A stretch of 64,000 nucleotides of DNA from Candidatus Altimarinota bacterium (lineage in GTDB: Bacteria > Patescibacteriota > Gracilibacteria > CAIRYL01 > GCA-016699755). Of the stretch, positions 1 to 64,000 are shown one piece after another (the first letter of the stretch is position 1; each line of letters opens with the position of its first letter). The notes beneath the pieces were generated by a model that was given only the letters and a program-made list of their open reading frames with translations, was not told the origin of the DNA and searched no databases. Where the stretch lies: NCBI GenBank assembly GCA_963664295.1, contig OY760935.1, positions 1,088,001 to 1,152,000 of the forward strand, read 5' to 3'. The position numbers and the translations under genes were made by a program.

Positions 1-1872
1 TTGTCGAGCACAAAGACATTTCTTGAGGCAAAGCACGCAATTCAAGACATATGGCTTAAAAATTTTTCAGACAACAAAGAAGAATTGCAAACAAAATTTT
101 TAAGATCTTCTTTAGCAATGTTGGAAGATTATACAAAAAATCGTAATGAGCCTTTATTAACAATCGAATTAGATTATTACAAAAATTTATGGAATAAGTT
201 TGAGGGAGACGATTATTTATCTGAGTTAGATAGTCACAGGGAAGCAGTTTATGCGATTATGAACTACTATGTTGACAGAATAGATTCAAATTTTGTTGCT
301 TTAGATAATTGGCTTGATGATTTGGCTATAATGAGCGAAGTTGGTCGCGATCAAGATGTATTGCGATTAGAAATCGCTCAAAAAAATCTTTCTTTAGTAG
401 AAATTTTTATCAATAGTCAGAGGTATTTTTTGGCACAAGAAATAATCGAAGACTCAAAACAAAGACTTGCTATAGAAAAAGTTCCAGAAATTTCCAATGT
501 TAGTCGTCAAATTGTTGCTAAAGAAGAATTGTTAAATGAAAAACTTGAATTTATAGGTAAAACAGGAGACATGGACGAAGAGCAATTTAGGCAATACTTA
601 CTAGAAAGACAAAAAGAAGAAGAATTATTAGCAGAATTAAGAGGTGATAGCGAGGATTACTTGGATCAAATGAGTGATGAGGAAAAGTTGGCAAACATTA
701 AAGAGTTTGTTCGGGAAAGTTTTTCAAAAGAAGGCCTAACTTTAATATCTTATAATCCTGAAGGAAGCTCTGATAATATTTTTGTTATTGATAGAGCTGT
801 TTTGCCAGACGGAAAAGGCTTTTCAGCTGTTTATAACAGGCAAACAAATGCTTTATCAGACATTATTTTTGATGATGGCACAGAATATACAGTAGGTGTT
901 AAATTAACACACATTATCTGGCTTTCAGATCAATTATTTGCCGAAGTTGAAGATGGCGGAGAACACGCAGTTGCAGATGAAGACAATGAAAATGACCCTA
1001 CTTATCAACCGATTAGTTCTAATTTGGCAGTTTTATTAAAGAAAAAGGCAAGTAATAAAATGGAAGAATTTTCTATTAAAGTATCAGCAAAAGATTTAGA
1101 AGTAATTTCAACTAATCAGGTTAGCATTAGCAATGCTGTTATGGAAGACGTAGCATACACAGTTTCTTTTGATTTTAATGTTGATAATTCTTATTGTACC
1201 AATATTAAGGTTGGTAATATTGAGATTGATGATGTTGAAATCAAAGATCTTAAAAAAGAGATTATTGGTATTGCAGAGGAAAAAGCAGAAATGGATAGCT
1301 TAATAAAAAGCGTTGAAAGTGCATTTAATTCGCTTGGAATTAGGTTTGAAATTGGTAAAAATGTTTTAATAGATAAACAAAATCTAACTGCTCGTTTTAG
1401 TAAATTAGTCTTTAAATATCAAGAAGAAGAATTTGTTGTCTCAGGTGTTTACGACATTGAAAAATTATCTTTTATTACTATTGCAGAAGAAAATAAAAAA
1501 TTTGAAACCATAAGAAATATAAATATTTTAAAATTTGCTAAATCCATTGAAGATGCTTATCAAACAAAACAAGAGGAAATAAAAGACGAACAAGAGGCAA
1601 GCAAAGAAGAGCAAAAACGCAAAGAAATGCTTAAAAGCTTCAAGGCGCTTTTGGATTTATATGGAACACAGTATGTAGAAGAAAATATTCAAATTTTTCC
1701 TCAAGAAAATAAAATTGTTTTCACAAGGGTTTATTTAGAAAATTATGAAATTTGGATTGCAGGTGAATATGACACAGAAAAAGAAATCCTACTTTATGTC
1801 ACTTCTGCCAACTTTGAGCCAAAAGAAAACATTACTTTTATAGAGCTTGATACTTTTTTGATGCAAAATTAA
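1..1872 (+). CDS. hypothetical acidic protein, 5' end probably outside window
   Basis: 623-codon ORF open from base 1; coiled-coil segments and a recurring F/Y-D-x-E...I motif; no family recognised. Confidence 0.7.
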   Translation: MSSTKTFLEAKHAIQDIWLKNFSDNKEELQTKFLRSSLAMLEDYTKNRNEPLLTIELDYYKNLWNKFEGDDYLSELDSHREAVYAIMNYYVDRIDSNFVALDNWLDDLAIMSEVGRDQDVLRLEIAQKNLSLVEIFINSQRYFLAQEIIEDSKQRLAIEKVPEISNVSRQIVAKEELLNEKLEFIGKTGDMDEEQFRQYLLERQKEEELLAELRGDSEDYLDQMSDEEKLANIKEFVRESFSKEGLTLISYNPEGSSDNIFVIDRAVLPDGKGFSAVYNRQTNALSDIIFDDGTEYTVGVKLTHIIWLSDQLFAEVEDGGEHAVADEDNENDPTYQPISSNLAVLLKKKASNKMEEFSIKVSAKDLEVISTNQVSISNAVMEDVAYTVSFDFNVDNSYCTNIKVGNIEIDDVEIKDLKKEIIGIAEEKAEMDSLIKSVESAFNSLGIRFEIGKNVLIDKQNLTARFSKLVFKYQEEEFVVSGVYDIEKLSFITIAEENKKFETIRNINILKFAKSIEDAYQTKQEEIKDEQEASKEEQKRKEMLKSFKALLDLYGTQYVEENIQIFPQENKIVFTRVYLENYEIWIAGEYDTEKEILLYVTSANFEPKENITFIELDTFLMQN

Positions 1873-1875
1873 GTC

Positions 1876-3162
1876 TTAAGTTTGAAAAAGCAAAAGATAA
1901 ACTGCTCCAATAGCAACAGAAATAAGCATGATTGGGAATGCATAAATAAAGTACTTTTTAAAAGTAAGTGGTACTTCATTTTGTTCTGCAATGCCCGCAA
2001 CAACAAGATTACAACTTGCCCCAACAAGAGTTCCACTACCGCCAATACAAGCACCTAAGGCTAGCGACCAAAACAAAGGATCAGTTTGCATGCCTGTTAA
2101 ATCACCAATTTTAAAAATAATTGGTATCATAGCAGTAGCAAAAGGAATATTATCTACAAAAGCAGAGAAAACAGCAGAACCAAAAACAATAGCCATCATC
2201 AAAAGCACCATATTGTTACCAAAAAGATCAACAAGCTTAAGCGCTAAAAAGTCAATTACGCCAGTCACTTCCAGTGCGCCAATGAGTGTAAACAAGCCAA
2301 CAAAAAAGAAAATAATTGACCATTCAACCATCTCAAATGCTTCCCTTGGTTCTTTTTTGGTAATTAACAAAAGCAACATAGCACCGCCAAGTGCAATCAT
2401 GCCATTGTCCATTGTTAATTGTTCATGAAAAATAAAACCAGTAATCACAATAGCCAAAATTCCTAACCCTTGATACATTAGTTTTTTATTTGTTATCCAA
2501 GATTTACCATGAAGATCAGCAAGGCTTTCTTTGGCAGCATTTTTTAAGTCTTTGCGAAAAACAAAAGTAGCTATCCCGGCAGACACAATAGCAATAATCA
2601 ATACAACAGGACCTAAGTTGCTAACAACTTTTGTAAAACTAAAGCCAGCCTTACTAGCAATAATAATATTAGTCATATCTCCAATTGGTGTTGCAGTACC
2701 TCCAATGTTGGATAATAAAATTTCTGTAATGAAAAATGGCAAAGGATTTAGCTTAAACCTATAACAAATTACAAGAAAAATAGGTGTTAAAATCATGACA
2801 GTTGTCACATTGCTTAATAATGCAGTCAAAAACGCAGTAAGTATCATTAACAAAAAGAACAATAATTTCATATTGCCCTTTGTTATTCTTACAAGCTTCA
2901 TGGCAACTTCTGTAAAAATTCCTGATTTTTCAGTAATTCTTACAATAATCATCATGCCAATAATCAAACTTAAGACATTGAAGTCAATAAAATGTAAAAT
3001 TTCGTTCAATTGTCCGTGTCCTTCTGCGCTTGGAAATATTTTGCACAAACCAAGTAAAAAACTTCCCAATAAAACAATAATTGTTTTGTGAATTTTTTCT
3101 TGCACTATAAAAAAATAAGATATAGCAAAGACGCCAACAGCAATAACTATAGGTAAATTCAT
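1876..3162 (-). CDS. ArsB/NhaD (ion transporter superfamily) permease
   Basis: about 11-12 TM helices; motifs SNIGGTATPIGD and SAFVDNIPF...GGSGTLVGASCN. Confidence 0.85.
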   Translation of the reverse strand: MNLPIVIAVGVFAISYFFIVQEKIHKTIIVLLGSFLLGLCKIFPSAEGHGQLNEILHFIDFNVLSLIIGMMIIVRITEKSGIFTEVAMKLVRITKGNMKLLFFLLMILTAFLTALLSNVTTVMILTPIFLVICYRFKLNPLPFFITEILLSNIGGTATPIGDMTNIIIASKAGFSFTKVVSNLGPVVLIIAIVSAGIATFVFRKDLKNAAKESLADLHGKSWITNKKLMYQGLGILAIVITGFIFHEQLTMDNGMIALGGAMLLLLITKKEPREAFEMVEWSIIFFFVGLFTLIGALEVTGVIDFLALKLVDLFGNNMVLLMMAIVFGSAVFSAFVDNIPFATAMIPIIFKIGDLTGMQTDPLFWSLALGACIGGSGTLVGASCNLVVAGIAEQNEVPLTFKKYFIYAFPIMLISVAIGAVYLLLFQT

Positions 3163-3167
3163 ATTAT

Positions 3168-3623
3168 TTAAGTTAAAATTTTAAGTTCTTTAGCAATCAA
3201 CTCTCTCAAAATACTTCTATTAACAACGCCAATAAGTTGATTATTTTCATTTACAACTGGTATGCGATAATGCTCTGTTTGTAGTGAATTTGCTGCAATT
3301 TCAATTAGTTTTGTGTCTAAATATACTTTTGGTGGCTCCTGAAGCATAAAATCTTTTGCCTTTAAGTCTCTTTTTTTATTCACACGCTCCAAAAAAAGCC
3401 CTACGCTTGTTGCTCGGGCTAATTCTGGTTTTTCTTTTAATGAATTTGGCACTATTGCTTTGAGGATTTCAAAAATAGTGACTAAGCCTAAAAGATGATT
3501 ATTATCATCAACTATAAAAATACCATTAGTTTTTTCTTCAGTAGAAAGCTTAACTAAATCATAAACACTTGCCTCAGGAGAAGCCTTAGCAAAATTTTTA
3601 AGGTAAATATCTTTAACGAGCAT
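3168..3623 (-). CDS. CBS-domain pair protein
   Basis: IVDDNNHLLGLVT and IPVVNENNQLIGVV CBS motifs. Confidence 0.85.
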   Translation of the reverse strand: MLVKDIYLKNFAKASPEASVYDLVKLSTEEKTNGIFIVDDNNHLLGLVTIFEILKAIVPNSLKEKPELARATSVGLFLERVNKKRDLKAKDFMLQEPPKVYLDTKLIEIAANSLQTEHYRIPVVNENNQLIGVVNRSILRELIAKELKILT

Positions 3624-3677
3624 ACTTTTTTGGGAAAAACGTACGCATTTTCCGCCTCTTATTTTGAATTGTCAATC

Positions 3678-4703
3678 TTAATTATCAGCTTTCCTTAATT
3701 CTTCGATTACTTTATCTAAATTGCCAGCTAAAAAATCTTTTAAGCCAAAAAAATTCTTTTTAATTCTGTGGTCTGTAAGTCTATCCTGGGGAAAATTCCA
3801 GGTGCGAATTTTTTCACTTCTATCACCTGAACGAATTTTGCTTCTTCTCTCTTCACCTTGTTCCTGTAATTCTTCTTCTTTTTTCTTTTCAATAATTCTA
3901 GATATAAGAATACTCATTGCTCGTTCTTTGTTTTTGTGTTGGGATTTTTCATCCTGACAAGAAACAGTAATACCAGTAGGGATATGAGTTAAACGCACAG
4001 CAGAGTCAGTTGTGTTCACGCTTTGTCCCCCAGGCCCAGAAGAGCGAAAAGTTTCCATTTTAATATCATTCGCAGGTATTTCTAGCTCATCTTCATCGTG
4101 CTCAGGATAAATAAAAACAGTAGCAGCAGAAGTATGCAGTCTGCCTTTTGATTCTGTTTTGGGTATTCTTTGTACTCTGTGCACCCCGCTTTCAAATTTT
4201 AATTGCCCATAAACATCATTGCCTCTCATTGCAAAAGAGATATCTTTTATTCCTCCATCTTCAGTTTCGTTTTTATCAAAAATTTCTGTAGAAAATCCTT
4301 TATTTTCAGCAAATTTAAAATACATGCGAGTTAGGTCGCCAGCAAAAAGAGCTGCCTCATCACCTCCTGTGCCAGCACGAATTTCTATTATTACATCTTT
4401 GCTGTCATCAGGATTTTTTGGGTTCAATAAATCATATATTTCGTTTTCTAATTTTTCATTTTCTTCCTCTAGTATGCCTATTTCCTCTTTTGCTAAATCA
4501 CCAAGCTCTTTATCTTTTAATAAGCTTTGATTTTCTTCAATTCTTTTTTGGTTTTCGAGATGTTTTGTGATTTTTTGATATGGTTCTTGTATCAATGAAA
4601 GGCGCTTGGAAAGTTTTTGCAGTTTCTGTGACTCCATGGGAGTTTGCAAATCTTTCTCAAGCGCCTCGTACTCTTCTATAACTCTTTTCCAGTTTTCTTG
4701 CAT
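3678..4703 (-). CDS. prfA: peptide chain release factor 1
   Basis: GGQ motif, PKT (PxT) specificity loop, ESGVHRVQR. Confidence 0.97.
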   Translation of the reverse strand: MQENWKRVIEEYEALEKDLQTPMESQKLQKLSKRLSLIQEPYQKITKHLENQKRIEENQSLLKDKELGDLAKEEIGILEEENEKLENEIYDLLNPKNPDDSKDVIIEIRAGTGGDEAALFAGDLTRMYFKFAENKGFSTEIFDKNETEDGGIKDISFAMRGNDVYGQLKFESGVHRVQRIPKTESKGRLHTSAATVFIYPEHDEDELEIPANDIKMETFRSSGPGGQSVNTTDSAVRLTHIPTGITVSCQDEKSQHKNKERAMSILISRIIEKKKEEELQEQGEERRSKIRSGDRSEKIRTWNFPQDRLTDHRIKKNFFGLKDFLAGNLDKVIEELRKADN

Positions 4704-4706
4704 ATT

Positions 4707-5588
4707 TTATTTAGTTTTTAGGAATGCTTTTTTGCCACCGCATTTTTGCCAAAGAATAGCAAATGAACCGCCTGATAATAATACACCAATAAGACCAATT
4801 CTAATATCATTTTTAGAAAAATTAGTGCCATGGATTAAGTCTGACAATAATTCATGTGTAATCAAGCCAATAATTATTACGCCTACAGCAATTACAGTTG
4901 CCATTAAAATTGTGTGCAAAATATTGTAAGTTGGAGATTTTATTTGAGGCATAAATCTTTTTTTCTTCATAAAAGAAGGACAAAGAACAATAAAAAGTAA
5001 TAAATATGGAATTAATAATGAAAAGAAATTAACAACAAAATCTTTAAAGTCACCCATTTTATTATCAGCTAAAGGAATAAGGGATAACAAAAAGTCACCA
5101 GTTATGTAGCCTAAAACAATGCCAATACCAAGAAAAAGGCCAGCAAGTTTTATGTGGAACAATTGAGAAACAAAAAGGGTAGGAGATTTTTTTTCATCTT
5201 TTTCAGTATCAAAAATAGTTCCTTTGAAATATTTTTTCATCACCCAAACTAATTTAGCGCCAATAAGAATAAGAACAATTTGTAGTCTTAATGCTGGCAT
5301 ACTCCAAGTAAAGTCAGCAGTTTTGTCATTAGAAAAATCAGCCATCATATACATGGGTGCTTTATATAAACCAAAGCTACTTAAAAGCTGGTCTAAAAAC
5401 CCAGCAATGCCAAAAATAAGCATAATTAAGGCAATAATCCAAATAAACATTGAAAAAATTGAGGAAAGTATTCTATTTGGAGCGGGTGCTAATAAATACA
5501 AGGCTAAAACAGGTAAGTAGGCCAGAGACACAAGCGCAAGAAGCATCATGCCACCTGAGAACACTAAGTCATACATAAAGTAGCTCAT
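4707..5588 (-). CDS. hypothetical multi-pass membrane protein
   Basis: hydrophobic ORF; ATG at 5588 chosen to avoid overlap with the secA end. Confidence 0.65.
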   Translation of the reverse strand: MSYFMYDLVFSGGMMLLALVSLAYLPVLALYLLAPAPNRILSSIFSMFIWIIALIMLIFGIAGFLDQLLSSFGLYKAPMYMMADFSNDKTADFTWSMPALRLQIVLILIGAKLVWVMKKYFKGTIFDTEKDEKKSPTLFVSQLFHIKLAGLFLGIGIVLGYITGDFLLSLIPLADNKMGDFKDFVVNFFSLLIPYLLLFIVLCPSFMKKKRFMPQIKSPTYNILHTILMATVIAVGVIIIGLITHELLSDLIHGTNFSKNDIRIGLIGVLLSGGSFAILWQKCGGKKAFLKTK

Positions 5589-5653
5589 AGGTTTTGAAAA
5601 AAAGTGAAAATTCAAAATAAAATTAGCACATTGGCAAAAACTTAACAAATTAT

Positions 5654-8257
5654 CTAAAAATTTTTGCCACAGCATTTTTTAAACTTTTTACCACTTCCAC
5701 AAGGACAAGGGTCGTTTCTGCCCACTCCTTCAGCTTCTGTCTTTTTAATTGTGCCAGCTACTTTGGTTTTTTTAGGTGCAAAATTTCTTCTACCAGATTG
5801 TTCAATTTCGTCTGTATTTGTGCTCAATTTTTGAGCTACTTCTTTGATTGGAGCAATCCTTTCGATTGTAATTTTTACTCTATAAAGTGCATTTATTGTT
5901 TGATTTTCTATATCGCTCAATAGTTGTTTAAATTTTTGATAACCCTCGCTTTTATATTCTGTTAATGGATCTCTTTGTGCATATCCCCTGAGTGAAACTA
6001 TTTCTCTTAAGTGTGACATTGTGTTGATGTGTTCTGGCCAGAGAGTGTCAATTGCGCGTAAATACATATGGCGCTCTACATCTGCAAATCTTTCAGGGTC
6101 TGGCAACTCTGCTTTTTTTTCTTCCAATGCCTCTATTAGGTAATTTTTAACAAATTCTTCAATTTTTTGTGGTTTATCTAGTTTTTCTAATTCTTCGGGG
6201 CTAAGTTTTTCCGGATTATTATGAATAGCACTAATTGTTTCATATATTTCTTTTTTATTCCATTCGTGTGGCTTGCCTGTTGTGTTGAAAATCACTGTAT
6301 CGTGAGCAATATTGTTGACCATTTCCAATATTTCTTCATGTAAGTTTTCATTTTTAAGAATTTTTAATCTTCGTTTGCCAATAATTTCACGATGTCTATT
6401 GGTGACATCATCAAAATCAACTAAGTGTTTTCTGATGTCAAAATTTCTACCTTCTACTTTTTTTTGTGCACTTTCAATAGCGCCAGAGACCATTTTGCTT
6501 TCAATAGGCATATCATCAGGCACCTTAAGGGTGTTCATAATTCCCTGAAGTCTGTCTGAGCCGAAAAGACGCATTAAAGGATCAGTAAGTGCAACATAAA
6601 ATTGAGTTTCACCAGGATCGCCCTGACGACCAGCACGACCTCTAAGCTGATTATCTATTCTTCGTGATTCATGTCGCTCTGAGCCAAGAATACAAAGTCC
6701 GCCAAGATTTTTGACTTCATCTGTTAGCTTGATATCCGTACCGCGACCTGCCATATTAGTAGCAATTGTCACGGCGCCTTTTTGTCCTGCTTGAGACACT
6801 ATTTCCGCTTCCTTTTGGTGATGTTTTGCATTCAAAACAGCATGAGGAACGCCCTCTCTTTTTAATATATCTGATAATGTTTCAGATTTTTCTATTGAAA
6901 TTGTGCCAATTAGTATAGGTTGCCCTTTTTCATGTTTTTCTTTGACTATTTTTGCAATTGCTTGAAATTTTCCTCTTTCGTTCTTAAAAACCAGATCTTT
7001 TTTGTCTTCTCTGGCAATTGGTTTGTGAGTTGGAATTGGTAAAACTTCAAGATTATATATTTTTGCAAATTCTTCTGCTTCTGTGAGTGCAGTACCTGTC
7101 ATGCCAGCAAGTTTTGTGTATATACGGAAATAATTTTGAAAAGTAATTGTTGCCATTGTTTTGCTTTCTCTTTTTATTTCCACTCCTTCTTTTGCTTCAA
7201 TGGCTTGATGAAGACCTTCTGAATATCTTCTGCCTGGCATTAGCCTGCCTGTAAATTCATCAACAATCACAACTTCGCCTTCTTCACTAACCACATAATC
7301 TTTATCTTTTTCATAACAAGTTTTTGCTTTTAATGCTTGTTCAATATGACGCACTTCAATAAGCCCTGCATCAACGTAAATATTTTCTACTCCCAGTATT
7401 TCTTCCATTTTTTTAATACCTTCCTCAGAGAGCACAGCAGTTTTTTGTTTTTCATCAATATTATAATGCACATTTTCTTCCAATTGGTTAATAAGCTGAG
7501 CATAACGCATGTATTTTGATGTCACTTCTTCTGCAGGAGCAGAAATAATTAGCGGAGTTCTAGCTTCATCAATCAAAATTGAGTCTACTTCATCAACAAT
7601 CGCATAATGCAAATCTCTTTGAACCATTTGTTCAAGGCTGTGAACCATGCTGTCACGCAGAAAATCAAAACCAAATTCATTATTGGTTCCATAAGTAATA
7701 TCAGAGTTATAAGCTTCTTTTCTGTCTTCACTACTAAGATCATGAATAATTACACCCACGCTAAGGCCTAAAAATTCATACAAAGGTTTCATCCATTCAG
7801 CATCTCTTTTTGCTAAATAATCATTCACAGTCACCACATGGACACCTTTTTCTTCTAGTGCATTTAGATAAACCGGCATAGTTGCCACCAAGGTTTTACC
7901 TTCACCAGTTTTCATTTCAGAGATTTTACCTTGATGAAGAGTAATGCCACCAATTATTTGCACATCATAAGGTACCATTTCCCATGTTTGTTCTTTTCCA
8001 AGAATATTAAATTTTTTGCCAAGCAACCTACGACAGGCATTTTTAACTACAGCAAAAGCCTCTGGCAAGATTTCATCACTTGTTTTGCCATTTTTAAGTT
8101 TTTCTTTTAATTCATTAGTTTTATTTTTTAGCTCTTCATCACTTAAATTTTGTAATTTTTTTTCTATTTCATTAATTTCCTCAACTTGTTTGCGGATTAT
8201 ATTTAACTCTTTTTCAACAGGGTCGCCAAATACTTTGTTAATTATCTTTGAAAACAC
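5654..8257 (-). CDS. secA: preprotein translocase ATPase SecA
   Basis: MKTGEGKT, DEVDSILIDEARTPLIIS, C-terminal GRNDPCPCGSGKKFKKCC; GTG start. Confidence 0.98.
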   Translation of the reverse strand: MFSKIINKVFGDPVEKELNIIRKQVEEINEIEKKLQNLSDEELKNKTNELKEKLKNGKTSDEILPEAFAVVKNACRRLLGKKFNILGKEQTWEMVPYDVQIIGGITLHQGKISEMKTGEGKTLVATMPVYLNALEEKGVHVVTVNDYLAKRDAEWMKPLYEFLGLSVGVIIHDLSSEDRKEAYNSDITYGTNNEFGFDFLRDSMVHSLEQMVQRDLHYAIVDEVDSILIDEARTPLIISAPAEEVTSKYMRYAQLINQLEENVHYNIDEKQKTAVLSEEGIKKMEEILGVENIYVDAGLIEVRHIEQALKAKTCYEKDKDYVVSEEGEVVIVDEFTGRLMPGRRYSEGLHQAIEAKEGVEIKRESKTMATITFQNYFRIYTKLAGMTGTALTEAEEFAKIYNLEVLPIPTHKPIAREDKKDLVFKNERGKFQAIAKIVKEKHEKGQPILIGTISIEKSETLSDILKREGVPHAVLNAKHHQKEAEIVSQAGQKGAVTIATNMAGRGTDIKLTDEVKNLGGLCILGSERHESRRIDNQLRGRAGRQGDPGETQFYVALTDPLMRLFGSDRLQGIMNTLKVPDDMPIESKMVSGAIESAQKKVEGRNFDIRKHLVDFDDVTNRHREIIGKRRLKILKNENLHEEILEMVNNIAHDTVIFNTTGKPHEWNKKEIYETISAIHNNPEKLSPEELEKLDKPQKIEEFVKNYLIEALEEKKAELPDPERFADVERHMYLRAIDTLWPEHINTMSHLREIVSLRGYAQRDPLTEYKSEGYQKFKQLLSDIENQTINALYRVKITIERIAPIKEVAQKLSTNTDEIEQSGRRNFAPKKTKVAGTIKKTEAEGVGRNDPCPCGSGKKFKKCCGKNF

Positions 8258-8372
8258 GGTTTTTAATAAAAATCAAAAGCCATTCTGCCATTAAATTATA
8301 AAAAATTAAATCTTTTTATATTTACCAAAATCCAACTTTTGAGCTAAAATCATTAAGAATTATTAAAAAAAA

Positions 8373-9227
8373 GTGAGTTTTGACGCAATTTCCATTGGCC
8401 CATTCTTAATCTCAACTGGCGGAGTGGTGCTTTTGGTTGGTATTTTACTTGCTACCAAGCTCCTTCTTGAGACTGCTCGTAAAAAAGAATTATCAATCAA
8501 TTTTTTAAGTAAAAATTTATTTTGGTTTTTGTTAATAGCTTTAATCTCCGGAAGAGTGGGTATGATGATCACAAGCTCCTCTAGCCTTTCTTTGGCCATG
8601 GAAAATGCTGATTTTTTTGAAAAAATATTAATTTTCATCAAGCATTTTTTGTATTTTTGGCAGGGCGGGTTCGATTATACTTGGTTGATTATTGGATTTA
8701 TGGTTGCCCTTATTCTTTTTGCATATATAAAAAAACAAGCTCTTAGAAAATGGCTTGATGCATTTGTTTTGCCAGCATTACTTGTTGCAATTTTTATTCA
8801 TCTTGGTGGGTTTTTGAGTGGTTGGGGCTATGGCAAGCCTGTTGGCGAAAATTTTCCTGATTGGCTAGCAATAAAATACAATCTTCCTTCTGTTCGCTTT
8901 GCTGGAGAGATTTATCCTGTGCAGATTTATGGCGCTATTTTGTTTGGTTTATTGTTTTATTTTGGTAATAGATTATGGCAAAAATCTTTTTATAGGCGTA
9001 GGCACTGGAAAGGTGGTACTTATTTTGCAATTATGACTATTTTTGCGTCCTTGGCTAATGTTTTTTTGGAATTTTTTAGAGGAAACCCAGCAACACAAAT
9101 AGGTGTTTTTCGTTTTCCGCAGTTGCTTAGCTTATTGCTTGCTGTTGGCGCTTTAATTTTTTTGGTAATCAACACCCATGAAAGAAAAATAAAAGCCAAA
9201 GCAGACAAAAAAGAAGATATTAAATAA
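8373..9227 (+). CDS. divergent Lgt-family membrane protein
   Basis: Lgt-like topology, WQGG, YPVQIY, EFFRG; lacks the HGG and RxGNFxNGE signatures. Confidence 0.7.
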   Translation: MSFDAISIGPFLISTGGVVLLVGILLATKLLLETARKKELSINFLSKNLFWFLLIALISGRVGMMITSSSSLSLAMENADFFEKILIFIKHFLYFWQGGFDYTWLIIGFMVALILFAYIKKQALRKWLDAFVLPALLVAIFIHLGGFLSGWGYGKPVGENFPDWLAIKYNLPSVRFAGEIYPVQIYGAILFGLLFYFGNRLWQKSFYRRRHWKGGTYFAIMTIFASLANVFLEFFRGNPATQIGVFRFPQLLSLLLAVGALIFLVINTHERKIKAKADKKEDIK

Positions 9228-9231
9228 AATA

Positions 9232-9651
9232 ATGTTTTTTGAAAATTTAGATTTTAATACTTGGCTTAAAATAGGCCTATTCACAGGAGGTTTTTTACAT
9301 TTTTTTGTAGTTGTTTGGGTTGCAAAAGATATTTTTCATCGCTCGAAAAGTATTATTTTTCAAATTATTAGTTTAATTATAGTTTTTTTTCTCCCTCTTT
9401 ATGGGCTTTTGCTTTATATTCTCATTCGCCCTTATGACACAATTAGTGAAAAAACAATAAAAAACCTTTATTTATATATGAAATTATTTGAGTGCTCTGA
9501 ATGTGGCGCTTTTAATAAAGATGAATTTAAATATTGTCACTCTTGTGGAGCAGATCTAAAAAAACAAAAAAAGTGTTCTGCTTGCAAAAAAAATTATAAC
9601 TATTATTTTAATTACTGTCCTTTTTGTAAACAAAAAAATGGAAATGATTAA
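9232..9651 (+). CDS. membrane-anchored double zinc-ribbon protein
   Basis: two TM helices then four CxxC pairs. Confidence 0.75.
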   Translation: MFFENLDFNTWLKIGLFTGGFLHFFVVVWVAKDIFHRSKSIIFQIISLIIVFFLPLYGLLLYILIRPYDTISEKTIKNLYLYMKLFECSECGAFNKDEFKYCHSCGADLKKQKKCSACKKNYNYYFNYCPFCKQKNGND

Positions 9652-10027
9652 ATTTCACTTATTTAGACTTTTTCAAAAAGTCCCTGGTAGCAGTTTGTCC
9701 AATGAAATCATTATTGGCTTAGTTGCCTTTGGAATTATTTTATTACTTGCTTCTTTTTTGCTTAAAATTTGGCGCAAAAATACTAAAAATAAAACTTGTA
9801 AAAAATATATTAGGGAATATCCAAGAGGACTTTTTTGGTTTGGACTGATTTCTTTGGTTTTAGTTTGGTTTAGGCTAGAAAGCGTGCCAGTTTTTTCTAT
9901 GAGACTTTGGTGGCTTGTTTATTGGATTTCTTTTGCTATTTGGGCTTATTCAAAAATTAAAAAAACAATAAAGCTCAAAAAAAGACTTACTAGATCTATG
10001 TCAAACAATGAATCAGGTAAAGTTTAA
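9638..10027 (+). CDS. hypothetical 3-TM membrane protein
   Basis: ORF overlapping both neighbours in an operon. Confidence 0.65.
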   Translation: MEMIKFHLFRLFQKVPGSSLSNEIIIGLVAFGIILLLASFLLKIWRKNTKNKTCKKYIREYPRGLFWFGLISLVLVWFRLESVPVFSMRLWWLVYWISFAIWAYSKIKKTIKLKKRLTRSMSNNESGKV

Positions 10028-10919
10028 AAAAATAATTTGGACTGACCTTGTTAATCCAACAAGAGAAGAGCTTGAAGTGCTACAAAAGCGCTATAGATTT
10101 CACGATCTTGATATTGAAGACACCTTATCTATTCACGAAAGACCAAAAATTGAGGCTCATTCAAAGCATTTATTTTTGATTTTTAAACTTCCTCGCTTTA
10201 ATAAGCGCACTCGACTCATAGAGATCGCAGAATTAAACTTGTTTATGGGTAGTAATTTTGTAATTACTTCACATGAAGGAAAAATTAAGCTTTTAAATCA
10301 AATTTTTGAAGACGCAAAAGGGTCTTTAGTCTCTAGAAAAAGGCTTTTTTCTGAAGGTACTGGTAAGTTTTTGTGGGAACTCCTTAAAACTCTTTTTAGA
10401 GATATTTTTCCAATGGTTGATCGCATGAGCAAAGAGCTTAGAAGAATGGAAAGAGATGTTTTTGAAAGCAAGGTGCTTAGAAATCAATTAAAAGATATTT
10501 TAATTTTTAAAAGAAACTTAATTACCTTACGCAGGATTTTAATACCGCAAAGGGCAGTGATTGAAAGTATTGAAGCTCTTAAAATGCAGTTTTTGCCTGA
10601 CAATTTGGAGATATTTTTTGATGATATTCTTGATAAAATTGAAAAACTAATTGAATCCACAACAAGCTTGCAAGACTTAGTCGATTCTTTGCGTGACACA
10701 AACGAAACTATGCTTACCCATTCTTTGAATAATACCATTCGGGTTTTGACTATTTTTTCAGCAATTTTATTGCCTTTAACCTTTGTTACAGGTTTTTATG
10801 GCATGAACATAGCATTGCCATATCAAGACTACCCCAATATTCATCTTTGGATTATTGGAGGAATGACGCTTTTAAGCGTTTTTATGCTTGTATTTTTTAA
10901 GTGGAGAAAATGGGTTTAA
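10008..10919 (+). CDS. corA: CorA-family Mg2+/Co2+ transporter
   Basis: RPKIE, LPLTFVTGFYGMN (GMN motif), two C-terminal TMs. Confidence 0.92.
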   Translation: MNQVKFKKIIWTDLVNPTREELEVLQKRYRFHDLDIEDTLSIHERPKIEAHSKHLFLIFKLPRFNKRTRLIEIAELNLFMGSNFVITSHEGKIKLLNQIFEDAKGSLVSRKRLFSEGTGKFLWELLKTLFRDIFPMVDRMSKELRRMERDVFESKVLRNQLKDILIFKRNLITLRRILIPQRAVIESIEALKMQFLPDNLEIFFDDILDKIEKLIESTTSLQDLVDSLRDTNETMLTHSLNNTIRVLTIFSAILLPLTFVTGFYGMNIALPYQDYPNIHLWIIGGMTLLSVFMLVFFKWRKWV

Positions 10920-11053
10920 GCCCTATTTAAAGCAATATTTGACAAATAGATTGTTTTATTTTGCCATATTTTTTAGTATGTGCAATCTATAAACATAGAC
11001 ATAAACAGAAAGCTGATATATAATCTGCTGATTTAAAAATAAACACAAAAAAC

Positions 11054-12235
11054 ATGAAAATCAAAAAATTAACCATATTTTTATTGGCTTCAGTACTGGT
11101 TTTGCCAGCTTTGTTTTCTGTTCAACTTGCCCTTGCAGATGGCACGCCAAGAGTTTTTTTAGTTTCAGCGTATTACTCGCCTTTGCCGGATCAAACACAT
11201 TATCTCAGAGGTACTTATGAAGCTGATATTAGGCTAAATGGCAGGGGAACAAACGGAGCAGATGGCACAGCAGTTTATGCAGGCATGATTGCGGCACCAA
11301 AAAATTATGATTTTGGTACTAAAATTGAAATTCCTGGACTTGGTATAGGCACTGTTCATGATCGTGGTGGCGCTATTATTGCTCATCAGGATTATGACCG
11401 TATTGATATTTGGATGGGTCATGGTGATGAGGGTCTTGCGCGCGCTCTTGCTTGGGGTATGCGCACAGTTGAGGGAATTATTTATGACGATTCCAGTATA
11501 GAGGACACATTAGATTTTATGAGTATTAACCCTGCTGATTTTGCTTATATTCCTAAGGCAAAGTCATACACCTCTTTATTGAGAGGTGCAGAAGGCGAAG
11601 AAGTTGCAGAATTACAATCTTCATTAAAAGAGTTAGGTTATTATAATGAAGCAATTACAGGTTATTTTGGAGAATTAACAGAAAAAGCTGTTTTTGATTT
11701 TCAAGTAGCAGAAGGTTTGGTGGGTTCAATGGAATCACCGGGTGCTGGTTGTTATGGTCCCAAAACTCATTCTGCATTAAGTAAAAAAATAGCAAAAATT
11801 ACTCAAGTTGCCACAGAGCAAGCAAAGGTAATTAAAAACCTTTTTCCTGTTGGTATGGGTGAAGGTTTAGAAAGTGATAATGTGCTTAGGCTTCAACTTG
11901 TATTGAAAGATCTTGGCTACTTAAGCGATGAAGCAGATGGCTCTTTTGATAGTGATACAGAAAAAGCTGTTCTAGATTTTCAGCTTTCAAATAATGTAGT
12001 CACATCTAATCAGGACGCAGGAGCAGGCTATTTTGGACCAAAAACACATCAAGCCCTAGTTGACACTTTAGGTGAACGAAAAACAAAAGTAAGTAAATTT
12101 TCACCAGAAATAAAAACAGCTAGCTATACAGGCAGTGGTGAATTAGCTAAAAAAAGCACAATTAGTCAGCCTGCGGAAGTTTATCAACAAGAAACAACAA
12201 CTGCTAATACTGTAAAAATTGCTGTTTTTAATTAA
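11054..12235 (+). CDS. secreted 3D-domain protein with two peptidoglycan-binding domains
   Basis: signal peptide; IAAP..FGTKIEIPG..DRGGAI..RIDIW (3D domain); two LQ..LK.LGY...FQ...G.YGPKT repeats. Confidence 0.85.
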   Translation: MKIKKLTIFLLASVLVLPALFSVQLALADGTPRVFLVSAYYSPLPDQTHYLRGTYEADIRLNGRGTNGADGTAVYAGMIAAPKNYDFGTKIEIPGLGIGTVHDRGGAIIAHQDYDRIDIWMGHGDEGLARALAWGMRTVEGIIYDDSSIEDTLDFMSINPADFAYIPKAKSYTSLLRGAEGEEVAELQSSLKELGYYNEAITGYFGELTEKAVFDFQVAEGLVGSMESPGAGCYGPKTHSALSKKIAKITQVATEQAKVIKNLFPVGMGEGLESDNVLRLQLVLKDLGYLSDEADGSFDSDTEKAVLDFQLSNNVVTSNQDAGAGYFGPKTHQALVDTLGERKTKVSKFSPEIKTASYTGSGELAKKSTISQPAEVYQQETTTANTVKIAVFN

Positions 12236-12274
12236 AGGATTGCGATTTTTGTTTGCTGATGAGAGAATTTTTTT

Positions 12275-13063
12275 ATGAAAATTTCCACAGCATTAAGAGA
12301 GGCAAAAAAAGAGATAAAAGCATTAGACGCAGAAATTTTATTAGCTTTTGTTTTAGATAAAAATAGGGAATATTTATTTTCTCATAGTGAAGAGGTAGTA
12401 GCACATAAAAAACTGCGTTTTTTCTTTCAATATGTAAATCAAAGAAAAAATCATAAACCAATAGCATATATAATAGGAAATAAAGAATTTTTTGGATTTG
12501 AATTTAATGTGAATGAAAATGTGCTTATTCCAAGGCCAGAAACAGAAACAATAGTGCAAATTTTAATAAACAAGGCACCAAAAAATGCCACCTTATTTGA
12601 TATTGGTACTGGTTCAGGTTGTATTGCAATTAGTACTTTAAAAAATTCTTTGGATTATAATCAGGCGATTTGTGTTGATGTTTCTAAAAAAGCCTTGGAA
12701 CTTGCTCAAAAAAACGCAAAAAAACACAAAATTGAACAAAAAATAAATTTTATAGAAAGTGATTTATTAACAAATATTGAGCAAAATTTATTTAAATCAC
12801 CATTAGTTTTTGCTCTTAATTTGCCATACATAAAAGAAAGCGAAAATTTAATGAAAGATGTTATTGATTATGAGCCACATAGTGCTTTGTTTTCAGGAAA
12901 AGACGGACTTGATTTATATCGTAGATTTTTTGAACAAATAAGAAACATAAATTTTGATTTTATTGTTTTGGAATGTGATCCAGAGCAGAAATTTTTCTTT
13001 GATTCATTGCCCTACAAGAAAGAATTTTACGGAGAAAATAGAATAGTAATGATTTTTCCTTGA
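12275..13063 (+). CDS. prmC: release factor glutamine methyltransferase
   Basis: VLIPRPETE, DIGTGSGCIA, NLPY; ends in TGA. Confidence 0.93.
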   Translation: MKISTALREAKKEIKALDAEILLAFVLDKNREYLFSHSEEVVAHKKLRFFFQYVNQRKNHKPIAYIIGNKEFFGFEFNVNENVLIPRPETETIVQILINKAPKNATLFDIGTGSGCIAISTLKNSLDYNQAICVDVSKKALELAQKNAKKHKIEQKINFIESDLLTNIEQNLFKSPLVFALNLPYIKESENLMKDVIDYEPHSALFSGKDGLDLYRRFFEQIRNINFDFIVLECDPEQKFFFDSLPYKKEFYGENRIVMIFP

Positions 13064-13110
13064 CGAAGAGTGAAAAAAATAGGAGAATGTCTTTCGCTTT
13101 TTTATGTTGT

Positions 13111-13587
13111 ATGTTTGCAGTTATAGAAACCGGTGGAAAACAAGTGCGCGTTGAAAAAGGTGCTAAAATTCGCGTTGAAAAATTACCACAAAAAGAAGGA
13201 GAAAATGTTGTCTTTGAGAATGTACTTTTGTTTGCTGATGACAAAAAAGTTAATGTTGGTCAACCTTATGTTGCTGGCATGGCTGTCAAAGGTAAAGTTC
13301 TTGCTCATGGTCGTGATAAAAAAATTGTAGTATTTAAATTTAAATCAAAAAAACGTTATCAAAAAAAGCAAGGTCACAGACAAAGTTATTCAGAAGTTGA
13401 AATTATTGATTTTGGCAGGGCTACAAGTCCTAAAAAAACAATAAAAGACTTAAAAGAACAAGCTGAAAAAACAGCTCCAAAGAAAGCTGTCACTAAAAAA
13501 GCAAGTCCTAAAAAAACTGCTACAAAAACAACAACAGCAAAAAAAGTAACTCCTAAAAAAACAACAGCTAAGAAAAAAGCAGAATAA
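13111..13587 (+). CDS. rplU: 50S ribosomal protein L21 with Lys/Thr/Ala-rich tail
   Basis: MFAVIETGGKQ...KKQGHRQ; start reset to ATG 13111. Confidence 0.95.
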   Translation: MFAVIETGGKQVRVEKGAKIRVEKLPQKEGENVVFENVLLFADDKKVNVGQPYVAGMAVKGKVLAHGRDKKIVVFKFKSKKRYQKKQGHRQSYSEVEIIDFGRATSPKKTIKDLKEQAEKTAPKKAVTKKASPKKTATKTTTAKKVTPKKTTAKKKAE

Positions 13588-13588
13588 T

Positions 13589-13617
13589 TTGCTTTTTTCT
13601 AAAAAATTTGAGATAAT
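13589..13617 (+). promoter_or_regulatory. sigma70-type promoter for the leader/aroA' transcript
   Basis: TTGCTT-17 nt-GATAAT with TG extended -10. Confidence 0.55.
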
Positions 13618-13624
13618 AAATACG

Positions 13625-13681
13625 ATGAACCTACAAAGAAACTATTTTTACGGATATTGGTTTTTTAGCCCACTGGGGTGA
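13625..13681 (+). CDS. attenuator leader peptide MNLQRNYFYGYWFFSPLG
   Basis: 18-codon ORF with 7 aromatic codons in an 8-codon stretch, followed by antiterminator/terminator. Confidence 0.85.
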   Translation: MNLQRNYFYGYWFFSPLG

Positions 13682-13708
13682 GGTTCTTTTATTAGTATTA
13701 AGTAAATA

Positions 13709-13746
13709 ATTCCTCGCTTCCAGATAAACAGGGCGAGGATTTTTTT
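13709..13746 (+). terminator. attenuator terminator
   Basis: TCCTCGC...GCGAGGA stem followed by T7; the 5' arm can alternatively pair with CTGGGGTGAGG (13673-13683). Confidence 0.8.
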
Positions 13747-13772
13747 AATTTTGCAAATTTTTTAAAACTAAA

Positions 13773-14570
13773 ATGCTTGGAAAATCAATACGTATGGAGC
13801 GGATAATAGACCGCAATACAAGAAAAACAATCATTGTGCCCATGGATCATGGGTGTACAGTGGGTCCTATCGAAGGACTTTTGGATTTAGGTTCTAGTGT
13901 AGATAAAGTAGCCATGGGAGGCGCGAATGCCGTTGTTGGGCATGTCGGTCTCCCTCGGTATGGTCATCGTCACCATGGAAAAGATGTAGGCTTAATCCTT
14001 CATCTCTCTGCTTCTACCTGTCTTAATCCTACTGATCCAAACGATAAAGTGCTTGTAAATACTGTTGAGCGTGCAATTAAGATGGGTGCTGACGGTGTTT
14101 CTGTGCATGTAAACATTGGCTCAAAGAATGAAAGTAAACAATTAGAAATTTTAGGCAAAATTGCTGGTGATTGTTTAGAGTGGGGTATGCCTCTTTTGGC
14201 GATGATGTATCCACGTGGAGAAGGCCTGACTGCTGATGAAAAGTCTCCAGAAATGGTTAAAATAGCTGCTCGTGTTGGTGCTGAACTTGGAGCTGATTTA
14301 GTAAAAACTTATTACACAGGTGATCCAGAAACAATGAAAGAGGTTGTGGAAGGTTGTCCTGCACCTGTTGTCATTGCTGGTGGATCAAAATTATCTGATG
14401 AAGAAACATTAAAAATGATCCGCGGGGCAATGGATGCTGGCTGTGCAGGTCTTTCTATGGGTAGAAATGCTTTTCAGCATGAAGATCCTGCAAAATTTGT
14501 TCGTGCTGCTGCTTCTATTGTGCATGATGATAAATCTATTGAGGAAGCACTTGCTATCTTAAAAGGATAA
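13773..14570 (+). CDS. 2-amino-3,7-dideoxy-D-threo-hept-6-ulosonate synthase (AroA', DhnA-family class I aldolase)
   Basis: [37 protein letters not shown]; aromatic leader upstream favours AroA' over FBP aldolase. Confidence 0.85.
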
Positions 14571-14593
14571 AAATCATTTTTTATGTAAAAAAT

Positions 14594-14624
14594 TAAAACC
14601 AGAGATTAATTTCTCTGGTTTTAA
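14594..14624. terminator. intrinsic terminator
   Basis: AAAACCAGAGA-TTAATT-TCTCTGGTTTT. Confidence 0.7.
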
Positions 14625-14639
14625 AATAATATATATTAT

Positions 14640-14668
14640 TTGACATTTATATTTTTATATTGTATAAT
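14640..14668 (+). promoter_or_regulatory. consensus sigma70 promoter
   Basis: TTGACA-17 nt-TATAAT. Confidence 0.75.
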
Positions 14669-14694
14669 TATTACGATTTTTTAATAAAACAAAA

Positions 14695-16578
14695 ATGAAA
14701 AATAAAATCCTCAAAAAACTGCAACAGCTTTTAAGCTGTACAGTAGCAAGTATTTTGCTTGCAAGCCTTGTTGTCATACCTGGCGCAAGAGCTGATTTAA
14801 CAAACCTGTCTCTTGTAATAGGCAACACTAACCTTGGTGAAGCAACAGGTACATCAACATTTACCTTTACATCTGATGTTGTTGCTAATGCGGGCGATTT
14901 TCAAATGAATCTCGTTGTTTATGGCTTTGCTGGTAACGACATAGATGGTACAGGTGATAATCATCTTTGGGATCATTGTTCAGCAACTGTTGACGGTTCT
15001 GCTGCTACCATTGTTGAAGATGATGGTGATACATATCTAGAATCATATGATGATAATGTTGATATGTATATCACATTAAATACTGCTGTAGCAGCCACTG
15101 ATGAAGTAGTTGTTTCTTGTGACAGCACTGTTATTGACACTAATCCATCAGCATATGGTTCATATGAGGTGGACTTTGCTGTTGAAGACTTAAATGACTC
15201 TGATTTCTCAGCTGGTACTATTTTTTATTCTTTTCCTCCTCCAGCAGGTCAAATTGCTGTTTTATCAGATGGAAGTGGTGTTTATGTAGCAAATGAAACA
15301 AATCCTTATCAAGGTTATGTTTTAACAAACAGCACAACTGTGCCAGCCAATGGTGAAATCGTAATAACTTATCCAGCAGAATTTACAATGGACGATATTG
15401 TTGACGCTAGTGGTTCAATTATGATGGCTGTAGATGATTTTAATAATATGCAAACTATCACAACAGCAGATCTTACAAGTAATGTTCTTAGTATCACTGT
15501 TCCTAATGAAATTACTGCAGGTAGCGCAATTCTTTTAAGTTTTGCCCCAGGTTTGGTTGATAATGCACCAGCTACTGCAGGTGATTATAGTGTTCAATTT
15601 GAAACTCAAAATGCCTCTGCTACAACTTTAGACACAGGATCTTATGATGTAACAGTTGTTGATGCTGATCTTTCAAGAGGTGGCCCTTCTGATAGAATAT
15701 ATAATTTTTATTTTGCACATACAACTACTATTCCTTCTGGTGGTTCAGTTATGATAACTTTCCCAGAAGAATACACAATGGATGATATTGCTGATGCTAG
15801 TTCTGTAGTAGAGTTATCTGCTGGTTGGTCATCTGTATCAATTTCTTCTGCAAATGTCACAGACAAAGTTTTAACCATTGTTGTTGGCGAAGAGGTTGCA
15901 ACAGGTAGTACTCTTCATGTAGCAACATTAACTGATGCTGTTGTTGACGGTCTTCCTTCTACATCTGGTCAATATGGTATTCAAATTATGAGTAAAGATG
16001 ATGAAGGTGAAACTTTAAACACATGGCTTGCTTATGATGATGTAAATAACTCTGTCACCATCACAGCCACAGTTCAAGAAGCTCTAATTATGACTCTTGA
16101 TGACACTAGTGTTAACCTAAATGTTGATCCTTCTGTTAATAACGGTGAAGACTATTCTCAAAAAACACTACTTAACGTTAAAACTAATGCTGCTAATGGT
16201 TATAAAATCCAAGCACAACTTCAAGACTCAGATACTAACGCTACTTTAAAAAACGGTACACACAACATCAACACAGGTAGTGTTTACGATGGTGCATCAT
16301 ACACTCCAAACACATTCAGTTATGTAGCTTATAACGATGATGAAACAAAAGACAAAGCAGGTCTAAAATCAGACATTGAGTCAGCAAATGGAACAGGAAC
16401 ATTCCAAGCTTCATCATCAGATCTATCACTATACAACGGTACAGCAAGTGGTGTAGGTTTTGCATCAAACACAAACTCACAAGATCACACAATCTACTAC
16501 ATTCTATACGTTGACTACCAAACAGTTGCTGGTATCTACTCAGCTAACGTAATCTACACAGCTTTGCCAACATTTTAA
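14695..16578 (+). CDS. secreted acidic beta-rich surface protein with internal repeats
   Basis: signal peptide; repeated TT.P..G...IT.P.E.TMDDI.DAS; C-terminal domain ending AGIYSANVIYTALPTF. Confidence 0.75.
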   Translation: MKNKILKKLQQLLSCTVASILLASLVVIPGARADLTNLSLVIGNTNLGEATGTSTFTFTSDVVANAGDFQMNLVVYGFAGNDIDGTGDNHLWDHCSATVDGSAATIVEDDGDTYLESYDDNVDMYITLNTAVAATDEVVVSCDSTVIDTNPSAYGSYEVDFAVEDLNDSDFSAGTIFYSFPPPAGQIAVLSDGSGVYVANETNPYQGYVLTNSTTVPANGEIVITYPAEFTMDDIVDASGSIMMAVDDFNNMQTITTADLTSNVLSITVPNEITAGSAILLSFAPGLVDNAPATAGDYSVQFETQNASATTLDTGSYDVTVVDADLSRGGPSDRIYNFYFAHTTTIPSGGSVMITFPEEYTMDDIADASSVVELSAGWSSVSISSANVTDKVLTIVVGEEVATGSTLHVATLTDAVVDGLPSTSGQYGIQIMSKDDEGETLNTWLAYDDVNNSVTITATVQEALIMTLDDTSVNLNVDPSVNNGEDYSQKTLLNVKTNAANGYKIQAQLQDSDTNATLKNGTHNINTGSVYDGASYTPNTFSYVAYNDDETKDKAGLKSDIESANGTGTFQASSSDLSLYNGTASGVGFASNTNSQDHTIYYILYVDYQTVAGIYSANVIYTALPTF

Positions 16579-16606
16579 TCCTAAAATAACAATTAGTTTC
16601 TAAATT

Positions 16607-16643
16607 AAAATAGTCCGAACAATCTGTTCGGACTATTTTTTTT
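16607..16643. terminator. bidirectional terminator
   Basis: AAAATAGTCCGAAC-AATCT-GTTCGGACTATTTT between convergent genes. Confidence 0.8.
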
Positions 16644-16659
16644 ACAACTTAGTTAAAAT

Positions 16660-17265
16660 TTATTTTAAAATTTTATCAATAATTCCAAAGTTTAATGCTT
16701 CTTGTGCATCCATAAAATTATCCCTTTCTGTGCCGTCTTTTACGACATCAATAGGCTGACCTGTGCGTTCAGCTATTAAGTTGTTTAACAAGTCTTTGGT
16801 TTTAATAATATGATTTGCAGCAATAGCAATATCAGTTGCTTGACCCTCTGCGCCACCAAGTGGTTGATGGATCATTACCTCAGAATGAGGAAGGGCAAAT
16901 CTTTTACCTTTTGTACCACCAAGAAGAATAATAGCTCCACCGGAAGCAGCCATGCCCACACAAACAGTAGAAACATCACAAGAAATATGTTGCATAGTAT
17001 CATACATAGCTAAAGTAGCAGTGACACTACCACCAGGAGAATTTACATAAAGAGTAATGTCTTTTTTTGGATTTTCTCTTTCAAGAAAAAGCAATTGAGC
17101 AATCACAGTATTAGCAACATTATTATCAATACCTGTGCCTAAAAAAATAATTCTGTCTTTCAAAAGACGTGAATATATATCATAAGCACGTTCACCTTCA
17201 TGACTTTTATCAATAACAGTAGGAATTAAAGTTGCTTTTGGTGGATTTATTTGTTTTTTATTCAT
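16660..17265 (-). CDS. clpP: ATP-dependent Clp protease proteolytic subunit
   Basis: [30 protein letters not shown]. Confidence 0.97.
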
Positions 17266-17324
17266 GTTTAATAAGATAAATCTTTACCTTATTTTATCAT
17301 AATTACTTAATAATAGCGATAATT

Positions 17325-18116
17325 TTACCTAACTCCACAAATTAAGTTTTGACGATTATTTTCAAGAATAACAATTCTGTTTTGTAATAATTCAATATTA
17401 TATGCAAGCCTTTGTTCCACTGCCAATAAATAGCCTAGGTCAGCACGAAAAATAACCGCTTTTTGTCTTTCTTGTTTATATTCTTTAAAAAATATTTCAC
17501 TATTTTCAGCATGCATTTGTTCTAAATATGCGAAAAAATTAGCTTCAACATTTTTTACTTTTTCGTTAGTTATATTGAGTTTTTCTTCTGTTGTGGCTCT
17601 TTGTTGGCTTACTTGATTTAATTCATTTAATCCCTTTTGTTGAAGACTTTTTAAGTAAACAAGATGCTCATCAATAGCAAGACCTCGATCATAATCATGA
17701 TTAAATTGTTGACTTATATCTAAAGAAAGCACATTGGTAATTTCTTTCAAAACAAGTAATGGCTCAAATTCAGGACTGTAAATTGGTTCTTTATAAGCAA
17801 AATTAGTAGAAACAAAAACAGCATTTTGACCTCCTTTTATTTCTGGATTTGTTGGATAGCTAAAACTTTCACCAATAAAAATGCCCAATTCACTACCACG
17901 AATAGGTTTATTTTGAGTTATTTTTCGAGGATTTGATGCTTGATTTGTTAAAAAAATACCCAATTCACTACCTTGAATATTTTCTTGTTCACTATTTTTT
18001 GATTTAATAAAAAAATTAAGCCCAAATAAACCAATAATAGCAATTACACAGAAAATAATGGTAAAAATACCATAAATTTTTGCCAATTTTGCCAATAATG
18101 TACTTTTTGAAGACAA
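17325..18116 (-). CDS. hypothetical single-TM coiled-coil protein
   Basis: N-terminal TM, duplicated GSELGIF motif, helical C-terminus; TTG start. Confidence 0.65.
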   Translation of the reverse strand: MSSKSTLLAKLAKIYGIFTIIFCVIAIIGLFGLNFFIKSKNSEQENIQGSELGIFLTNQASNPRKITQNKPIRGSELGIFIGESFSYPTNPEIKGGQNAVFVSTNFAYKEPIYSPEFEPLLVLKEITNVLSLDISQQFNHDYDRGLAIDEHLVYLKSLQQKGLNELNQVSQQRATTEEKLNITNEKVKNVEANFFAYLEQMHAENSEIFFKEYKQERQKAVIFRADLGYLLAVEQRLAYNIELLQNRIVILENNRQNLICGVR

Positions 18117-18215
18117 AATTTTTTATAAAATGGTTAATACTTTATAATAAAATATATATTTTGTCAATATAAATATACCTTGTTTTTATTTGTTTAAAGT
18201 TGGCACAATTTAAAT

Positions 18216-18704
18216 ATGAAAAAAATTATTGGAATTGATCCAGGACTAGAAACAACAGGCTTTGCAATTATTGAGCTAGATAAGCAAAAAAAACCACATA
18301 TTTTGGACTGTGGCGTGCTTTTGACAGACAAAAAACAAGCTTTTGAAGATCGCTTGCTGGAAATTGCCACAGAAACAGCAGATTTGATTAAAGAATATAA
18401 GCCAAATTTAATGGCTATTGAAAAATTAGTGTTTGTAAAAAATGTAAGCTCGGGAATTTTAGTCTCTCATGCTAGAGGAGTTGTGCTTGCAGAAGGCGCT
18501 AGAGCAGGTGTGCAAATATTAGAATTACAGCCAACAGAAATTAAAATGAGGGTGACTGGATACGGTAGAGCACCAAAAATACAAGTTCAAACCATGGTGC
18601 AAAAGATTTTTAACTTAGCGCAAATACCAAAACCAGATGATGCCGCAGATGCTTTGGCTATTGCTTATTCAGCTATTGGTGATGATGAGATTATGATTGC
18701 TTAA
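18216..18704 (+). CDS. ruvC: Holliday junction resolvase
   Basis: IIGIDPG, AIE, PDDAADALAIA. Confidence 0.96.
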   Translation: MKKIIGIDPGLETTGFAIIELDKQKKPHILDCGVLLTDKKQAFEDRLLEIATETADLIKEYKPNLMAIEKLVFVKNVSSGILVSHARGVVLAEGARAGVQILELQPTEIKMRVTGYGRAPKIQVQTMVQKIFNLAQIPKPDDAADALAIAYSAIGDDEIMIA

Positions 18705-18705
18705 T

Positions 18706-20397
18706 TTACCACTCTCCGAGGATTTTAATAAATTTTGACTTCTTTTTTACACTTTTTAGTGCTTTTTTAACATTCTTTTTTTGTAAATCACCTTCAATAT
18801 CAATAAAAAATATCCATTCACCAAATTTTCGTTTACTTGGACGGGATTCAATTCTGGTTAGATTAATTTTTTCATCAGCAAAATCTTGAAGAACAGAAAG
18901 AAGCGCACCAGGTTCATCTTTTGTTGTAAAAGCAAGTGAAACCCGACCTTCTTTTTTATTGTTCACTTTGAAATCTTTTTTAGAAATCAAAGCAAAACGA
19001 GTTTCGTTTTTTTCTTTATTTTCAATTTCTTTATGAACAATTTTTAATCCTGCATTTTTACTGGCTTGAACAGAAGAAATTGCGCCAATGTTTTTATTTG
19101 CACTTGCTTTCACCTGCCTTACTGCCTCAGCAGTTGAGCTAACTGGTATTTTTATTACTTTTGGATAATGTTTTTTTAAAAAATCACCAGCCTGTGCAAG
19201 TGCCTGCGGGTGAGAATAAATTATTTCAATTTTATCTTTATTTGCATCAGGATGAACCGAAACAGCGTGATTAATTTCCATTTTATACATTGCCACAATT
19301 TTGCTTTTGCCAGCTAGCAAATTATCGAAAGTGGCACTAACTGCTCCTTCAAATTTATTTTCTATTGGTATTAAACCAAGTTTAACTTGATTTTTTTCAA
19401 CAGCAGAAAAAGCTTCCTCAATTGTTTTGCAAAATAATTTTGTTTTATTGGGGAAATATTTTTCACTAGCTATATGAGAATAGGTATCTTTTGGTCCAAG
19501 AATTGCAATATCTGCCTTCTTTTTTTGTCTTTCCCAAACACTTTTTTCTTCTTGTGAAGATATTTTTTCAAAAAGATAGTCAATCACTTGATCGCTTTCG
19601 TCTTGCGCTTTTTGTGTGAATTTTCCTAAATGTTTTTTGCCTTTATTAAAAATTTTTACAAAAGATTTTATGTCTTTTTTTTCTATTATTTTTAATAAGT
19701 CTTCTCCAGAATTTAAAAAACTTTTTATGTGTGAAGGAATTTGTTCGTTTTGAATTTCAATATTAGCATATAAGTAAGGTTCTTGATGCAAAATGCGTCC
19801 CAAAAAATCCATTGTTATTCTGTAAACCGGGCTTTGAAGATCTAGGAATTTTTTAATTGAAGTTTTTTCTTTCGCAAGAGTATAGGCTAGATTGACACTA
19901 ATAAAATGTTGCAAACCCTGAACAATAGCCATTATTTTGTCGTGTTCTTTTGCGGAAATTATTTTTATATTTACCCCTGCTTCTTCAAATATTTTTTGCA
20001 TAAAATTTTGCCATTTTTTGCCTCTACCAGGGGTAAAAACAACAATTTGTCCTTTAATATTATTTGTTGGGCCGAACATAGGATGACAACCAAGCACAGA
20101 GCTTTTTGCAAATTTTAGCATTGTCTTCACAGGATCTTCTTTTGTGGAAGTTAAGTCCATTAGTAAGCCAGATTTTTTTACAAATGGCGCAACTTCTTCA
20201 ATAATTTCTACTGTTTTATCAATAGGCACAGAAACAATTACAATATCACTTTTTTTTGCAAGTTCTTTGTTGCTTAATTTTGTGCGCAAATCAGAAATAA
20301 GCACCTTAAATCCTCGTTTTTCAAAAAATTCTTGAAAAAATAGACCCATGGCGCCTTTGCCACCAATTATCCCTATTACTGGTTTTTTTGTTTTCAT
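18706..20397 (-). CDS. prephenate/arogenate dehydrogenase-prephenate dehydratase-ACT fusion (TyrA-PheA)
   Basis: GIIGGKGAMG, HPMFGP, HDKIMA (TyrA); GPKDTYS, PIEN, SHPQALAQ, NETRF, IESRP (PDT-ACT). Confidence 0.9.
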   Translation of the reverse strand: MKTKKPVIGIIGGKGAMGLFFQEFFEKRGFKVLISDLRTKLSNKELAKKSDIVIVSVPIDKTVEIIEEVAPFVKKSGLLMDLTSTKEDPVKTMLKFAKSSVLGCHPMFGPTNNIKGQIVVFTPGRGKKWQNFMQKIFEEAGVNIKIISAKEHDKIMAIVQGLQHFISVNLAYTLAKEKTSIKKFLDLQSPVYRITMDFLGRILHQEPYLYANIEIQNEQIPSHIKSFLNSGEDLLKIIEKKDIKSFVKIFNKGKKHLGKFTQKAQDESDQVIDYLFEKISSQEEKSVWERQKKKADIAILGPKDTYSHIASEKYFPNKTKLFCKTIEEAFSAVEKNQVKLGLIPIENKFEGAVSATFDNLLAGKSKIVAMYKMEINHAVSVHPDANKDKIEIIYSHPQALAQAGDFLKKHYPKVIKIPVSSTAEAVRQVKASANKNIGAISSVQASKNAGLKIVHKEIENKEKNETRFALISKKDFKVNNKKEGRVSLAFTTKDEPGALLSVLQDFADEKINLTRIESRPSKRKFGEWIFFIDIEGDLQKKNVKKALKSVKKKSKFIKILGEW

Positions 20398-21128
20398 TTT
20401 CTTTGTAAAAGATATAGCACCTCCCCTTTTTTTGTGAGAGGGATTATTGTTTGTTCATAAAACTTAGCCATTAAAGCAGGGTCAATAATTCTGCGAACCT
20501 GCGCATTAACATCTTTTTGAAAAAGTTTTGTTTTTTCACGCACTCTTTCAAGTATCCTTCTCTCAACCTCTGCCCTGGTTAGTGCAATTAAAATGCCTTC
20601 TTCGTCTTTTTGATCAATTAAGGGTTGATATAAATCAGGGTCACTTTGGTATTTTGTTTCTGCTACATAAAAAGCACCAAAATGCACACGCTCAGAAATT
20701 GCCTGCAAAGCATAAACATCATGCTCAATACTAGATCCATATTGACTTGGGTCGTTGCCTTCTTCGGCAATTTCATCAACTAAGCCTAGGTAAGACTTTA
20801 AAATATCTTCAGTTAGATTTATTTTATCTAACTCATCAATGTGCAAAGGGCTTTCTGGTGGTAAAAAATCACGCTCGCTTTTTGGTAAATTTGTATTAAA
20901 AGGTCTTTCTTCAGGGCAAGAATATCTATTAAAAACTGCCTCCAGTTCTTCTTGTTTCAACAAACGAATTCCAAATAAACTTTTATCTGGATGATTTTTA
21001 AACCCACTTTTGCCAATTTGGTAAATAAGAGGGTTTTTTTTATATTGCGCCCTGGTAATTATTTTAAAAATTATTGTTTCTTCCAAGGCTTCAAGTCTTG
21101 CCGCAATATTATTGATTTTCAACTTCAT
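20394..21128 (-). CDS. eukaryote-type (Aro7-like) chorismate mutase
   Basis: LEETIIF..I.RAQ, RY..PEERPF, YGS...D..ALQAIS.R.HFG, VAETKY, IIPLTK..EV.YLL.R resemble yeast/plant chorismate mutase. Confidence 0.85.
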   Translation of the reverse strand: MKLKINNIAARLEALEETIIFKIITRAQYKKNPLIYQIGKSGFKNHPDKSLFGIRLLKQEELEAVFNRYSCPEERPFNTNLPKSERDFLPPESPLHIDELDKINLTEDILKSYLGLVDEIAEEGNDPSQYGSSIEHDVYALQAISERVHFGAFYVAETKYQSDPDLYQPLIDQKDEEGILIALTRAEVERRILERVREKTKLFQKDVNAQVRRIIDPALMAKFYEQTIIPLTKKGEVLYLLQRK

Positions 21129-22284
21129 TTGTTATTTCGTGTAATGCTTTTTGCGCTACTCTGTTCCAATTAAATTCTTTGGATTTTATCCTTCCTTTTT
21201 GAGAAAGCTCTTTTCGAAGCTCAGGATTAAAATAAATTTCTTCTATTTTAGCACATAATTTCTCTTTATCTAAAGGATCAAAAAATAAAGCAGAGTCTTT
21301 TGCTACCTCAGGTAAAGAAGAATAATTTGAACTAATCACAGGAGCACCCGAAGCCATTGCTTCTACAACTGGCAAGCCAAAGCCCTCAAAAAGTGAAGGA
21401 AAAACAAAAGCAAGAGCAGATGAATATAAAGCAGGTTTGTGCTCTTCTTTGATAAATCCAGGAAAAACAACTTTAGCTTTTTCTGGTAGAGTAGTTTTTG
21501 CAAAAATAGAATCATGTCTTTGTCCAGCAATTACTAAATACAAGTCCTCGTGAGAAAATTTTCGAGAAAACAAACTAAAAGCATCAATTAAAAGATTGAG
21601 GTTTTTTCTTGGTTCTAGGGTTGAAAGAGTGAGTAAAAATTTTTTTGGTAAATTGTATTTTTTTCTAACCTCATAAAGATCAATTTCGTCTTTTGGGAAG
21701 AATTTTTCGTCAACGCCTTCGTTAATAACCACTATTTTTTCCTCGGGAATTTTATAAGAAAGTATTAAATCGTTTTTTGTGAATTCTGAAGGTGTAAAAA
21801 TTTTAAATGCTTCTTTCGCTTCTTTTTTTGATCTTAATAATTTATGCCAGATTTTTGTTTTGCAAGAAAAAGTCTGTTTAAAGTGAATAAAAGAAAGGTC
21901 ATGGAACATGATAAATTTTTTCACATTTTTGCTGACCGGAGCAGGGCGAAGATCAGGCATAAAAATTACATCAAAGTTATCATTTTTTGATAAAAGTCCA
22001 TACTTTAAACACTCTTTTTTAACCAATTGATCAATTTTTGGATACCTAAAAAGAGATAAAAACAGGTTTAAAAATCTGTTTGATTTTTTTGTGTGAATTC
22101 TTACTACATTTTTTCCAGAAAATTTAGGGAAATTTTCTGGTAATTTTTTTGCAGCATTAGTCCAAAGAAAAAAATTATGTTTTTCTCCTTCTTTTATTAA
22201 CTTGCGAGTTATGTTTTCTGTAAAAACTTCTACACCAGATATTTTTCCGTTTTGAAGAGGGCGTAGATCAATTAAAATATTCAT
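21109..22284 (-). CDS. GT4 family glycosyltransferase
   Basis: TLEPRKN, FVFPSLFEGFGLPVVEAMASG. Confidence 0.92.
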   Translation of the reverse strand: MNILIDLRPLQNGKISGVEVFTENITRKLIKEGEKHNFFLWTNAAKKLPENFPKFSGKNVVRIHTKKSNRFLNLFLSLFRYPKIDQLVKKECLKYGLLSKNDNFDVIFMPDLRPAPVSKNVKKFIMFHDLSFIHFKQTFSCKTKIWHKLLRSKKEAKEAFKIFTPSEFTKNDLILSYKIPEEKIVVINEGVDEKFFPKDEIDLYEVRKKYNLPKKFLLTLSTLEPRKNLNLLIDAFSLFSRKFSHEDLYLVIAGQRHDSIFAKTTLPEKAKVVFPGFIKEEHKPALYSSALAFVFPSLFEGFGLPVVEAMASGAPVISSNYSSLPEVAKDSALFFDPLDKEKLCAKIEEIYFNPELRKELSQKGRIKSKEFNWNRVAQKALHEITNEVENQ

Positions 22285-22322
22285 GCTTATATTTTTGCAA
22301 CATTAAGCAAATTGTGCAAGTT

Positions 22323-23294
22323 TTAGTTTTGTACTATTTTCCATTTCACCTCTTGTTCAAGATGTCCTTCCATTGTAAATCCAGCTGCTTTTTTGTGTCC
22401 GCCTCCGCCAAAATGAGAAGCAATTTCAGCAACATCAACATCATCACGCATTGTCCTGAAAGATCCTTTTACCTTGCCATTATTTTCAGTTAGTAAGAGT
22501 GAAAATTGCGAATCAGGAACAGAATTTAAGTAGTTGATCACTCCAGAAAGGTCAGAAGGTTCTGTTTTTGTTTCCCAAAAATCTTCATTAGTCACATTAG
22601 AAATAACTACGCCTTTGTTGTCTTTATATGCTCTGGAAAGCACCCTTCCCCAAAGTTCAAGCACAGAAGATTTGTTATTATGAAAAATACTTTTGCTAAT
22701 TTGTCTTATTGTGCCTCCTTGACGCATTAAGAAAGAGGCAGTTCTTAGTTCTCTTGGAGTTGTATTTGAATGCTGAAAACTGCCAGTGTCTGTAAAAAGA
22801 CCACAAAGCAGGGAAGTTGCTGTGCGGTGGCTAATTTTTTCATCCCAAAACTGTAATAATTCCGTAATAATTAAAGTTGTTGAAGCCGCAGTTTCGTCAA
22901 CAATATTCCATTTTCCAAAACCATCATTGCTTGGATGGTGATCAATATTAACCAAATTAAAACTGCCCCCAAAGATTTCAGGAGCAGTTTCGTGTATTCC
23001 GGTCATATAATTTGCGCCACAATCTACGCAAAACACAAGATCAAAGCTCTTAATATCTCCAAATTCATTCTTTAGTTCTTCAAAATTAGGAAGAAAAAAT
23101 AAATTTTCAGGCAGGGGATCAACACAAAAAACCGAGGGATTTTTGCCTAAGTCCTTGAAGGTTTCACATAAAGCAAAAGCCGACCCAGCCGCATCTCCAT
23201 CAGGGTTTTTATGCGCAATTATTAGTATTTTATCGGCTTTTTCAAGCTCTTTTTTTACTGCCAGTGCGTCCTGATGAAATTTAGGGTCGAGCAT
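22323..23294 (-). CDS. nrnA: DHH/DHHA1 oligoribonuclease / pAp phosphatase
   Basis: HKNPDGD, IDHH, DTGSF, GGGGH; follows rbfA. Confidence 0.88.
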   Translation of the reverse strand: MLDPKFHQDALAVKKELEKADKILIIAHKNPDGDAAGSAFALCETFKDLGKNPSVFCVDPLPENLFFLPNFEELKNEFGDIKSFDLVFCVDCGANYMTGIHETAPEIFGGSFNLVNIDHHPSNDGFGKWNIVDETAASTTLIITELLQFWDEKISHRTATSLLCGLFTDTGSFQHSNTTPRELRTASFLMRQGGTIRQISKSIFHNNKSSVLELWGRVLSRAYKDNKGVVISNVTNEDFWETKTEPSDLSGVINYLNSVPDSQFSLLLTENNGKVKGSFRTMRDDVDVAEIASHFGGGGHKKAAGFTMEGHLEQEVKWKIVQN

Positions 23295-23382
23295 GATTAA
23301 TTTATAGGAAACAATTTTCCAGCCTTTTTAGTTTTCAAGCAAGAGTTTTAACTTGCTAGGGATAAAAAAATATGGTGATTTT

Positions 23383-23706
23383 TTATAATGAGTCCAATAT
23401 TCTTAATACATTTTCAGTTTTATCATCATTATTTTTTGGTAGGAATTTTATTTTTGGTGTTTTTTTAAGTTTTAACCTAGGGGCAAGATCGCGAGCAATT
23501 TTCCATGATTTTTTATTAGCTTCTTTGAAAAATCTAGTTTTTCCCTTGAGTAAGCTCACATAAATTTTTGCCAAAGATAAATCATCATAAACCTCAATTT
23601 TTTCAATAGTAATTAAGCCAAAAGCTTCTTCATTAAAATATTTAAGAAGCAAAGAAGGCACCTCATGCTGTATTAAGCTGGCAATTTTTTCTGTTCTTGT
23701 GGACAT
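23383..23706 (-). CDS. rbfA: ribosome-binding factor A
   Basis: R.EKIASLIQ, DLSLAKIYVS, LKLKKTPKIKF. Confidence 0.85.
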   Translation of the reverse strand: MSTRTEKIASLIQHEVPSLLLKYFNEEAFGLITIEKIEVYDDLSLAKIYVSLLKGKTRFFKEANKKSWKIARDLAPRLKLKKTPKIKFLPKNNDDKTENVLRILDSL

Positions 23707-23736
23707 TTTTTAATAAAAACGCAAAAATTATAACAA

Positions 23737-24582
23737 ATGAATAAAGAAAAAATCATCTTTTTTGGCACTTCAAAAATATCTGTTCAGTGTTTGGAAGAAT
23801 TTTTAAAAGAAAAAAGCTTTTCAGTTGAGTTAATAATTACAAAAAAATACTCAGATTTAGAAAAATTTGCTCAAAAAAAAGAAATAAAAGTATTAAATGA
23901 GCTAAATCAGCAAAAAATTGCAGAAATAAATCCAGACAAATTCGCAGTAGTCGATTTTGGAGTCATAATTCCTGATGAAATCTTAAAATTATCAAAAAAA
24001 GGCGCATATAATTTGCATTTTTCATTATTGCCAAAATATCGAGGTGCATCACCAGTGCAAAGTGCAATCTTAAACAGGGATAAAATTAGCGGAGTGAGCA
24101 TAATTGAAGTTGTAAAAAAATTAGACGCAGGAAAAATATTTGCCCAAAAAGAACTTGCAATTGAGAACCTGCGAGCAGATGAAGTTTTTGAAAAAATGTT
24201 AAAAATAGGTGCGCCACTTTTTGTGCAAACAGTAAAAAATCCAGGTCAGGGCGAAGATCAAGATGAAAATCAAGCCACATTTTGCGGAAAAATAAGTAAA
24301 AAAAATGGCTTAATAGAGCCAAAAAAAGAATTAGTTGATGATTTTATAAAAAAAGTAAACGCCTATTATCCTTGGCCAAGTGTGTATTTTGAGCATGAAA
24401 AATTAGGATTATTAAAAATTCTCAGAGCAAAAAAAGCAAATAACACACAAGGTAAAGAATTATTTAAAGAAAATAAAAAATTATTTTTAGAATTAAAAGA
24501 TGGAATAGTGGAAATTTTGGAAATTCAAAGAGAAGGAAGAAAAAAAATCACAGGCGAAGAATTTGCCAGAGGAATGCAATAA
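23737..24582 (+). CDS. fmt: methionyl-tRNA formyltransferase
   Basis: IFFGT, NLHFSLLPKYRGASP, LDAG, PWP. Confidence 0.93.
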   Translation: MNKEKIIFFGTSKISVQCLEEFLKEKSFSVELIITKKYSDLEKFAQKKEIKVLNELNQQKIAEINPDKFAVVDFGVIIPDEILKLSKKGAYNLHFSLLPKYRGASPVQSAILNRDKISGVSIIEVVKKLDAGKIFAQKELAIENLRADEVFEKMLKIGAPLFVQTVKNPGQGEDQDENQATFCGKISKKNGLIEPKKELVDDFIKKVNAYYPWPSVYFEHEKLGLLKILRAKKANNTQGKELFKENKKLFLELKDGIVEILEIQREGRKKITGEEFARGMQ

Positions 24583-24585
24583 TAA

Positions 24586-24612
24586 AAAAAGAGTAGATAC
24601 TCTCTACTCTTT
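24586..24612. terminator. bidirectional terminator
   Basis: AAAGAGTAGA-TACTC-TCTACTCTTT between convergent genes. Confidence 0.7.
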
Positions 24613-24636
24613 AATAAGCTTTGCTTAGGTTATAAA

Positions 24637-26193
24637 TTAGATCGCAGGACAAGTATTACCTAAATCAGTCCACCATTTATGGCATGGATAAGTGTTGCCT
24701 TCGTCAATTGTCCAGATGTTTACAAAGTCCCAACTACTATAAGTATTTTCCTCTTGCATCTTAAAAGTTGCAAAAGCATATACAAGAAAGACATTGTCAT
24801 AGGAAGTGCTACCACCATTGTGAACCCCAATAGCATCATTCTGCCCTGTTGTTTGATAATTAAAGCGACAGTCTTCAGTGTTAGCCTGAGTGCCATTTTG
24901 TGTTCCAATAAGTCCACCAACCCAGCCAAGATAATCGCTATCACTCACATTACCAGTAGCATAAGAGTTTGTAATAATTCCATCATTATAAGCAGCTATG
25001 CCGCCAACGCCACGATTGCCACTAACATTACCAGTTGCATAAGAATTATTAATAGTTCCATCGTTGTTAGATATTAGGCCACCAGCTGAGCTCGCACTAG
25101 TAACAACACCAGTTGCAAAAGAGTTGATTATTTCGCTTTTTATTTCGCTTGATCCAACAAGTCCTCCAACATTACTTTCACCACTTATATCAACACTAGA
25201 GCCGGAATTATTAATAACAGATGAGTCTTCCATGCGACCAACTAACCCGCCGGATACGCTTCCAGTAATGTTGCCAGTAATATAGCAATGATCAACATAG
25301 CTATTGCTAACCATGGCGCCAATTAGTCCGCCAACCCAAGTTTTACCATTGATATTAACATTAGTAAGATTTAAGTTTTTGATTTCAGCATCTTTAGTGG
25401 CCATAAATAGACCAATAAAAAACTCATTAGGTCTGTTGATAGTAAGATTGTTAATTGCGTAGCCTTGTCCGTCAAACGTGCCAGTAAAAATATCATCAAT
25501 ATCTTCAATAGCTCCACTGCTGGTGTCATTATCAGTGCCAATTGGGTCAAAACCAGCACCATTATTCCAATTTACAGTATCACTACAATCAATATTTGCA
25601 GTTAATACATAATCACCATCAAGAGGATATTCAGGGTAATTTGGGTCACCTATTTTTTGTAATTCTTCGCAGGCAGATATATCACTATCAATCACTACAG
25701 TTGGTTCAGCAGGACTTGTTGCTTCTTGTTCTGGTGCGCCAGGATAACAAACATTACCAGCTAGATAAATATCACCAGTGTCAGTTTCAAAACGAGCTAC
25801 ATTGAGACCCAAACTATTTTGTATTATTAAATTTGCACCATCACCATTGGTAATATTAGATTGCTCAGTCAAAACATCACCTTTAATATAAGCTCTAAAG
25901 TTGTTAAAAATAAAAACCTTTGCATTAGTTTGATTAGTAATAATTAAGCTTTTATATACGCTTTCCAAAGGTATTGTGTTTAAGTGAACCTCTTGAGAGA
26001 TAATGTCCATATTGCCATTGTTGTCCACTATCAAAAGAGTAGATCCGTCATTGTTTTGTGCTACCCAATAAGGTTCTTGAAAATTTATCCCACAGTTTTC
26101 ATAGTCTGCAGAACTTTGTCCTGCAAGTGTAAATAAACATAAGAAGAATAGACCATAAAGAAAGATATTATTTAAAAAAGTTTTTATTTTCAT
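24637..26193 (-). CDS. secreted GLUG-motif beta-helix surface protein
   Basis: signal peptide; FTGTFDGQG..I.NL; repeated GGLVG...I.NSYATGNV; WDF..IW. Confidence 0.8.
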   Translation of the reverse strand: MKIKTFLNNIFLYGLFFLCLFTLAGQSSADYENCGINFQEPYWVAQNNDGSTLLIVDNNGNMDIISQEVHLNTIPLESVYKSLIITNQTNAKVFIFNNFRAYIKGDVLTEQSNITNGDGANLIIQNSLGLNVARFETDTGDIYLAGNVCYPGAPEQEATSPAEPTVVIDSDISACEELQKIGDPNYPEYPLDGDYVLTANIDCSDTVNWNNGAGFDPIGTDNDTSSGAIEDIDDIFTGTFDGQGYAINNLTINRPNEFFIGLFMATKDAEIKNLNLTNVNINGKTWVGGLIGAMVSNSYVDHCYITGNITGSVSGGLVGRMEDSSVINNSGSSVDISGESNVGGLVGSSEIKSEIINSFATGVVTSASSAGGLISNNDGTINNSYATGNVSGNRGVGGIAAYNDGIITNSYATGNVSDSDYLGWVGGLIGTQNGTQANTEDCRFNYQTTGQNDAIGVHNGGSTSYDNVFLVYAFATFKMQEENTYSSWDFVNIWTIDEGNTYPCHKWWTDLGNTCPAI

Positions 26194-26223
26194 TGTGTGT
26201 TTTTAGATTTTAATTTTTTGTTT

Positions 26224-27660
26224 TTACATCTCAAGACTATTAACAATTTCTGTAGTACTACTATTACCAAGGTCTATCCACTTAATCGCAACACCATCTT
26301 GACCATTTGTTCCATAGTCTTGCCAAGTAATATAATCATCAGAAGTATTTGGCTCATTGCCATTAATTGCAACTCTGAATGTTATTTCGTCATCATCACC
26401 AAAACTAGCAGCACTGCCATCACAGTTGCCAGATTCGTTTATGCCTTCGATTTTAGCTTCAACAGTGTAAACTTCATCTTCAGAAATTACATCGCGAAGA
26501 TTAACAAGATCAGATTGCGCACAAGTGCCAGTGGCACAAGTGCCAACTGTGAAGTTTTGTGTGCCAGTTAATGCAGCACCAGTGCCAGCATCAATAGAAG
26601 CAATTGTATCAAAGTTGTTATTTACAAGTTTAAGTTCACAAACACCAAATGAAGAGCCAATGCTCGTAGTTTTATTAATATCTATTGAAAGAGCCTTAAG
26701 GTATGCCTCTCCAGTATTTTTTGTAAATTGTACCTTTAGGGTATCTTTCCAGCCAGCGCCAAGTGTGGTATCAGCACCAATAGACTTTGTGGCAACAACT
26801 TTGTTAGTAAATATATACATTGTGTTACCAGTAGCAGTGTTATTACTCGCTCCATCTGTAGTAATTGAGCTATAGCTAACACCAGAAGTTACACCAGTAA
26901 TATTATATTCACCATTAGCAAATGAAAGTTTTGTTGCAAATTGCATATTGCTTTTTGCAGTGTCAGCACTATTAGTGACATCATTTATTGTTGCATAAAC
27001 ATCAATAGTTGTGTCTGAAGCACTATCAATAATAAGATTAAGTCCAGTCAATGAGGCTAAACCATCTGTGACGTTTGCCACTGTGGCTACACTGCCATCA
27101 TTTTTTAATACCGGAGTCCCATCATTGTAATAAAGCGTAATTGAATCAATAGCGTTTGTTGAGTTACTAGGAGCTTCAGCAGGAACTGTAAACTCAACAG
27201 TAAGATCCTCAATATCAGCATTCTCAGTATTCGCATCAAAATCAAAACTAGCAATTTTTACATTACTTGACCCACCAACAATAATCTGAGAATCAGGAGT
27301 ATTTGAGTTTAGCTTAGCTGTCAGACTTCCTGAGCTTGGTGTTGTTTGTGCTTGAGAACCAAGCCTAATAATAACATTGCCGTTTTCTGCGTAAATAATG
27401 TTGTCATCATTTACGTCAACAATGGTGCGGGCTTTTTTTACAGCCTTGTCGGAAATCAGGGTTCCATCTTGGCTCCATACAGGTTCTTCTGCCAGTATGC
27501 TTTTTAGTAAGTTCATAAATTTACCACCCTCAATCTCACCATCAGGTGCTTCCCAGGTAGCATAAGTGGCTCCAAGGCCAAGAAAAAGCGCAAATCCCAG
27601 CACAGCTGAAGATACTGCTATTGTTGCTGTTTTTGCAATGTTTTTGATTTTTGTTTTCAT
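26224..27660 (-). CDS. secreted Ser/Thr-rich beta-sandwich surface protein
   Basis: signal/TM segment then WEAP; Ig-like composition. Confidence 0.7.
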   Translation of the reverse strand: MKTKIKNIAKTATIAVSSAVLGFALFLGLGATYATWEAPDGEIEGGKFMNLLKSILAEEPVWSQDGTLISDKAVKKARTIVDVNDDNIIYAENGNVIIRLGSQAQTTPSSGSLTAKLNSNTPDSQIIVGGSSNVKIASFDFDANTENADIEDLTVEFTVPAEAPSNSTNAIDSITLYYNDGTPVLKNDGSVATVANVTDGLASLTGLNLIIDSASDTTIDVYATINDVTNSADTAKSNMQFATKLSFANGEYNITGVTSGVSYSSITTDGASNNTATGNTMYIFTNKVVATKSIGADTTLGAGWKDTLKVQFTKNTGEAYLKALSIDINKTTSIGSSFGVCELKLVNNNFDTIASIDAGTGAALTGTQNFTVGTCATGTCAQSDLVNLRDVISEDEVYTVEAKIEGINESGNCDGSAASFGDDDEITFRVAINGNEPNTSDDYITWQDYGTNGQDGVAIKWIDLGNSSTTEIVNSLEM

Positions 27661-27808
27661 TTTTTATTTAGTTTAAATTTATTCATATAATAATACCACA
27701 TTTTAAGCACTAAAATCAAATAAAAACATTATTTATACAAGATTATTATTTCATTTTTGACAAAAAATAATTTTTGTGACAAATTTAATGCAAAATTTTT
27801 TAAAAAAT

Positions 27809-28618
27809 ATGATCAATAAAACACCAGAACCAACAAGATTAATATCAGATGATGAAAGAATGATTGGTATTGTTGGTGGAGTAGGCCCAGAGGCAGGAAC
27901 TCTTTTGCATAGATTTATTATTGAAGAAACTGCAAAGTTAAAAAAAGTTGGTAGAGATCAGGATCATTTATTAACTCATCATATATCAGCATCTCCATGG
28001 ATTACAGATAGAACTAATTTTTTACTTGGTGAGCATGATCAAAATTCTGCTGAGGGTGTTGCTAGAGTGATAAAAATATTTGATGATATTGCAAAATCTC
28101 AAGATAGAAAATTTGTTGCAGGTGTTCCATGTAATACTTTTCATGCCCCACCTATTTTTAATCATTTAGAAATTTTAATTGAACAACATGGTGTTGAAAA
28201 TGTAGAAATTTTACACATGATTCAGGAAACAAAAAATTATATTGAAGAAAATTTTCAAGGCGTACAAAAAATAGGCTTAATGTCTACTACTGGCACCAAA
28301 GAGCAAAGAATTTATCATGACCTATTAGAGCCATTAGGCTATGAGGTTATTGAAGTTGATGAAGCTGATCAAGCTAACCTGCATGATACTATTTATAATT
28401 CTGAATGGGGCATTAAGGCAGTTTCTCCTGTAAGCGAACAAGCAAAAAATAATTTTGAATTATATGCAAAACAACTACAAAATAAAGGGGCAGAGGCTCT
28501 TATTCTTGGTTGCACAGAAATTCCAATAGCCTTACCAGGAAATGATTTTGAAGGCACACCACTTATTGATCCAATGAGAGCCTTGGCAAGAGCTTTGGTT
28601 GCTCGTGCTATTGGTTAA
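27809..28618 (+). CDS. aspartate/glutamate racemase family
   Basis: IGIVGGVGP, PCNTFH and LGCTEIP two-cysteine motifs; start uncertain (27776/27788/27809). Confidence 0.9.
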   Translation: MINKTPEPTRLISDDERMIGIVGGVGPEAGTLLHRFIIEETAKLKKVGRDQDHLLTHHISASPWITDRTNFLLGEHDQNSAEGVARVIKIFDDIAKSQDRKFVAGVPCNTFHAPPIFNHLEILIEQHGVENVEILHMIQETKNYIEENFQGVQKIGLMSTTGTKEQRIYHDLLEPLGYEVIEVDEADQANLHDTIYNSEWGIKAVSPVSEQAKNNFELYAKQLQNKGAEALILGCTEIPIALPGNDFEGTPLIDPMRALARALVARAIG

Positions 28619-28633
28619 TATTTAGGTAAAACT

Positions 28634-28671
28634 AAAACCGTATCTGTATTGATTATAGGTACGGTTTTTTT
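28634..28671. terminator. bidirectional terminator
   Basis: AAAACCGTATCT...AGGTACGGTTTT. Confidence 0.7.
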
Positions 28672-28677
28672 CATACT

Positions 28678-28763
28678 TGGTGCCGAGGAAGAGACTCGAA
28701 CTCTTACGGGTCAACCCCGCCGGCTTCTAAGGCCGGTGCGTCTACCAATTCCGCCACCTCGGC
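28678..28763 (-). tRNA. tRNA-Leu(TAG)
   Basis: cloverleaf with long variable arm; CCGGC-CT-TAG-AA-GCCGG; encoded CCA. Confidence 0.96.
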
Positions 28764-28801
28764 AAAAATTAAAGCTTCAAAAATATACCCTCTTTCAATA
28801 T

Positions 28802-29848
28802 TTAATTCAAGTATTTTCTTTTGTTTGCATTATGCTCAAGTAAGCTTTCTGCATAATGAATTTCTCCGCTGTTATCATGTAAAAAATACCAATATGCGTT
28901 TGATTTTGGATATATTGTTGCTTTTATTGATTCTAATCCGGGATTACAAATTGCAGTTGGTGTTAATCCTCTGTGTTTACGAGTGTTGTATGGATTATCT
29001 TCTTGTAAATCTTCATAGGTAATATCGCCTTCTTTATTGCCAGTGAAAAAACGCACAGTTGCATCAGCTCCAAGGCTAATTCCGTTATCCAATCTACGCC
29101 AAAAAATATCTGCAACCATTGGTCTTTCTGTTCCTGTGCGCGTTTCTTTTTCTAGTATAGAAGCCATAATAATAGTGTCAGTCAAATTTCTGCCATTTTT
29201 TTCTATGTCTGGCCAAAATTTTTGAGTACGATTTTGAAAATTATCAATCATTTGTTTTGCAAAATTTTCAAGCTCAAAACTCTGTGGATAAACAAAATAA
29301 GTATCAGGAAAGAAAAAGCCTTCTAATTTATCCCTTTCTGTAGGTAAAAAATCGTATTCAGAAAAATTACAAGTTTCAAAAACGCAATTTTTGAATTCAT
29401 TTTCTTGAATTAAGCCCAGTCGTGCTAGTCTTGCGTCCATTTCCTGTACAGTAAATCCTTCTGGGAAAACAACAGTAATTTTTGCCACTTCTGCTTGAGT
29501 TAATTTTTCTGCGACTTCCGGAATTGTTAGGTTTTTTGCTAAATAAAATCTGCCTGCTTGATATTTATTGCCCAACTCACTGCGCTTGCTGTATTTCAAA
29601 AAAGCCTCAGCAGAAATTACAAAACCATTTTCTTGCAAATTCATACTTACTTTTTGAGGCAATTCGCCTTCTTGAATATCAAAGGGAAAAACCCGACTAT
29701 CTTCACTGGCAGGTAAGTTGATTAAATATCTGTATTGATATTCTTTAAAGCCAAAATAGCCTCCAATCCCAATAGCTAATCCAATCAAAAAAGGAATTAA
29801 GAGATTTTTTTTCTTTTTTTTGCCAATTTTTTGATTTGTAAAGTTCAT
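28802..29848 (-). CDS. mltG: endolytic transglycosylase MltG
   Basis: PEG, LEGFFFPDTY, MASILEKE, NPYNT...GL.PTAICNPG. Confidence 0.93.
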   Translation of the reverse strand: MNFTNQKIGKKKKKNLLIPFLIGLAIGIGGYFGFKEYQYRYLINLPASEDSRVFPFDIQEGELPQKVSMNLQENGFVISAEAFLKYSKRSELGNKYQAGRFYLAKNLTIPEVAEKLTQAEVAKITVVFPEGFTVQEMDARLARLGLIQENEFKNCVFETCNFSEYDFLPTERDKLEGFFFPDTYFVYPQSFELENFAKQMIDNFQNRTQKFWPDIEKNGRNLTDTIIMASILEKETRTGTERPMVADIFWRRLDNGISLGADATVRFFTGNKEGDITYEDLQEDNPYNTRKHRGLTPTAICNPGLESIKATIYPKSNAYWYFLHDNSGEIHYAESLLEHNANKRKYLN

Positions 29849-29849
29849 T

Positions 29850-30149
29850 TTACATTCCTGGGAAGCCCATGTCGCCCATTACTCCTTTCATTTTTTCTGC
29901 AGCAATTTCTTCTGCTTTTTTGGAAGCTTTATTAATTGCACTTACTGCTGATTTTTCAATACGAGATTTATTTTCAGCATTAAGCATGTCTGCAGGTATA
30001 TCTATTGAAACAAGTTCTTTTTCAGCAGAAACATTTACAACAATACCGTTTTCTTCTGCTTCAACATGAATTTTTTTTAATTCCTTTTTAATTTTTTTTG
30101 CCTGACTCTGCAATTTATACAGATCTTTCATTTTTCCAAACATGTTCAT
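29850..30149 (-). CDS. YbaB/EbfC nucleoid-associated protein
   Basis: size and pattern (LQ.QAKKI...V.V...L..I.I...SAIN.A); start 30149 or 30143. Confidence 0.85.
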   Translation of the reverse strand: MNMFGKMKDLYKLQSQAKKIKKELKKIHVEAEENGIVVNVSAEKELVSIDIPADMLNAENKSRIEKSAVSAINKASKKAEEIAAEKMKGVMGDMGFPGM

Positions 30150-30269
30150 AATTTTTTTTATTAAAATTGCCAAACGACTTTCTCAAAAATAAAATAAAAA
30201 ATCAAGTTGACAAAAATGATTTATTTTTTCACAATAACTTGGCTTTAATTTTAAATAAGGGGTGGAAAT

Positions 30270-30479
30270 ATGGCAGTAAAAGTTGCAAAACGCAGAGACG
30301 AATCAAACGAAAAGCTTATTAAAAGGTTTAAACGCCAAACACAAGGTGCACGAGTAATGCAAAAAGTTCGCAGTGAACGCTATCATTCAGGTGATAAAAC
30401 TAAAAGAAGAGTTAGGGAAGAAGCATTATCAAGAGAGCATTACAGAGAGTTACGTGAAAAAGAAAAATTTTATCTTTAA
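30270..30479 (+). CDS. rpsU: 30S ribosomal protein S21
   Basis: ESNEKLIKRFKR; small basic protein. Confidence 0.85.
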   Translation: MAVKVAKRRDESNEKLIKRFKRQTQGARVMQKVRSERYHSGDKTKRRVREEALSREHYRELREKEKFYL

Positions 30480-30505
30480 AATTAAAGTAATAAATTTGAA
30501 TTTTT

Positions 30506-30535
30506 TATTAACAGCGGACTTGTTCCGCTGTTAAT
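30506..30535 (+). terminator. terminator hairpin
   Basis: TATTAACAGCGGA-CTTGT-TCCGCTGTTAATA (approximate ends). Confidence 0.65.
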
Positions 30536-30558
30536 ATTATGTAGGTTTTTATAAAAAA

Positions 30559-31917
30559 ATGGCTTTAATTGCAATTGTTGGCAAACCAAATACAGGAAAA
30601 TCTACACTTTTTAATCGTATTGCAGGAAAAAGAAAAGCAGTAGAAAGCAAAATTCCCGGTACTACCCGTGATCGTATTTTTTTTGATTATCAGGGCGATA
30701 AACTAGAAATGACCTTTGTGGACACAGGCGGAATTAGTTTTGGTGATGCTGATTTTGAAAATGAAATTAAAAAACAGGCTGAAATTGCCATTGCAGATGC
30801 AGATATAATTTTGTTTTCTATAGATAGCAAAGAGGGTTGCACAGTTGCGGATCAGGAAGTTGCTCAAATATTAAGAAAAAAAGTTGATAAAAATAAAATA
30901 TTTTTAGTAGCAACAAAGGCGGACAAGCCTCTTTTGGAGGAGGAAAAAATAGAGTTTTTATCGCTAGGATTTGATGAAGAAAATACTTTTTTTGTTTCCG
31001 CTTTTCACAATGTGGGAATTAAAAAACTTTTAAATAAAATTGAAAAAAATCTTTTAAAAAGAGGATTTACACCGCCAGAGAAAAAAGAAAAAACCACAGA
31101 GGCAACTCTAGCATTAATTGGCAAACCAAATACAGGTAAGTCATCGCTTGTTAATGCATTTTTGAATGAAGAAAAATTAATTGTATCCAACATTCCAGGT
31201 ACAACAATAGACAGTGTGGATTTTAATATCGCTTTTGAGAATAAAAATTACACAATTATTGACACAGCAGGCATAAGAAAGCGTAAAAAAATCAAAAAAG
31301 GCATTGAAAGTTTTTCAATCCTGCGTAGTTTTGAGGCCTTAAAGCGAGCAGACATTGCGCTTTTGGTTATTGATGCAACAGAAGGTGCAACACATCAAGA
31401 GCAAGCAATTATAAACGAGGTTTTACAATCTAAAACAGGTTTAATTATTGTGGTTAATAAATGGGATCAAAAAGAAGGTGGTAAATTTGCCACAGAAGAA
31501 GACAAAGAAGAAGCAAGAAAAAGAATGCTTGCCCAATTAAGACATAAATTTGCTTTTATCAGCTGGGCGAGTGTGGTTTTTGTTTCTGCAAAAGAAAGAA
31601 AAAATCTCACCAGAATATTTTTATTAGCTGATGAAATTCAAAAAGAAAGGCAAAAAAAGATACCTACTCCGGTTTTAAATCAGTTTTTAGAAGAAATAAT
31701 GTCTCGATATTCATTAAAAGGTAGAGGCAGAGGAGGAAAGCGTGTTTCAAATATAAAATTTTGCAAACAAGTGGGAGTATCACCGCCTCATTTTGTTTTT
31801 TTCTTAAATAACCCAGAAGCAATTCATTTTTCTTCAAAAAGATACATAGAAAATAGACTTAGGGAGACTTTTGGTTTTGTGGGCACTCCTGTTGTTTTAG
31901 AGTTTAAGCAAAAATAA
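30559..31917 (+). CDS. der: ribosome biogenesis GTPase Der/EngA
   Basis: two GKPNTGKS G-domains plus KH-like C-terminus. Confidence 0.96.
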   Translation: MALIAIVGKPNTGKSTLFNRIAGKRKAVESKIPGTTRDRIFFDYQGDKLEMTFVDTGGISFGDADFENEIKKQAEIAIADADIILFSIDSKEGCTVADQEVAQILRKKVDKNKIFLVATKADKPLLEEEKIEFLSLGFDEENTFFVSAFHNVGIKKLLNKIEKNLLKRGFTPPEKKEKTTEATLALIGKPNTGKSSLVNAFLNEEKLIVSNIPGTTIDSVDFNIAFENKNYTIIDTAGIRKRKKIKKGIESFSILRSFEALKRADIALLVIDATEGATHQEQAIINEVLQSKTGLIIVVNKWDQKEGGKFATEEDKEEARKRMLAQLRHKFAFISWASVVFVSAKERKNLTRIFLLADEIQKERQKKIPTPVLNQFLEEIMSRYSLKGRGRGGKRVSNIKFCKQVGVSPPHFVFFLNNPEAIHFSSKRYIENRLRETFGFVGTPVVLEFKQK

Positions 31918-31937
31918 TTTATTTATTAAGTATAACA

Positions 31938-31971
31938 AAAAACCGCTCATATTTTTATGAGCGGTTTTTTT
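31938..31971. terminator. bidirectional terminator
   Basis: AAAAACCGCTCAT-ATTTTT-ATGAGCGGTTTTT. Confidence 0.8.
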
Positions 31972-31987
31972 CTTTTAAGCTTATTTT

Positions 31988-33502
31988 TTATTGATACATT
32001 TCCATATCTTCCATTTCAATTAGATCATATTCATCATCATACATCATGTCATCGTCCATACCTGGAGCACTGCTGTTCATCATCATAGGCCCCATTAAGC
32101 CTTGAAGTGATGTCATTAGCTCTTCAAATGTTTTATAATTTTCAGGTTCGCTTACTTCTACTTTGCTAAGCTCTTCAGTTGTCATTTCTGCTGATATTGA
32201 AGCTAGTTTTTGACCTGCTGATGTCACATCAAAATCAGCCTTAATGTAATCTTTGTCGAATTTTAATTCTGCTATGTCAATAACAACATTTTCACTAGTA
32301 ATTTCTACTTTTCCACTATATGAATCATTTTTTTTGTCTAAATCTACTTTTACACTTTCATCTTCAAAATTTGGTTCAGGTGTGAAAGTAAATTCAAGTT
32401 TATCATCACTTGATTCACCTTTTAGCATTACTTCTGATTTGTCTAAATTAGAAAGACTAAAGTTATTAACTCCTTTTGTAGTAGTCATTTCAAAAAGTAA
32501 AACCTCATCATCACTTGCTCCTTCTGGGCTTGCTTGAATTTTTTTGTTTTCTTCAAGCCAGCTAATTTCAATATTAACAACTTCATCTTTTTGAGCACTT
32601 TCTACAGTGCCTTCAAATGTGAAATATTCAGGATTGTCCTGAGAAATTCCTAATACACCGCTAGCATTTTTAACTTCTGCCAACATAGCATCAATAGCTT
32701 TTCCAGCTTCTTCTTTTTGTTTTTTTGCTAATTCTTCATCAGGCATAATTAAATAAACATCAACTAATCCCATTAAGCCTTTCTTAAGAGCTACTTTGTC
32801 CAATTCTACTTCAAAATAAAGCATGCCATTTTTTGTCTCCATGCCTTTTGAAAGTTTCCAAATGTCCATTTGATTTAAAGCTTCTTCAGTATTTTTTCTG
32901 AAATTGAATTTTTCTGGGTCAATACTGTTCTTGAAATCTTCAATATTTACACCAGTACCTAAAATGTTTTCTAGGTCTTGCAAAGAACCTCCATACCAAA
33001 CACCAACATAAGGTTCGAAAATAGGCTCAATCATTGCCTCTTGACCACCAAGGTCAATATCTAACTCACTAAGTGAGAAAAATACTTTGTCCTCCATAGT
33101 TTTTGTAGCTAATTTTGCCATTGCAGAACCTGTTTGTCCTGCCATGCCCATAGCACTCATGTCCATAGATCCTTTAATAGAAAAATCACCAGTACCAAGC
33201 ATGTTTTCAATGTCATTATTTTCTTCATAACTAACTTCAATATCAATGTTGCCAACTTCAGGCGCACTGATTGAAGCATTTGCTTGTAATGAACTTTTAC
33301 TTTTTTCATAAAATGTAAAGTTAGGCATCAGGCTGATTACCTTTTCAGTCCATTTTTCATTCATTTCTTCTGTTATATAATCAAAGTTGTCTTGATTAGA
33401 AACAGCACCGTCGCTAACAGGGTCTGGCTTTTTTTCTCCAAAAAGACTACAACCTGCCAGCAAAACCACTGAAAGCAGTGATATTAGAATTTTTTTCTTC
33501 AT
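31988..33502 (-). CDS. hypothetical acidic lipoprotein
   Basis: lipobox LLAG-C. Confidence 0.75.
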   Translation of the reverse strand: MKKKILISLLSVVLLAGCSLFGEKKPDPVSDGAVSNQDNFDYITEEMNEKWTEKVISLMPNFTFYEKSKSSLQANASISAPEVGNIDIEVSYEENNDIENMLGTGDFSIKGSMDMSAMGMAGQTGSAMAKLATKTMEDKVFFSLSELDIDLGGQEAMIEPIFEPYVGVWYGGSLQDLENILGTGVNIEDFKNSIDPEKFNFRKNTEEALNQMDIWKLSKGMETKNGMLYFEVELDKVALKKGLMGLVDVYLIMPDEELAKKQKEEAGKAIDAMLAEVKNASGVLGISQDNPEYFTFEGTVESAQKDEVVNIEISWLEENKKIQASPEGASDDEVLLFEMTTTKGVNNFSLSNLDKSEVMLKGESSDDKLEFTFTPEPNFEDESVKVDLDKKNDSYSGKVEITSENVVIDIAELKFDKDYIKADFDVTSAGQKLASISAEMTTEELSKVEVSEPENYKTFEELMTSLQGLMGPMMMNSSAPGMDDDMMYDDEYDLIEMEDMEMYQ

Positions 33503-33679
33503 TGTAAATTTAAAAAATTGAGAGATAGCAGAATTTTACACATTTTTTTAAGTTTTACGCAAAAAAAACAATTGACATTTTGTTGTGTTTTTGGTTATAT
33601 GCTATACATACATTTTATTCGCAAAATCACAGATATTAAGGTATAATATTTGTGTAGCAATACACTCTTATTTTGTTTA

Positions 33680-34210
33680 ATGGCAAAAATAGTATCAAAT
33701 CAGGCAGAAAAAAAAGAAAAGTTAAATAGCAAAAACCTTAATAATCTTCAAGATCAGGGTGAAAATTTAGTTGATAATGTAAAAGGAGCAGTAGAAGGGT
33801 CTGATGTGCGTTTTGAAATTGGTGTTAATTTGCCATCAGAAGTAATTGCAGAAGATCGTAACAAAAAAGGTGATGGAGATTTTTCACCAAAAAAAGACGA
33901 TCAAACACAAGTAGCTCAAGTAAGAGATTTAATCAAAAAAGATCCAAAAAAATTAACAAAAAAAGCAGTTACCTATTTTCTTAAAAAAGCAGTACACAAA
34001 GAAATAAAAGAAGTTCAAAAAGAAGTTAATCATCTCTCAAAAGATGTTATTGGTAATGCTTTTGAGCTTTCCGAAGCACTTAAAAAACTTAAAAAATTAA
34101 AGTTGATAATGAAAAATCTTGCCTATTGGACAGTAGATTTTTTGCGAAGTATGTTTCAAAGAGTGCAAAAAGGTGAAAAACTTTTTAATGCACCAATTCC
34201 ACAAGATTAA
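33680..34210 (+). CDS. hypothetical protein
   Basis: ORF; ATG 33680 preferred. Confidence 0.65.
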   Translation: MAKIVSNQAEKKEKLNSKNLNNLQDQGENLVDNVKGAVEGSDVRFEIGVNLPSEVIAEDRNKKGDGDFSPKKDDQTQVAQVRDLIKKDPKKLTKKAVTYFLKKAVHKEIKEVQKEVNHLSKDVIGNAFELSEALKKLKKLKLIMKNLAYWTVDFLRSMFQRVQKGEKLFNAPIPQD

Positions 34211-34271
34211 GGATTGCTAATAAAGTTAAAAATTGCAAAAATCTTATTAACCTTTTTAATAAGAGCCTTAA

Positions 34272-35180
34272 ATGAACAAAAAAGAGTTAATTAAAGAAAT
34301 CAAACGCCTTAAAAAAGAAAAAAAAGCAATAATACTTGCGCATAATTATCAAGAGCCAAGTGTTTTTGAAGTTGCTGACTATTTAGGCGACTCTTTTGAA
34401 TTGGCAAAAATAGCGCAAAAAACAGACGCAAAAATTATTATATTTGCAGGGGTAAAGTTTATGGCAGAAAGTGCAAAATTATTAAATCCACAGAAAAAAG
34501 TTTTAATTCCAGATATTAATGCAATTTGCCCAATGGCAGGCATGGTAAACAAAAAAGAATTAAATAAATTAAAAAAAAAATATCCTGAGGCTACAATTGT
34601 TTGTTATATCAACACAACAACAGAAACAAAAGCAATGTGCGATGCTTGTGTCACTAGTGCCAATGCTGTGAAAATTTGCAAGAAATTACCACAAAAAGAA
34701 ATTATTTTTCTTCCTGATCAACATTTAGCGTCCTATATACAAGCTCAATTACCAGAAAAAACAATTATTCCTTTTCAGGGTTTTTGCGAGGTTCATGCGC
34801 AGGCAAGTGAGCAATATTTTAAAAAAGCAAAAGCAAAGTATTCCCAAGCTCCTTTGCTTTTGCATCCAGAAACCCCAAAAAATTTTTGGCAATATGCTGA
34901 CGCAATTTTGGGAACTGGTGGCATGATTAATTTTGTTAAAAAATCTTCAGAAAAAACTTTTTTAATAGGCACAGAAAAAGACATGGCAGAAAGATTAAAG
35001 CTTAGCTTTCCTGATAAAAATTTTATTCCGCTTTTAGGCGAATGTGTAAATATGAAAAAAATAAACTTAGAAAATATTTATCAATCACTTTTAGAAGAAA
35101 AATATGAAATTCAAATCAGTGAGGATATTTTTGAAAAAGCCAAAAGACCACTGGAAAAAATGATTAAGCTTGCCAAATAA
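34272..35180 (+). CDS. nadA: quinolinate synthase
   Basis: ILAHNYQ, GDS, GVKFMAE, CPMA, YIN, CEVH, HPE, C.NMKK. Confidence 0.95.
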   Translation: MNKKELIKEIKRLKKEKKAIILAHNYQEPSVFEVADYLGDSFELAKIAQKTDAKIIIFAGVKFMAESAKLLNPQKKVLIPDINAICPMAGMVNKKELNKLKKKYPEATIVCYINTTTETKAMCDACVTSANAVKICKKLPQKEIIFLPDQHLASYIQAQLPEKTIIPFQGFCEVHAQASEQYFKKAKAKYSQAPLLLHPETPKNFWQYADAILGTGGMINFVKKSSEKTFLIGTEKDMAERLKLSFPDKNFIPLLGECVNMKKINLENIYQSLLEEKYEIQISEDIFEKAKRPLEKMIKLAK

Positions 35181-35228
35181 AAAAAAGTGTTGTAGATTAT
35201 TGCCTCTTTTTTAGAAATATCTTCATTT

Positions 35229-35840
35229 ATGCTAAAAAAAGCACACGAAGAAACAGGCAAAACAGAAAAAAAACCATATTCAAATCTATCTAAAGAACAA
35301 CTTGCGCAACTAAATCAGGCAACGCAGGCAATAGTAGTTCCAGAATCAGGCTTATTAGTTGCAGAGGTGATGACCTTGTTGTCAGATTTAAGTTTTCGTG
35401 AATTTTTAGGCAAAGATACAGCTAAGGCCTTAGAGATAATAATTACACCTTCTGATGTATTGGGTGAGTGGCGAGAGATAGAGTGGTATGCTTTGCGCAA
35501 ATTTTTACAAAATAATAAAAATTGTCTTCAAAATTCATCATTAACAGAAAATATTGATCCACTTGTTTTAAAAAATATTTTAAAAGCTGTGAAAGCGAGA
35601 ATAGCAAAGGCGGGATTAGATTTTTTTGATGATGGAACCTTAATAGCAGACTTGAAAAAAATTGTTTTTTTTCAAGATTACCCTGATCATCAGCCGTATT
35701 CAGAGATGATAATCAACGAAGCAATTGCAAAAGGACTTTTAATTACCACAGATCGGAAACCTGGAGAAAAATGGTTTTTATTTCCTAGTGAAAAATTTTT
35801 TCAAAAAGCTAAAGCGTGGTTAAAAAATAACTCAAAATAG
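35229..35840 (+). CDS. hypothetical protein
   Basis: 203-codon ORF; no motif recognised. Confidence 0.6.
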   Translation: MLKKAHEETGKTEKKPYSNLSKEQLAQLNQATQAIVVPESGLLVAEVMTLLSDLSFREFLGKDTAKALEIIITPSDVLGEWREIEWYALRKFLQNNKNCLQNSSLTENIDPLVLKNILKAVKARIAKAGLDFFDDGTLIADLKKIVFFQDYPDHQPYSEMIINEAIAKGLLITTDRKPGEKWFLFPSEKFFQKAKAWLKNNSK

Positions 35841-35900
35841 TTATCAATTGACAAAAAAGCCATTTTTCTTAAAAATAAAGATAAATATTTTAATAAAAAA

Positions 35901-36281
35901 ATGGGTCTTTTACGTCATTTTATTCTGGCAATAATTGCTAATGCAGTTGCGCTTTATTTAGTGGCTTATTTTATGCCGGAGGATTTTATTATTACTGGTG
36001 GCATAAAAACATATGCCATATTAGGCTTTGCAGTTGGTTTTTTGAATACAGTAGTTAAGCCTTTATTAAAATTGATTACATTACCGCTTATGGTTTTATC
36101 TATGGGCTTATTTTTAATTGTAATCAACATGGTGATTTTATGGTTTTTACAATATTTATTTGCAGATGTGCTTACCTCGTTGGAAATAAATTTTGCAATT
36201 ACTGGTGGTTTAAAAACTTATTTATTTGGTGCATTACTTTTGGGTGTATTTAATTACTTCACTCGTTGGCTTTTTAAATAA
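35901..36281 (+). CDS. 4-TM YvlD / phage-holin-like membrane protein
   Basis: N..VKPLLKLITLPL..LSMGLF..VIN. Confidence 0.85.
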   Translation: MGLLRHFILAIIANAVALYLVAYFMPEDFIITGGIKTYAILGFAVGFLNTVVKPLLKLITLPLMVLSMGLFLIVINMVILWFLQYLFADVLTSLEINFAITGGLKTYLFGALLLGVFNYFTRWLFK

Positions 36282-36355
36282 AACCTTTTTTATTGACTTA
36301 AGATGATTTTTTTGTAAAAATCTCATTCGCTATTTATAAATTTATTTAGAAATTA

Positions 36356-36889
36356 ATTAAAAATTTGAAGAAATTTCGCAAAAACGAAGAAATTCGCGTA
36401 CCTAAATTAAGGGTTGTTGATCACGAAGGAGAGCAATTAGGTGTTATCTCGCGCGATGAAGCACTAAGAAAAGCAGAAGCAGTAGGGCTTGATCTTATCG
36501 AAGTGTCCCCGAATGCTGAACCGCCAGTGTGCAGAATAGACGATTTTGGAAGTTTTATGTTTAGAAAGAAAAAGGCGGAAAAAAAGCAAAAATTAGCTTC
36601 CAAAAAAGCCGTTTTAAAAAGCATTCGCTTTGGTATTCGCATTTCTGACCATGATCTTGGTGTAAAAATCGCTCAAGCTAGAAAATTTTTAGAAAAAAAT
36701 CATCCAGTAAGAATTCTTTTGCAATTCAGAGGAAGAGAAGCAATGCATGCTGACCTAGGAATGGAAAAAATTAAAGAAGTTGAAACTCAATTAAGTGATA
36801 TATCCAAGCCAGAAGCACCACCAAGAAGACAAGGAAACAGAGTTAATATGATCCTTAGACCAGAAAAACCAAAGGCTAATAAAAATTAA
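36356..36889 (+). CDS. infC: translation initiation factor IF-3 (non-AUG start)
   Basis: NEEIR, GLDLIEVSP, PPVC, HDL, FRGRE; in-frame ATT 36356 or TTG 36365 after stop at 36347. Confidence 0.95.
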   Translation: MKNLKKFRKNEEIRVPKLRVVDHEGEQLGVISRDEALRKAEAVGLDLIEVSPNAEPPVCRIDDFGSFMFRKKKAEKKQKLASKKAVLKSIRFGIRISDHDLGVKIAQARKFLEKNHPVRILLQFRGREAMHADLGMEKIKEVETQLSDISKPEAPPRRQGNRVNMILRPEKPKANKN

Positions 36890-36911
36890 TTTACATATTA
36901 TTAAAATTAAC

Positions 36912-37127
36912 ATGGCAAGAATAGGAAAAGTCGGCAAACAAAAAGCAAAATCAGTTGCTAGAAAGAGAATAAAAAGAACATCAGGAGGCAAAGGAAAGAT
37001 GGTAATTGATAAAGCCGCTCACAATCATTTGCTTTTGCAAAAATCAAAAAAGCAAAAAGCAAAAGCAAAAAATCCTGTTTCGCTTCCAAAAGCAGAAACA
37101 AAAAAACTAGCTAAAATGCTTATTTAA
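36912..37127 (+). CDS. rpmI: 50S ribosomal protein L35
   Basis: between infC and rplT; KR...HNHLL..KS. Confidence 0.88.
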   Translation: MARIGKVGKQKAKSVARKRIKRTSGGKGKMVIDKAAHNHLLLQKSKKQKAKAKNPVSLPKAETKKLAKMLI

Positions 37128-37145
37128 TTTTTTATTAACTAATTT

Positions 37146-37493
37146 ATGAGAGTAAAAAGAGGTGTGGCGACAAAAAAACGCCATAAAAAAGTTATTTCCC
37201 AAGCAAAAGGTTATAAATGGGGTCGTAAAAATGTTTTTAGTTTAGCAAAAAATGCTACTAATAAAGCTGGTCAACATGCTTATGTTGGCAGAAGACAAAA
37301 GAAAAGAGATTTTAGAAGTCTTTGGATTGCTCGTATTTCCGCAGCCGTACGTCTTTTAGGTACTAATTATTCAAGATTTCAAAACCAATTAAATAAAAAG
37401 AACATTAAACTTAATCGTAAAATGCTGGCTGATATTGCTATACGTGAGCCAGATGTATTTGAGGCAATTGTAAAAGAAGCAACAAGTAAATAA
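37146..37493 (+). CDS. rplT: 50S ribosomal protein L20
   Basis: MRVKRG, RDFRSLWIARI, LNRKMLADIA. Confidence 0.97.
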   Translation: MRVKRGVATKKRHKKVISQAKGYKWGRKNVFSLAKNATNKAGQHAYVGRRQKKRDFRSLWIARISAAVRLLGTNYSRFQNQLNKKNIKLNRKMLADIAIREPDVFEAIVKEATSK

Positions 37494-37515
37494 ACAAATA
37501 AAGCCAGAGTCCCAA

Positions 37516-37602
37516 GCCGAGATGGCGGAATTGGTAGACGCGCGGGACTCAAAATCCCGTTTCCCTCGGGAAGTGTGGGTTCGATTCCCACTCTCGGCAC
37601 CA
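37516..37602 (+). tRNA. tRNA-Leu(CAA)
   Basis: CGGGA-CT-CAA-AA-TCCCG; long variable arm; CCA. Confidence 0.96.
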
Positions 37603-37636
37603 AAAATATTTTATTTAGAATAATTATTTAAAAATC

Positions 37637-38302
37637 ATGAAAAGCATAATCTTACAAGCAGAAACAAGAAAATCAGGAAAAGCTCAAGATTTAATAAAAT
37701 CATCAAGAGTTCCTGCTGTTGTGTATGGCAAAGAAATGAAAGAAAATGAGCTTATTTCTTTGGAGTATCAAGAATTTAAAAAAGCTTATTCAAAAGCAGG
37801 TATGTCCACAATTATTGATTTAAAAATTGGCGACAAAGAAATACCAGTGCTTGTTCAGAGTATTGACATTGATCCTGCAAAAGATACATATATTCATATT
37901 GATTTCAAAGCAGTTGTTATGGGTCAAGAGCTTACTGCTCAGGTTCCATTAAGATTTACTGGCGAATGTGACGCAGTTAAATTGCTTCATGGTATTTTGG
38001 TATATAACAAAGAAAGTATTGATGTTAAATGTTTACCAAGAAACTTGATAAGTGAAATAGAGGTTGATCTATCATCACTTGTTGATTTTAATTCAGCTAT
38101 TACAGTTGCTGACTTAAATATTCCTGATACTATCAATGTACTGATTGATCCTGAAACAGTTGTTGTTGGCGTAACAGCTCCAAGAGTAGAAAAAGAACCA
38201 GAAGAAATAACAGAAGAAGGTAAAGAAGGCGCAGAAGGAGAAGAAGCTAAAGAAGGCGAAGGAGAGGCTAAAGAAGGCGAGGGAGAAAAGAAGGAAGGTT
38301 AA
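37637..38302 (+). CDS. rplY: 50S ribosomal protein L25/Ctc
   Basis: VPAVVYG, HIDF, C-terminal Ctc domain, acidic tail. Confidence 0.93.
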   Translation: MKSIILQAETRKSGKAQDLIKSSRVPAVVYGKEMKENELISLEYQEFKKAYSKAGMSTIIDLKIGDKEIPVLVQSIDIDPAKDTYIHIDFKAVVMGQELTAQVPLRFTGECDAVKLLHGILVYNKESIDVKCLPRNLISEIEVDLSSLVDFNSAITVADLNIPDTINVLIDPETVVVGVTAPRVEKEPEEITEEGKEGAEGEEAKEGEGEAKEGEGEKKEG

Positions 38303-38328
38303 TTTTTTAAAAAATAAAAATATTTGGC

Positions 38329-39420
38329 ATGAAAAAGCCTTTTTTAATGGTTGTAAAAATTATGGCAGTTTTGATCCTAGTAGCTATATTTTTTGCTTCC
38401 AGGTTTTTTGCCAATAATCAAAATGAACTAATTGCCTCTGAATATACCTCGGAAGAAATTAGATTGGGATTAAACTTAATTGAAGGCGAAATAGAGACAA
38501 AAGATTCTATCGATCTTTTGCGTGTTGGTGATCCTCCGCCAGTAGAGAAATCTTTTCTTAATCAAATGCCAGCATTACATGAAGGTGAAAATGTTTATGT
38601 GGCTATGATAGACAATCACAGATACGCTCGTGGTTATCATAAAGGTCTTTCAAAGGCGCGCATTATTATTGAAGCACCAGCTGAAGGAGGCATTCCTCGT
38701 TTAGTTAGTATTTTTTCGGAGAGTGATGACCTTAAAGAAATTGGTCCTATTCGTAGCACTCGAGATTATTTTTTAGACATTTTAAAGCCATTTAATCCTC
38801 TTATTGCCCATGCTGGTGGAAGTCCAATGGCATTAAATGAACTTGCTGTAAATAATAGTTTTTTAGATTTAGATAATGAATGGGGTGACGATAGTTTTTG
38901 GCGCGAAGATGAAATAATGAAGCCACACAATCTTTTTATAAGCACAGAAAATATAAAAAATTATTTTGAAAAAAATTCTTGGGAAAAACCACTAACAGAA
39001 AATGTATTTGAATACACAATTGTTTTTCCTGCAGAAGAACAAGTAGAAAGTTTTGAAGTTTTATTTGGAGCAGGGGTTAATAATGTCACTTGGGAGTGGG
39101 ACAAAAAAGAAAAAGCCTTTCTTAGAAAACAAGACAATGAAGTAGAAGAAATTTATGCAAAAAATATAATTATCATTATTTCAGATCATTGGCTTTTGGG
39201 TGATGACGATAAAGCAAGAATAGGCGTAAAAACAACCGGAGAAGATATTGCTTATATTTTTCGAGATGGACGATATTTAAAATGTAAATGGAGCAGAAAA
39301 GATAACGATTTTTTTCGTTTTACAGATGAAAAAGGTAATTCAATTGGATTAGAGCCAGGAAAAATATTCTTTGAATTGATTGAAAGTGAAAATAATCTTA
39401 AAATAAATAAAGCAGATTAA
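38329..39420 (+). CDS. DUF3048-like membrane-anchored protein
   Basis: MIDNH, EAPAEGGIPR, GPIRSTR, HAGGS, PHN. Confidence 0.8.
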   Translation: MKKPFLMVVKIMAVLILVAIFFASRFFANNQNELIASEYTSEEIRLGLNLIEGEIETKDSIDLLRVGDPPPVEKSFLNQMPALHEGENVYVAMIDNHRYARGYHKGLSKARIIIEAPAEGGIPRLVSIFSESDDLKEIGPIRSTRDYFLDILKPFNPLIAHAGGSPMALNELAVNNSFLDLDNEWGDDSFWREDEIMKPHNLFISTENIKNYFEKNSWEKPLTENVFEYTIVFPAEEQVESFEVLFGAGVNNVTWEWDKKEKAFLRKQDNEVEEIYAKNIIIIISDHWLLGDDDKARIGVKTTGEDIAYIFRDGRYLKCKWSRKDNDFFRFTDEKGNSIGLEPGKIFFELIESENNLKINKAD

Positions 39421-39426
39421 GAAAAT

Positions 39427-40543
39427 ATGATATTAACAGAATTAAAACAGGAAATTAACTCTCTCCGCGATGAAATAAATCGTGCGAGAGACTGCCTTTG
39501 ACACAGAAAAATTAGAAAAAGAAATAATACAATTAAGCTCTAAAACACTTGAAGAAGGTTTTTGGAGTGATGTTAAAAAAGCAAAATCAATAAGTCAAAA
39601 TTTAGCAAATTTAGAAAAAAAATTAAAAACCTGGGATCATCTCAAAAATGACGCAGAAGCAATTTTTGAGCTTATGGATTTATACAATGACGAGTCGCCA
39701 GAATTGCCTGATTTGGAAAAAGAATTTATTGCTTTAAAAAATCAATTTGAAAAAGCAAAAATAGATTTATATCTTTCTGGTGAGTTTGATAATCGCAATG
39801 CAATCATGGAAATAAAAGCAGGCGCAGGTGGCACAGAAGCACAAGATTGGGCAGAAATATTGCTCCGAATGTATTTGCGTTTTGCAGAAAGAATGGATTT
39901 TAGCGCAGAAATTTTAGAAAAAACCGACGGAGTAGATGTAGGTATAAAAAGCGTACTTTTGGAAATTTCCGGTCCTTTTGCTTATGGTATGTTGCAAAGC
40001 GAAAAAGGCACTCACAGACTTGTTCGCCAATCTCCTTTTAATGCAAAAAACCTCCGCCAAACCTCTTTTGCTGGAGTGACAGTCACGCCAACATTAGAAG
40101 ACACCGACGCAACAGATATACAAATAGAAGAAAAAGATATTCGCATGGACACTTTTCGTGCTTCTGGTGCTGGTGGTCAGCATGTTAATAAAACAGACTC
40201 AGCAGTACGTATAACTCATATTCCTACAGGTATTGTGGTTAGTTGTCAAAATAATCGTAGTCAACATCAAAATAGAGAAAAAGCCATGCAAATTTTGCGT
40301 GCAAGATTAGCAGAAAAAATGCGCGAGGAAGAAGAAAAGCGAGCATCCGAGGTGCGCGGTGAGCTTGTGGAAGCGGCCTGGGGAAATCAAGTAAGAAACT
40401 ATGTTCTTCATCCCTATAAAATGGTAAAAGATTTGCGCAGTGAATATGAAACCAGTAATACAGAAGCAGTTTTAGATGGCGACTTAGAAGAATTTTCTCG
40501 TAAATATCTAGAATGGAAAGCAGAAAAAGCAAATAAAAGTTAA
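39427..40543 (+). CDS. prfB: peptide chain release factor 2, programmed +1 frameshift at CTT TGA C (39496-39502)
   Basis: ATG 39427 opens 24 codons to CTT-TGA; the +1 frame continues DTEK... with SPF and GGQ motifs. Confidence 0.96.
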
Positions 40544-40565
40544 TAATTTTCTATTCGGAAATTTC

Positions 40566-40594
40566 TTGACTTCTATTTCTTAGCACTCTATAAT
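40566..40594 (+). promoter_or_regulatory. dnaK promoter
   Basis: TTGACT-17 nt-TATAAT. Confidence 0.8.
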
Positions 40595-40606
40595 ATTGAG
40601 TGCTAA
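40580..40606. promoter_or_regulatory. CIRCE operator (HrcA)
   Basis: perfect TTAGCACTC-N9-GAGTGCTAA. Confidence 0.95.
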
Positions 40607-40650
40607 ATATTTAAAAATAAAATATTTTTTAGAAATTTAATAATAAAAAT

Positions 40651-42582
40651 ATGTCAAAAATAATTGGAATTGATCTAGGTACAACAAATTCTTGTATGGC
40701 TGTTATGGAAGGTGGTGAGCCAACTGTAATTACAAACGCAGAAGGCCAGCGAACAACTCCGTCTGTGGTTTCTGCAAAAGATGGTGAGCGCCTTGTTGGT
40801 TTAACAGCAAAAAGACAATCAATAACCAACCCAAAAGAAACAATATTCTCAGCAAAAAGACTAATAGGTCGTCAATATGACGAAGTAAAATCAGAACTAA
40901 AAACACTCCCATACGAAGTAAAAAAAGGAAAAAACGGAGAATGTGAAATAGTGTTTGAAGGCAAAGAATTAAGACCAGCAGAAATTTCTGCAATGGTGCT
41001 TAGAAAATTAAAAGCAGACGCCGAAGCTTTTCTTGGAGAAGAGGTAAAAGAAGCAGTAATCACAGTGCCAGCTTATTTTAATGATTCCCAAAGACAAGCC
41101 ACAAAAGACGCAGGTAAAATCGCAGGATTAGATGTAAAAAGAATAATCAACGAACCAACAGCAGCCGCACTTGCCTATGGTTTAGATAAAAAAACAGAAA
41201 ATAAAAAAGTAGCTGTTTTTGATCTTGGTGGTGGTACTTTTGATGTTTCTATTCTTGAACTTGGTGATGGAGTTTTTGAAGTAATTTCAACAAACGGAGA
41301 CACTCACCTTGGTGGTGATGATTTTGATCAAGAGATAATCAATTACATTCTTGAAGAATTTAAAAACAAAGAAGGAGTAGATCTCACAAAAGATGAAATG
41401 GCGCTTCAGAGAGTAAAAAAAGCAGCAGAAGATGCAAAAAAAGAACTTTCAACCTCAACAGAAGTAGAAATAAACGAACCATTTATCACAGCAGATCAAA
41501 GCGGACCAAAACATCTAACAATGAAAATGTCTCGCTCAAAACTTGAACAATTAGTAGGAGATTTATTGGAACGCACAATCGAACCATGCAAAAAAGCATT
41601 AAAAGATGCAAAATTGGACACAAAAGACATTGCAGATGTAATTCTTGTTGGCGGTATGACTCGTATGCCAGCAGTACAAGAAACAGTAAAAAAGTTTTTT
41701 GGCAAAGATCCGCACAAAGGCGTAAATCCAGATGAAGTAGTAGCAATGGGTGCCGCAATCCAAGGAGGAGTATTAAGAGGTGATGTCAAAGACGTTGTAC
41801 TTCTTGATGTGACTCCACTTTCTTTAGGTATTGAGACATTGGGAGGTGTAGCCACAAAATTAATTGAAAGAAACACAACAATTCCAAGTTCAAAATCACA
41901 AATTTTTTCAACAGCAGCAGACAATCAGCCAAGTGTAGAAGTTCATGTTGTGCAAGGAGAGCGCGAAATGGCAGTAGACAACAAGTCTCTTGGTAAATTT
42001 ATGCTCGACGGTATTCCACCAGCACCAAGAGGTGTTCCTCAGATAGAAGTGACATTCGATATTGATGCAAATGGTATTCTAAATGTTACAGCAAAAGATA
42101 AAGCAACAGGAAAATCACAAAATATCACAATTAAAGATTCATCAGGATTATCTGAAGAAGAAGTAGAAAAAATGCGCAAAGACGCCGAATCACACGCAGA
42201 AGAAGACAAGAAAAAACGCGAACAAATAGACTCAAAAAACAAATTAGACTCAGAAATTTTCCAAGCAGAAAAATTAATCAAAGATGGCGAAGGAAAAGTA
42301 GAAAAAGCCATGCTTGATGAACTTGCCGAAGCAAAGAAAAAAGCCGAAGAAGTCTTGAAAGACGAAAAAGCAGATGGAGAAAAATATGAAGAAGCCTCAA
42401 AAGAATTAATGGAAGTACTTCAAAAAGTAGGTACAGAAATGTACAAAAAAGCCCAAGAAGAAGCACAAGCCGAAGAAGCAGAAAAAAAAGAAGGCGAAGA
42501 AAGTAAGGAAGATGAAAAAGTAGTAGATGCTGAGGTAGTAGATGAAGAAAAAGAAGATAAAAAAGACGAAGAAGAAAAGTAA
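40651..42582 (+). CDS. dnaK: chaperone DnaK
   Basis: [28 protein letters not shown]. Confidence 0.98.
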
Positions 42583-42605
42583 AGTTTATTCACATTAAGC
42601 ATTTT

Positions 42606-42634
42606 AAAAAGCGATTAAAATCAGGTCGCTTTTT
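42606..42634. terminator. bidirectional terminator
   Basis: AAAAAGCGATT...GGTCGCTTTTT. Confidence 0.6.
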
Positions 42635-43583
42635 ATTTTAATAAGCTTAATAAATCCTCACCCAACTCCGCCTCCAAAACAATTTTCTTCTCAGTCTCCG
42701 GATGAACAAATTCCAATTTTTTCGCATGAAGAAACTGCCTTTTTAAACCAGTTTTTTTGCGCATTGTCTTGTTCCATTCAAAATCACCATGCTGAGAATC
42801 CATCAAAACCGGATGACCCAAATTAGCAAAATGCACCCTTATTTGATGAGTCCTGCCAGTTTGAATCTCCACTTCCAACAAAGAAAAATCAGCAAATTCC
42901 TTAACAAGTTTATATTTAGTGATAGCAGTTTTTGCCTCTCTTTTTGTTGAAACCCGCACTCCACTGTGATCACGCAAAATTTTATCCGTAATAATCCCAG
43001 ATTTTTCTTTTAATTTTCCTTTTACAGCAGTGTAGTAAATTTTTTTCACACCATCACCGCGTAAAAGAGCAGTTACTTTTCGTAAAGCACTATTGTTTTT
43101 ACAAATAATCACCAAGCCAGAGGTATCTTTGTCCAACCTATGTGCCAATCGTGGTTCAGGTGTATCAGAATTATTCGCAAGAACATAAGCACAAGCAAGG
43201 TCAATTAGATTTTGACCAAACTTGGTTCCACTTCCCGGATGCACAGCCAATCCAGCAGGCTTGTTCACAACCAACAAAAAGTCGTCTTCAAAAATAATTT
43301 TAAAATTTTTTTTATAAAAATTAGATCCAAAAATAGCTTTAAAATCAGGTTTTTTAAGATCAGGTTTTTGCTCATTTACAGCTAATTTACCAAGAAAAAC
43401 CTTGATATTATCTCCAATTTTTAAAATTTGTTCTTTTTTTGCAGGTTTATTGTTGATTTTTACTTCTTTTTTACGGAAAAGTTTATAAATCAAAGAAAGT
43501 GGAAAATCTTTAAATTCTTTTTTTAAAAAACGGTCAATTCTTTGCCCTTCGTCGTTTTTTGTGATCTTAAATTCCTTAATCAT
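42633..43583 (-). CDS. RluA/RluC-family pseudouridine synthase with S4 domain
   Basis: GQRIDRFL, NKPAG, HRLDKDTSG, TGRTHQIRVH. Confidence 0.93.
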   Translation of the reverse strand: MIKEFKITKNDEGQRIDRFLKKEFKDFPLSLIYKLFRKKEVKINNKPAKKEQILKIGDNIKVFLGKLAVNEQKPDLKKPDFKAIFGSNFYKKNFKIIFEDDFLLVVNKPAGLAVHPGSGTKFGQNLIDLACAYVLANNSDTPEPRLAHRLDKDTSGLVIICKNNSALRKVTALLRGDGVKKIYYTAVKGKLKEKSGIITDKILRDHSGVRVSTKREAKTAITKYKLVKEFADFSLLEVEIQTGRTHQIRVHFANLGHPVLMDSQHGDFEWNKTMRKKTGLKRQFLHAKKLEFVHPETEKKIVLEAELGEDLLSLLK

Positions 43584-43678
43584 AAATAAAATAATCGAGG
43601 GAATTTTAACTTATTTTTCAAAAAAAAGCTTGCTTTTGGCAGTTTTTTTGGTTAAATTATGCAAGCTGATTATTTTTT

Positions 43679-43755
43679 GGGCGCGTAGCTCAGTTGGCTA
43701 GAGCATCTCGTTTACACCGAGGAGGTCGGGGGTTCGAATCCCTCCGCGCCCACCA
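43679..43755 (+). tRNA. tRNA-Val(TAC)
   Basis: TCTCG-TT-TAC-AC-CGAGG; GGTTCGAATCC; CCA. Confidence 0.96.
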
Positions 43756-44078
43756 TTTAAAAACAATTCATGCGAAGCATGGATTTTTTTTAAATTATGA
43801 CACAGGATTGAACCCCCGACCTCCTATCTAATTAAAAAGTCGGGGGTGTTTTGAAGCGGTTTGTTTTTGCAAAGCAAAACAAAAAGCGGAAAACGAATCC
43901 CTCCGCGCCCACCATTTAAAAACAATTCATGCGAAGCATGGATTTTTTTTAAATTATGACACAGGATTGAACCCCCGACCTCCTATCTAATTAAAAAGTC
44001 GGGGGTGTTTTGAAGCGGTTTGTTTTTGCAAAGCAAAACAAAAAGCGGAAAACGAATCCCTCCGCGCCCACCATTTAA
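43735..44078 (+). repeat. 159-bp tandem repeat (2 full units plus a third copy of the tRNA 3' end)
   Basis: CGAATCCCTCCGCGCCCACCATTTAA starts at 43735, 43894 and 44053; intervening sequences appear identical. Confidence 0.95.
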
Positions 44079-44153
44079 GATTTTATTATTTTATTTGATG
44101 TTTAATTAAAAAATTTTAAAATAAAATAAATTAAAAATATTTAATTACAAATT

Positions 44154-44642
44154 ATGAAAAAATTTACACTATTACTGTTAACAGTATTGTTTTTAACAGC
44201 TTGTATAAACCAAAAAGAGCCGATTTTTAAGGAAATTATCATTGGTGAAGAAATTTTTGGAGATTACCCAGCAGTACTTTTAAATTTGCGCACCGGTGAA
44301 ACAATAAAAATATCAAACAATTTTACAAAAGAAGCTGGTGAAATAGATGCAGACTTGTGGATTGAGCCAGGTGATCCAGAAATTGCTTGCCTAGAAGATG
44401 GCTTTGAGGACAAAGAACACAAAGGAGAAGACACAAAGCTAAAAGTAATTGGAGATAGTTTTGGAAATATTAGCCTCAATTCTGTAAAAAATATTCAATT
44501 AACAGACAATGACATAAGCAGAGATGATATTATAGAAGGTGTAGTTTTTGTTGTACAAGCAAGCGATAAATCATTATATAAAGTGCAAGCTGATTTTTTC
44601 CCTTTTGACGAGGAAATAAAAATAAAATATGAAAAATTGTAA
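44154..44642 (+). CDS. hypothetical lipoprotein
   Basis: lipobox FLTA-C. Confidence 0.7.
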   Translation: MKKFTLLLLTVLFLTACINQKEPIFKEIIIGEEIFGDYPAVLLNLRTGETIKISNNFTKEAGEIDADLWIEPGDPEIACLEDGFEDKEHKGEDTKLKVIGDSFGNISLNSVKNIQLTDNDISRDDIIEGVVFVVQASDKSLYKVQADFFPFDEEIKIKYEKL

Positions 44643-44711
44643 TTTTGAGTAATTCATAAACAAAAATCAAAATAATTATCCTATACAATAAGCAGGATTT
44701 TTGTTTTAATT

Positions 44712-45347
44712 ATGGAGATTTTTTCAATAAAAATGCCAGAAAAAAAGATAAAAGAAAAAGTTTTAAAAAAGATAAAAAAAGATTTAACCTTTGCTATTGG
44801 AGCGATTGTAGTTGGTGCTATTGGTTCACTAATTCTATGGCAAATTGGTTATGTAGCTTTGCTCGCAGTAGTTATTTTTTTTGTTGGCTTGTATGAACTT
44901 TTTAAGTGCATGGCCAAACTTACAAATTGGCGTTCAGATAAAACCTACTTAAATTGGGAAGCATATGGCAAATCAGATCTTGTTTTAGAAGAAATAGAAA
45001 AGATTATAGAAAAATTAGAAAAACAATTTGATTTCAAGATTTTTTGTATTTCTGATGGTTGGCTAATTAACCCTGTAGAATGGTTATTTGTAAAACTTGA
45101 GGATATTAATTGGGTTTATTTAAATAAAGAAGATCCAAAGCAAAAAGATGAGGCTGCAGAAATTTTTGTAAATACTAATTTTGGCATACAAATCCCCATT
45201 CTTTGCGCTGCTATAAATGTTCCCCAAATAGATAATCCAGCGAAAGCCACCGTGCTTGCATTAGCCACAATAAAACAAGAAGCAAAGAAGGCTGTTTTTG
45301 GTTTTTCTGATAAAACAAAAGATAAATGGGAGACGGGCAATTTGTAA
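44712..45347 (+). CDS. hypothetical 2-TM membrane protein
   Basis: two N-terminal TMs, soluble C-terminal domain. Confidence 0.65.
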   Translation: MEIFSIKMPEKKIKEKVLKKIKKDLTFAIGAIVVGAIGSLILWQIGYVALLAVVIFFVGLYELFKCMAKLTNWRSDKTYLNWEAYGKSDLVLEEIEKIIEKLEKQFDFKIFCISDGWLINPVEWLFVKLEDINWVYLNKEDPKQKDEAAEIFVNTNFGIQIPILCAAINVPQIDNPAKATVLALATIKQEAKKAVFGFSDKTKDKWETGNL

Positions 45348-45400
45348 TCCCCATTGCCTAAAAACCCACACATATATTATATTATCCAGGCATAAAAAGT

Positions 45401-45475
45401 GCCATCGTAGCTCAGGGGTAGAGCATTCCCATGGTAAGGGAAAGGTCATGGGTTCAAATCCCATCGATGGCTCCA
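45401..45475 (+). tRNA. tRNA-Thr(GGT)
   Basis: TTCCC-AT-GGT-AA-GGGAA; GGTTCAAATCC; CCA. Confidence 0.95.
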
Positions 45476-45483
45476 TTTTCATT

Positions 45484-45563
45484 GGGGGCTCACGTCGCCC
45501 CCCTCAGTGGCAAAGCCACTGAGCCTCCCCCCTCTCGCTCGCGCAAGCGCTCGCTATTTTTTT
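45484..45563. repeat. GC-rich multi-hairpin element
   Basis: GGGGGC..GCCCCC, CTCAGTGGC-AAA-GCCACTGAG, GCGC-AA-GCGC, then a T run. Confidence 0.6.
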
Positions 45564-45711
45564 ATGCCCAAAAAACAAATACAGCTTGAGCGCAAGTTTT
45601 GTTCGTTTTGTGCTAATTTATCGGGGATTTGCGTCATTTTTTTCACCGGCAAAGCATATTCTCTCTTCGTCCAGCTAAAATTTCACTTTTCATTTAAAGC
45701 AATTCAAAAAA

Positions 45712-46098
45712 TTATATATTTTCCCCAGCCTCTTCAATACTAGGATATATTTTATAAAAATTACTAAGTCCAACAACATTCACAATATCCACAATATTTT
45801 CAGAAGCCCTAGCAATTACAATTTTGCCACCTTTTTTTTCAATTTTTTTATAAAAGTCTATAAAATAGCCAATACTGCGTGAGTTCATAAAAGAAACATG
45901 CTTAAAATCAACAATAAACCCAGTGCCTTCTTCATTGCTATCAATAAGCTTGTAAAATTCTTCAGCAATTTTTTCAGAACTGGTTTCATCAAGCTGACCA
46001 GTAAGCTCAATCAAAATAATCACTTTATCTTGTGAATTTTTTAGCCTTTGTGATTTTATGTTTGCGTTCAAAAAGCCATTTGTTAAATCGTTCTTCAT
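45712..46098 (-). CDS. STAS-domain anti-sigma factor antagonist
   Basis: L.GQLD, VDFKHVSFMNS.SIG, GL..FYKIY.S.EEA. Confidence 0.85.
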   Translation of the reverse strand: MKNDLTNGFLNANIKSQRLKNSQDKVIILIELTGQLDETSSEKIAEEFYKLIDSNEEGTGFIVDFKHVSFMNSRSIGYFIDFYKKIEKKGGKIVIARASENIVDIVNVVGLSNFYKIYPSIEEAGENI

Positions 46099-46146
46099 TA
46101 TAAACAGATTATTTTTTTCTTTTAATACTTTTTTCTAAAAAAAATG

Positions 46147-46174
46147 TTGACAAATCTATTTTAATTCTTAAAAT
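46147..46174 (+). promoter_or_regulatory. rRNA promoter
   Basis: TTGACA-16 nt-TAAAAT with A/T-rich upstream tract. Confidence 0.7.
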
Positions 46175-46258
46175 GGTTATGCTCTGACTAATTAAAAACT
46201 ATGAGCTTATTTTTTCCACCCGGCAGTTGAAAATGTAAATTATCTATTTTCTGCTGAC

Positions 46259-46297
46259 GGGTGGGCGAAAGTCCCACTCTTTTTTTGCTCCTTAACA
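46259..46297 (+). promoter_or_regulatory. rrn boxB-like hairpin plus boxA
   Basis: GAAA-loop hairpin followed by TGCTCCTTAACA (E. coli boxA is TGCTCTTTAACA). Confidence 0.7.
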
Positions 46298-46446
46298 TCA
46301 CCGGAATCGATATCAAATAACCAAATAACTATTATTTATTTATCTCTTCCTTGAATAAATAAATAAAAATTTTAAGTAAAATTGATTAATTATAATTATC
46401 GATTAATCAATTTAAGTAATTAAGGCAATTTTAAAAATTTTAAATA

Positions 46447-46483
46447 AATTCTTGAAGACTGCCTGTCAAGCAAGGTTTTCGGA
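46447..46483 (+). other. 5' arm of the 23S processing stem (partner about 49538-49573)
   Basis: AATTCTTGAAGACTGCCTGTCAAGCAAGGTTTTCGGA is complementary to TCCGAAATCTTGTTTGACGGGCAATCTTTGAGAATT. Confidence 0.75.
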
Positions 46484-46525
46484 ATTTTAACAGACTTTAG
46501 TCTGTTTATATATTCTGTTTAATTG

Positions 46526-49521
<2,996 letters not shown>

Positions 49522-49609
49522 TTGAGTTAAACAGATCTCCGAAATCTTGTTTGACGGGCAATCTTTGAGAATTTTAAAATTAATTGATATCAAATATTTG
49601 AGTATATAA

Positions 49610-49725
49610 TCCTGGTGCTTACTGCGGAGGGGGTACACCTGTCTCCATTTCGAACACAGCAGTTAAGCCCTCCAGCGCCGATGGTACTTGGGAGTAAGCC
49701 CTGGAAGAGTAGGTCAGCGCCAGGA
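49610..49725 (+). rRNA. rrf: 5S rRNA
   Basis: TCCTGG...CCAGGA stem; CCATTTCGAACAC; GCCGATGGTACT; GAGTAGG. Confidence 0.95.
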
Positions 49726-49747
49726 CTATATACTCAAAAAAATAACG

Positions 49748-49773
49748 AAAACACCTAAAAAAGGTGTTTTTTT
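49748..49773 (+). terminator. rRNA unit terminator
   Basis: AAAACACCT-AAAAA-AGGTGTTTTTTT. Confidence 0.75.
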
Positions 49774-49837
49774 ATATCCTAAAAGCCCTTGACAAATTTA
49801 AATTAAATAATATAATAAAAAACTTTCTCAAAAAGCC

Positions 49838-50059
49838 ATGACTAAAAATTTAAAAAATTCATTAAATATTAATGATTTTGTGCAATCATTAATTAATTTT
49901 TATGAAATGGCTAATGAAAAAAATGATAATGAGAAAAAAACACTTACAGTTCCTTCGCATTTAGTACCAAAAGGCATCAGAACAAAAGTCGCTGAAAAAT
50001 TTAAAGCCAAAAAAGGAATTAAATTAGTTTATCAAAAAATGGACAAGCTAAATTATTAA
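49838..50059 (+). CDS. small basic hypothetical protein
   Basis: 73 codons, preceded by TTGACA-16 nt-TATAAT (49789-49816). Confidence 0.55.
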   Translation: MTKNLKNSLNINDFVQSLINFYEMANEKNDNEKKTLTVPSHLVPKGIRTKVAEKFKAKKGIKLVYQKMDKLNY

Positions 50060-50061
50060 AT

Positions 50062-53000
50062 TTAATCACCATTCCAAACTATCTCCCCAGCATCATTTCC
50101 TCCATGATCTTTTTTGAAAACCTCACGAGCACCCTCTAGTGTTTTGTTTAATGCAGTAGAATTTTTTTGCAAAATAGCTAAAGTCAAAGGCTCAAGTATT
50201 TCAAAAATATCTTCAAGTTTTTGAGGCTCTGCCCTACCGGGATCAACAGCATAAGAAAGCCTGCCTGCCAACAAGTTTTTTAAGTGTTCAAATTTTTCTT
50301 GTGTATCAGGAGCATTTTCATCGCGAACACTAAACAAAGTGCCAAAAAATTCAGGATCAATATTAGTTAAAATCAATCTTAATCTATCAGACATTTCCCC
50401 TGTTGTTAGAGCGTCTTTATTGGTGTCTCCATTATAACCAGGGATACGATTAGTTTTATTGATATCAGACTGACTCATTTGATGATAATCACCTTTTTTG
50501 TAAATTTTTCCATACAAAATAGCATCAGTAGTAGCTATATAACCTGTTTGCCTAGCAAGCCAGGCAGTAAGATCTTCTTTAGACATTTCATGTGAATGAT
50601 TGGCAACATCTGTCATATGCATCAACATACCGTTAATAGCATTAGGATAAAAGGTAGGTACAAATTTAGGATTACCATGATCTGACGCAGTAATGGTTTT
50701 TGCAGAGGTACTATCCCCAATAGAAGCAACCATTGGAGCATAGTCATGATCCCATTTAGCTTGTGAAGATGATTTGATAGTACGCTCTAACACGCGCTTG
50801 CTAGTCATAAAGTTTGTATTAAGCCAATTTCTAAAAGTGACAGGCATTTTACCATTTTCTGTTTCAAACATAGAACCCCATTTTTGATATTCTGCCATTG
50901 TTGGCTCATAAGAAGTAAAGTAATTAATTATTGGTAGATCATTTAAATAAGCATTATCAAGTTTGAGTGCTCTTTCTGGGGTTAAAATTCCCTCTTTAAC
51001 TCCCATAATAATGTAGTAAATTACATCTTCAGCCAACATTTTACCCATAGGAATTGAGTAATCTACAAATTTTTCATAACGCATAGGGTCAACACGAGCT
51101 TTGTCTCCTAATTTTCTTTTTTCTAAAAGCATATTAGCCAAAGCACCTCTTAAATCGTTAGTAAGATTGGCCTCATTATCATAACCATCTTTTTTAGAGT
51201 CATAACTAGAGTTATTGTCTCTATCCAAAGTTCTAAATTCATCATTATCCCAAAAAGCAGCACAAGCTTTTTGGTATTTTTGTTTTAAAACCTGAATATT
51301 TAAGTCATCACCAGGATAAAACCTAACAGGTGCACCACAACGCATAAAAGCGTCTTTAATAATTTGATTACGCCAATCAATCATGCCTTTTTTCGCCAAA
51401 TCTCTCATGCAGGCCTTAAGTACATCTATATTGTTTCCGTTTTGCTCAATTCGTTCATAAACTTGCCAGCCATCCATGTTTTCTAATGGTTCACCATATT
51501 TACTTACTTCTTCTTTTTCTGCTGATTGTGAAAGCAGTCCAAATTCTGCAGCCAAGTCGTCATTGATACCATTAAACATAGCACAACCTGCGTCGCCAGT
51601 TCTTCTTTTGGAATTAGTATTATAGCGTCTTTCAGTATATTCAACATAAGTTTCCCAAAATCTTCTTAAATCTCTAACAGAAAGAAAGGTTGTGCTATCC
51701 CATAAATTTTTAAAATATCCAGGTTGAATATCGCTTTTTTCCGTACTTATAGATAACACTTCAGATGCTTTTCCGTTTAGCTCTTCCATTTTTTTAATTA
51801 CTGCTTCTAGTTCTTCTTCTGTCTTTGCATTTTCCAAAAAAGATTTACAGTTTGCAATAATGTCTTCTGCTCCAGTGGTGAATTCAGTTTTTCCACTTAA
51901 TTTACCTTTTTTAATATCAGCAAGTTTGTTGCGAATTAATTTTTCTTTAACTGTAAACATAGCACGCATTTTTTTAACACGTTTAGGGTCGAGCGTTGAT
52001 CCAGTTTCTATTTCTTCTGCTGCCTCTGATCTCATGTCTCCATGTTGGAAAAATTTTTCCAATAATCCACTTTTAAGATCGTCTTCAGTTGGCAAGAAAT
52101 TTTCCGCACTAATACCAGCTTTTGCTAATTTTTGATCTATTTCATGAGCAATTTTACCAATTTCACCATCAAAATCTTTTGCTAACAAATGCGCAAAAAT
52201 TTCTCGCTCAAAACGAGCCTTTGTTGTTTTAAATCCTTGTTCTCTGCGTTTTGTATTTTCTGTGCTTTTCCATGCTTCAAATCTTTTTTTCCAATCAGCA
52301 AATTCAGGAAAATCCTTAATTGTTGCCATTAATTTTTTGTTTGCTTTTTCATTAGCAAAAAAGTCAACCGCATGAGCAATTTCATGAGCCAATGCTCCGC
52401 CAGTAATCTCACTTTCTTTTAAATAAATTGCATAACCACTGCCTTTTTTGGTGATTTCACCACGCAAATGTTCATGTTTCCATTCATTGTCTGCAATAAT
52501 ATTAAAAACAGGGCTATCATCAGGATTTTTAAAGCTCAATAAATCTTCTTTGTTAATTTGCTCACCGTTGCGAAGTCTGATTAAAAGATTTTTTAATTCC
52601 AAAAATTTTTCTGTTTTTTGGTCAAGTTGAGCCTCTTTGGGTATTAAATCAGCCTTAATATCAGCTAATTCTTCAGTGATTGTGTTTACTTCTGTGCCTA
52701 TTTTTAGCGCTTTTTTGACCTCTTCTGCGGTGCCTGCTCCGCCAAGAGCAACATTATTTTTGCTTAATCTCGTGTTAGCAGTTTTTATGTCATCAGCACT
52801 ATCTTGTAGCCAACTTGAAAAACCTTGTAGTCTCGTTAAATGTAATGGGTCGCCAGCATCTATCATGTTTAATCCTTCATTGCCTGCTGTTCTAAACTTA
52901 GCAACATCCTCCTCATTGGGCACATTTGCCAATGCTTTTTGTGTTTCTTGAAGATCTTTTTTTATTTGCGCTCTTGTATCATTTGGTAAGTCATTTTTTG

Positions 53001-54783
53001 CAAGTGCAGAATGCAAAGAATTAACTCTTTCTTGTAAAATCGCACCACTTTCTTGAGCTGTAGCAATTTGTTTATCAATGCTTGTTTGCAAATTATTCGC
53101 AAGTTTTTCTTTGTCTTTTGGTGCTTCTGCAGAGCGAAAAGTAATACTCATCAAATCCTTGCCTTGTTCTAAAATATCTTGCAATCCTTGGTCTAATTTA
53201 TTGCCACTTTTGCCGAAAAAATCTTGATATAAAGCAGTTTTTTGTATTGTTTTTGCTTTTTTTAGATCAAAAGTTTTTTCCAAAAATCCTTTTTCTTTAG
53301 CTAAAAATAATTCCTCATCAATTTTTGGACTTGTTTGTACAAGTTTGGCAATTTTTTGTTCATCAACACCAAATTCATCAGCAAGTTGAGCTGTTTCTGG
53401 TAATAATGTAGATGAAAAATAAATCTCACCAGTACGCAAAGCTTGAATAAGCTTAGCCTGATCTGCTGGACTTATATTAAAATCAGTAAAAAACTCATGC
53501 ACATCTTGTCTTTTTAGAAAATTTGCATCAGCTAAGTCAGCTCTAAGAATGGTTTTTCCGTCAAAAGATTTGCCATCAACTTTGTTGATATCATGATATA
53601 TTTTTGCCAAAGCTCTTTTTGCACGATTGTATTTTTGGCGCACATCATCAGCTTTTTCTTTAAATTTATCAATTTGTGTAAATATTTTTTCTACATCAGC
53701 AATTTCTTCAGGATCACCCCAGCCATGTTCTTGAATTTCTTGAAAAGCTTTTTTAGTTTTTCCTTCAGATTTTTCAATTATTTCAACTTGTGCTCTTAAT
53801 GCACGAATTTGTTTCTTAAAATTTGCCTTTATCTCATTGGCTAAATTAGGGTCGTCGTAAGCAATGTCAATAATACTAAACACAAGCCCGCTTTCTGTAT
53901 CTGGATCGCCAAACAATCTTTCCAATTCTCTGTTTACTGCACCAACTCCTTGACGAATTAAATTAGCAAGCTCTTGTTCTAATGAATTTTGTAGGCTTTG
54001 TAGATTATTTTGTTTTTCTTGTTCGTTTTCCGAGCTTAAGGTTTGCTCTAGTTTTTTGATTATTTCTGGATTTATTCCTTGTTTTTTTAAGTTACGAATA
54101 TCGCTCGCATATTTTTCAGTTAAAACAACAGATGTATTGTTTTCTTGTGCTGTATTTACAGCTAAATTTAAATCACCTCTATCTTTAATAATTTTTTCTG
54201 CTATTTCATTTGCATTTGCAACACCCATACTTTCTGCAAGTTTTGCCCATGCTTTCAAAGCTTCTGGGTCGGCAAGTTTTTCTTTGTGTTTTTTTGCAAA
54301 ATCTTTAGTACATTCTTTAAGTATATTTTTTCTGAGCACAGTCTTATTGTCATTTTTACCATAAGCAACAATCCACTGAAGATGACCAAGTAGATCAGCT
54401 AAATCATCAGCATTGCGAGTTAGCGCCATGGCTTCTGCAATAGAAAGTCCAGCAAAAACTTGCTCTTGTGCTGGATCAAGGTATCCAGCAGGCAAATCAA
54501 GATTGCCCAAAATTATTTCATTATCTTCTTGTAATAATTCTTGAATTTTTTCTTGTTCCTGCTCTGTTAGCTGTGGATTTTTTTGTTCTTGTCGCAAAAA
54601 AGCTTTTTCAGCTGTATTTAAACCCTCTTGTTCCAGTAAGGTTTTAATTTGTGCTAATTTTTCTTTTTGATCGCCATCTTCTGAAAGTTGAGAAATTTGT
54701 CCACTATTCATTTGCAAAAAAGGCATTCTAACTTCTAAAAAGAAGTTTTTTTTCTGTCCGCCTTTTTGTGGGATTGCTCTCAT
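50062..54783 (-). CDS. 1573-aa hypothetical protein with coiled coils and a HEXXH zincin-like motif
   Basis: long ORF; GALAHEIAH...EREIFA. Confidence 0.75.
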   Translation of the reverse strand: MRAIPQKGGQKKNFFLEVRMPFLQMNSGQISQLSEDGDQKEKLAQIKTLLEQEGLNTAEKAFLRQEQKNPQLTEQEQEKIQELLQEDNEIILGNLDLPAGYLDPAQEQVFAGLSIAEAMALTRNADDLADLLGHLQWIVAYGKNDNKTVLRKNILKECTKDFAKKHKEKLADPEALKAWAKLAESMGVANANEIAEKIIKDRGDLNLAVNTAQENNTSVVLTEKYASDIRNLKKQGINPEIIKKLEQTLSSENEQEKQNNLQSLQNSLEQELANLIRQGVGAVNRELERLFGDPDTESGLVFSIIDIAYDDPNLANEIKANFKKQIRALRAQVEIIEKSEGKTKKAFQEIQEHGWGDPEEIADVEKIFTQIDKFKEKADDVRQKYNRAKRALAKIYHDINKVDGKSFDGKTILRADLADANFLKRQDVHEFFTDFNISPADQAKLIQALRTGEIYFSSTLLPETAQLADEFGVDEQKIAKLVQTSPKIDEELFLAKEKGFLEKTFDLKKAKTIQKTALYQDFFGKSGNKLDQGLQDILEQGKDLMSITFRSAEAPKDKEKLANNLQTSIDKQIATAQESGAILQERVNSLHSALAKNDLPNDTRAQIKKDLQETQKALANVPNEEDVAKFRTAGNEGLNMIDAGDPLHLTRLQGFSSWLQDSADDIKTANTRLSKNNVALGGAGTAEEVKKALKIGTEVNTITEELADIKADLIPKEAQLDQKTEKFLELKNLLIRLRNGEQINKEDLLSFKNPDDSPVFNIIADNEWKHEHLRGEITKKGSGYAIYLKESEITGGALAHEIAHAVDFFANEKANKKLMATIKDFPEFADWKKRFEAWKSTENTKRREQGFKTTKARFEREIFAHLLAKDFDGEIGKIAHEIDQKLAKAGISAENFLPTEDDLKSGLLEKFFQHGDMRSEAAEEIETGSTLDPKRVKKMRAMFTVKEKLIRNKLADIKKGKLSGKTEFTTGAEDIIANCKSFLENAKTEEELEAVIKKMEELNGKASEVLSISTEKSDIQPGYFKNLWDSTTFLSVRDLRRFWETYVEYTERRYNTNSKRRTGDAGCAMFNGINDDLAAEFGLLSQSAEKEEVSKYGEPLENMDGWQVYERIEQNGNNIDVLKACMRDLAKKGMIDWRNQIIKDAFMRCGAPVRFYPGDDLNIQVLKQKYQKACAAFWDNDEFRTLDRDNNSSYDSKKDGYDNEANLTNDLRGALANMLLEKRKLGDKARVDPMRYEKFVDYSIPMGKMLAEDVIYYIIMGVKEGILTPERALKLDNAYLNDLPIINYFTSYEPTMAEYQKWGSMFETENGKMPVTFRNWLNTNFMTSKRVLERTIKSSSQAKWDHDYAPMVASIGDSTSAKTITASDHGNPKFVPTFYPNAINGMLMHMTDVANHSHEMSKEDLTAWLARQTGYIATTDAILYGKIYKKGDYHQMSQSDINKTNRIPGYNGDTNKDALTTGEMSDRLRLILTNIDPEFFGTLFSVRDENAPDTQEKFEHLKNLLAGRLSYAVDPGRAEPQKLEDIFEILEPLTLAILQKNSTALNKTLEGAREVFKKDHGGNDAGEIVWNGD

Positions 54784-54944
54784 TAGATTTTATATTCCCA
54801 AAATCTTAATATTATCTCATAAAATCGAGCAAAAATCAATGCTTACCTTGGTTTTTATGTGTAAAAAATATTAAGATTTTTATCTTTTTACACCTAAAAA
54901 AATCTTTTGTCAAGAAAAAGGCATGAAAATAAGAATAGGAAAAA

Positions 54945-55787
54945 CTAGATTTGCCCCTTTGCAGAGCGCGCAGAGTGACATTGAATATTTACAGCCACAG
55001 GCATAGAAGCAATATGACAAGGTGCTTGTTCAATGTGCACACCAAGAATAGATTCTTTTCCACCATATCCCATAGCACCAATTTTTAATTTATTTACTTC
55101 TTTAAGAATTTTTCCTTCTAGCTGAGCGTATTTTTTGTTTTTATTTTTCGTGCCTAATTCTCTGCTAATTGCTTTTTTTGCCAATGTGCCCACGCTATCA
55201 AAACTGCTACCAATACCAATACCTAAAACAAAAGGAGGGCAAGCTGAGCCACCAGCTTTTTTTGCAGTATCAGTAATAAAATCAATAATTCCTTGTTCTC
55301 CGTCTGCTGGCACAAGCATTTTTAATCTACTTTTGTTTTCAGCTCCTCCTCCTTTTGGTAAAAATTTTATCTTAATTTTATCTCCCTTGATTTGCTCAAG
55401 ATGAATAAAAGCAGGTAGATTATCCCCTTTGTTTTTGCGCTCAAAAAGCGGATCAACAACGGTAGATTTTCTTAAATAAAATTTTTTATAAGCTTTTTTT
55501 GTTGCTCTGTTAATTATTTTTTTAATTGGCTCAGAAAGCAAAACCTCATTGCCAATTTCAATAAAAAAAATAGCCAAACCAGTGTCCTGACAAAGAGGTA
55601 ATTCCTCTTTTTCTGCAATTTCCCAATTTTTCTGAGCTTGGCTCAAAGCTGTTTTTGAGAGCTTGTTAGTTTCTTTGTTTGCCAGTTGGTTTATTTTTGT
55701 GCGCACTTTTTTTGGTAAAACAAAATTTGCCTCATAAATAAGTTTTTCAACCAAAGCCTCAATTTTTTTTGACTCAATTTTTTTCAT
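54945..55787 (-). CDS. Fe-S hydro-lyase (fumarase / tartrate dehydratase) alpha subunit
   Basis: PLCQDTG, PKGGGAEN, ACPP, PCHIAS.PVAVNIQCH. Confidence 0.92.
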   Translation of the reverse strand: MKKIESKKIEALVEKLIYEANFVLPKKVRTKINQLANKETNKLSKTALSQAQKNWEIAEKEELPLCQDTGLAIFFIEIGNEVLLSEPIKKIINRATKKAYKKFYLRKSTVVDPLFERKNKGDNLPAFIHLEQIKGDKIKIKFLPKGGGAENKSRLKMLVPADGEQGIIDFITDTAKKAGGSACPPFVLGIGIGSSFDSVGTLAKKAISRELGTKNKNKKYAQLEGKILKEVNKLKIGAMGYGGKESILGVHIEQAPCHIASMPVAVNIQCHSARSAKGQI

Positions 55788-55837
55788 AAATTTACTATTT
55801 TTGTATTACTGTACTGGTACACTAATACGGTAATACA

Positions 55838-56098
55838 TTAAATTATTTTAATTAACTTAATTCTATCTGTTTTTCCGGAAATAATCTCCACTTCTGCGCC
55901 AAATTTTTTCTTAAAAAACTTAATTATTTCTTTATTAGCTTTATTTTTTTCTGGCACTGCATTAACCCGCATTTTCCATGTTTCATGGTCTAATTTTTCA
56001 CTTATTTCTGTTTTTTGTGCATTGGGAATTGCTTTTATTTTAATATAAAAAGGTTTTTCTTGCTGATTATTTAAAAATTCCTGCATTTTTTCGTTCAT
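55838..56098 (-). CDS. DUF167 / YggU-family protein
   Basis: IK.IPNA, PEKNKAN, EIISG.T.R.K. Confidence 0.85.
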   Translation of the reverse strand: MNEKMQEFLNNQQEKPFYIKIKAIPNAQKTEISEKLDHETWKMRVNAVPEKNKANKEIIKFFKKKFGAEVEIISGKTDRIKLIKII

Positions 56099-57333
56099 TT
56101 TTTTGATTTTAAGTAATCTTTTTTCAAAATTTCCATTAAAAATGTGTCATGAAATTTATTTTCTTTGTAATAAAATTTTTTTAGCTCGCCTACATAGCGA
56201 AAACCACATTTTTCATAAACACGACAAGCAGGCTTATTAGCTTTATATACATAAAGAGAAACTCGTTCAAAGTCAGCTATCTCAAAAGCAAATCGCAATA
56301 ATCCTTGCAAAACTTCAGTGGCAATGCCCTGACCCCAATATTTTTTTTCACCAATCACAATACCAAATTCCAAAGAAAAACTATTGCAAGGATGCACTCT
56401 AAGTGATGTATTGCCTATTGGTTTTTTGGTTTTTTTATCTATAATCGAAAGTTGAAAATTGCGTAAATCTTTTTTGGAGCTTATGTAAAACTCTTCCTCC
56501 ATTTCATAATTAACAGGAGGGACAATGCTTTTAAGATACTTAACAACCTTTTTGTCGTTAAACCATTTTACCCAGGCATTTAAGTCATTTTTTTCTGATA
56601 ATCGTAAAATTAATCTTTTTGTCTTTAAGGGAAAAGCGTTTTTGCGTAATTGTAAAAAGTTTTTTTCATCATCAGGCACACCTTTTAAGTTTTTAAATTG
56701 CCATTTTTCAATCTTCGCATGATTACCAGAGCGAAGAACTTTTGGTACTTTCATGCCCTTGAAATCAGCTGGACGAGTATATTGCGGAAATTCTTTTTGA
56801 TAAAATAATTCCTCAGAAAAACTTTCTTTGTCCAAGCTTTCTTCGCCACCCACAACTCCAGGAATAAGTCTAGCAACAGAATCAATAAGACACATAGCCG
56901 GCAGTTCGCCACCAGTTAAAACAAAATCGCCAATAGAAATTTCCTCATCAACAAGCTCATCTCGCACTCTCTGGTCAATTCCCTCAAAATGACCACAAAG
57001 TAAAATTAAATTATTTTTTTCCTGTGCCAGTTTTTCAGATTTTTGTTGCGTTAGGTTTTTTCCTTGAGGTGTCAGAAAAATTACTTTTGCTTTTTTTCCT
57101 GATTTTTTCTTTGCCCATTTTATGGCTTCAAAAAGAGGCTCTGGCTTCATCAGCATTCCCGCACCACCACCAAAAGGCACATCATCAACATTTTTTCTTT
57201 TGCCACTTGCAAAATCACGAATGTTTTTTGTTTCAATATTAATTAATTTTTGATCTTGCGCACGCTTGATTATGCTCTCTGCAAAAGGGCTTTCAAACAT
57301 TTCCGGAAAAAGTGTGAGCACAAGGAATTTCAT
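56095..57333 (-). CDS. trmD: tRNA (guanine37-N1)-methyltransferase fused to a RimJ/RimL-type GNAT domain
   Basis: LTLFPE, PFGGGAGM, CGHFEGIDQR, SIGDFVLTGGE; then TKRLILR...WGQGIATE...N..A..VYEKCGF. Confidence 0.92.
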   Translation of the reverse strand: MKFLVLTLFPEMFESPFAESIIKRAQDQKLINIETKNIRDFASGKRKNVDDVPFGGGAGMLMKPEPLFEAIKWAKKKSGKKAKVIFLTPQGKNLTQQKSEKLAQEKNNLILLCGHFEGIDQRVRDELVDEEISIGDFVLTGGELPAMCLIDSVARLIPGVVGGEESLDKESFSEELFYQKEFPQYTRPADFKGMKVPKVLRSGNHAKIEKWQFKNLKGVPDDEKNFLQLRKNAFPLKTKRLILRLSEKNDLNAWVKWFNDKKVVKYLKSIVPPVNYEMEEEFYISSKKDLRNFQLSIIDKKTKKPIGNTSLRVHPCNSFSLEFGIVIGEKKYWGQGIATEVLQGLLRFAFEIADFERVSLYVYKANKPACRVYEKCGFRYVGELKKFYYKENKFHDTFLMEILKKDYLKSKK

Positions 57334-57408
57334 ACAAAACTAATTTTCGCATAAACTTGTGATTTTTCCAAAAAAGTGAAAAAATAAATTCGATTTAATT
57401 ATTTTTAA

Positions 57409-58824
57409 ATGAAAAAGAAGGCCATTGTTTTTTTGCTTTTAATCCTAGTTGTTGGTGCAGGTGCTTTTTGGGCTCATCAAGAAAAAGAAGAAACAGAAGA
57501 CGCAAACGAGATGCTAAGATTTATTCCTGCAAATTCATTTATGATTACTGATAGTTTTGGATTTATGCCTAAAAACTCAAAATTCCATGTTGTTTCAGGC
57601 GGAATAATGCACTTTGACAAAATAAATTTTGACTCAGATGAGCCTTTAACAAGTGAGGAGCTTCAAATTATTGAGGTGGTTAAGGGTGCTAATCAAGAAG
57701 AGATAGAAGAACTTGTAAATCAAATGTCAGCGTTTACTTATCAAGAATATGTTTATCAAAAAGTTGGCGATCTTTATTTAATTTCCAATAGTCAAGAATT
57801 TTTAGAAGAAGTGCAAAAAGAAGATTTTCAATCAATTGTTGGCAATGAAGAATATTTAAGCCTTAAGGGTAAATTACCTAAAGATAAAAACAACTTAAGC
57901 GCTATTTTAATGCCAAACGCCTTAGGTTTGGATAATAATCCAATTGAAAGCGCTTTTATGGTGATGGATATAAATTATGAAAATGAACTAGAATCAGTTT
58001 TGTCAGAAGGAGAAGTTAGATTTAATCCTGAGCAATTAGCAAAATGGAGAATTTCTATAGGCAGTGAGGGTGATGAGTTTTCATTGGCAAAAAAAATAAT
58101 CAATAATAATTCCTGGTTTTTGTTAGAAATTAGCGATTTTGCTGATAAATTGCGTTTTATTGAAGATATAGTTGCCAAAAATCATCCACTTGGCAATACA
58201 GTAGTAAAAAATGGCAAAAAACAATTTGAAATCAGCACAGGATTAAACTTAGAAGAAGATATTTATGCCTGGCTAGACAAATCAGTAGCTATTTATGTCT
58301 CAAAAAGTGAAACAGAAATGCCAGATATTTCTTTATTAGTGGATGTAAGTAGTAATTCAGAAAAAGCACAGGAAATAATAAATAAAGCAAATCAATATTT
58401 GTCTCTTTGGCTTCAATTAGATGAAAATCTTAATGGAAAAATAAAAATTAGCAAGCTTGATAATGGTTTTACTCGTTATAAATTAAAAGAAGGTGAGTCT
58501 TTTTCTGAGGCAATTGAATTTGAGAATTTTTTACAAGAAAGAGGAATTAGTTGGGGCATTAATGAGGATAGTATCTTGGTAATCACTAGTGCTGATCTTG
58601 ATAATTTATTTCCAACAGAAGCAAAAGATTTGCCAGAAGGTTATCAAAAAGGAAAAGCTCTTGTTTATTGGAATATGTCTTTTGAAGATTTACCAAATTA
58701 TGATCAAATTAAAGACATAATGAATGAATATTATGGAGATAAAAAGTTTGCAAATGCGTATATAAATTTTAAAACAGAAAAAAATAAAATTATTTTTGAT
58801 GCACTTGTAAATTTTTTTGAATAA
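57409..58824 (+). CDS. membrane-anchored hypothetical protein (DUF3352-like)
   Basis: N-terminal TM; GLNLEEDI..W pattern; family call tentative. Confidence 0.6.
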   Translation: MKKKAIVFLLLILVVGAGAFWAHQEKEETEDANEMLRFIPANSFMITDSFGFMPKNSKFHVVSGGIMHFDKINFDSDEPLTSEELQIIEVVKGANQEEIEELVNQMSAFTYQEYVYQKVGDLYLISNSQEFLEEVQKEDFQSIVGNEEYLSLKGKLPKDKNNLSAILMPNALGLDNNPIESAFMVMDINYENELESVLSEGEVRFNPEQLAKWRISIGSEGDEFSLAKKIINNNSWFLLEISDFADKLRFIEDIVAKNHPLGNTVVKNGKKQFEISTGLNLEEDIYAWLDKSVAIYVSKSETEMPDISLLVDVSSNSEKAQEIINKANQYLSLWLQLDENLNGKIKISKLDNGFTRYKLKEGESFSEAIEFENFLQERGISWGINEDSILVITSADLDNLFPTEAKDLPEGYQKGKALVYWNMSFEDLPNYDQIKDIMNEYYGDKKFANAYINFKTEKNKIIFDALVNFFE

Positions 58825-59415
58825 ATGAGGAGAAAAATTGAAATTCTTGAAATTCGTCGGCAATCAGCACATTTGCTTTATGGGTTTATTTTAGCGGTTT
58901 CGCTTTATTTAAAAATTATTGATCCTTATTTCTTGTTGGGTGTTTTATTTATTGCCTTTGGGCTTTCTTTGTTTTCTTGCAGGTCGAGTATTCCTGTTTT
59001 TTGCAAATTTCTTCATGTTTTTGAGCGCAAAAAAGATCTTAAAAAATTACCAGGAAAAGGTCTTTTGTTTTTTACCCTTGGAGCTACACTGACTACTATT
59101 TTGTTCCCTCTTAATATCGCGGTTGCTAGTATTTTGATTTTGTCTTTTGGTGACTCAGTTTCACATATTTTTGGTCGTCATTTTGGTCGCACAAAAACCC
59201 CATTTCATGATAAAAAATATATTGAGGGGTCTATTTTTGGAATTTTGGTTTCTGCGCTTGCGGCTTCGTTTTTTGTGCCTTCTTGGAGCGCGCTTTTGGC
59301 AAGTACAGTTGCTATGATACTGGAATTTCCAGAAATAAAAATTAAAGGAATATTGATTGATGATAATATTATTGTGCCCCTTGGTGCTGGCTTGACTATG
59401 TATTTACTTGTTTAA
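58825..59415 (+). CDS. SEC59 / dolichol-phytol kinase-like CTP-dependent membrane kinase
   Basis: EIRRQ..H, GD..S.IFG..FG, K..EGS, DDN..VP. Confidence 0.82.
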   Translation: MRRKIEILEIRRQSAHLLYGFILAVSLYLKIIDPYFLLGVLFIAFGLSLFSCRSSIPVFCKFLHVFERKKDLKKLPGKGLLFFTLGATLTTILFPLNIAVASILILSFGDSVSHIFGRHFGRTKTPFHDKKYIEGSIFGILVSALAASFFVPSWSALLASTVAMILEFPEIKIKGILIDDNIIVPLGAGLTMYLLV

Positions 59416-59771
59416 TGCTTAAAAAAACAGGCAAAAAAGGTGAGGACATTGCAGTTAGTTTTTTACAACAGAAAAAATATAAGATTTTAGATCAAAATTT
59501 TTGTATTCGCGGTGGAGAAATTGATATTATTGCGGAAAAAGATGAGCAAATTGTTTTTGTGGAAGTTAAAACTAGAAAAAACAAAAAATTTGGAGAAATT
59601 ATTGAGCAAATTAGTAAAAATAAACAGAATTTTTTAATAAATTCAGCAAATAATTATTTATTTCAAAAAGAATTAACAGAAAAAAACTGGCGAATTGATG
59701 TAATTACAGTTTTTTTATCTGATCAAGAGCCAAAAATAGAACACATTAAAAACGCTATTACTTATTTGTAG
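59415..59771 (+). CDS. YraN-family nuclease-like protein
   Basis: G..GE..A, GEIDII, VFVEVKTR, RIDVI. Confidence 0.92.
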   Translation: MLKKTGKKGEDIAVSFLQQKKYKILDQNFCIRGGEIDIIAEKDEQIVFVEVKTRKNKKFGEIIEQISKNKQNFLINSANNYLFQKELTEKNWRIDVITVFLSDQEPKIEHIKNAITYL

Positions 59772-60535
59772 TGTTTTTTTGAAAAATAAAAAACAATTAT
59801 TCCAAAAAAAATAGTTAATATTGCTAGTATTTGCCCCATTGTCAAAAAGCTTATTATAAAGCCAAGTTGAGAGTCCGGCTCTCTGATAAATTCTGTTAAA
59901 AACCGAAAAGAGCCAATTAAAATTAAAAACAAACTGGAAATAAATCCTATTTTTGGTTTTATTTTTAAATAAATATAAAAAAGAATAAAAAATATAGTGA
60001 GATTTTTAAATGAGTCTATTAACTGAGATGGCCAGCGCGCAACTCCATCACCAAAATCACAACCCATAAAAAATTCAGTTTCTCTGCCAATTAGCTCACC
60101 ATTAACAAAATTGCCAATTCTACCCAAGCAAAGGGCAAAAACAAAGCCAATTACAATTAAATCTGTGATGTATAGAAATTTTTGTTTTTTTATTTTTGTG
60201 TAAATCCAAAGAGAGAGTGTGCCACCAATAATTCCACCATGCACACTAATTCCGCCTTGCCAAATTGCAAATATTTTTTCTGGATTTGCAGTAAAGTAAT
60301 CAAAATTATAAATCAAAACATAAAAAATTCTTGAGCCTATTATTCCGCCAATTAAAGCCCAAAAAATATAATCAAAAATTTCCTCTTTTTTTATTTTGTT
60401 ATCTCTTTTTGTTAAGTATTTAATAATAAAATAGCCAAAAATTACACCCAAGGTGGCTAAGACTCCATAGGTATGGATTTGAAAATTCCCTAAATCCAAA
60501 AGGACTTTTGGAAAAATATTTTGGCAATTAAGCAT
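59762..60535 (-). CDS. lgt: prolipoprotein diacylglyceryl transferase
   Basis: WQGGISVHGG, GRIGNFVNGE, PSQL, EFIREPD. Confidence 0.93.
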   Translation of the reverse strand: MLNCQNIFPKVLLDLGNFQIHTYGVLATLGVIFGYFIIKYLTKRDNKIKKEEIFDYIFWALIGGIIGSRIFYVLIYNFDYFTANPEKIFAIWQGGISVHGGIIGGTLSLWIYTKIKKQKFLYITDLIVIGFVFALCLGRIGNFVNGELIGRETEFFMGCDFGDGVARWPSQLIDSFKNLTIFFILFYIYLKIKPKIGFISSLFLILIGSFRFLTEFIREPDSQLGFIISFLTMGQILAILTIFFGIIVFYFSKKHYK

Positions 60536-60536
60536 A

Positions 60537-61100
60537 TTAAAATTTTACTTCAGGGACTTTTTTTATCTCTTCGCCTTCATCAGCCTCAAAAAATTCTTCT
60601 TTTGTAAATCCGTGATTTTTGGCAACAAAATTAGAAGGAAAACTTTCTACTTTTATATTCATTGCTGTGACATTGGCATTGTATATTCTTCTAGCAGAGG
60701 CAATTTGGTCTTCTGTTTCTGATAACTCTTCTTGTAATTGCATAAAACTAGCATTTGCTTTTAGGTCTGGATAATTTTCTGAAAGAGCAAAAATAGATTT
60801 TAATGTATTTGTTAAAACACTTTCTGCTTTTGCTTGGTCTGCGATTTTGCCATCTGGCACCGCTATTGCATCAGAGCGAGCTTGAACAACTTTTTCAAAA
60901 GTTTCTTTTTCATGTCCAGCATAGCCCTGCACAGTATTAACAAGATTTGGTATTAAGTCGTATCTTCTTTTTAATTGCACGTCTATTCCGCTCCAAGCTT
61001 CTTTTACTTTTTGTCTTAGTTTTACGAGGCCATTGTAAATAGACACATAAAAAACAGCCACGACCACCAAAAGAATTACTAAAATCATGAATCCGCTCAT
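60537..61100 (-). CDS. lemA: LemA family protein
   Basis: YN.LV, IDVQLKRRYDLIPNLV, ENYPDLKA, FPSN. Confidence 0.92.
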   Translation of the reverse strand: MSGFMILVILLVVVAVFYVSIYNGLVKLRQKVKEAWSGIDVQLKRRYDLIPNLVNTVQGYAGHEKETFEKVVQARSDAIAVPDGKIADQAKAESVLTNTLKSIFALSENYPDLKANASFMQLQEELSETEDQIASARRIYNANVTAMNIKVESFPSNFVAKNHGFTKEEFFEADEGEEIKKVPEVKF

Positions 61101-61172
61101 TTTATTTGAAAAAATCTCTCTTAATTTAATAAAAATATCCTTAAAAGTCAAAAATTATGGCAGAATATAAAT

Positions 61173-62183
61173 ATGCTTATTTTGGGAATAGAAACATCTT
61201 GTGATGAAACAGCAGTGGCAATTGTAAAAAATGGAAAAGAAGTGATTTCCAATATTATTGCTTCGTCTATTGATTTGCATCAGGAGACCGGAGGGGTTGT
61301 GCCAGAGATTGCGGCTCGTGATTCGGCTAATAAGATTATTTCGGTTGTAAACAAAGCCTTAGAGGAAGCAGAGATAATTTGGCAAGACATTGATGCAATT
61401 GCTGTGGCGAATGGGCCTGGGCTTCCTGGAAGCTTGATGGTTGGCATTGAAACTGCTCGTGTTTTGGCTTTTGTTCATAAAAAGCCTTTAATTCCTGTTT
61501 ATCATATTATGGGACACATTTATTCTAATATTTTAGATAGAGGTGTGCCCAATTTTCCTGTTTTGGTCTTGACTGTTTCTGGTGGGCATAATAATTTGCT
61601 CATTTGGAAAGACTTTTTAGATTTTGAGATACTTGGCGAAACTCTTGATGATGCTGGAGGTGAAGCTTTTGATAAAGTAGCAAAAATGCTTGATTTAGGT
61701 TTTCCTGGTGGACCGATTGTATCGAAGTTGGCAGAAAAAGGAGATAGGCAAAAATATAAATTTCCACGTCCAATGGCACAAAGTAATGATTTTAATTTTT
61801 CTTATTCCGGCTTAAAAACTGCAGTTTTATATACTTTGCGTGATGAGGGGGAAATTACTGAAAATGTTAAAGCAGACGTTTGTGCTTCTTTTGAAGAGGC
61901 AATTGTTGATTCTTTGTTGATTAAGCTAAAAAAAGCAGTAAAAAAATACAAACCAACAGAAATTCATTTAGCTGGTGGAGTTTCTGCAAATAAGCGCTTG
62001 CAGGAAGTTGTTGGTGATTATTGTGAAAAAAATAAGATTAAGTTTTTGAAACCAGCAAAGATGATTTATTCCACTGATAATGGGGCCATGGTGGCGAGTG
62101 CTGGTTATTTTATATATAAAAAATCTCCAACAAAGAATTGGAGATTTGAAGACGTAAAATTAAAATTGGATTATTCTTTTTAA
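61173..62183 (+). CDS. tsaD: t6A synthase TsaD
   Basis: GIETSCDET, GGVVPEIA, H..GH, VSGGH, DDAGGEAFDK, TDNGAM. Confidence 0.96.
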   Translation: MLILGIETSCDETAVAIVKNGKEVISNIIASSIDLHQETGGVVPEIAARDSANKIISVVNKALEEAEIIWQDIDAIAVANGPGLPGSLMVGIETARVLAFVHKKPLIPVYHIMGHIYSNILDRGVPNFPVLVLTVSGGHNNLLIWKDFLDFEILGETLDDAGGEAFDKVAKMLDLGFPGGPIVSKLAEKGDRQKYKFPRPMAQSNDFNFSYSGLKTAVLYTLRDEGEITENVKADVCASFEEAIVDSLLIKLKKAVKKYKPTEIHLAGGVSANKRLQEVVGDYCEKNKIKFLKPAKMIYSTDNGAMVASAGYFIYKKSPTKNWRFEDVKLKLDYSF

Positions 62184-62843
62184 TTAAGCAGTTATCTTTT
62201 TTTCTTCGAATTTTTTCTTAAAAACTTCTCCTCTAAAAACCCAAACTTTGATACCAATAGCGCCAAAGGTTGTATTGGCTGTATCTTGAGCATAAGAAAT
62301 ATCCGCTCTGAAAGTATGTAAAGGGATTTTACCTTCTGAAAAAGTTTCACTACGAGCAATATCAACACCACCCAAGCGACCGCCAACTTGCACTTTTACT
62401 CCTTTTGCTCCAGCTTCTATGCCTTTTTGGATAGCCATTTTAGCAGCTCTTCTAAAGGGCATTCTTTTTTCTAGTTGCCTGCCAATCATATCTGCTAAAT
62501 TACCAGCTTCTAGTTCTGGTTTTTTAATTTCTTTAATGCTTACATCAAAATTTTCACGGAATGTTTTTTGAAGTAAAACTTTAAGATCATCAATAGATTC
62601 TCCTTGTCTGCCAATAATCACACCAGGGCGAGAAGAGTAAATAGAAATATGGGTCATTTCATTTTTGCGCTCTATTTCAATGCGAATAATTCCAGCTTCT
62701 TTTAGTTTATTTTTTAAGAATTTTCTTAGTTCGTAGTCTTTTTTTAGGTTTTTTGCAAAGTTTTTACCTTTTGCAAACCAACGAGATTGCCATTTGCTGG
62801 TAATACCTATTCTGATAACATTTGGATTTACTTTTTGACCCAT
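62184..62843 (-). CDS. rpsC: 30S ribosomal protein S3
   Basis: MGQKVNP, RPGVIIG, GRLGG, PLHTFRADI. Confidence 0.97.
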   Translation of the reverse strand: MGQKVNPNVIRIGITSKWQSRWFAKGKNFAKNLKKDYELRKFLKNKLKEAGIIRIEIERKNEMTHISIYSSRPGVIIGRQGESIDDLKVLLQKTFRENFDVSIKEIKKPELEAGNLADMIGRQLEKRMPFRRAAKMAIQKGIEAGAKGVKVQVGGRLGGVDIARSETFSEGKIPLHTFRADISYAQDTANTTFGAIGIKVWVFRGEVFKKKFEEKKITA

Positions 62844-62858
62844 AATTATTTAATAAAA

Positions 62859-63185
62859 TTAACCTTCAATAACTTCTACAGTAATATGAGAAGTACGTTT
62901 TAAAATAGGAGCAACGCGCCCACGAGAGGCAGGAACACCTCTTTTGTATGTTGGTCCTTTTGTGACAAGAATTTTTGAGACAATTAATTTTTCTTTGTCT
63001 TTTTGGTTGTTTTGTTCTGCATTTGATGCAGCACTGTGAACAACTTTTCTGAGAATTTTAGCACCTTTTTTTGGCATGAAATTGAGCAGATCAAGTGCAT
63101 CTTGCACTTTTTTGCCACGCACCATACCAGCAACCAAGTTGGCCTTTTTAGGTGATAAACGTACTCTTTTTGCTATTGCTTTCAT
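62859..63185 (-). CDS. rplV: 50S ribosomal protein L22
   Basis: SPKKA.LV...RG, SA.SNA, KRTSHITV; ATG 63185. Confidence 0.96.
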   Translation of the reverse strand: MKAIAKRVRLSPKKANLVAGMVRGKKVQDALDLLNFMPKKGAKILRKVVHSAASNAEQNNQKDKEKLIVSKILVTKGPTYKRGVPASRGRVAPILKRTSHITVEVIEG

Positions 63186-63286
63186 AATTTTCAAAAACGC
63201 TGGAACATTTTCCTTAATTTTGCTTATTAAGTCAAGGGTTTTTGAGATAATTTACATTTAAATATTTTTTTTGTAAGCTTAATCCG

Positions 63287-63865
63287 ATGTTTACAGGTAT
63301 TGTTGAAGATAAAGTTCGGGTTATAAATAGGTCAAATACGGGAATTGAAATTGCTCGTCCGAAGATTTTTTCTGATTTACAAAAAGGTCAAAGCATTGCT
63401 CTTAATGGCGCTTGTTTGACTTTGATTGATTTTGATCAAGAAAAATTAAAGTTTGATATTGTGCCGGAAACTTTTCGGCGTACGAATTTGGGTTCAGCAG
63501 AAATTGTAAATGTGGAAAGAGCTTTGAAGGCAGATGGACGTTTTGAGGGTCATGTTGTTCAGGGTCATATTGATGGTTTTTTAGAGCTTTTAGAGCGAAA
63601 AAAAGAGGGAGAAGGTGAGTTTTTTACTTTTAAAAAACCTGTTGAATATGCAAAGTATTTTACTGAAAAAGGTAGTATTGCCTTAAATGGAGTTTCTTTG
63701 ACTATTGCAAAAGAGGATCAAGACACTTTTGGAGTAGCCTTAATACCACATACTTTGGAAATAACTAATTTTGGAAAGATGAAAACTGGAGATTTAATCA
63801 ATTTTGAGTGTGATATTTTTGCCAAATTATTATATAAATGGCACTGTGATGAGCAAAAACAATAA
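63287..63865 (+). CDS. ribE: riboflavin synthase (alpha type)
   Basis: MFTGIV, NGACLT, GHVVQGHIDG, KGSIALNGVSLT, LIPHT. Confidence 0.95.
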   Translation: MFTGIVEDKVRVINRSNTGIEIARPKIFSDLQKGQSIALNGACLTLIDFDQEKLKFDIVPETFRRTNLGSAEIVNVERALKADGRFEGHVVQGHIDGFLELLERKKEGEGEFFTFKKPVEYAKYFTEKGSIALNGVSLTIAKEDQDTFGVALIPHTLEITNFGKMKTGDLINFECDIFAKLLYKWHCDEQKQ

Positions 63866-64000
63866 AAAAGTATTAGTTTTTGGTACTTTTGATTATTTAC
63901 ACAAAGGGCATAAAAAATTTTTACAAGATGCAAAAAAGCTTGGTGATCAATTTTTTGTCGTAGTAGCAAGAGACAAAAATGTGTTAGAGCTTAAAGGTGA
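63849..64000 (+). CDS. cytidylyltransferase-family protein, probably RibL-like FAD synthase (partial)
   Basis: not in ORF track; MSKNNKKVLVFGTFDYLHKGH..FL..AKKLGD...VVARD; overlaps the ribE end; truncated by window. Confidence 0.75.
   Translation, partial: MSKNNKKVLVFGTFDYLHKGHKKFLQDAKKLGDQFFVVVARDKNVLELKG

Follow-up and report, generated by a model that had tools for sequence, protein, structure and literature searches.

Gene-less cassettes built from tRNA pieces behind tRNA genes of a Gracilibacteria genome: candidate non-autonomous insertion elements

The tRNA-Val(TAC) locus and its repeat

The window considered here is a stretch of 64,000 nucleotides of contig OY760935.1 from a Candidatus Altimarinota bacterium. 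The genome that holds it, referred to as G000, is closed, with 1,215,430 bp, 33.5% G+C and 38 tRNA/tmRNA genes. An intact tRNA-Val(TAC) gene in the window is followed by two copies of a 159-bp unit, and the features of the locus are as follows.

42633-43583, minus strand: RluA-family pseudouridine synthase, the upstream neighbour, outside the element
43679-43755, plus strand: intact tRNA-Val(TAC), the target (ARAGORN; Rfam RF00005, 70.9 bits)
43756-43795, plus strand: unit 1, terminator-like hairpin with a C(GAA)G triloop and T8
43805-43825, plus strand: unit 1, antisense arm, of which 43810-43825 is the exact complement of tRNA nt 42-57
43826-43838, plus strand: unit 1, linker (TAAT; conserved AAT motif in alignments), the loop of the antisense/sense hairpin
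43839-43847, plus strand: unit 1, 9-nt sense copy of tRNA nt 47-55 (T-stem 5' strand)
43848-43893, plus strand: unit 1, 46-nt hairpin replacing tRNA nt 56 (T-loop), Flavo-1-like, with a C(AAA)G apex
43894-43914, plus strand: unit 1, 21-nt copy of tRNA nt 57-77 with CCA
43915-44073, plus strand: unit 2, identical to unit 1 (antisense 43964-43984, sense 43998-44006, insert 44007-44052, tRNA 3' copy 44053-44073)
44154-44642, plus strand: 162-aa ORF without an NCBIfam match, the downstream neighbour, outside the element

The first-pass annotation had described a 159-bp repeat linked to tRNA-Val and composed of a hairpin with T8, an antisense piece, split sense pieces and an insert of about 46 nt, and all of these parts are present where it placed them. 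The GAA-triloop hairpin proper occupies 43765-43785, with eight T at 43784-43791, and terminator-like sites number six in 43550-44200 as opposed to 0.7 in shuffled sequence. The reverse complement of 43720-43735 is identical to 43810-43825, as annotated, and the preceding bases (43805-43809) prolong the arm across the T-loop with one base missing. The Val units contain neither a gene nor the remnant of one, and no promoter-like site was found inside them. An intron-containing tRNA-Leu called by ARAGORN on the minus strand over the units results from the antisense arm, and vanishes when the intron option is left out. Further along the window, 23S and 5S rRNA genes lie at 46527-49725 while the 16S gene is apparently near 569 kb of the genome, leaving the rRNA genes unlinked.

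The tandem array (43735-44078) has a period of 159, 2.2 copies and 100% identity. In two runs of one sample, possibly the source of the assembly itself, read depth over the unit was 17.8 against 11.8 in the flank and 24 against 12.7 (1.5x and 1.9x), which fits two copies, sustains the annotated tandem of two identical units and rules out an assembly artefact. A run from another study (X5) yielded a 188-nt contig of depth 3.8 that spans the unit junction (43786-43973) while the flanking genes are uncovered, and this contig may come from a longer tandem in a rare strain or from a free circle. A chance origin of the antisense matches is ruled out by comparison with mismatched pairs. Exact matches of at least 9 nt within 200 nt downstream occur in 8 of the 38 pairs of a tRNA with its own trailer versus 77 of 1406 mismatched pairs, and those of at least 12 nt in 3 of 38 versus 3 of 1406.

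The locus is predicted to fold, with z-scores of -8.1 as RNA (43679-44078) and -6.8 as DNA (43679-43914). Folded alone, as DNA or RNA, the Val unit gives the terminator and a three-way junction in which CTCCT is left unpaired in a loop. Predictions that include the tRNA have the arm invading the T-arm, with a gain of 12.6 kcal/mol as RNA, where the arm-to-T-arm fold of a tRNA-plus-unit transcript is compared with a fold in which the T-stem is enforced, and of 7.2 kcal/mol as DNA.

Related units at other tRNA genes

The annotation had proposed scanning other tRNAs for similar units with tRNA-specific antisense parts, and the same architecture does recur. Units with the layout of the Val(TAC) unit are called type A here, and a sister layout resembling the Escherichia coli RtT repeat is called type B. 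In G000, type A is found at 8 of the 38 tRNA/tmRNA genes, namely Val(TAC), Ile2, Ala(TGC), Lys(CTT), Lys(TTT), fMet, Pro and tmRNA. Two copies are present at Val(TAC), two plus a truncated third at Ala(TGC) and three at Lys(CTT), while the Pro and tmRNA copies are truncated. The relative genome G004, which belongs to a different genus of the same family and is 99% complete with contigs that break at tRNAs, carries type A at Val, Ile2, Ala(TGC), Ala(GGC), fMet and tmRNA. Matches to model R2 in G000 all lie behind tRNA genes (10 of 10), with none dispersed elsewhere. By manual reading of the G000 tRNA loci, type B stands behind eight further tRNAs (Gly GCC, Gly TCC, three Ser, Arg GCG and two Gln), and all seven copies of a 14-nt type B core word in the genome are distributed over six different tRNA genes. 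A copy of the tRNA 3' end of at least 12 nt occurs within 200 nt of 16 of the 38 genes.

Other modules of G000 break up the anticodon or D loop, or lie upstream as mirror-image duplicates of tRNA 5' ends. Tandem units of the latter kind precede three Ser genes, fMet, Leu(GAG), Tyr and Gly(GCC) (L109, L112, L115, L117, L120), and in some of them the anticodon stem is also present in antisense. The trailers of Phe (L054), Glu CTC (L119), His (L061) and Lys CTT (L108) hold tandem units of 80-85 bp together with a 220-bp unit, in which the antisense arms face the D-arm or the anticodon arm and a loop is replaced, that is, the same design applied to other loops. A CGTC-tagged hairpin module at 45476-45560 of the window and at six other sites lies directly behind the CCA ends of tRNA/tmRNA genes or their copies; it has no closing duplicate, and all seven copies are at tRNA genes.

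The range of type A is narrow. A pattern search of 401 genomes of the class found it in G000 and G004 only, model R1 was positive in 2 of 150 class genomes, and model R2 gave four weak outside matches in 150 genomes of the phylum, none at a tRNA 3' end; both models were trained on G000 and G004, and diverged forms may escape them. A search of 38 relatives of G004 returned G004 itself alone. Among 100 loci around GIY-YIG genes and tRNAs there was one match (E 0.5), a collection of genome contigs gave five matches, none with a tRNA, and a viral collection gave 13, all of them chance or reversed tRNA text. BLAST against phages and plasmids returned zero type A matches, and the type B core is absent from viral contigs. 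In the literature searched, in which subscription papers are thinly covered, the type A layout was not described.

The antisense arm is matched to its tRNA. The helix of antisense and sense parts is 91% paired over 11 distinct units, and 4 of 8 pairs are changed on both sides, with the alignment fitted to the model and both the fitting and the relatedness of the units inflating this covariation. In the 15 elements compared, the arm agrees with its own tRNA at 5.5 of 6 variable positions, as opposed to 3.5 for other tRNAs, and it extends into the variable loop by a mean of 2.7 nt versus 0.9 nt for the unit's own sense copy. At tRNA-Ala(GGC) of G004 (L132:1578-1679) the arm is an exact match to the present tRNA across nt 46-61, whereas the two sense pieces correspond to a different allele, resembling the one in genome G002; it is possible that the arm was re-templated there. 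In this unit the arm begins 3 nt behind CCA, without a terminator. The arm corresponds more closely to the intact tRNA than to the sense copy of its own unit, as expected of a guide, which makes the intact tRNA sequence its partner.

Several features point to movement of the units. Among the 10 inserts compared, identity reaches 82% between G000 Ile2 and G004 tmRNA and 72% between G000 fMet and G004 Ile2, but it is only 46% between the Val inserts of G000 and G004 and 68% between their Ala inserts. At Lys(CTT) of G000, two units that differ at 1 of 132 nt flank an unrelated D-loop module, an arrangement that slippage between neighbours cannot make in one step, and the same unit is also found at tRNA-Lys(TTT), 421 kb away. 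Unlike modules are stacked at already-occupied tRNAs at Lys CTT, Ser GGA and G004 Val. The distal end of tRNA-Ala(TGC) in G004 remains joined to a serine-recombinase tail, and in genome G001 this tail abuts an intact tRNA; the distal copy is therefore the older one, and the cassette entered ahead of it. With this polarity, the 3' copy in unit 1 of the Val locus (43894-43914) is likely the displaced end of the host gene. Inserts that are independent of their target, stacking and a displaced old end argue for inserted and retargeted cassettes as opposed to plain slippage. The five targets common to G000 and G004 (Val, Ile2, Ala TGC, fMet and tmRNA) also fit old vertical inheritance, and neither a circle, an empty site in a close strain nor a copy-number series was seen.

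Known systems and candidate enzymes

The closest likeness is to the 178-bp RtT repeats of E. coli tyrT/tyrV (rttR; RF00391). Both these and the Val units are gene-less tandems behind a tRNA gene, with an antisense tRNA piece, a sense T-loop piece, an insert hairpin with a GNA triloop and a CCA-ended 3' copy, and the core words of RtT align with those of the type B units at the eight G000 tRNAs. The RtT antisense piece faces the 3' strand of the T-stem, whereas that of type A faces the variable loop, the T-stem 5' strand and the T-loop; the RtT 3' copy begins at about nt 59, whereas type A has the TAAT linker and a 9-nt sense piece. Unlike RtT, the type A design is retargeted to many tRNAs. The RF00391 model, whose Rfam gathering threshold is 45 bits, found no match in 43600-44200 of the window (E<=5), in 20 loci (E<=0.05), or in G000 or G004. 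The family is real, structured and target-matched, and can be regarded as a variant of RtT-like tRNA-linked repeats.

Genes for tRNAs are the main entry sites of foreign DNA, and tRNA islands of the tyrosine-integrase type cross over in the T-loop and leave a duplicated tRNA 3' end. Like tRNA-targeting integrative elements, the Val units have a duplicate of the 3' end starting from the T-loop, a restored gene with a terminator, and stacking at one site. Unlike tyrosine-integrase islands, they have no integrase or cargo and do have an internal antisense arm, and their duplicate starts at nt 56-57 as opposed to the start of a 7-nt loop overlap. Such an island was rejected, as there is no integrase in or beside the element, though the 21-nt copy of nt 57-77 is present. 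The annotation's remark that no integrase is nearby is borne out, since the sole PF00589 (tyrosine recombinase) gene of G000 is Xer-like and lies about 26 kb off, outside the window.

Integron attC sites, CTX phage attP, IS200/IS605 ends and REPINs are folded single-strand attachment sites or guides. The cassettes would share with them a single strand that folds to a duplex site with an extruded hairpin, and non-autonomous spread by an enzyme acting in trans. Unlike these sites, the cassettes come with no IntI, Y1/RAYT or dif target, carry an arm of 16-21 nt complementary to the target, and occur at tRNA/tmRNA genes only. A REP/REPIN-RAYT system or an IS200/IS605 MITE was rejected because there is no Y1 HUH transposase and the copies are not dispersed, an IS110/IS1111 bridge-RNA element because PF02371 is absent from G000 and G004, and a retroelement because PF00078 (reverse transcriptase) is absent from G000. 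Profile searches of the G000 genome also found no DUF559. The annotation had suggested looking for a co-occurring HUH or tyrosine recombinase, and G000 has no Y1 transposase and no fitting tyrosine integrase.

The T-loop insert shares with Flavo-1 (RF01705) purine-rich internal loops of the form GAAG-GG ... AGCGGA. It scores 20.6 bits in the Val unit and 29.9 bits in the tRNA-Ala sister, against a gathering score of 42 and over model positions 13-65 only, and 149 genomes of the phylum gave no other match. The part of the source available lists Flavo-1 as a candidate RNA of Bacteroidetes, without a stated function (PMC2864571). In sum, the cassettes resemble RtT-type repeats and folded-strand attachment sites, yet they fail membership in RtT, Flavo-1, integrase islands, REP/RAYT and IS110.

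G000 also harbors small GIY-YIG genes. At about 482720-483400 (L022:1456-2100, minus strand), two 321-bp tandem units lie upstream of tRNA-Pro, each with a broken tRNA-Pro copy, consisting of a tRNA 5' piece and a palindrome that replaces the anticodon arm, and a GIY-YIG gene of 82 aa. Among the best 80 of 461 metagenome relatives of this gene, 75 lie at most 250 bp from an ARAGORN tRNA call and 74 are on the same strand; these counts include redundant loci and calls that fall on the broken copies. Like the Val units, these units combine duplicated tRNA pieces, a hairpin in a loop and a tandem arrangement, and they occur in the same genome; unlike them, they contain a gene, seldom have an antisense arm, and bear a GC palindrome in the D, anticodon or T loops of their tRNA pieces. 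The GC palindrome is found in one type B unit of G000 but not in type A, and the Val unit was not classed as a tRNA-resident GIY-YIG unit, having neither the gene nor the palindrome. The solved structures (PDB) closest to the GIY-YIG profile belong to UPF0213 proteins and to SLX1, which cuts branched DNA. No small GIY-YIG gene was found in the G004 assembly, although cassettes are present there. A second small GIY-YIG gene of G000 (about 622400-622900; L024:1250-1800) is flanked by GTCA-tagged REP-like palindromes, and similar palindromes lie behind tRNA-Ile.

Serine recombinases (PF00239 and PF07508), which a non-autonomous derivative of serine-recombinase tRNA islands would call for, are absent from G000 and present in G004. 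From 24 matches in relatives, 20 regions were examined, and 17 of them terminate within or beside a tRNA gene. The recombinase genes there are large and run antisense into the 3' end of the tRNA (G002, G004, G010 and others; L323, L324, L325-L342), and their tails often have a sense T-loop-like word 30-100 nt behind CCA. In up to 20 kb behind the 17 islands, no distal end with a T-loop hairpin, the type A structure, was found, and most islands had no detectable distal end.

Interpretation of the cassettes

The best-supported reading, with a probability of roughly one half, is that the repeat is a gene-less, guide-bearing cassette built from pieces of host tRNA, a non-autonomous insertion element of tRNA genes. 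The annotation had suggested such a mini-element, and the matched architecture at other tRNA genes speaks for it. The cassette would move as a folded single strand of DNA, its antisense arm would serve as a guide to the T-arm in a tRNA gene, and cutting and joining would be performed by an enzyme encoded elsewhere. In the lone fold, the arm would pair with both sense pieces in the three-way junction, while the bases able to pair with the variable loop of the tRNA would stay free and could serve as a toehold for invasion of the target. Entry would occur at about nt 56-57 of the T-loop, and the cassette would bring a terminator along with a fresh 3' end for the tRNA, and shift the old end downstream. 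Tandems may then arise by re-insertion at the restored site, or by recombination between the tRNA-end repeats of 21-26 bp.

An alternative, which appears unlikely overall, is an RtT-like RNA module that spreads by local recombination only. Read-through transcripts would be processed to structured RNAs that end in CCA, or the arm would adjust tRNA maturation by changing the fold of the pre-tRNA. The predicted gain of the arm-to-T-arm fold as RNA agrees with this, as do the folding signals, which are all on the transcribed-sense strand, and the resemblance of the insert to the candidate RNA Flavo-1. The E. coli tyrT repeat, with its sister layout, is also in its favor. In the part of the source available, the RtT repeat is reported as a processed RNA, and rtT RNA is tied to tyrT processing with an unknown mode of action (10.1101/2024.07.17.603846). 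Against an RNA module, the terminator-like hairpin and T8 precede the arm and the units lack a promoter-like site. It also leaves unexplained why inserts are common to different tRNA genes, why modules stack and why truncated copies are distal. The same considerations apply to the two RNA roles that had been annotated. For a cis-antisense switch, the folding permits it but the antisense arm lies behind the terminator; a single unit cannot by itself fold into a tRNA-like RNA with a CCA end, as it has no acceptor 5' strand.

The hairpin loops bear on the choice between DNA and RNA, with counts that are inflated by repeated modules. In the 38 trailers, C(RNA)G triloop hairpins number 28 on the tRNA-sense strand and 5 on the other. 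Triloops exceed tetraloops, a point that also tells against an RNA module: triloops number 37 against 11.6 in shuffles and tetraloops 10 against 11.6, and the triloop:tetraloop ratio is 30:6 in tRNA trailers versus 21:21 behind 286 ordinary protein genes. C(RAA)G hairpins with a stem of at least 6 lie within 1 kb of a tRNA/tmRNA gene in 26 of 40 cases, a zone that makes up 6.6% of the genome. According to the available part of one source, only GNA triloops give an extra-stable DNA mini-hairpin, and r(GCGAAAGC) melts at 39 C compared with 76.5 C for DNA (PMC13037366). DNA is therefore favoured for C(GAA)G (8 loops), but not for the commoner C(AAA)G (16 loops). A wobble test of strand-specific pairing gave 9:2 against 117:48 among available bases. 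Five elements are co-directional with replication and three head-on, and with such mixed orientation the folding strand is not set by lagging-strand exposure. Because the arm sits behind the terminator, the analysis leans toward a function as DNA rather than RNA.

A role that benefits the host seems less probable again. The arm would act as a shield, sequestering the T-arm in unwound DNA from tRNA-targeting recombinases or nucleases, the interrupted copy would act as a decoy that absorbs them, and the units would spread by transformation and recombination at tRNA homology. The tRNA genes of this order are indeed heavily targeted, as seen in the serine-recombinase regions at tRNA ends and likewise in the GIY-YIG units; the cassette-rich G000 is free of serine recombinases, and the arm tracks the intact tRNA. 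Modules nevertheless still stack at the occupied Lys CTT, Ser GGA and G004 Val genes, so that protection would be weak at best, and G004 holds both cassettes and recombinase islands, though the intact islands are at different tRNAs. The least probable reading, that the units are passive scars without present function, left by shrunken recombinase islands, template-switch inverted copies and minisatellite expansion, would account for the att-like duplicate of the tRNA 3' end, the truncation of the copies at Pro and tmRNA and of the third Ala unit, and the very narrow range of type A, but it is at odds with a fixed five-part layout with compensatory changes at nine different target genes in two genera, with the 17 islands, among which no end of type A structure was found, and with the lack of a gene remnant in the unit; the covariation has already weakened it.

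If the units are inserted cassettes, the enzyme that cuts and joins them is tentatively sought in the small SLX1-like GIY-YIG nucleases of the tRNA-resident kind, the leading candidate at less than an even chance; the missing palindrome in type A, the rarity of antisense arms in the GIY-YIG units and the G004 assembly count against it. Some other enzyme, or host recombination alone, would be a serious contender, and a large serine recombinase of the tRNA-targeting islands a rather unlikely one. In its boldest and doubtful form, the cassette reading would describe a reprogrammable, DNA-guided insertion in which a single-stranded cassette of 100-190 nt picks its tRNA gene with a caged arm that is rewritten upon a change of the target allele, an 82-residue structure-specific nuclease cuts and joins, and the 50-year-old RtT of E. 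coli is a stranded member of the class.

About half of the tRNA genes in a streamlined genome of 1.2 Mb carry target-matched, gene-less cassettes. If the arm is a guide, these would make up a targeted insertion system of a minimal kind, and its candidate enzyme is tiny. In either case, the natural covariation series that the cassettes provide makes the unexplained RtT of E. coli testable as a DNA element versus an RNA.
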